From positions 1-29,569 of IMG/VR virus record IMGVR_UViG_3300028610_000690: a stretch of 29,569 nucleotides of DNA. One strand, given 5' to 3'. The notes beneath the pieces were generated by a model. The model saw nothing but the letters and a program-made list of their open reading frames with translations, was not told where the DNA came from and ran no database searches. A program made the position numbers and the translations under genes. Shown here in pieces: positions 1 to 29,569 of the stretch. Numbering within the stretch: the first letter of the stretch is position 1; each line of letters starts with the position of its first letter. Origin of the DNA: a virus (Duplodnaviria; Caudoviricetes).

Positions 1-691
1 GGTATCGTTTGTTAAAGTCTTCTGGAAGAGTCCGATTACGAACCTCGTTACTGTTTTCATCCAAGAGCCATCCCCCATCAGGGCGTTGTTCTTCCTCTGG
101 TCGGATTAACTTTTTGGACTCTAAATACATGTCCCAAAAATCATCTGGATTAGCACGAGTTATTTCTTGATGTTCAATATATTCTTGCAACCAAGGAATA
201 TATTGATCAATTGCCACCTGCCCAATTTTTACACGATCAGAATTGAGATCAATAGTTTCTGCAAAATCCTGAGCATATGCTTTATCAGACTGCTTCCACA
301 GATCACAAAGGATATTGAAATCTCTCTTCGAAAGGTGTGTTCGTACATGTCGATAGTGAAAGTGAAAAGTATCTCCTCCCCCATCTTTATCAGCGCCACC
401 GCGAGTAAATTCTAACGCTGCTCGTTCATGGTGGAGCCTCTGTCCTGGAAGTCGGAAGGTATGAAGAGTAAAACCTTGTTCCTCGGGATCAGGCTGTCCT
501 AGTTCATCATACTTCTTACGAGCCTCTATCCAGTGATCAGACATTGCGAGAAATTCTTCCTTAGTATAAACCGGGCGCATGTCTTCAAAATGGTCGTGAA
601 TACACTCTCGTAGCTCAAGAGTACAACTATGCTCGTAGTATAATGTCTGATCTACTTGCTCTTCACCAAGTAGCTTTAGGTTATACCCCAC
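1..691 (-). CDS. Hypothetical protein, partial (runs off the left edge), with an internal HxH-containing repeat
   Basis: Not in the ORF track. Manual translation from GTG at 691 (GAGGAG upstream) gives MGYNLKLLGEEQVDQTLYYEHSCTLELRECIHDHFEDMR..., open to position 1 (about 230 codons). Confidence 0.8.
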   Translation of the reverse strand, partial: MGYNLKLLGEEQVDQTLYYEHSCTLELRECIHDHFEDMRPVYTKEEFLAMSDHWIEARKKYDELGQPDPEEQGFTLHTFRLPGQRLHHERAALEFTRGGADKDGGGDTFHFHYRHVRTHLSKRDFNILCDLWKQSDKAYAQDFAETIDLNSDRVKIGQVAIDQYIPWLQEYIEHQEITRANPDDFWDMYLESKKLIRPEEEQRPDGGWLLDENSNEVRNRTLPEDFNKRY

Positions 692-695
692 TAAT

Positions 696-1580
696 TCAGC
701 TCCTCAAAGTTATATACTTATGGAATGCATAAAGTTCATGAATATGAGGGCGCTTATCGTTTTCTTCATTATGAAGTTCGGCCCATTCTTGAAACTCTTG
801 GCAAATAGTTCCATTATAAAGTAACTTATCTAAGTCTCTATAATACTCTACTTCAGGATGATGTTGCTTAAGAATGTCTTTCATTTCATACCATGCGTCT
901 ATACGAAACCCATCCTGTAGAGGAAACGGGATTCCTTCTAGCTCTGGAACCATCGGATGTTCTGGGTACCGACGCGGATCTTGCTTAGTTATCTGGTGCC
1001 AGTATAGAAAGCTTTCTTCGTGATCTGCCCAAACTCCAGCAATAAAGAAGTCTCTGCAAGCAGAGCGCAACGCTCCCAACGGGCTCTTATAATGTAGATA
1101 ACGCCTTGTACTTCGGGCGGGTATTCGAAGCCCCACCAACGATTGGTGAAGACTTACCTCATAATGTAAGTTAGGATTCCATTTGTATAATAGCTCTCGA
1201 TGATAGTCAGTGTCATGATGTTCATTATTTATGACATTTGTACCAGGAAATGCCACCACATCATACCTTCCCCACGCAGCGCTCATTAACATACGTAGTT
1301 CATTCAACATCTCTGGGGTAGGAAGCTCATCATCATCAAGGCGAAGATGCCATCCTTCTTTAGGGGCATGATCTAAGCATGCTTGGTATGCATCTCTAAA
1401 ACTATCAGCCCATGGGAAATACACAAGATCAGTATTAGAAAAAGACTTCACATATGTTTCTACTTCCAAATCCCGTTGCCCTATGCAGATAACCGTTTGA
1501 TCCACATACGGATGTATCCGGGTCAAATTACGTTTAAGCTTATCCAAGTTAGGAGTTGTGTTACATAAATAACTAAGCAC
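696..1580 (-). CDS. Glycosyltransferase family 2-like (GT-A fold) protein
   Basis: GWHLRLDDDE DxD-type motif, WADSF motif and a later LH motif; clear paralog of 26588..27541. Confidence 0.65.
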   Translation of the reverse strand: MLSYLCNTTPNLDKLKRNLTRIHPYVDQTVICIGQRDLEVETYVKSFSNTDLVYFPWADSFRDAYQACLDHAPKEGWHLRLDDDELPTPEMLNELRMLMSAAWGRYDVVAFPGTNVINNEHHDTDYHRELLYKWNPNLHYEVSLHQSLVGLRIPARSTRRYLHYKSPLGALRSACRDFFIAGVWADHEESFLYWHQITKQDPRRYPEHPMVPELEGIPFPLQDGFRIDAWYEMKDILKQHHPEVEYYRDLDKLLYNGTICQEFQEWAELHNEENDKRPHIHELYAFHKYITLRS

Positions 1581-3531
1581 TCTTCTTCAGCCCATTGGTT
1601 CGGAAGGCCAGCGCATCCTTGGAAGGATTCAAGCTAACAGTAATTTTAGCATCTCTATCTGGTATTTCCTTCTTGAGAATAGCTCGAGCCAGCGGAGTAG
1701 ACAGGTGCTTCTTGACTGCTCTGCGCAGGGGCCTAGCGCCAAACTTCTTGTCAATCCCATTATCCAGGAGGAAATTCTTGGCTCCCGGATTAACCTTCAT
1801 CGTAATGGTCTTACTCTTATGGATCTGTTCAGCCGTTTCATCTAGGATAATATTCAGTACGTGGAGGAAATCATCCTTCTCCAGATCGCGGAAATGAACA
1901 ACGTCATCCACACGATTGAGAAATTCAGGCTTGAACTTCTTCTTGAGAGCTTCTGCCCTGGCTTTGGCATCCTTAGAACTTGATCTATCCGCTACGTCTC
2001 CAAATCCCAGAGTTTTACTAAGCTCCTCTACTTCTTTTACACCAATGTTAGAAGTCATGAGGATCAAAGTCTCGCTAAACGAAACCTTACGACCACCCTT
2101 AGACTCGGTAAGAAGACCATCATCAATGATCTGGAGAATCCGCTCATGGAAGTTGTTGTGCCCCTTCTCCACCTCATCAAAGAGGACTACTGAGAAAGGA
2201 TACTTGGCCACTTCCTTAGTTAGGTGCCCACCATCATCATATCCAACATAGCCAGGGGGAGAACCAGTTAGTTTGGCTACCTCGTGGGGCTGCTGATACT
2301 CCTGACAATCGATTCGCACCAAGTGCGCCCCCAACGTATCTGCCAGAACCTTAGCAGTCTCCGTCTTGCCGACGCCAGTTTTCCCAGTGAAAAGCAGGAC
2401 TCCGATAGGTTCATTGTCTCTCTTGAGACCCACGGAGGCTCTCTGAACAGCATCTGAAATGTGTTCAATTGCCTCATCCTGTCCCACAATCTTCTTCTTC
2501 ATATCTTCAGTGATAGAAAGAAGCTTTTCACTAGTGAGATCCGAGAACTTGATTCCTCGCTTACGAACAGCCCCACTTTGATTGCCTGCTGCTGCCAAAC
2601 TCCTGCTATTCGTACGATGGGTAGCTCGGTTACGCCGACGATACTCTTGTTTAATCTTCTTTAGATTAATATCTTCAAGCTTCAAAAACGGATTGTAAAG
2701 TATCGCAATTTCGTAAAGCTCCCTAACCATATCTTCAGGCTTATGTTTCTTTGAGACCCCCATCTTATCCAACAGATGGAACACATCAGAAAAGTCTTCT
2801 ACACAAAGCTCTACAACTAGGAGATTATACCCACGTGCGGATTCGAACGGGGTACCCCCTAGTAAATTCACCAGGGCATCCTCACTTTCCTCGTATTGAC
2901 GGATATTTATGTGGACACCAGGGGTATTCCACTTATGTCCTACTAAGTCATAGGGCACGTCGCCTCCCATTCCATTTCCTCCGGTGTTATCCGAAAAAGG
3001 ATTGTCCGACGGAAGTTCAGAACCAGAAAAGTTAGTATCCTCCGGATCATCTTCATCCCTGGGAAGACGATCATCCTCATCTAGGATTTCAGGAGCACTA
3101 ATTATCATTCCAGGCCCAAAGTTAGACAGAGGAGGATCATGGTCCCATAGATTGTTTTCAATCAACGGCCTGGCTGCCTCTTTATCCTTCAGACTGGCCT
3201 TAGTCTTTAGAATATTGTTCTCATTGATGAAAATATTCTCGGGTCTAAAACCTGGACTGAGCTTAAACACCAGATTCAAAGCCTCCCTACGAATATCGGC
3301 AAACCGCATTAGAAGCTCGGGACGTTTTCTAATGTGAAAGAAGAACGGCCCAGAGTTAGCCATGCAACTACTCAGTACAAAGTCTTCGTACAAATGCTTG
3401 TAGATAAGACCCTTCTCTGATGCCAAAGTAGCCAGCTTGTCATTCACATCCTCTTCAGGAAATTCAATGACTAGGATGTTGAAATCCGCTGTCTCTAGCA
3501 GCACATTGTGAGTAATGTATCGGTCAGCCAA
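1573..3531 (-). CDS. Clp/Hsp100 AAA+ ATPase with only the ClpA/B/C D2-type module and a non-canonical N-terminal region
   Basis: IVGQDEAI, Walker A GKTGVGKT, GSPPGYVGY pore loop, Walker B LFDEVEK, MTSN sensor, LGF loop, FKPEFLNRVD, GARPLRR; TTG start after GAGGAG. Confidence 0.92.
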   Translation of the reverse strand: MADRYITHNVLLETADFNILVIEFPEEDVNDKLATLASEKGLIYKHLYEDFVLSSCMANSGPFFFHIRKRPELLMRFADIRREALNLVFKLSPGFRPENIFINENNILKTKASLKDKEAARPLIENNLWDHDPPLSNFGPGMIISAPEILDEDDRLPRDEDDPEDTNFSGSELPSDNPFSDNTGGNGMGGDVPYDLVGHKWNTPGVHINIRQYEESEDALVNLLGGTPFESARGYNLLVVELCVEDFSDVFHLLDKMGVSKKHKPEDMVRELYEIAILYNPFLKLEDINLKKIKQEYRRRNRATHRTNSRSLAAAGNQSGAVRKRGIKFSDLTSEKLLSITEDMKKKIVGQDEAIEHISDAVQRASVGLKRDNEPIGVLLFTGKTGVGKTETAKVLADTLGAHLVRIDCQEYQQPHEVAKLTGSPPGYVGYDDGGHLTKEVAKYPFSVVLFDEVEKGHNNFHERILQIIDDGLLTESKGGRKVSFSETLILMTSNIGVKEVEELSKTLGFGDVADRSSSKDAKARAEALKKKFKPEFLNRVDDVVHFRDLEKDDFLHVLNIILDETAEQIHKSKTITMKVNPGAKNFLLDNGIDKKFGARPLRRAVKKHLSTPLARAILKKEIPDRDAKITVSLNPSKDALAFRTNGLKKSA

Positions 3532-3541
3532 AGGTCTTCTC

Positions 3542-4405
3542 CTAGAGTTGAGAGGCTTTGATTACTTGGATCGCCTCTGCATGGCTAAGCTCTTCAAACG
3601 TCTGCTTGGGGCTTCCAGTTTCATCCTCAATTACTGCTAGAGCAATCATGTCCGATTGAGATAATCCCTTTCTCTGAGAGAGATTAGTAAGCGCGTTCAA
3701 CTGGGTAGGATTAGGTCCCGCACCTTCAACTCTACTAGCAAACGGGTTTGCTCTCTGAACCTCTACTGTTTTAGGAGCAGCCGGAGGTGCGGAGGGCTTT
3801 GGTACCGCGGCAGTCTGTCCTCCATTCCCAAACGGGTTGGTTCTCCGCGGTGTGGGTGGGGCCACGGTATTTGCAACCGGGGCCGCAGGGGGTGCAGGCG
3901 CTGTCGGCGCAGCAGGCGCAGCAACAGGCTTCGGCAAGGCGGGCTTGCCGGGGGTGTTACCCGGAACAGGCGGTGCTGGCGCACGCGGAGGTACCACAGG
4001 CTTCTGGAACTGCTGCTTCGGAGCCTCATCAGAGGCGTAAAGCTCAAGGGCGACGCCCAAGAGAGTAGCAGCCTTCTTCATAGCATCACTAGCTGCTCCC
4101 TTGAATGCTTCTCCCGGGCCCATTCCTTTACCCACATCGCAGGATCCGAACTGTGCCTTGTTAACGGCGTTGTTCTCAGCATCCCACACTGTGAGATTAA
4201 GACCTACGACAGCTGTATCACCGTACATGGTCTGGTGAAAGACAGATGTACTCCACCGATATTCAAACGCCTCGTTTAGGAGACTGATGACAAAATCGGG
4301 ACTCACATAATCAAAGGTCATGCCGGCTTTTCCGGGGCGTTTCTTGATCTTATCCTGGGGAAGCGGTCTTTCAATAACATTCTGAGCTAGTTCTGTAAGG
4401 GGCAT
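3542..4405 (-). CDS. Rad52/Rad22-family (Sak-like) single-strand annealing protein with a Pro/Ala-rich linker
   Basis: KRPGKAGMTFDYV...VISLLNEAF...AFKGAASDAMKKAATLLGVALELY matches the Rad52-like core; long P/A-rich linker, then a small helical C-terminal domain. Confidence 0.8.
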   Translation of the reverse strand: MPLTELAQNVIERPLPQDKIKKRPGKAGMTFDYVSPDFVISLLNEAFEYRWSTSVFHQTMYGDTAVVGLNLTVWDAENNAVNKAQFGSCDVGKGMGPGEAFKGAASDAMKKAATLLGVALELYASDEAPKQQFQKPVVPPRAPAPPVPGNTPGKPALPKPVAAPAAPTAPAPPAAPVANTVAPPTPRRTNPFGNGGQTAAVPKPSAPPAAPKTVEVQRANPFASRVEGAGPNPTQLNALTNLSQRKGLSQSDMIALAVIEDETGSPKQTFEELSHAEAIQVIKASQL

Positions 4406-4707
4406 TATCCCTCCTTATTTTTTTCCGTAGTGGGTTCTGTATATACTTCTCCATCGGGTAGAACCATTCCTTCCCGGGGGAAAATCTTAGTCTTGGTAAT
4501 TCGATCAGACAACCTTAGCTTTTGAAGCAATAGAAACTTGTTAATCTCGGGGTGGTTGAGTAAAACTATAGCAGTAGTTAGGATGTGTTTGTCACTTCCT
4601 ACACCAATAGTAATTTCACCAATTCCCTCGAAGTTCTCAATCCTCAAAGTTTCTAAGGGGCTCTTAGGCTGTAATTCATCCGGAATATTCTCCAACTTGT
4701 CAACCAT
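4405..4707 (-). CDS. Hypothetical protein
   Basis: Start moved to ATG 4707, which follows AGGAGG; the track start at 4728 lies within the -10 box. Confidence 0.7.
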   Translation of the reverse strand: MVDKLENIPDELQPKSPLETLRIENFEGIGEITIGVGSDKHILTTAIVLLNHPEINKFLLLQKLRLSDRITKTKIFPREGMVLPDGEVYTEPTTEKNKEG

Positions 4708-4727
4708 TTCTTCCTCCTGACAGTACA

Positions 4728-4756
4728 ATTATAAGAGATAGGGGACTATAAAGCAA
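4728..4756 (-). promoter_or_regulatory. Sigma70-type promoter
   Basis: TTGCTT (4756-4751), 17 nt, TATAAT (4733-4728), followed by AGGAGG and ATG. Confidence 0.75.
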
Positions 4757-4758
4757 GG

Positions 4759-5262
4759 CTACATGAACAACCGAAGCCGATGCTCATACCAATCTTCCAA
4801 TATATTAGTACTACTGTGAGTCTTGGAATCGCCAACTCCAGTTACTATTCTAATACCGTAATCGTTGCAAACTTCCCACTCTGGAATGGTATCTACATCC
4901 ATTCTATCCCCACCTTTGGTGAATACATCAGGATGTATAACCTTCAAGGCCTCATTTACAGTCAAATCGTCTTCGATCTCGAAAGGTATCACGAAATCTA
5001 CACCTCGAATAGCGGAGACAATCTCGCTCCGAGTCTTGAGGTCCATGAAATGCTTACCCTTCTTGTAGTCTAAGAACCAATCTCCATTGACCACAACTAC
5101 CAAATAATCTCCATGGGTCTTCGAGTCAACTATACAGGAGATGTGGCCGGGGTGGATCGGGTCGTACCCACCAGATGTTAGAATAAGACTACCCTCTAGG
5201 TTATTTCTAATCGGGGCGAACTCTTCTAAGGTTAAAATAGGCGCAAAATTAACTTCACTCAT
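4759..5262 (-). CDS. Cytidylyltransferase-like nucleotidyltransferase (TagD / RfaE domain II type)
   Basis: SGGYDPIHPGHI (HxGH), R..IVSAIRGVDFV, KGGDR and SST motifs; start at MSEVNF after GAGGAG. Confidence 0.88.
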   Translation of the reverse strand: MSEVNFAPILTLEEFAPIRNNLEGSLILTSGGYDPIHPGHISCIVDSKTHGDYLVVVVNGDWFLDYKKGKHFMDLKTRSEIVSAIRGVDFVIPFEIEDDLTVNEALKVIHPDVFTKGGDRMDVDTIPEWEVCNDYGIRIVTGVGDSKTHSSTNILEDWYEHRLRLFM

Positions 5263-5998
5263 TTTGTTCGTACTCCTCAAATGCTTTGACTATATCGATC
5301 ACTAATTGACTTCTGACAATGTCGTTTCGATCAAACTCCACAATGCCTACGTCAGGGGTGTCCTTTAAGACCTCCCGCAGCGTGCATAGTCCAGACTCTC
5401 TTCTATAAGTGGGCAGATCTGACTGCCCCGGGTCGCCATCAATTACTATCTTACATCCCTCTCCAACACGAGTCAATACCATCTTCAATTGCTCGATGGT
5501 GGCGTTCTGTGCTTCATCGAGTATGATAAAACAGTTATTAAATGTACGACCTCTCATATATGCTAGTGGCGCTACTTCAATGTACTGTCTCTCCATCTTC
5601 TCATTGGTCTGTTGGATACCAATCAAGTCATAGAGTGCATCGTAAATAGGCCTCATGTACGGATCTAGTTTATCCGACATGTCACCCGGAAGAAAACCTA
5701 ACTTCTCCCCCGCTTCAATAGCAGGGCGGGTGATGATCATTCTCTTTTTCTCTTTTGCGAAGTGATGGAGCAGTGCCTCATACACAGCTAAGTAGGTCTT
5801 ACCACTACCAGCAGGGCCCAAACCTATGGTTACTGTGTTTTTCTCGATTGATTCTAAGTACTTCTTTTGATTGTCATTACGGGGTTCTACCTTCTGTAAC
5901 TGTCGAAAAGTTTTCTCTCGTAATGCCTTCTCGTCATTGCGTTTGTTAGAATTCTTTCTATTAGTATTTCTTACCATGTAAGGTTTCCGCCTCCTCAT
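5255..5998 (-). CDS. phoH: PhoH-like ATPase
   Basis: GPAGSGKT, ITRPAIEAGEKLGFLPG, YMRGRTF, LDEAQN, VLTRVGE, GDPGQSDL, DIVRS. Confidence 0.95.
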   Translation of the reverse strand: MRRRKPYMVRNTNRKNSNKRNDEKALREKTFRQLQKVEPRNDNQKKYLESIEKNTVTIGLGPAGSGKTYLAVYEALLHHFAKEKKRMIITRPAIEAGEKLGFLPGDMSDKLDPYMRPIYDALYDLIGIQQTNEKMERQYIEVAPLAYMRGRTFNNCFIILDEAQNATIEQLKMVLTRVGEGCKIVIDGDPGQSDLPTYRRESGLCTLREVLKDTPDVGIVEFDRNDIVRSQLVIDIVKAFEEYEQNE

Positions 5999-6023
5999 GA
6001 TTCAGATCCCTAACAGCATCCTT

Positions 6024-6260
6024 TTATACTTCTTCCTCCTTGATAAACTCATCGAAAATAAGCTGGAAGATGTACTGAAACATCGGACCATCATACCTCT
6101 CGTTATGGCCGCAGTGACATTTAATATCCGTTACGGCCCTCGCTCGTATTTTGTGCTCATCATCCATAGTATTGTAGCCCTCTAGCCACACTTCATAAAG
6201 CAGAGCAAAAGATACGCGAGAGTGATCTCCACATTCATTACAACGCAAATCTACGTACAT
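6024..6260 (-). CDS. Small putative zinc-binding protein
   Basis: CNEC...CHCG; AGGAGG RBS; resembles the N-terminus of 6462..6824. Confidence 0.7.
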   Translation of the reverse strand: MYVDLRCNECGDHSRVSFALLYEVWLEGYNTMDDEHKIRARAVTDIKCHCGHNERYDGPMFQYIFQLIFDEFIKEEEV

Positions 6261-6274
6261 GTTGTACCTCCTGT

Positions 6275-6460
6275 GCTACCCAGGGGAGACCCCTGGGTAG
6301 CGGGGGCGACGGCAAGTGCCGGCGCACTCCACCAAGACAGTTTGGATCATGTCCAGGATCCGGGGTGCTCAGAGCAACCCCCGACCAGTCGCTCTTTTAG
6401 ATCCTGCGACGGGATCATCATTCCCCATCCCGAGTTGACTAAACCCGGGCGGTTCCCACA
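6275..6460. ncRNA. Putative structured non-coding RNA or cis-regulatory element of unknown family
   Basis: About 190 nt of GC-rich intergenic DNA in an otherwise packed genome, containing several hairpins including a perfect 12-bp stem (6275-6301). Strand uncertain. Confidence 0.5.
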
Positions 6461-6461
6461 A

Positions 6462-6824
6462 TTAGTCTTCAAAATCACTATCTGGTCGGAGCATAAGCAT
6501 ACGTACAAAAGCATCTAACTTTTTCTTATCTCCTAGCTCCGTTAATCTCTTGAATTCTTCGTGTTCTTTATCCGAAACATCGAATGCAACAATCGCATAC
6601 TTACCCGTTTCAGGACCGATCACACCCTCTTCAACCTTAGTCTTCATGTAATGAGAGAAGAACTCACCGCTATAGCTAAAAGGATCTCCACAGGAATCAC
6701 AAGTACCATCCACAGACAATTCCTTTGGTATATCCTCGTCCGGGTAGTCTGCTTTTATCGCCATTGCTAATAAATCCATACGCATTGAAAGGTCAAATTG
6801 ACAGTGCTCACACTTGAATGCCAT
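6462..6824 (-). CDS. Putative zinc-binding hypothetical protein
   Basis: CEHC...CDSCG; GGAGG RBS. Confidence 0.75.
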   Translation of the reverse strand: MAFKCEHCQFDLSMRMDLLAMAIKADYPDEDIPKELSVDGTCDSCGDPFSYSGEFFSHYMKTKVEEGVIGPETGKYAIVAFDVSDKEHEEFKRLTELGDKKKLDAFVRMLMLRPDSDFED

Positions 6825-6833
6825 GGCGACCTC

Positions 6834-7232
6834 CTAGCGGGTCTGCGATTTAAGCCACTCTTGTCTCCTCCGCTCAACCCGCATTTGATTTTTATCTACG
6901 TACTTGTAAGAACAAACCTTTCCTTCTCGTTCATACACCAAAATACCGGAGACATCATAGATACAAGCTGTTAGATTCTCCGGCTTACGTGCATCAGAGT
7001 CGGGGTTCTTAAAGGGCCCAAGAATATTCCCACTAGGTAAAATAGGACCAAAATTTCTGCGAATATTAGAAGAGCCCCTAAGAGAATATGTGCCTCTACT
7101 TCCATCATAGTGATAGACATTGATTCGATTATTGTAAGAGCGTGGGGAATGCGCCCCACGGAAATCACCTGCAACTACCTCAAGGGGCAGCAGAAGGAAC
7201 AAAGCCACCAGTAATACTCTCATTAATATCAT
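6834..7232 (-). CDS. Hypothetical exported protein (signal peptide)
   Basis: MRVLLVALFLLLPLEVVAG signal-peptide-like N-terminus; ATGA overlap with the upstream gene. Confidence 0.65.
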   Translation of the reverse strand: MILMRVLLVALFLLLPLEVVAGDFRGAHSPRSYNNRINVYHYDGSRGTYSLRGSSNIRRNFGPILPSGNILGPFKNPDSDARKPENLTACIYDVSGILVYEREGKVCSYKYVDKNQMRVERRRQEWLKSQTR

Positions 7233-7483
7233 ATTCGCCCCAATTTATGGCTTCTTCCCATCCATCGCAGTGCAAGATTTACTTCTAACTCGCAGCTTGG
7301 GCAGAACAGTTCGTCTGGATAATCCCCAACAGTACTCAAGGGCTGCATCGTATGATACGTTAAGTAACACCAAGGACATAGAATATCATGCTTCTCCATT
7401 TGTTTAGCCAAATACTCTACAAATTTCTTATCGTCAACCCTCTGACCTTCAGTATTTATTCCTCTGAAGATTATATCCATCAT
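7229..7483 (-). CDS. Small zinc-ribbon hypothetical protein
   Basis: CPWC...CPSC; AAGGAG RBS. Confidence 0.7.
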   Translation of the reverse strand: MMDIIFRGINTEGQRVDDKKFVEYLAKQMEKHDILCPWCYLTYHTMQPLSTVGDYPDELFCPSCELEVNLALRWMGRSHKLGRI

Positions 7484-7495
7484 TTTAATTCTCCT

Positions 7496-7812
7496 TGCAA
7501 CCCGTTCTGTTGCCCGGTGGGTCAGTCCGCGCTTTCCTATTGCAGTATTAGTGCTTAGGCAGCGATTGCAACCTGTTCCACGTCCTTGGAAACGAGTTCC
7601 TTAGCGTGTAGGCGAGTTGCGTACTCTACGAGAGAGTTGCCAATTATATATGTGAGCCTATTTAACATGGCCTGCTCATCCATGGGCTGCGTCCCTATAC
7701 TTCATCAACACGTCGAATCCAATTCATCCCCAGTTTATCCAATGAACTGCTTGCTGGAGATGCGGGGGATCGAACCCCGGTCCGCCCTGACTCTATATAG
7801 AGCCGGGTTACA
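7496..7812 (-). ncRNA. ssrA: tmRNA, circularly permuted (two-piece) gene
   Basis: On the minus strand the acceptor piece comes first (GGAC-CGGGG-TTCGATC-CCCCG-CATCTCC-A, ending at 7755), then a 23-nt intervening segment, then the coding piece starting GGGGATG AATTGGATTCGAC at 7731. It shows a 7-bp acceptor stem with G3.U70, pseudoknot 1, and a tag frame at 7641-7555 (GNSLVEYATRLHAKELVSKDVEQVAIAA*). Outer ends are approximate. Confidence 0.92.
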
Positions 7813-7869
7813 GCCATCTAATACTCATCTTTCTTAATCTGTCTTGTGCTACCGTCCCCACACTTGCAT

Positions 7870-8055
7870 TCACATAGATCTTCGCTTTCTTTCCCCGGGG
7901 TGCGTCAAGGTGAAGACCTTACCGTGGTCCTTACAGAAGTCTACGCAAGCTATGACGTGAGTGGGAATGTAGAGGCCCCGCTCGTAGTAGCCCTGCGGCC
8001 CGCTTGAGCATCCAAAAAACATCGCCACTGCTATGCTCAGGACAAGTTTCTGCAT
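7870..8055 (-). CDS. Putative small lipoprotein, possibly frameshifted (true stop may be at 7818)
   Basis: MQKLVLSIAVAMFFGC lipobox-like signal; Cys-rich continuation in the +1 frame. Confidence 0.55.
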   Translation of the reverse strand: MQKLVLSIAVAMFFGCSSGPQGYYERGLYIPTHVIACVDFCKDHGKVFTLTHPGERKRRSM

Positions 8056-8060
8056 TCTAC

Positions 8061-8270
8061 CTAGTCCTCGAACACATCACGAGTGACATGCTTAATGCCA
8101 ATCTTACTTGCTTCCCCATTACCCATGTTACCTTTCCACACGTCTACAGCAAACTCTGCTGCGCGCTCTTTGGCTTCCGGAGTCAGCCTTCTACCTACGG
8201 TATCACGATCAATGTTAGATCTCATTGTGCTCAATGCTCTCTCTCTTCGATCTTCTTTACTATCCCACAT
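8061..8270 (-). CDS. Hypothetical protein
   Basis: ORF with GGGGGAG RBS; fits the operon packing. Confidence 0.7.
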   Translation of the reverse strand: MWDSKEDRRERALSTMRSNIDRDTVGRRLTPEAKERAAEFAVDVWKGNMGNGEASKIGIKHVTRDVFED

Positions 8271-8321
8271 GTTCTCCCCCTTTACATACTTTCGTATGTG
8301 TTAGAATATAATCTAACTGTT

Positions 8322-8537
8322 CTATTTACCTGCCGTTTCCCAGTCAATCCCATCATCTGCCACTAATGCTCTGGGCGAGGAACCAACTTGATAATATACC
8401 TTGCTACAAGTACTGCATTTAAGATAATTGGATCCCCCTAATGCAGGCTTGCATTTCCATTTATATCCCCCACAAGCAGGACATAATATACTTTTGGGGT
8501 GTAGAATTTTGTTTAAAAATTTACGCATTCTTACCAC
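8322..8537 (-). CDS. Small zinc-ribbon hypothetical protein
   Basis: CPAC...CSTC; the start may be the ATG of MRKF. Confidence 0.6.
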   Translation of the reverse strand: MVRMRKFLNKILHPKSILCPACGGYKWKCKPALGGSNYLKCSTCSKVYYQVGSSPRALVADDGIDWETAGK

Positions 8538-8950
8538 CTTAACTTTAGATCCGCATTAAGACCTGTTTTTGTCCCGTAAAATAGAGGATCACTTCCGCCT
8601 CCACCATCATGGGTCTGAGTCCATACGCGGGTCTCTACCTTATATCCTTCTTCTTCTAAAATCACCTTGAGACGTTTACATGCTGCGGAATAATAAGCGT
8701 AAAAAGCATCACTATCGGGAGCCCCAAACATACCACCAGTAATTCTGACAGTAGAATGATTTACGCCCCTAGCAGTTGCTTTTCCTATCGCCTTTCTTAT
8801 CTCGGGCATAAATCTCTTGCGGGCTTCTACTCGCCCAGCTTTACCTTGCTTCTTAATATGAAGCTCTGCTTTCCTTTTCTCTTCACGTTTCTTGGCGACG
8901 TCGTCATCACGCGTTGTTTTTGAAGCTCTTCTGGCTTGTCTTGCGTCCAT
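8531..8950 (-). CDS. Basic hypothetical protein (likely paralog of 8953..9402)
   Basis: K/R-rich N-terminus; EIRKA...G, LEEEGYKV and terminal LRW pattern. Confidence 0.75.
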   Translation of the reverse strand: MDARQARRASKTTRDDDVAKKREEKRKAELHIKKQGKAGRVEARKRFMPEIRKAIGKATARGVNHSTVRITGGMFGAPDSDAFYAYYSAACKRLKVILEEEGYKVETRVWTQTHDGGGGSDPLFYGTKTGLNADLKLRW

Positions 8951-8952
8951 AT

Positions 8953-9402
8953 TTACCAGCTCCTACCATAGATATCTGTTCTAGGTTTATTATGTCCTTC
9001 TCCTGGTCCCCAAGATACTTCTACTCCACCTCTAATGATCGTAGTCATGATTCCCACTCTCTCTGTCTCGGGCCAGATCACTGTGGCCTTAAACCCTGCC
9101 TTCTTAAGCTTAGCCACAAGGGCTTCACTAATTCCTCGAATGGTACCTCCTCCCGAACCCCGCCAATCCGAAAACGTAAATCTAATATATTCTTCTCCCT
9201 TGTCTGCCGCTTCTCTTATCTCCTGACGACATTCCTTATACTTCTCTCCACGCCCAAGCTTCTTCGAAGCCACTGCTTCAGCATCCCATTTCTTTCTATC
9301 AGCACGACCCTTCGCTCGTTTCTGCTCGGCCACTCTATTCTTACCACGAGTGGTTCGTCTTCGTATACCCCCAGCAGTAATTTCTACGTCTTTCTCAGGC
9401 AT
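8953..9402 (-). CDS. Basic hypothetical protein (likely paralog of 8531..8950)
   Basis: K/R-rich N-terminus; EIREAADKG, LKKAGFKA and VSW pattern. Confidence 0.75.
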   Translation of the reverse strand: MPEKDVEITAGGIRRRTTRGKNRVAEQKRAKGRADRKKWDAEAVASKKLGRGEKYKECRQEIREAADKGEEYIRFTFSDWRGSGGGTIRGISEALVAKLKKAGFKATVIWPETERVGIMTTIIRGGVEVSWGPGEGHNKPRTDIYGRSW

Positions 9403-9414
9403 GGCTAAACCCTT

Positions 9415-9597
9415 TCATTTGTCTGGATGTTTCTGACAATAAACCTTACCAATCTCTGCCTTTTCTTTACATGCAATGGTATAGCACTCTTGAGACCACC
9501 CAGTCTGTTTGACGTGGGTGGGGCAGTAGTAATCGAAGCCCCACACATTGTCGATGCAGCTTGCATAGTTACATACTCGTGATCCGTAATCAGACAT
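9415..9597 (-). CDS. Small Cys/His-rich protein with two CxxxxC...YCxxH units
   Basis: CNYASC...YCPTH and CYTIAC...YCQKH. Confidence 0.7.
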   Translation of the reverse strand: MSDYGSRVCNYASCIDNVWGFDYYCPTHVKQTGWSQECYTIACKEKAEIGKVYCQKHPDK

Positions 9598-9601
9598 GTT
9601 A

Positions 9602-9844
9602 TTAATCTCTTAACTCCCTTAGCCCTCTTGGTTCGTAAGGACTTTTAGGCTTATAATTCCCTATCTTTCTTGGTTCGTAAGGACTCTTAGTCTTACGATA
9701 CCCAACCTTCAAAGCCTTGCGTAGCTTAGGTAGGGTCTTCTGACAAAAGAGACATGTCCAACCGATCATCATGTCACAACTACATGCCTGGTTGAGAACG
9801 TCTTGTAGTAACTGTTTGTTAGACACTGTTTCTTTACGTATCAT
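9602..9844 (-). CDS. Hypothetical protein with a duplicated KSPYEPR peptide
   Basis: CSC...CLFC; ATGA overlap with the EndoVII stop. Confidence 0.65.
   Translation of the reverse strand: MIRKETVSNKQLLQDVLNQACSCDMMIGWTCLFCQKTLPKLRKALKVGYRKTKSPYEPRKIGNYKPKSPYEPRGLRELRD
9626..9690. repeat. Two-copy 23-bp direct repeat, 42-nt period, inside a CDS
   Basis: tcttggttcgtaaggact(t/c)ttag at 9626-9648 and 9668-9690; in frame, encodes KSPYEPR twice. Confidence 0.85.
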
Positions 9845-10257
9845 GCTTTCTTCTCCGACGCTTTCCTCAAATATGCTATTGCAGTCCGTAATCTTCGGGG
9901 ACTATCCTTAAACATCCCTAATCCTGAGTTACAATTGCTACACAATAGTCCTCGAACCTTATCGGTCTTATGGTTATGGTCGATTACTAACTTCTTCTCA
10001 GGAATTGTTGCACAAATAGCACAACTACCTTCTTGTTCCCACATCATTTGAGCATACCTATCTACGGTCAGACCGGGGTAGTTACGTACTATCGCCTCAA
10101 CAGTTTTGCAGCCCTTACATCTATGGTCTAGTCCATCCTTTTTAGTGCGGTCCCTATCGAATTGGTCGTTAGGTAAATACTTGTAACAGTAATCACACTC
10201 TTTATTCTTATCAAGATCTACGCCCACTTCACCATAAAGCATATTTTGTATCGCCAT
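9841..10257 (-). CDS. Recombination endonuclease VII family protein
   Basis: CAIC...LVIDHNHKTDKVRGLLCSNCNSGLGMFKDS...AIAYL, plus an N-terminal CxxC...CxxC zinc module. Confidence 0.92.
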   Translation of the reverse strand: MAIQNMLYGEVGVDLDKNKECDYCYKYLPNDQFDRDRTKKDGLDHRCKGCKTVEAIVRNYPGLTVDRYAQMMWEQEGSCAICATIPEKKLVIDHNHKTDKVRGLLCSNCNSGLGMFKDSPRRLRTAIAYLRKASEKKA

Positions 10258-10277
10258 CTATCTTATCCTCTACTACA

Positions 10278-10306
10278 ATTATACGTAATCATCCCCTATT
10301 TAGCAA
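10278..10306 (-). promoter_or_regulatory. Sigma70-type promoter upstream of EndoVII
   Basis: TTGCTA (10306-10301), 17 nt, TATAAT (10283-10278). Confidence 0.75.
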
Positions 10307-10505
10307 GCCGTTTCCGTAAAGATTTACGACCTCTCCGGGAAATCTTGTAGCAAGGCCAGCCTGCACCCCTACCCCTCTTTGGAAAAGACTTGTCTAAAAT
10401 ACCTTCATGTACCATGTCCTCCAAATCCCAATAGTTAAAGTCGCGGACTGATAATCCCCACTTCTGTTGTTTCTTGGCTCGCTTCAATATCTCAAGTTTG
10501 TTCAT
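10296..10505 (-). CDS. Small basic hypothetical protein (possibly winged-helix-like)
   Basis: LEDMVHEGIL...YKISRRGRKSL resembles wHTH wings; weak. Confidence 0.6.
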   Translation of the reverse strand: MNKLEILKRAKKQQKWGLSVRDFNYWDLEDMVHEGILDKSFPKRGRGAGWPCYKISRRGRKSLRKRLAK

Positions 10506-10709
10506 TTATAAATCCTCTGGGTGAATCTGTATCACTTTTGGGTCGCAGAAACATTCTTCTCCGCCTGTATGTGCACCGGGTATGTCCCTACAAATAATTA
10601 GCTCAGCACTCCTACCACTTTGCCTAACCATCTTGATCGCTACCTTCAGGGCTTCTTGACGATACCCCTGTTTGAAAGATATCTCGTCCGTCGTTGTGTC
10701 TTCTGACAT
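10506..10709 (-). CDS. Hypothetical protein
   Basis: Probable start MSEDTT (ATG 10709, GAGGAG upstream); H...CFCDP motif; overlaps the tail of the upstream ORF. Confidence 0.55.
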   Translation of the reverse strand: MSEDTTTDEISFKQGYRQEALKVAIKMVRQSGRSAELIICRDIPGAHTGGEECFCDPKVIQIHPEDL

Positions 10710-11436
10710 TGATTTTCTGTTTCTCCTCAGGCCACCCTGCGTCTCGTAAGGCTCGAAGGCGGGCAAGCTCTCTCCGCTTCTCCGGTGTTAGTTTCTGGCC
10801 CTCCCCGTGTAACTTATCCTCATAGAAATATCGATAAGAATCGTCAGTAGTCCACTTGGAATCTATTTCACACTTCCACTTATGGGTATTGATAAGATAG
10901 TCGGGGCGTTCTCCCTTTCGTAAATTGCTAGGAGAAGTAATTACTGAGGGTTCATGCCATATGATTCGGTTGTTGGGCTGGGCCGCGATACAACCGCAGT
11001 CTAGCTGTATGATGTGGGCATTCTTATGACCGTCCTCTCCAGGCTCTTCGGAATCATTGTTTCCGTACCAATCAACAGTAAACATGTAAGACCCATCAAA
11101 GACTTGATGGTCTCTTACAGCTACCTGAACTCTCATTTCGTGCAGCCAATCAAAATCTGTGACTGAAACGTCGTAAGCAAAACAATCCCACAACTGAAGA
11201 TAATGAAGGGGGAGGTGGGGCTCATGTTGCGTAAAAACTAAAGCACTTACTGGTAAACGTGCTATCTGAGCCCCATGTTCCGTAAGAACATGAAACCCTA
11301 AAGCTCTCCCATAAACACTTGAAAGTCCAAACACTGTCCCATGGATGTATTCTCCATGATGCTTCTGTAAGTCGTATAAATACTCCTTACGAATGAAACA
11401 ATCGAATACCGGGACATTGGCATTAAGTTCAGGCAT
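10624..11436 (-). CDS. Conserved-looking hypothetical phage protein
   Basis: IRKEYLYDL, RLPVSAL, LQLWDCF, YMFTVDW, HK..H and QPNNRI motifs, recalled from phage proteins of unknown function (not verified). Confidence 0.7.
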   Translation of the reverse strand: MPELNANVPVFDCFIRKEYLYDLQKHHGEYIHGTVFGLSSVYGRALGFHVLTEHGAQIARLPVSALVFTQHEPHLPLHYLQLWDCFAYDVSVTDFDWLHEMRVQVAVRDHQVFDGSYMFTVDWYGNNDSEEPGEDGHKNAHIIQLDCGCIAAQPNNRIIWHEPSVITSPSNLRKGERPDYLINTHKWKCEIDSKWTTDDSYRYFYEDKLHGEGQKLTPEKRRELARLRALRDAGWPEEKQKINVRRHNDGRDIFQTGVSSRSPEGSDQDG

Positions 11437-11444
11437 TAATATTC

Positions 11445-12353
11445 CTAATTAGTGTAAGGTATTTCATTGAACTCAGCAACGTCGCCTTCCATGTCTCTCT
11501 CTGTATAGATAGCCTTAGGTTCAAATTCAATCTGCTGAGTCTCATTGATTCTTCTTTGAGCTATGTCAGTAAATGCTTGCTCAAGCTCAATTCCTACGTA
11601 CTGTCGCTTATGTTTATACGCCATTTTGGTCGTGGTACCCGCCCCATTAAAAGGATCTAGCACCACCATTCCTTGCTCCGTAAAGGCGAGAATGAAATCC
11701 TCAGCAATAGCTTCCGCCATCAACGCAGGATGCTCATATGCATATTTGTCTGTAGTCGTATGACCGCTCCCCAAAGGATAGTACAAATAATTACCCGGAT
11801 CCTTACCCCACAGATCACTAGACTGGTTACGTGTAAACTTTACAAGAGACCCGTCCTGCTGCCTTATCCTAGAAGTTACTGCTTTTTTGGCGGCGTTTGT
11901 ATACCTTACACGCATGTGTTTATTGTTGAACGTAATCCCACCCTTACCTTTTTTGTAAATATACATGTGCTCCCAGCCTGGCCGGGACCTCTGAGAGGAC
12001 TTACCAGGCATAGGGTCTTTCAATAATGCATAATGGTCATGAAGATACAAGGGCTCAGGGATGTCTTGAGTCCACCGAACTACACATTGATAAGACACTG
12101 TAGTTTTGAGTCCTCCCTCAACAGGATCTCCGATGTTCCAGCACAACACCCCACCAGGCTTAAGGACACGCTCAAAATGTGTACCCAGTTCCTTGATTCG
12201 GACTATGCTCTGGTACGCCTTCGACCTAGCCTCCGCATAAGGAGGGGAGGTAAGGATCAAATCTATAGACTCGTCCTCTATTGTCGGTAGAACTTCATAA
12301 CAATCCCCAACTATTAACTTATTCACCAGCTCGAGCCCGTTCGAGAGCCTCAA
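11445..12353 (-). CDS. DNA amino-methyltransferase (N4-cytosine/N6-adenine, beta class)
   Basis: LILTSPPY (motif IV) precedes HPA and VLDPFNGAGTT (motif I), then GIEL. Confidence 0.92.
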   Translation of the reverse strand: MRLSNGLELVNKLIVGDCYEVLPTIEDESIDLILTSPPYAEARSKAYQSIVRIKELGTHFERVLKPGGVLCWNIGDPVEGGLKTTVSYQCVVRWTQDIPEPLYLHDHYALLKDPMPGKSSQRSRPGWEHMYIYKKGKGGITFNNKHMRVRYTNAAKKAVTSRIRQQDGSLVKFTRNQSSDLWGKDPGNYLYYPLGSGHTTTDKYAYEHPALMAEAIAEDFILAFTEQGMVVLDPFNGAGTTTKMAYKHKRQYVGIELEQAFTDIAQRRINETQQIEFEPKAIYTERDMEGDVAEFNEIPYTN

Positions 12354-12594
12354 CCTGTCCTGCTAGGCCTGCTATTTCTCGCTTCAAGGTAGCAGTCTGT
12401 AAGGACAGCAGTGTTACCGACCACTGATAGCGGCTGGCCAAAAATAGGACAGCAGTATTTTCGTCACTCATATCTACCCAACCATTCTGATTGCGTACTT
12501 CTGCTGCAAACTCAGAATCGCTTAGCACATGGCTTACGACCGCTAAGGTTTCCTCTACAGACACGCCGTTCGGCTGTACTTCTACGTCACTCAT
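12319..12594 (-). CDS. Hypothetical protein with a coiled-coil C-terminus
   Basis: Start moved to MSDVEV (ATG 12594, GGAG upstream, overlapping the DHH stop). Confidence 0.65.
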   Translation of the reverse strand: MSDVEVQPNGVSVEETLAVVSHVLSDSEFAAEVRNQNGWVDMSDENTAVLFLASRYQWSVTLLSLQTATLKREIAGLAGQVEALERARAGE

Positions 12595-13606
12595 TGTAAG
12601 TCTCCAGTAATAGCTCTCCGAGCTTTTCAGAGAGCTGTTTGAAAATTGGTGATGCTTCACCGGTACCAACGCCGGCGGCTTGGGGGTGACCCCCACCCCC
12701 TAGCGGCTCAGCGAAATCTAGTGCGTTGGGCTTTGTGCCCTTCGCTTTGTGCCAAGATGTACCCCTGTACTTGGCACCGACTCGGAAGCTTAGAGACCCC
12801 CGCTTGATGTCAAACATTGCCACCAAGCCTGTCTTGGCCACTACCTCCGACCCCACCCACGATGCCCAGTCGTCAACCAGGCAGGTGTAGAACGGGGACT
12901 TGTACCCCTTATGCTTGACCAAAGTGGCCTGGGCTAGTGCCAAGCTACTTTGCTTCGCTTTGTCGACAGAACCAATGACTTCTTCCATATCTTCCACATT
13001 CATGTCGGGCTCGTCAGCTATTCTAAGGAACGTATGATAAGCAGTCTCTGCACCCACGGTGGCTACATAGTCAGCCAATTCTGTGGAGCGCGGAAGCATC
13101 CTATGCCACAAATCATGGTCGTTGACCAGCTCAGCAAACTTCTTGAACACATTGAACTTGTCAGAACCCCTACTACACTCGCGTAACACATCGAAGGTAA
13201 TCCTGGCACTACATCTCTCGCCCTCGATGATATTAAAACCACCCCAACCAGACGCGTCTGTGAAATTATTGATGTAAGGCTGCAATCTATCTAAATTGGT
13301 TGAGTGGTGATCAAAGATGGTCATCTTGGGAGCCAAGATAGTACCGATGTTCTTACATCCTTCCAAATTATTAGGAGCAGTATCGCACAGATATATGTGA
13401 TCATACTGGGCTTTAATCTTCTCGCACCACTCGGAGTCAGAGAAGTAATCGTCCAGAGCCTTTCGAGACGGGAACACTGCATCTATCTTGGTACCCTTCT
13501 TAAAAGGGATCTTGCTCCCATAGAACATCTCATAGAACTTGGTGATGATTACTGCAGAACCTGTACCGTCCAGGTCTGTGTCTGCGACGATTAATACCTT
13601 GTACAT
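12587..13606 (-). CDS. DHH/DHHA1 family phosphoesterase
   Basis: DTDLDG, LCD, FDHH, DHDLW and C-terminal GGGHPQAAG; start MYKV at 13606 after AAGGAG. Confidence 0.88.
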   Translation of the reverse strand: MYKVLIVADTDLDGTGSAVIITKFYEMFYGSKIPFKKGTKIDAVFPSRKALDDYFSDSEWCEKIKAQYDHIYLCDTAPNNLEGCKNIGTILAPKMTIFDHHSTNLDRLQPYINNFTDASGWGGFNIIEGERCSARITFDVLRECSRGSDKFNVFKKFAELVNDHDLWHRMLPRSTELADYVATVGAETAYHTFLRIADEPDMNVEDMEEVIGSVDKAKQSSLALAQATLVKHKGYKSPFYTCLVDDWASWVGSEVVAKTGLVAMFDIKRGSLSFRVGAKYRGTSWHKAKGTKPNALDFAEPLGGGGHPQAAGVGTGEASPIFKQLSEKLGELLLETYNE

Positions 13607-13616
13607 ATTAAACTCC

Positions 13617-13871
13617 TTAACAAGAAATGGTAACAAACTTATCTTCGGACCGAAGACCCTCAAGTATCTCATCAGTAGCGGCACCTGCCGTGCTCTTTAC
13701 AGCTTCCTGGTGAATCCTGGGCATAGCTACAGCGTTCAAGCGCTCATGGAGGATCGCCAATCCCTCAAGCACATCGTCGCATTCGATGTTAGCTATACTA
13801 GTACTTACCATACGAAACGGGCTATCCTTATCAGGATTATCCCCATAAAAAGAAACGGATAAATTACCCAT
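13617..13871 (-). CDS. Hypothetical protein
   Basis: AAGGAG RBS; fits the operon. Confidence 0.65.
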   Translation of the reverse strand: MGNLSVSFYGDNPDKDSPFRMVSTSIANIECDDVLEGLAILHERLNAVAMPRIHQEAVKSTAGAATDEILEGLRSEDKFVTISC

Positions 13872-13912
13872 AGCAAAGCTCCTTGTGACTGCCTCCCGAA
13901 GAGGCGAGTCTT

Positions 13913-14413
13913 TTATAGCAATCCGAGTCTGCGAGCTACTCTCTGGTTCTGCGTGAACCGAGTATAGCGGGTACCCTTCTCAGAAGTCCAGCTTGTGAGA
14001 AGACGCTCGGAGGCATAGCGTCGTTGAAATCGGATTGCTTCCTCAGTCCTTCCAAGGAAACGGGACAGAAAATGGTTGGTGAAACGGTTGCTCGGAGCAA
14101 CTAGGACCATGGCGATATCAACATCAGACCATGCATCACCGGTATTCCCGGGGAACAGATTCATCAGACGCGCATTGCCCATCTGAGCCTTCTTGGACTC
14201 TCTACGAAGTCTCTCTGTATGGAAAGCATAGCCACTGGCTACACTCTTAACCAGCCGCAATGTGCTGGGGTGGCGGGATGCTGAAACATTACGGAACTCC
14301 CGTAAAGCGCTGTCAAAATCACCAGCCTGAAGGAAACCAACTCCTTTACGGATGGTGAAGACGCCCCGGGCCACAGCCGGGGCAGTTCGTCGACGAATAT
14401 TAAAACGAGGCAT
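13913..14413 (-). CDS. Arg-rich hypothetical protein
   Basis: TAATG coupling and AAGGAG RBS; WS...LGRTEEAIRFQR is faintly Myb/HTH-like. Confidence 0.7.
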   Translation of the reverse strand: MPRFNIRRRTAPAVARGVFTIRKGVGFLQAGDFDSALREFRNVSASRHPSTLRLVKSVASGYAFHTERLRRESKKAQMGNARLMNLFPGNTGDAWSDVDIAMVLVAPSNRFTNHFLSRFLGRTEEAIRFQRRYASERLLTSWTSEKGTRYTRFTQNQRVARRLGLL

Positions 14414-14979
14414 TACTTATTCTCCTTTGGTTTGGGACCAAACTTCGGTCTCATGTCTGTATACTTGGCGTTAGCCTTTTTCAGCTTAACCATGTGTTGA
14501 AAATGTTCATCTATCACAGTGGCTAACTTTTCGATCTTACAGAAACACAACGCCGGATGTTCTGGATCAAATATAACATAGAAATCGTTGCAAGTAAAGT
14601 GATTATCTGTCTGATTCTTGTAAGCATCAATATCCGAAGCAACCACGTAAACCATTGGGATAACAACTGCTCTCGTAAGCTCCCGATTTACTTTGACAAA
14701 CAACGACATAGGGTGCCTATCATAGAACTTCTTCTTTCGTACAGGTACACTGAACTTCTTCCAAGTAACCGGATATGGAGCCTCAGTAGGCCATTTACTA
14801 CCTTGTGTACTCTCAATCTCGATTGCGAACTCCTCGTACCCAAGTGCAGTGGCTTCCACATCAATACCGTATTGATCGCCGCGATGAAGTTCTAACTTGT
14901 ACTTTGAAAGCCTCTTGCTGCGCTTGATAAGATCATAAATCTTCTCTTCCGCAGAGAATGCGTTTTTGTAGTCTACCAA
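14413..14979 (-). CDS. Hypothetical protein, possible PD-(D/E)xK-fold nuclease
   Basis: AE...YGIDV...IEIE pattern (D...ExE variant); TTG start after GAGGGAG. Confidence 0.5.
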   Translation of the reverse strand: MVDYKNAFSAEEKIYDLIKRSKRLSKYKLELHRGDQYGIDVEATALGYEEFAIEIESTQGSKWPTEAPYPVTWKKFSVPVRKKKFYDRHPMSLFVKVNRELTRAVVIPMVYVVASDIDAYKNQTDNHFTCNDFYVIFDPEHPALCFCKIEKLATVIDEHFQHMVKLKKANAKYTDMRPKFGPKPKENK

Positions 14980-14981
14980 AG

Positions 14982-15872
14982 TTATACTCCCTCTCCTTGA
15001 CAGGATGGGCAGAAGTGCGTGGATCTTCCTGCAAGTTTGATTCGTTTAATTAGAGTATTGCACTCGACACATTTCTGGCCGGTCTTCTGGTACACCCGGT
15101 GGTAATGCTGGTAAGAACCTTCACTACCGTCCGTGGTCGTGTAGTCAGACGTAGAGGATCCTCGATACTTGATCCCCTGCTTCAACACTGTCTTTACTGC
15201 AAATCGGAGCTTGTCGATCTGCTCTTCCTTTAGGGACATTCCCCTGGTAGCAGGGTGGATACCAGCACAAAAACATGCTTCATCCGCATAGATGTTTCCT
15301 ACTCCTGCTATTTTAGTTTGATCCAACAAAACCGCTTTCACGGCCCTTTTACCCCTCATGATCTTGGAAAAATCCTTCACAGTTATTCCTAGGGCATCAG
15401 GTCCCAGCCCTCTAAGGCCGGGAACATCTAGTCTCTCTATGTCCTGAACGTCTTCTACCAACCATACGTTCCCAAAGAGACGGACGTCATTGAAATGTAA
15501 CTCAAGATCCTCTTCTTCATCGGAAGGATCAATCAATTCCATAAGCACATGGGTATGTTTATCCACATATTTATCACCTGTAAACTGATCCACAAAAGCT
15601 ACATCTGGGGTTTCGTAAACCCACAACTTACCTGTCATACCGAGGTGGATAACAAGTACATTGTCATTAGACAACGGCATTATGATATACTTGCCTTTTC
15701 GCAAAATTGTTATGATGCTCTGATTCATTATTCCCTGATAGAATCGCTCTGGATCCGTCCTCAAGAGATGATTGATAGCTTTTTCACGTAACACTAAGCC
15801 AGTAATAACCCTTCCCATAATTTGGGATCTCAGATCTCGAACAATTGTTTCAACTTCGGGAAGCTCAGGCAT
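14982..15872 (-). CDS. mutM: Formamidopyrimidine-DNA glycosylase
   Basis: MPELPEVE N-terminus, RKGKY, HLGMTG, DVRLFG, LLDQ..IAGVGNIYADE (H2TH) and a C-terminal CxxC...CPSCQ zinc finger. Confidence 0.97.
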   Translation of the reverse strand: MPELPEVETIVRDLRSQIMGRVITGLVLREKAINHLLRTDPERFYQGIMNQSIITILRKGKYIIMPLSNDNVLVIHLGMTGKLWVYETPDVAFVDQFTGDKYVDKHTHVLMELIDPSDEEEDLELHFNDVRLFGNVWLVEDVQDIERLDVPGLRGLGPDALGITVKDFSKIMRGKRAVKAVLLDQTKIAGVGNIYADEACFCAGIHPATRGMSLKEEQIDKLRFAVKTVLKQGIKYRGSSTSDYTTTDGSEGSYQHYHRVYQKTGQKCVECNTLIKRIKLAGRSTHFCPSCQGEGV

Positions 15873-16345
15873 TATACTTCCTGTTCTTTTCTCGCCAAGA
15901 AGAAAGCAGGATAATCCTGCTTCTCTAGATCAGCGTAAGCACCTCTAAAAATATAAGCACACACACCCACAGCTTCCAATCCTTCCGAACTTCTTGACAA
16001 ACTATCTCGAACAAGATTCGCAGCCTGAAAAGAAGTAATGACATCGTCGACGATAAGGTATCTCCCGGTATTAAATTGAGGGCCACGTATCTTTCCTTTC
16101 TTATCAATGATCACGAACGGTTTCTGTTTAGCAAACGCTGTTAGAAATCCAGGAACAATTCCACCCAACGCAGGAGAGGCGACGAAATCTATCTCCTCCC
16201 ATAGCTCCTCTGGCACCTCTCTGATCAACCTTTCTACATAGTCTGCAGCCTCACGAGGCTGCAGCAGATCGAAGTCATAAAACACACCAGACTGACGTCC
16301 GGAAGAGAGGGTAAATTCACCCTCCAAACGACACTCTTCGAACAT
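15872..16345 (-). CDS. Orotate phosphoribosyltransferase-like (type I PRTase)
   Basis: GEFTLSSGRQSGVFYD, ALGG, LIVDDVITS; the catalytic loop is divergent from PyrE. Confidence 0.75.
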   Translation of the reverse strand: MFEECRLEGEFTLSSGRQSGVFYDFDLLQPREAADYVERLIREVPEELWEEIDFVASPALGGIVPGFLTAFAKQKPFVIIDKKGKIRGPQFNTGRYLIVDDVITSFQAANLVRDSLSRSSEGLEAVGVCAYIFRGAYADLEKQDYPAFFLARKEQEV

Positions 16346-16357
16346 TGTTGTAAGCTC

Positions 16358-16672
16358 CTATTCTTCTAATTTTTTCTCAGGAACAGGTTGAATGATATGA
16401 CCAAATTCTTCCCGACGGTGGTTCAACTTGGAGTAGAAAAGATCTGTCACGGACTGGGCTTTAGCACGAGACAACTCTTCATTCTTATAATACATACCCT
16501 CAGGGTCGTCTCTATAATCCCATACGCCGCCGAGCATCTCCTTCCCAGTCTCCAGATCAATAACAACTTCCAAAGCCAATCCGCAAGGATGCAACAACCT
16601 TCTATTGATTTCTTGAATAAAGCCCAACTTACGAAATTCCTTTATTGATATCAGCTTTATATCATCAGGCAT
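16358..16672 (-). CDS. Hypothetical protein
   Basis: Coupled to the RNase HII stop; GFIQEINRRLLHPCGLAL and VWDYRDDPEG look conserved. Confidence 0.75.
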   Translation of the reverse strand: MPDDIKLISIKEFRKLGFIQEINRRLLHPCGLALEVVIDLETGKEMLGGVWDYRDDPEGMYYKNEELSRAKAQSVTDLFYSKLNHRREEFGHIIQPVPEKKLEE

Positions 16673-17252
16673 ACTCGTATACTCCCTTAAAAGTCAGCCT
16701 GTGCATACAACAAGGACCATGAACCATAATGGCTTCGCGATGTTGTTCGGTTCCGTACCCCTTATGCTTCGCAAAACCATACTCAGGATAGATATAGTCC
16801 ATCTCGACCATGTAGTTATCTCGATATACCTTAGCAATAATGGAGGCTGCTCCTATTGCTTTGTTGATGTCATCGCCTCCCTTGAGAGTCTGCTGAGGTA
16901 AATTCAGCTTAGGGATCTCACTATTACCGTCAACTAGGACGAGATCTGGACGACCTCCCTGCTCAACCACTGCCTCCACACACTTTCTCATGGTCCACAA
17001 AGTGGATTGGAGAATGTTGATCTCATCTATCTGATGGGGAGGGCCTTCACGAATAGCGTAAATGCACTCCTCGGTGATGTATTCAGATAATAGCTGTCGC
17101 TTCTTAGCAGACAGCTTCTTACTATCTCTTACCTGATCAATCCAGGGACGATGCTCCGCAGGAAGAATGACCGCTGCGCAGACCACAGGTCCAGCTAGGC
17201 AGCCTCTACCTACCTCATCAACCCCGATTATCTTCTTCGCTCTGATCATCAC
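16665..17252 (-). CDS. rnhB: Ribonuclease HII
   Basis: GVDEVGRGCLAGPV, DSKKLS, IDEINIL, VDGN, KGGD, AASIIAKVYRD, HKGYGT, HR.TF. Confidence 0.97.
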   Translation of the reverse strand: MMIRAKKIIGVDEVGRGCLAGPVVCAAVILPAEHRPWIDQVRDSKKLSAKKRQLLSEYITEECIYAIREGPPHQIDEINILQSTLWTMRKCVEAVVEQGGRPDLVLVDGNSEIPKLNLPQQTLKGGDDINKAIGAASIIAKVYRDNYMVEMDYIYPEYGFAKHKGYGTEQHREAIMVHGPCCMHRLTFKGVYEYA

Positions 17253-17664
17253 TTCGTGTCCAAATTATTTGGCTATCAACAATCTCATGATCTGAGGTCT
17301 GATAGACGATGGGATCCTCTTCTACCTTTGTGCCCACTAAGGCTGCAGTTGCGGTAGATGCAGGCATGAGAAGAGACTTGGTGCGGGCAAACCCACCCTC
17401 TGTCTGAACCGACCCATCCTCGGCTACCGGAACCACTCCCATTTCAAGAAGGCGCTTGATCATCTTACGAGTCTTCTTGTCTATGGGAGGCATGTATATC
17501 GACGCACAGGGGACACGATTCTCGTACTCCCCCTTGAAGTTATACATGGTACAAGTTCGCTTCTTCTTGGGCTTGACCTTGGCGTTCTTGGCATTGCAGT
17601 GGCTGCCAGAAAGCTTAGTACAATCGATACAACGAACCTTATTACCGCCTTCAAACTGTGCCAT
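17218..17664 (-). CDS. Hypothetical protein with an N-terminal Cys cluster
   Basis: CIDC...C...C; TAATG coupling. Confidence 0.7.
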   Translation of the reverse strand: MAQFEGGNKVRCIDCTKLSGSHCNAKNAKVKPKKKRTCTMYNFKGEYENRVPCASIYMPPIDKKTRKMIKRLLEMGVVPVAEDGSVQTEGGFARTKSLLMPASTATAALVGTKVEEDPIVYQTSDHEIVDSQIIWTRSDDQSEEDNRG

Positions 17665-18116
17665 TAATCGTCCTCAAGATCTGATTCATCCACACTGACG
17701 GTGGCGTGTGTCTTACGCTTACCTTGTTCTTCCAAGACTTCCTTTTTGGTGCCAGCAATAATTCCAGCACCTAGTGAACGCTCGGGGCGAGGTGTGGGGT
17801 TGAATCTCTTCGTCAGCTTCTCTTGAAGCTCCTTAGAAGTTGCGCCTTCCTCGCTATTAGCGAGCTGCTTCATAGCTTCCTCATAAAGTTCATCCTTAGG
17901 GGCATGGGCGGACACACCCTTCTTGCTCCGCTTTTTCTTAGAGCCCTTGGGACGGCCAGCCTTGCGCTTACCAGGGGCTTTCGCAGGCGGCGTCCCCTCA
18001 TCATCGGCTTCGCCTTCCATAAGCTCCCTTAGAAGCTCAATCTTTGTCTCAAAGACGTCGATCTTATCCTCATACTCTTCAATCTTTGCTTGCAATGCCT
18101 CGTTGAAATTAGTCAT
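17664..18116 (-). CDS. Hypothetical protein, coiled coil plus AT-hook-like basic motif
   Basis: N-terminal heptads; KRKAGRPKGSKKKR; acidic C-terminus. Confidence 0.7.
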   Translation of the reverse strand: MTNFNEALQAKIEEYEDKIDVFETKIELLRELMEGEADDEGTPPAKAPGKRKAGRPKGSKKKRSKKGVSAHAPKDELYEEAMKQLANSEEGATSKELQEKLTKRFNPTPRPERSLGAGIIAGTKKEVLEEQGKRKTHATVSVDESDLEDD

Positions 18117-18714
18117 CGGATTTTGTCCTCACACTTTTCTCATGGATTTCATCGATAATACCAAAGTCCTTTGCTTCCATTGGAGTCATCCACTTATCCC
18201 GTTCAAAATGGGATTTAATCTCTTCAAGAGAATTACCAGTATTCTTAGACAAGATCGTCATGAGAAGATCATTCTTTCGCATCATTTCGTCATATCTGAT
18301 AGAGACATCGGGGGCAGACCCTTCCGCCCCGCCTTGTACCATGTGCATCATGATACTGGTATGAGGAAGTGAGAACCGCTTACCGACCGTACCCCCAGAT
18401 AACAAAAAGCACCCCATACTTACAGCCTGACCCACACATACAGTCACAATATCAGGTTTGACGTAGTGCATGGTGTCGTAAATGCCTAGACCCGCAGTAA
18501 CTGATCCACCCGGGGAGTTAATATACATGAAGACATCTTTCTCGGCGTCGTCACTCTCCAGGAACAGCAACTGGGCTATGATGGCATTTGCCACTTGGTC
18601 ATTGATTGGGGTGCCTACAAAAATAATTCTGTCTTTGAGTAGTCGGGAGTAAAGATCGTATACTTTCTCGTTACTGCCATCCTTCTCGATCACTACAGGC
18701 AAAGGGTAGCTCAT
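18109..18714 (-). CDS. clpP: ATP-dependent Clp protease proteolytic subunit
   Basis: YDLYSRLLKDRIIF, AQLLFLE, YINSPGGSVTAG; catalytic S (GQAVSMG), H (IMMH) and D (ERDKWM); FGIID. Confidence 0.97.
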   Translation of the reverse strand: MSYPLPVVIEKDGSNEKVYDLYSRLLKDRIIFVGTPINDQVANAIIAQLLFLESDDAEKDVFMYINSPGGSVTAGLGIYDTMHYVKPDIVTVCVGQAVSMGCFLLSGGTVGKRFSLPHTSIMMHMVQGGAEGSAPDVSIRYDEMMRKNDLLMTILSKNTGNSLEEIKSHFERDKWMTPMEAKDFGIIDEIHEKSVRTKSDD

Positions 18715-18726
18715 CGATTGATTCCT

Positions 18727-18900
18727 TTAATTGTTAGTGATGCATTCATGCACCAAAAAACCTCTACCACCACAAGTATCACAGGTTTGCTCCTCTGGCT
18801 TGAGAGGATCCGCGCTGTAAGCATTGTGAACCAAAATAATCCCATCCACACACTCGGGCTCGGGGCAAGGGATTGACTGAACAGATACGATAGGTGTCAT
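18727..18900 (-). CDS. 57-aa microprotein with a DnaJ-like zinc-finger motif
   Basis: Not in the track. AAGGAG RBS; MTPIVSVQSIPCPEPECVDG...QTCDTCGGRGFLVHECITNN*. Confidence 0.7.
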   Translation of the reverse strand: MTPIVSVQSIPCPEPECVDGIILVHNAYSADPLKPEEQTCDTCGGRGFLVHECITNN

Positions 18901-18909
18901 ACACTCTCC

Positions 18910-19029
18910 TTAATCATGGCTGCGGGGACTGCAGCTACTGCTAAAGCACCAATACTTTGATATAGCACTAAACCACCGCATTGGTTTCTTACAGTCAGGG
19001 CAAATCGGGGACCTTTCTTCCCTACTCAT
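18910..19029 (-). CDS. 39-aa Cys-rich microprotein
   Basis: Not in the track. GGGAGG RBS directly after a promoter; MSREERSPICPDCKKPMRWFSAISKYWCFSSSCSPRSHD*. Confidence 0.65.
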   Translation of the reverse strand: MSREERSPICPDCKKPMRWFSAISKYWCFSSSCSPRSHD

Positions 19030-19049
19030 CTCTTCCTCCCACAGTATAA

Positions 19050-19078
19050 ACTATATGGTATTTTCCCCTAAAAGTCAA
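19050..19078 (-). promoter_or_regulatory. Sigma70-type promoter for the microprotein-clpP operon
   Basis: TTGACT (19078-19073), 17 nt, TATAGT (19055-19050). Confidence 0.8.
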
Positions 19079-19095
19079 CTATTCAGCGAAAAATT

Positions 19096-19899
19096 CTAGC
19101 TATGGTACGTCTTAATCTCACCAATATAGTGGTTTTTCATGTGCTCAGCGTGGGCTTTAGAAACCAACTTGCAACCCTCACGTATCTCTTCCGCCGTAGC
19201 ACTCTTTAACCGACCATCCGCCAACATGTGGTGCCTCCTACACAGAGGAAGCCAATTAGTACCATCAAGTGGATTGTTTTGGTGGTCACCGTCAAGATGA
19301 TGGCAGTCTACTGCCTTTACATTCTCACCTTCAACCTTATCACAGCCTGGATAGAAACATTTTAGAGGGTCGCCAAAAATCTTCTTCAGTCGGTGTTTAC
19401 CCTTACCAAAATAGAGGTGTCTAGAAACGCCTCCCTTCCAAGCATTGCCTTTCTCAGCGGACTGGGACTCAGAAATGTGTTTGCGCCTCTCATCCGTAAA
19501 CTCTACCTGACTAAGCTTAAGTCGAGTAAGATCACTTACGTCATGACCTAACAAACCAGCGCTGATAGCCAGCTTGTGTCCTTCGGAAAGCTGAGAACCA
19601 AGACGGGCTTGTCTAATCTTCTCAATAGCGTCCGGAGTATGCTTCCGACCCTGGTTAGCAATGGAAATCTTGAGACCCTTAGAGGTCTGCTTGCTAACCT
19701 TACCTTTCTTCCTGAGGATAAACCTCAAGCGTGCGACCTGAATGCGTCTTCTCGTTAGAGGAGACACAATAGGAGCGCCGGGAAATTCCTGTCTATATGT
19801 CTTAGCAGTATGCTTATGCTTTCTTAAATGACCTGCTAAGGACTTAAATCGGGTAAAACAAACCTCACACTTTACGGTGGGGGAAAGTCGGCCTGCCAT
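19096..19899 (-). CDS. Free-standing HNH endonuclease with NUMOD3-like repeats and an N-terminal Ros/MucR-like zinc finger
   Basis: CEVCFTRFKSLAGHLRKH...YRQEFP; GRKHTPDAIEKIR-type repeats; AWKGG; CHHLDGDHQNN...NWLPLCRRHH. Confidence 0.8.
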   Translation of the reverse strand: MAGRLSPTVKCEVCFTRFKSLAGHLRKHKHTAKTYRQEFPGAPIVSPLTRRRIQVARLRFILRKKGKVSKQTSKGLKISIANQGRKHTPDAIEKIRQARLGSQLSEGHKLAISAGLLGHDVSDLTRLKLSQVEFTDERRKHISESQSAEKGNAWKGGVSRHLYFGKGKHRLKKIFGDPLKCFYPGCDKVEGENVKAVDCHHLDGDHQNNPLDGTNWLPLCRRHHMLADGRLKSATAEEIREGCKLVSKAHAEHMKNHYIGEIKTYHS

Positions 19900-19950
19900 A
19901 AGCAGTCACCATCCTCACTCCCCGAATATTTGGTTAATTATCCCCTTTGT

Positions 19951-20226
19951 TTAGAATCCTTCTCTCAAAGGCGCACCGTGGGTCTCCATACAAGCAACCC
20001 CCAGTGCAGTAGCCTTTCGTACAACATGAAGCATTTGTTCTGCAGTAGGAGTACCCGGTAATTCATCTTGGGTACTGGCTAATTGGCGTAACTCATCTAA
20101 CTGGTGCTCCATCCAAAGTGTATAAGCAGAAATAGAGTTTACAGCATCGTTAAGACCACCCCATTTTTCATTTTGATACTCCCGTTCACCACTTATAGCA
20201 TTATAAACTTCTTTTCGTGTTGCCAT
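19951..20226 (-). CDS. Hypothetical protein (possibly MazG-like helical fold)
   Basis: EREYQNEKWG...RKATALGVACME; AAGG RBS; fold call is weak. Confidence 0.65.
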   Translation of the reverse strand: MATRKEVYNAISGEREYQNEKWGGLNDAVNSISAYTLWMEHQLDELRQLASTQDELPGTPTAEQMLHVVRKATALGVACMETHGAPLREGF

Positions 20227-20248
20227 TTATAATTACCTTTCCTTATTA

Positions 20249-22804
20249 TTATTCGCATCCTGAGTAGCCGCAATCTTTGCATTGGAGACAACCTTGTTCC
20301 ATTACAAGTTTCTTGGATCCACAGGAGCGACATCTTGATACTTCTAAATACTCCTCATCTGTGATATACTTCTTCAGTACACGCACAATAGCCTTGCTAA
20401 ACGTCGTCACGTCCCCATCACACTTAGTCAATTGGGACACGAGGGCATTTAAAGGTGCTCCATGCCTCAGACCGGTTGATAGCAACCGGGTAATCATTCT
20501 GTGCTCATCTGAGAATAACAAGTGCGCCACGTTCTTGATGGCCCAGGCGTCGTCGCCGTCACCAATAATCAAGTTATATCTTCCGCGGCCGTTACGTTGT
20601 AGTAATCCTTTTGTTCTGTTGGTAGGTATAGAAATCTGTTCCTCTGGAAAACAGAAGATCTCGTAGGGTCTTCCATGTAGGAGCCCTACCAGGAGCTTCC
20701 ACTTCTCTCCCTTAACACTCGTTGCATGAATGTCACAATCCAGGTCATCGGGACGCTTAGGTGCCTGCATAGTCACTACAGTCTGGGGTCTGGCGTCCTT
20801 GTTTTTGGCATAATTCTTGAGGGTTTCGAGGACCTGAGTCTTGGACCCGTCCCGGTAGACAGCTGTGGACTTGATGTTCATATCAAAGGCCCCGATATAT
20901 GCACCCATGATGTCCTCTACAGTCGCGTCAGACGGAAGATTAATGGTCTTGGATACCGAGCTGTCAACCTGCTCCGCAAAGATCGCCTGCATCGCAAGGT
21001 GGTCCTTCCACCCTATATCCTGGGCTTCCTCGAAATACTTTGGTACTCTCTTACTGCGACGCAGCTCTTTGAGGTTATATCCGTACTCGTTGTAGTCAAT
21101 GCCCCGTTCTTCGAGCCAAGCCAAAAAGCTAGGACAACCGTCCGTGATAGTACCCACGTTAGAGTTTCTAACGTAAGCCATAGCGAAATAAGGCTCACAC
21201 CCAGAAGAATACCCCGTAATAGTTCCAGTAGTTCCTGTAGGTGCTTGCGTAAGAATTGTGACGTTTGCAATGCCATACTCTTTCATTGCCTCCGCAAGGT
21301 CTGGACGCTCTTTGATGAGCTGCTGGATAAACTTGCTCTGAAGGAACTCCTCGTACTTGAAAGCAGGGAACGGACCAATCTCTTTGGCCAACTCAATAGA
21401 TGCTTCGTAAGCAGAGTGCTTGATGAACTTCAGGATCTTCTTGGCCATAGCCCTACCTGAATCCTGGCTATAGATATACTCCCTCTCACTGTAAATGGAC
21501 ATGCGGATCAAGGCCTCGTGCATCCCAATGGTGCCTAGACCAATCCTACGCTCAGCCTGAGCGTTGCTATCAATCTGATCAACTCCCGTCTCGTTGAGAA
21601 GGGTGATCCAATTGAGACTACGCACTAAGACAGCTACGGCTTCCTTTAGTCCCTCCCAATCTATATCACCATCCTCAGTCACGAACTCAGGCAATACGAG
21701 ACTGGACAGACAACACACAGACCACGGAGGCAAAACCTGCTCGGCACATGGATTGGTGGCATCAAGAGGGTTGAAGTACTCGCCATTGTGGAAAGCCCTA
21801 GCCCTATCAATGAAGAAAATACCTGGGCATCCATCCTCCCACGCATTAGTACAAATACGTCGGAACCAATCGTGCGCAGTAAGGTGGTAGGGGCCATTGA
21901 TTAGCTTGAGGTGTTCTATATTTCTAAAAGGCACCTCATTCATAGCCTCATGCAAGGCAATCTCTTCATTCGGAGCACAAACACTGATGGGTACTATAGT
22001 TTCAACGATCTCACCATTAACTAAGTGATCCTGCATCAACAGTTCAAAGTCCCAAAGAGACCATTCCACATCATTCCAGTGGAGCTTCCACACCTTCTTT
22101 GTTTCGCGCTTAACCTGACGCATGAAGTCATCGGACAGGGCTACAGAAACGTTGAATGTCTGCCAGGGATAGGGGTTTACCCACTGCCACTGCTTGAACT
22201 TATTCTCGTCGGTGATTACTGCAAACTTACGAAGATTCTCCCAGTTGGATCTGGACTTCTTGGTAATAAACTTCAGCAGCCCGGGGTGGGTATCGTTAAG
22301 AATACCCATGTTCGCGCCGCTACGATTACCTCCCTGTTGGATATTGGAGGAGGCATACCCCATAGCGGTAATAAAACCCTCGGGACCACTGGAACGGGCA
22401 TTAGCCCCCTTACACCAGGAGCCGCTCGGCCTTAGAGAGGAGAAGTTAATCCCTGTTCCTCCTCCATGTGCTTGAACGTGGAAGTGAATACGCTGTGCTT
22501 CGGAGATATCCTCACGGCTATCGTCAATACCCAGAACAAAGCAGTTGAACATGTTCTTGATACCAGTACCGGCCTGAGCAAGAGGCCTACCCCCGTACAT
22601 GATCTTCTTGTCTTCGCACAAACTTTGAGCCAGCTCTTTATGAATGGGATCAGACTGGTAGATGTAGTCATTCACCCTCTTGAATGTCTCAAAAATGTTC
22701 TTCTCTACCGAAAGACCTGTGTCATCCTTGAGGTAATACCTGGAACGCGCTATCGCCTCGTGGGCTGGGTTCGAAAAGTAAGTCTCAGGGGTATAGTTGG
22801 CCAC
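20249..22804 (-). CDS. nrdJ: Class II (adenosylcobalamin-dependent) ribonucleotide reductase
   Basis: FNCFV, GGGTG, QGGNRSGANM, FNVSV, TNPCAEQ active-site loop, RRIGLG, APTGT, VDSSVSKTINLP, YRDGSK; C-terminal TSCPD-like region and CxxC...CxxCGYSGC tail; no NrdB gene adjacent. Confidence 0.9.
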   Translation of the reverse strand: MANYTPETYFSNPAHEAIARSRYYLKDDTGLSVEKNIFETFKRVNDYIYQSDPIHKELAQSLCEDKKIMYGGRPLAQAGTGIKNMFNCFVLGIDDSREDISEAQRIHFHVQAHGGGTGINFSSLRPSGSWCKGANARSSGPEGFITAMGYASSNIQQGGNRSGANMGILNDTHPGLLKFITKKSRSNWENLRKFAVITDENKFKQWQWVNPYPWQTFNVSVALSDDFMRQVKRETKKVWKLHWNDVEWSLWDFELLMQDHLVNGEIVETIVPISVCAPNEEIALHEAMNEVPFRNIEHLKLINGPYHLTAHDWFRRICTNAWEDGCPGIFFIDRARAFHNGEYFNPLDATNPCAEQVLPPWSVCCLSSLVLPEFVTEDGDIDWEGLKEAVAVLVRSLNWITLLNETGVDQIDSNAQAERRIGLGTIGMHEALIRMSIYSEREYIYSQDSGRAMAKKILKFIKHSAYEASIELAKEIGPFPAFKYEEFLQSKFIQQLIKERPDLAEAMKEYGIANVTILTQAPTGTTGTITGYSSGCEPYFAMAYVRNSNVGTITDGCPSFLAWLEERGIDYNEYGYNLKELRRSKRVPKYFEEAQDIGWKDHLAMQAIFAEQVDSSVSKTINLPSDATVEDIMGAYIGAFDMNIKSTAVYRDGSKTQVLETLKNYAKNKDARPQTVVTMQAPKRPDDLDCDIHATSVKGEKWKLLVGLLHGRPYEIFCFPEEQISIPTNRTKGLLQRNGRGRYNLIIGDGDDAWAIKNVAHLLFSDEHRMITRLLSTGLRHGAPLNALVSQLTKCDGDVTTFSKAIVRVLKKYITDEEYLEVSRCRSCGSKKLVMEQGCLQCKDCGYSGCE

Positions 22805-22833
22805 TAACCATCTCCTTGCCTATTCCTATTGCT

Positions 22834-23238
22834 TTACGCGATTCTGTTTGTGTCCGAATTATGTCCGGGCTGCGCATCAAATAAGAAATCTCCAATACCC
22901 ACACCGTGAAGATCGAAAAATCCAACTGGAACCTCAAGTGCGTACTGAATATCTTTTCTTGTAGTTGCTTGGGTGAACCCATACCCAGGATCAAGCCTGT
23001 AGATCTCCACCACTTCTCCATAATCGGTAACAAATGCTACATCTACTGGGAATAATAGTCCCTTGGGGGTCATAATAGGGCTGAACTTACAGCCGAAGTC
23101 AAAAACCATTCCATCAAAAGGATCTAAACTAGCGACTCCGCTAAGACCTCGGATTAATTCCGGGCCTGTTGTTGCTAAAGAGAAGTTGAATTCTTTATCT
23201 CCTAGCGAAAACTTTCTACCTGTGGGTAACTCGGGCAT
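22834..23238 (-). CDS. DUF192 family protein
   Basis: RGLSG...DGMVFDF...FPVDVAFV...G.VV...YALEVPVG...IGD. Confidence 0.85.
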   Translation of the reverse strand: MPELPTGRKFSLGDKEFNFSLATTGPELIRGLSGVASLDPFDGMVFDFGCKFSPIMTPKGLLFPVDVAFVTDYGEVVEIYRLDPGYGFTQATTRKDIQYALEVPVGFFDLHGVGIGDFLFDAQPGHNSDTNRIA

Positions 23239-23716
23239 CGATTGCTCTCCTTCGACGAATGTATCTTGATAAATCCTTAGACGTCATGTCTATCTGAACA
23301 CTTACACTATTCAGAACACCAACTACTTGGGGAAATTTTATAGACAGCTCGTCAAAGACATCAGATCGAATATTACTATAAGCAGTCTGACCAATGTCGA
23401 TGTAATCCCCTAGACAAAACCAAGTCTTTCTAGACTCCAGACTATCAGGAAATATACCCGAAACAAACAAAGCCACATCACCGGTAACTCGTAGATATTC
23501 TCTACGGATTAGACCGTCAGAGTCGAGGGCTTTGCGTAGTAAGTCATTTAGGAACACACTTCTGGAAACCATGTCATGAACACCAGAGGAGAGATTGACC
23601 ATTACTTCAATCACATAAGTCTCCGCGTATGGGCTGATCTCAAGTTCATTGTTTTCTAAAGATGTACTTATCAAATCCGTAAAAGCCTCTTCCAGAGTCT
23701 CTTTTACGATCCTCAA
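23216..23716 (-). CDS. Conserved-looking hypothetical protein
   Basis: LRVTGDVALFVSGIFPDSL...DYIDIGQTAY recalls an uncharacterised bacterial family (unverified); TTG start after AGGAGG. Confidence 0.7.
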   Translation of the reverse strand: MRIVKETLEEAFTDLISTSLENNELEISPYAETYVIEVMVNLSSGVHDMVSRSVFLNDLLRKALDSDGLIRREYLRVTGDVALFVSGIFPDSLESRKTWFCLGDYIDIGQTAYSNIRSDVFDELSIKFPQVVGVLNSVSVQIDMTSKDLSRYIRRRRAIDARVTHR

Positions 23717-23746
23717 AGCAGCACCTCCTATTCCCAGTGGGGAGAA

Positions 23747-25699
23747 CTACTTAGACCAGTGATTAGCTATCGTGACAGAAACCTTATCATCCTTGCCTAC
23801 TGGCACAGTCTTTACGAAGCGATGAAATGCTTCTTTCATAATCTCGGCCTTAACTTCGGCCACGTGATCCGCAATATTCGCAGGGCACTCGGATACTATT
23901 TCGTCATGAACAGGGAACAACAGGCGAGCACCCTCAATATCATCATAGGCATCCTGAAGCTGGACAAGAGCTTCCTTAGTAATATCAGCATTGGTTCCCT
24001 GAATAACGTGGTTATTCCCCATTCTGCGGGTAGCCCCCTTAGAACGACGGAAAGCTTCTTCATCTTCGGGGTCAGCCAACTCAAAATACTTCTTTCGACC
24101 CAGAATTGTAGTGGCATATCTATTAGCAACTGTTTCGTAAGCGTTCTTACCCAACCAACGCTTAATACCAGAGTAGGTACGGAAATAGTTGTCCAAGATA
24201 CGCTCGGCTTCGTCCTGAGGAATCTTAAATCGTTCGGCCAACGACCAAGCACTTAACCCATACACAATACCAAAGTTGATAGTCTTGGTCTTGTCCCGGA
24301 AATCACCCACTTTCTTATAGGCGGCAACTTCGGCGGCAGAAAATAAATCTAATAGATTCACATCGGGGTGGTCCTTCTTCTTCAGCTTGAGGTAAATATC
24401 TAACTCGGCATCCGTATAGTCAAATACTTGCTGAGAAGTAATGATGTGTAGATCCTGGTTGGTCCTGAAAATCTCCAAGAACTTGGGATCCTGGCTCTCT
24501 TCCGCAAGGATTCTCAACTCACACTGGCTATAGTCGGCCGTGAGTATCTTGTTCCCCTTTTCTGCCTCAAAGCACTCGCGGAACGAGACCTTTATATCTG
24601 CATCTTCTCGATCCTGGGGAATATTCTGAATATTGGGCTTCTCAGAGCTTAAGCGCCCCGTGTCTGCACCCATTTGATGAAGAGTAAAGTGTAGTCGGTC
24701 GGTGTTTAGGTTGATCTTCTTAAGAATTACCTCTCCGTAAGTGGAAAGCAGCTTGGTGTATGCCCGGTGTTCCAGAATCATCTTAGCAAGCGGGTGCGAC
24801 ACCTTCTTAAGCGCCTTCTCATCTGTATTCTGGAGGTCAATTTTCAACTTACGGAAGGCATCCATCAACTGGTCAGGGCTCTTAATATTCACTGTGTTCG
24901 TACCGAACAGAGTGTTTTGATCTGATAGAGGGGCCAGAATCTCTGACATATCCTTCTCAAGACCGTCGGCTAAACCCTTAGCATCAGAAAGAATCCTACG
25001 CCATTTGACCTTGTTAATGAACACACCATTTAGTTCCATCTCAGCTGCAGGTCGGACAAATGCAAATTCTAATGTCGCTGTATCTATAAGATCCTCATCC
25101 ACCAAAGCCTGGCTCAGGATATCACACAGGGGCTGGAGTACAACGATGTCGTCAGCCGCGTATCGAAGCTGGTCAGTACTAAACTCCTTGTTGTACTGCT
25201 GGTTGGCAAAGGTCTCGCGGATCGACTTGTCTAGGGCAATTCCTAGGTACTTCTTAGAGAGGAAGTCTAGACTCTTATAGGGCCAGTGCCTCTTACTTTT
25301 GTCTCTGAATCCAGCGGGTACGAACCCACCTTGCCCGTTCTCAATCAACCCGGAGGTTAAGGAACGATATGCTAGCATAGTATCGAAGATGTTCTTGAGA
25401 ACAATACCAGTATCCAGAATGGTAGACTGGTAATCAAACTTAGCGTTGTGGAGAATCTTGAGAATACTCTCCGATTCCAGGAGCTCTCTAAGCACCTGGG
25501 CATCAATCTTTCTGGGGTCAAAGAGGTAGGTTACTTCCTCTGTTCCCAACTGCATCAACAGCAACCGAGAGAACTTCCCGATCAACTTCAAACCTGTGGT
25601 CTCAGTATCATACCCCAGACGATCATGTTTCATCAGAAAATCAACCGCTTCTTGTGCTTGCCTGTCGTCGTCTACATATACATATTCTTTGTTAGTCAC
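23747..25699 (-). CDS. polA: Family A DNA polymerase (3'-5' exonuclease plus polymerase, no 5'-3' nuclease domain)
   Basis: DTETTG, HNAKFD and YAADD exo motifs; TGRLSS..PNIQNIP; motif A DYSQCELR, motif B KTINFGIVYG, motif C VHDE. Confidence 0.96.
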   Translation of the reverse strand: MTNKEYVYVDDDRQAQEAVDFLMKHDRLGYDTETTGLKLIGKFSRLLLMQLGTEEVTYLFDPRKIDAQVLRELLESESILKILHNAKFDYQSTILDTGIVLKNIFDTMLAYRSLTSGLIENGQGGFVPAGFRDKSKRHWPYKSLDFLSKKYLGIALDKSIRETFANQQYNKEFSTDQLRYAADDIVVLQPLCDILSQALVDEDLIDTATLEFAFVRPAAEMELNGVFINKVKWRRILSDAKGLADGLEKDMSEILAPLSDQNTLFGTNTVNIKSPDQLMDAFRKLKIDLQNTDEKALKKVSHPLAKMILEHRAYTKLLSTYGEVILKKINLNTDRLHFTLHQMGADTGRLSSEKPNIQNIPQDREDADIKVSFRECFEAEKGNKILTADYSQCELRILAEESQDPKFLEIFRTNQDLHIITSQQVFDYTDAELDIYLKLKKKDHPDVNLLDLFSAAEVAAYKKVGDFRDKTKTINFGIVYGLSAWSLAERFKIPQDEAERILDNYFRTYSGIKRWLGKNAYETVANRYATTILGRKKYFELADPEDEEAFRRSKGATRRMGNNHVIQGTNADITKEALVQLQDAYDDIEGARLLFPVHDEIVSECPANIADHVAEVKAEIMKEAFHRFVKTVPVGKDDKVSVTIANHWSK

Positions 25700-26588
25700 G
25701 TAGTTCCTTCTTTCTATTTTTAATCAGTTTCAACAGTTCCGTATCAAAGTCTGCTTTGCATTCGAATTTCAAAATCTGTTTGGCAGGGGCGGGGTCTGCT
25801 ACAGAATCGTATACTCTTACGGCTGGGTGTTCTAGGTATTTCAATCCTCCCCCAAACTCCACCAGCCCGCGTATTTTTTCAACCAAATCCCTAGTAGTAA
25901 TAGGTGCACCCGGCCCTATATCTACGTTAAACAAAGATAGTTTGGACCTGACAGCAAGCTTACATGCCCTAACTGCGTCAGAAATATGGACGTAATCCTT
26001 TTGTTTAGCCACATCAAATACAGCTATGGGCCTGTCCACTACCATGCTATCTACGAGAAAGTTGACCAACGAATTAGAGCTTTGGACAGCACTTATCCCA
26101 TAGATTTCAGAGAATCGGAGGATACCCAGTTGAATATTTACTACCGGACAGACCGATTCCAAAAGTTTCTCTGATGCCCGTTTACAAATTCCATGATGAG
26201 ATGTGGGATTCCTCACAGCTTCCGAAGATGCAAACACAATCTTCTTTGGTTTACAATTATCACGCATACAGGTCTCTAACAGATTCGCTGTGCCTATGTA
26301 GTTAACTTCTGCACACATACGAAACTCTCCTAAAGTTTCTGGGCGAGTAGTATGTGCAGCTAAATGAACAATAACATCGGGCTTGGCACGTTCCACAGCT
26401 CTAGAGATAGAATAGAAATCCTTGATGTTTCCTACAATCGTCTCTTTAATCTTATCTCTGGGAAGTTTTTCAGGGGCGCCGGCCATAAAGTTATCGAAAA
26501 TATATACTTCGTTTTTCTTTCCCTTACCCAATTCTGCTACTAACTCACTCCCTAAAAAACCTCCGCCCCCTGTGATCAGATATCGCAT
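25692..26588 (-). CDS. NAD-dependent epimerase/dehydratase (extended SDR) with an atypical active site
   Basis: TGGGGFLG, HLAA, N..GT.NLLE, FASS, DYVHISD; the YxxxK position reads HGICK. Confidence 0.88.
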   Translation of the reverse strand: MRYLITGGGGFLGSELVAELGKGKKNEVYIFDNFMAGAPEKLPRDKIKETIVGNIKDFYSISRAVERAKPDVIVHLAAHTTRPETLGEFRMCAEVNYIGTANLLETCMRDNCKPKKIVFASSEAVRNPTSHHGICKRASEKLLESVCPVVNIQLGILRFSEIYGISAVQSSNSLVNFLVDSMVVDRPIAVFDVAKQKDYVHISDAVRACKLAVRSKLSLFNVDIGPGAPITTRDLVEKIRGLVEFGGGLKYLEHPAVRVYDSVADPAPAKQILKFECKADFDTELLKLIKNRKKELRD

Positions 26589-27541
26589 TATTCCTCATAG
26601 CCTAGAAGATCCAGATAGCGAGCAAATGCCCGTAATTCTCCAGAAGCTTCCCCCTCCACCCCCTCATTATGCGTTCTATACTTGAATGCCCAGTCAATAA
26701 ATTCTGGACAGACTTCCTTTGAAACAAGGAGGCCATTCAGCTTACTAAATATTCCCGTTTCTGGATGATTTTTTGATATAATCTTCATCAATTCCTGCCA
26801 CTCGGGAGTCTTAAAGCCTTCCTCTACAGGAGTGGAGGGCCACTCTCCTGAGATAAAATAGTTACGGCAAGCATTACGCAGTTCATCCGTAGTACTTTTG
26901 ATGTGGTAGTAATGAGCATCCACCCGAGCCACCGGGCCCCTTAAACCGCAGAGTGCCTGGTGGAGATGTATCTTATAGGTAAGGTTAGGGTTCCACTTAT
27001 AGAACATCTGACGATAGTACTTATTCGGACCACTGTCTACCCGATTCTCCCAATCACCCTCAACATAAGTGATGTCATTACACTGGAATTCTACGGTATC
27101 AAACTTCGTACCTTTCTCAGACTGCTGAACAATTTCTCTCAAAGACTTGAGTAGACCCTCAGAAGGGACCTCATCGTCATCACAGAGCAAAACCCAACCG
27201 CCCTTAATACTCTTGAGGTACGCATTGTATTGGTTGGCAAAGCTATCATCCCATTCACGTTGGACAACTGTGACTTTATCTCCCAAAGACTGAAGATATT
27301 CGGTGGTACCATCCTTACTAAATCCATCCACAATCACAGCACGGTCTACGTAAGGCAGAACGATGGGCAGATTCCTCTGATTATGTCCCAATCTGTCCTG
27401 TGTGACCACCACATATGTAATAGAATCATCATCCCATTCATAAACATCGGGGGCTGCATTCCCCCCGGTCTCAGATTTCTGAACAGGCACAGGATTGGTG
27501 ACTGTACTGTTACTAAACTGACTAAAGTCAAAAGTACTCAT
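26588..27541 (-). CDS. Glycosyltransferase family 2-like protein
   Basis: VIVDGFSKDGT, WDDSFANQYN, WVLLCDDDE. Confidence 0.85.
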   Translation of the reverse strand: MSTFDFSQFSNSTVTNPVPVQKSETGGNAAPDVYEWDDDSITYVVVTQDRLGHNQRNLPIVLPYVDRAVIVDGFSKDGTTEYLQSLGDKVTVVQREWDDSFANQYNAYLKSIKGGWVLLCDDDEVPSEGLLKSLREIVQQSEKGTKFDTVEFQCNDITYVEGDWENRVDSGPNKYYRQMFYKWNPNLTYKIHLHQALCGLRGPVARVDAHYYHIKSTTDELRNACRNYFISGEWPSTPVEEGFKTPEWQELMKIISKNHPETGIFSKLNGLLVSKEVCPEFIDWAFKYRTHNEGVEGEASGELRAFARYLDLLGYEE

Positions 27542-27550
27542 TCTTTACTC

Positions 27551-28456
27551 CTACCAAGTTAGATCGGCACTCGCGGGCCGATCCTTATTATATGCGAAGT
27601 CCCTATTGCCTGCACAACCAAGGTTTAGCTCTGGATGGAGGAAAACATAATAGACTACGAACCACGAACGTGCTTCTGAATTCTCACTGTTACGGTTCAT
27701 CACGAACCAACGAACAATCTTAGGAGGTACTGTACCTGCATACAATAGTTCAGCCATCTGGTCAAAAGTTTCAAGATTGTACTCTTGGCACAGCTGTTTA
27801 AACTCAATCCACGCAGGGGCACTTGTGGTATTTTGGGCTACTTCTGAGGTGGTCCAGTAGTTACGACAACCTCTAATCCACTCACTACCCACGGTTTTGA
27901 CATGAAAGTATCTTAGGGGGGAGTTGGCCATATTCGCTGGTACTGGACGGGCTATCCCAATGTGGGTGCCGGGGGTGTATCGCATCCCAGGATAATGTTT
28001 ATTAAAGTTGGGATTCCAATACCCAGACTTATTCTCATAAACTTCTCCGTCTGGAGCTGTTTGAATGTCGTGAGAGTTAAATCCTACGATATTGACGTCC
28101 TGTTTCTCAGCTTCTGTGGCAATCTTGCGCAAAGAATACAATCCGGGAAGCTCCAGATACTCATCAGAATCTGTAATCAAAAACCAAACTTGTTCCCCTA
28201 CCTCTGCCATGTATTCGTCCAACTTCTCCATGTACAGATCCCGCAAAGCCTTAGGGTCGTACGGCATATTGGTACGAACTACATCAATATTCCACTGTGT
28301 TCCCTCAGATATGAGAAACTCCAGATTCTCCTTGTTCTCTTGATCAGAGCCGTGGAGAATAATTATACTTTTATCCACAAACGGGGCGTGAGTACGTACA
28401 GAGTATATAAACTCATCGTTTCTTCCCCTACATAGCAGAGTCCACGCAATCTTCAT
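27551..28456 (-). CDS. Glycosyltransferase family 2-like protein (divergent paralog)
   Basis: PFVDKSII, WFLITDSDEY; YFHVKT...CRNYW shared with the other two GT2-like ORFs. Confidence 0.65.
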   Translation of the reverse strand: MKIAWTLLCRGRNDEFIYSVRTHAPFVDKSIIILHGSDQENKENLEFLISEGTQWNIDVVRTNMPYDPKALRDLYMEKLDEYMAEVGEQVWFLITDSDEYLELPGLYSLRKIATEAEKQDVNIVGFNSHDIQTAPDGEVYENKSGYWNPNFNKHYPGMRYTPGTHIGIARPVPANMANSPLRYFHVKTVGSEWIRGCRNYWTTSEVAQNTTSAPAWIEFKQLCQEYNLETFDQMAELLYAGTVPPKIVRWFVMNRNSENSEARSWFVVYYVFLHPELNLGCAGNRDFAYNKDRPASADLTW

Positions 28457-29100
28457 TATTCAATCTCCTTAATCACTCTGCACGGGTTGCCGTGGGCAAC
28501 CACACCAGAGGGAATGTCGTTAACGACCACGGAACCAGCGCCGATGATCGTATCCGTACCTATTATAATCCCTGGACACACACAACTACCTACCCCTATA
28601 AGGGTACGGTCGCCAATCTTTACAGCTCCGCAAAGATTCACTCCCGGGGCAATGTGCGTATAGTTTCCTATTTCACAGTCGTGGTCCACCGTAGCGCCTG
28701 TGTTTATGATGCAGAAATCTCCCAGTACGACGTCAGGATTGACTGCTGCTTTGGCAAAAACCACTGTCCCAAGCCCCACCGCAACGTTGCGAGAAACGTA
28801 AGATGCGGGGTGACGAACAGCACTAAATATAAGTGGTTTTCCAGAACTTTTCAACCTCTTTACCATCTTTTCTCGGGAATAATTATCCCCGATACCCACA
28901 AGCACCTGAGACCGTTCGGGAATTTCCTCAGGAAGAACGTCATCCCAATTGTCAGGATTATCATCTACGAAAAAGCAGTCGATTCCTCGTGTTCTAGCAG
29001 TAGTTTCGATCAGAACGTCTCGTATAACACGGCCGTGGCCCCCAGCCCCTACTATATATACAATATTGTTATCCGTAAAATGCTCGAACTGTATTAACAA
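28456..29100 (-). CDS. NeuD/PglD-family sugar acetyltransferase (hexapeptide repeat)
   Basis: GAGGHGRVI, IGDNYSR, HP, NTGATVDHDC, hexapeptide repeats, GNPCRVI. Likely TTG start at 29100 after GAGGTGGAG; the track start at 29115 is also possible. Confidence 0.92.
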   Translation of the reverse strand: MLIQFEHFTDNNIVYIVGAGGHGRVIRDVLIETTARTRGIDCFFVDDNPDNWDDVLPEEIPERSQVLVGIGDNYSREKMVKRLKSSGKPLIFSAVRHPASYVSRNVAVGLGTVVFAKAAVNPDVVLGDFCIINTGATVDHDCEIGNYTHIAPGVNLCGAVKIGDRTLIGVGSCVCPGIIIGTDTIIGAGSVVVNDIPSGVVAHGNPCRVIKEIE

Positions 29101-29569
29101 TGTACTCCACCTCACTATCAGTTAATGCGGGGTAAAGGGGAAGAGCAAGACAGGTGGCGGCAAGCCTACGAGCGTTGTCCGCGCTGTGTTCAATTCCCTT
29201 AAATGAGCCCATATCCGGGATGGCCGGCTCAAAATATCGTTTAGTTCCAATACCCTGTTCCTGAATAAAAATGTCTAACTTATCTCTTTCTTCTGTAGTT
29301 TCCGTAAACAACACACAATCTTTGTAGGATACAGTATGAACCCCCTCTCGGGTCTCCCACATCCTAACCGGGAGGGCATCAAAGCTATCCCGATAGAATT
29401 CCATGATCTGCCGACGTCGATTTCGAGTTCTATTAAATTGTTTCAGCGCATGATAAGCCAGAATAGAGTTAAACTCTTGAATCTTACCATTAATACCACG
29501 AATTCGGGTATCTAAGCTGTTAAACTTGCCGTGGGAAGAACTATCTCGTAACTCATTGTACAGCTCACG
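29069..29569 (-). CDS. DegT/DnrJ/EryC1/StrS sugar aminotransferase, C-terminal part
   Basis: Frame open to the right edge (RELYNELRD...GINGKIQEFNSILA...RNRRRQI); C-terminal CLALPLYPALTDSEVEYIV. Confidence 0.9.
   Translation of the reverse strand, partial: RELYNELRDSSSHGKFNSLDTRIRGINGKIQEFNSILAYHALKQFNRTRNRRRQIMEFYRDSFDALPVRMWETREGVHTVSYKDCVLFTETTEERDKLDIFIQEQGIGTKRYFEPAIPDMGSFKGIEHSADNARRLAATCLALPLYPALTDSEVEYIVNTVRAFYG

Follow-up and report, generated by a model that had tools for sequence, protein, structure and literature searches.

Architecture of the tmRNA gene

The window, by which the whole stretch of 29,569 nucleotides analysed here is meant, carries a circularly permuted tmRNA gene at about 7817-7496 on the minus strand, as found by sequence inspection, ARAGORN and Rfam. 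The original prediction of a permuted two-piece tmRNA in a phage-like genome is supported by both programs: ARAGORN returned a single permuted tmRNA (tmRNA*) at 7464-7844 on the minus strand with the tag GNSLVEYATRLHAKELVSKDVEQVAIAA*, and RF04321 (tmRNA_permuted) was the only Rfam match of the window over cut-off, scoring 98.5 bits (E 2.8e-18, model positions 1-213) against a gathering cut-off of 47. Both also agree with the order of parts that had been read from the sequence, in which the 3' tRNA-like half lies upstream of the 5' half.

Read along the minus strand, the gene begins with an acceptor piece (7755-7817; about 63 nt before CCA addition), which is delimited by the sequence, Rfam and covariation and comprises the 3' strand of helix 2, the T arm, the 3' acceptor strand and A7755; its 5' end at 7817 is inferred from a conserved ATGG start. 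An intervening spacer of 23 nt (7732-7754), evident from the sequence, the Logan contigs and the family alignment, leads to the 5' part of the coding piece (7685-7731; Rfam and covariation), which contains the acceptor strand 7731-7725, a D-loop mimic and the 5' strand of helix 2 including helix 2d. The tRNA-like elements listed in the original prediction are all present: the 7-bp acceptor stem with its G3.U70 pair is formed by 7762-7756 and 7731-7725 (pairing 7/7), the discriminator A73 is A7755, the T stem consists of 7779-7775 and 7767-7763, and the helix-2 pairing between the pieces joins 7802-7796 to 7699-7693. In the window, A73 is followed by GCA, so CCA is not encoded.

Helix 2d (7815-7811 with 7689-7685, minus strand), which pairs fully in 7/7 family members, is followed by pseudoknot 1 (7653-7684, minus strand), located where it had been proposed and made up of the stems 7684-7680/7670-7666 and 7678-7674/7657-7653. 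The predicted ATAATT resume context stands ahead of the resume codon (7641), which opens a tag reading frame of 28 codons plus TAA (7555-7641, minus strand; GNSLVEYATRLHAKELVSKDVEQVAIAA), identified by ARAGORN and by frame comparison across the clade. Downstream of the stop codon lies a clade-conserved hairpin with a 7-nt loop, CURAYMC (7542-7554, minus strand), each of whose three pairs shows double-sided changes, and then a terminal pseudoknot, pk2 (7496-7532, minus strand), with the stems 7532-7527/7517-7512 (one G.G mismatch) and 7524-7519/7503-7498, recognized by alpha-model alignment and conserved pairing. Helix 2d, the start of the acceptor piece, the tag, the post-stop hairpin and the non-encoded CCA had not been mentioned in the original prediction. 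The fold of the whole strand is no better than that of shuffled sequences (z -0.54) in a folding model that does without pseudoknots. The promoter scan showed neither a sigma-70 promoter nor a terminator on the minus strand, and Rfam gave no riboswitch match in the window.

The terminal pseudoknot encloses GGCAACAGAA at 7514-7505 and carries the GCAACAGAA motif of the RF01849 type. The alphaproteobacterial resemblance of this 3' end, noted in the original prediction, is supported, as the Rfam alpha model aligns there and the same pseudoknot occurs in two alphaproteobacterial plasmid tmRNAs. The motif is not exclusive to the alpha type, and the 3' pseudoknot also stands directly after the tag in the one-piece gene L094 and in two seeds of the Nawrocki supplement. 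About 240 IMG/VR stretches carry the 3' motif of the window gene; among 120 such viral loci fetched, ARAGORN called 95 permuted and one one-piece, leaving 24 uncalled. Unannotated two-piece tmRNA genes were also seen on two alphaproteobacterial megaplasmids, NC_010510.1 and NZ_CP069356.1 (L417 and L418).

The 9-bp helix that had been thought to join the outer ends, which also appears in the single-strand MFE fold of the window, did not hold up: it reaches 9 bp in the window alone, and 4-6 bp in six of six relatives, which is the level of shuffled sequences (4.2-5.1). It was rejected, since the same 3' bases pair over 5-7 bp with the loop of the terminal pseudoknot in eight of eight sequences.

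An assembly artefact was ruled out by a second assembly and by a Logan contig from a different study. The second assembly, a 47.7-kb IMG/VR contig, is 99.96% identical across the 16 kb compared, and the Logan contig shows 0 differences across 7694-7821. Since an independent contig thus crosses the junction without differences, the gene order is not a product of assembly. Logan contigs bridge the spacer as well, one of which (X1) possibly represents the source sample.

Phage genome and its relatives

The window is a virus record estimated by CheckV to be 10% complete, and its 47.7-kb twin 16%, both being fragments. Every gene of the window lies on one strand, and these include polA, ribonucleotide reductase, PhoH, ClpP, a Clp ATPase and sugar-modifying enzymes. 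No capsid, terminase or other structural gene was found in the window, and the twin likewise showed neither a capsid nor a terminase gene. The DNA polymerase marks a discrete clade, within which identity is 57-99% before it falls to about 40%; this clade consists of polA-type jumbo phages of subsurface or marine samples. In the complete relative G157 (295,848 bp, terminal repeats), 32 of the 46 window ORFs have counterparts by homology, mostly in the same order; G157 also encodes a terminase, a major head protein, a tape measure and 33 tRNAs, together with a CCA-adding enzyme, peptide deformylase, TilS and a sigma factor. The structural genes of G157 and the synteny, along with the class given by IMG/VR, suggest that the window forms part of the roughly 300-kb genome of a tailed jumbo phage. 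As to the host, the look-alikes of 23216-23716 in the Atlas belong to Planctomycetota, Acidobacteriota and Rokuibacteriota, at low recognition.

Several other genes of these phages deserve mention. Beyond the left end of the window, in G001, a RuBisCO large-chain-like protein of 395 aa (L172:11537-12721; PF00016, E 5e-34) is encoded within a phage cluster of sugar-nucleotide and methyltransferase genes. Patatin-like phospholipases resembling CBASS effectors, under cut-off, occur in both phages (L172:3943-4899 and L409:11950-12882), and a weak match to the IscB model was obtained in G157 (L402:6092-6739). In the window itself, an HNH-type homing endonuclease (19096-19899) sits beside ribonucleotide reductase, and endonuclease VII is encoded at 9841-10257.

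A covarying family of permuted genes

Nine members of the tmRNA family were found: the window gene, L044, L204, L205, L207 (partial), L318, L319, L320 and L429. The gene is permuted in all eight members that show both pieces (one-piece members, 0/8), and a one-piece gene over the RF00023 cut-off was found in 0/5 records searched. RF04321 scored over cut-off in L048, L204, L205, L318, L319 and L320, with 56.3-101.4 bits among the relatives; ARAGORN gives no call for L319 or L320. The same model found nothing (0/5) in three polA phages of distant kinship and in two fragments from the clade, which are 5-7% complete, nor (0/2) in G159, a 12% fragment, and G161, which has a distant ClpP. A final pattern scan of viral sequences yielded 17 matches, of which four were real (three known, one new) and 13 due to chance.

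Pairing has been maintained through double-sided changes in the acceptor stem (with G3.U70 and A73), the T stem, helix 2d and both stems of pseudoknot 1, all of which pair fully in 7/7 members. Among these seven, the spacer measures 17-23 nt and CCA is encoded in two.

By eye, a hairpin ends 3-8 bases upstream of the conserved ATGG start in L318, L319 and L320, and may set the 5' end of their acceptor piece; it is not obvious in the window. Upstream of the acceptor piece of L204, likewise by eye, an ORF resembling an HNH-type endonuclease (L204:4080-4607, motif HLDDN...NLEW) ends with a stop codon that abuts the piece; it is possibly a free-standing homing nuclease.

A long, conserved tag peptide

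The tag measures 28-32 codons across the clade, and the frame is open in 8/8 members, ending in IAA-stop in the window. Differences at codon positions 1, 2 and 3 number 298, 267 and 443 over 798 codon pairs, which are not independent of one another. In six aligned tags, S, Y, A, L and E are invariant in the first half, as is the terminal AA. The ninth member, L429, has kept the first half, while its middle has turned basic; the tag of L320 is an outlier with a Gln start and an LTA end. An amphipathic-helix reading of the tag was discarded, the moment exceeding that of shuffles at p<0.05 in just two of eight tags. The commonest length of tmRNA tags is 10 aa according to the accessible part of PMC11915505. 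Tags of 24-32 aa were also noticed in the one-piece tmRNAs of other large phages (L174, L180, L189, L190 and L196), and long tags thus recur in jumbo phages.

Proposed working of the RNA

The reading we prefer, and regard as probably correct, is that this clade-conserved permuted tmRNA is likely cut into two paired RNAs and likely alanylated, and that it would rescue ribosomes with host SmpB and send the stalled product, bearing the 28-residue tag, to a Clp protease. Judging by the bacterial two-piece system, as described in the accessible portions of PMC3985003 and PMC11915505, RNase P would cut the precursor at 7731 and 3' trimming would follow after A7755. CCA would then be added by a host enzyme or by a phage enzyme such as the one encoded by G157, and the two RNAs (one of about 66 nt, the other of about 235 nt) would stay base-paired and, by analogy with the bacterial system, be charged with alanine. 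Together with host SmpB, the charged RNA would free stalled ribosomes and tag their products, as in trans-translation. SmpB was found in 0/5 records searched, two of which are complete relatives.

The absence of SmpB from these records would also suit a quite different role, in which the RNA acts as a decoy or inhibitor and titrates host SmpB or alanyl-tRNA synthetase instead of tagging. A phage form reduced to the tRNA-like domain inhibits host tmRNA, as far as the accessible text of PMC4131195 and PMC11915505 goes. However, the genes described here retain a full coding piece, pseudoknot 1, the resume context and a tag with codon-position bias, and such a role appears highly improbable for them.

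Clp machinery and a candidate tag reader

The step to a particular protease is the weakest of the proposed sequence. A hydrophobic Ala-Ala end suits Clp proteases under the ssrA rules, and that of the clade tag might serve the Clp protease of the host or that of the phage. The window encodes both components of the latter on the minus strand. The ClpP protease (18109-18714) has Ser, His and Asp invariant in the clade alignment. The single-ring Clp ATPase (1573-3531), a candidate tag reader, combines a C-terminal half resembling ClpA/ClpB NBD2 with a clade-only N-terminal region of about 310 aa. The full-length model of the ATPase aligned to 4lj4 over 311 residues (Z 31.5, rmsd 5.2; residues 317-637 covered), and an invariant GFG loop is present, which we take to be the ClpP-docking loop. 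Some homologues of the ATPase carry inteins.

The N-terminal 330 aa were found nowhere but in this clade-like set, in 66 proteins that are 49-99% identical and without exception fused to the AAA module. Two confidently folded domains with an acidic linker between them are predicted for the region. Foldseek found no match to it at E<=0.001 in PDB and BFVD, which need not mean a new fold; its weak hits were to tail assembly chaperones and to a single AAA protein of a phage, and the Atlas offered no usable match. Alongside the tmRNA, the ATPase is present on L044, in G157, G158 and G160 (these three being 3/5 searched) and in G167.

These features raise the possibility that the tag, by a docking helix in its conserved first half, may bind the N-terminal region of the phage's own ATPase, so that tagged products would be routed to phage ClpP and not to the host protease. 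The restriction of the N-terminal region to 66 AAA-fused proteins speaks for such a route, as does the conservation of the first half of the tag while the middle ranges from acidic to basic. A complex predicted for the G157 tag and residues 1-300 of the G157 ATPase scored 0.58, compared with 0.00 for the best of three controls; the runs share at least 90% of contacts, and the partner pLDDT is at least 56. This pass is not obviously a product of memory, because the domain has no solved look-alike at E<=0.001. The mark that it passed was reached by 116/157 solved and 2/215 mismatched pairs, but scores at 0.60 or under comprise just 18/157 solved pairs plus both passing mismatches, and the tool rates a pass at such a score more often wrong than right. 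Moreover, the Clp genes lie 4 kb and 10.5 kb away from the tmRNA rather than adjacent to it, such genes are common in large phages, the tags end in an ordinary hydrophobic-Ala-Ala, and the amphipathic moment exceeds that of shuffles in only the two tags mentioned above. Taken together, delivery to the phage's own protease must be regarded as unlikely. If true, it would mean that these phages reroute host translation quality control, and the tag and ATPase would constitute an orthogonal pair of degron and unfoldase in which the adaptor is built in, the degron being of use in engineering.

Origin of the permutation

The phage tmRNA clade is monophyletic (SH-aLRT 97). We are somewhat inclined to derive its permuted gene from an old capture out of an alphaproteobacterial-type two-piece pool circulating among aquatic phages; the captured gene would then have diverged and its tag have lengthened. 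The breakpoint and the start of helix 2d are the same as in RF04321, and the terminal pseudoknot, common to the RF01849 consensus and the Methylobacterium and Microvirga plasmid tmRNAs, occurs in viral loci that are permuted in 95 of 120 cases and one-piece in a single one. A profile of the post-stop region reached at least 10 bits in 14/46 permuted tags and in 0/48 one-piece tags, a comparison which is biased because the permuted set was selected by the same motif. Capture across hosts has been published for Melnitz, according to the available text of PMC9004378. On the other hand, neither the tag nor the CURAYMC hairpin of the clade was seen in any bacterium that could have been the donor, and the 5' half and pseudoknot 1 are closer to one-piece genes.

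The latter point leads to the alternative that the gene was permuted independently, within the phage lineage, from a one-piece tmRNA. The 5' half and pseudoknot 1 score a median of 13.3 bits against Elusimicrobiota loci that were not chosen by pseudoknot 1 (19/27 at 10 bits or above), and a median of just 3.7 bits against other permuted phage tags (4/46 at that level); both the permuted and the one-piece comparison sets are partly biased by the patterns used for selection. The pseudoknot 1 pattern of the window matches five of 185,579 genomes, all of them Elusimicrobiota, four being called one-piece. Such a match is not clade-wide, however, since the deeper members carry other pseudoknot 1 stems, and the 3' motif occurs in 0/30 Elusimicrobiota loci. 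Elusimicrobiota were rejected as donor or host on these two grounds and on that of the permuted gene being found in 0/5.

The model scores cut both ways. The window lies under the cut-off of the alpha model RF01849 (44.6<50), its score being lowered by the long tag, which costs bits, and under that of the beta model RF01850 (64.6<84; 67.1 for L048 and 58.0 for L205), which agrees with a separate permutation, the alpha score also being at odds with capture; the relative L204 nevertheless exceeds the alpha cut-off (65.4). The occurrence of the 3' pseudoknot after the tag in one-piece L094 and the two Nawrocki seeds likewise suits permutation within the phage lineage, whereas the lack of one-piece members in the clade (0/8) does not. 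Among the trees, which were built on 154 columns, FastTree (84 rows) places the clade among one-piece rows with supports of 0.32/0.86/0.09, but the AU test does not reject a single clade that unites it with other permuted genes (p=0.87), and the tree constrained in this way is better by 16 lnL. The AU test was made from a 44-row quick tree, the 40 rows omitted being the one-piece rows selected by pattern and, of the permuted rows, the 20 richest in AT. An independent permutation is thus conceivable, though doubtful; if true, it would add one more origin of the split form.

Two further permuted phage tmRNAs, L089 and L168, with tags of 26-27 aa, have a one-piece-like helix 2 and pseudoknot 1, and L089 groups with one-piece rows in FastTree; they possibly represent a separate permutation.

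Comparison with known systems

The statement accompanying the original prediction, that the phage tmRNAs known so far are one-piece, has to be abandoned in view of both the 95 permuted loci mentioned above and the literature. In the accessible text of Buchholz 2022 (PMC9004378), ARAGORN assigns 53 of 133 unique phage structures to the two-piece type, not all of them validated, and the carriers named there are Methylophilales phage Melnitz, pelagi- and cyanophages and Caulobacter phiCbK-like phages. Like those of the Melnitz type, as far as that text describes them, the gene studied here is permuted and resides in a large tailed phage; the clade differs from them in its tag of 28-32 aa, its spacer of 17-23 nt and its CURAYMC hairpin, and the window has no riboswitch match. 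Among 50,697 cultured-phage records, no match was found for the window gene, and just T-arm matches with at most 12% coverage for that of L204. The literature search returned no paper on this tmRNA family, which may already be catalogued in the 97,179-sequence tmRNA database or in supplements, and none in which a phage-encoded Clp ATPase reads a phage tag; for Magnetococcus tmRNA, nothing was found in the search or in the accessible part of PMC3590771.

The bacterial two-piece tmRNAs (RF04321, RF01849 and RF01850) have the same order of parts, tRNA-like domain, helix 2 and two tag-flanking pseudoknots, an arrangement of pseudoknots that the available portion of PMC3985003 describes for two-piece tmRNA, and the terminal pseudoknot is shared by the clade and the alpha type. 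Compared with them, the clade tag is about three times the commonest length of 10 aa given in the consulted portion of PMC11915505, CCA is encoded in only two of seven members, and one relative exceeds the cut-off of the alpha model while the window stays under both the alpha and the beta cut-off. The one-piece tmRNA of Elusimicrobiota (RF00023) has in five genomes a pseudoknot 1 nearly identical to that of the window, stem 2 showing a compensatory change; it differs in being one-piece, in its short tags and in its 3' end.

Huge phages with tmRNA have been published (PMC7162821, in the part accessible), and the cultured Bacillus phage G has, according to the available text of PMC12484599, a tmRNA plus its own ClpP/ClpX. 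Phage G thus resembles the clade in being a jumbo phage that encodes Clp protease components of its own besides tRNAs and a tmRNA, but that text lists its tmRNA as linear, with a tag of 13 aa, whereas that of the clade is permuted with a tag of 28-32 aa, and its ATPase is ClpX, as opposed to a ClpA/B-NBD2-like ATPase with a clade-only N-terminal region. With a compact and well-covarying family, and with a long tag conserved at the protein level and its candidate reader in the same genomes, the question of what phages use tmRNA for becomes directly testable with one peptide and one protein domain. The two-piece tmRNA of phages as such is published and frequent; what is new here is a family with a long conserved tag and a clade-specific hairpin.
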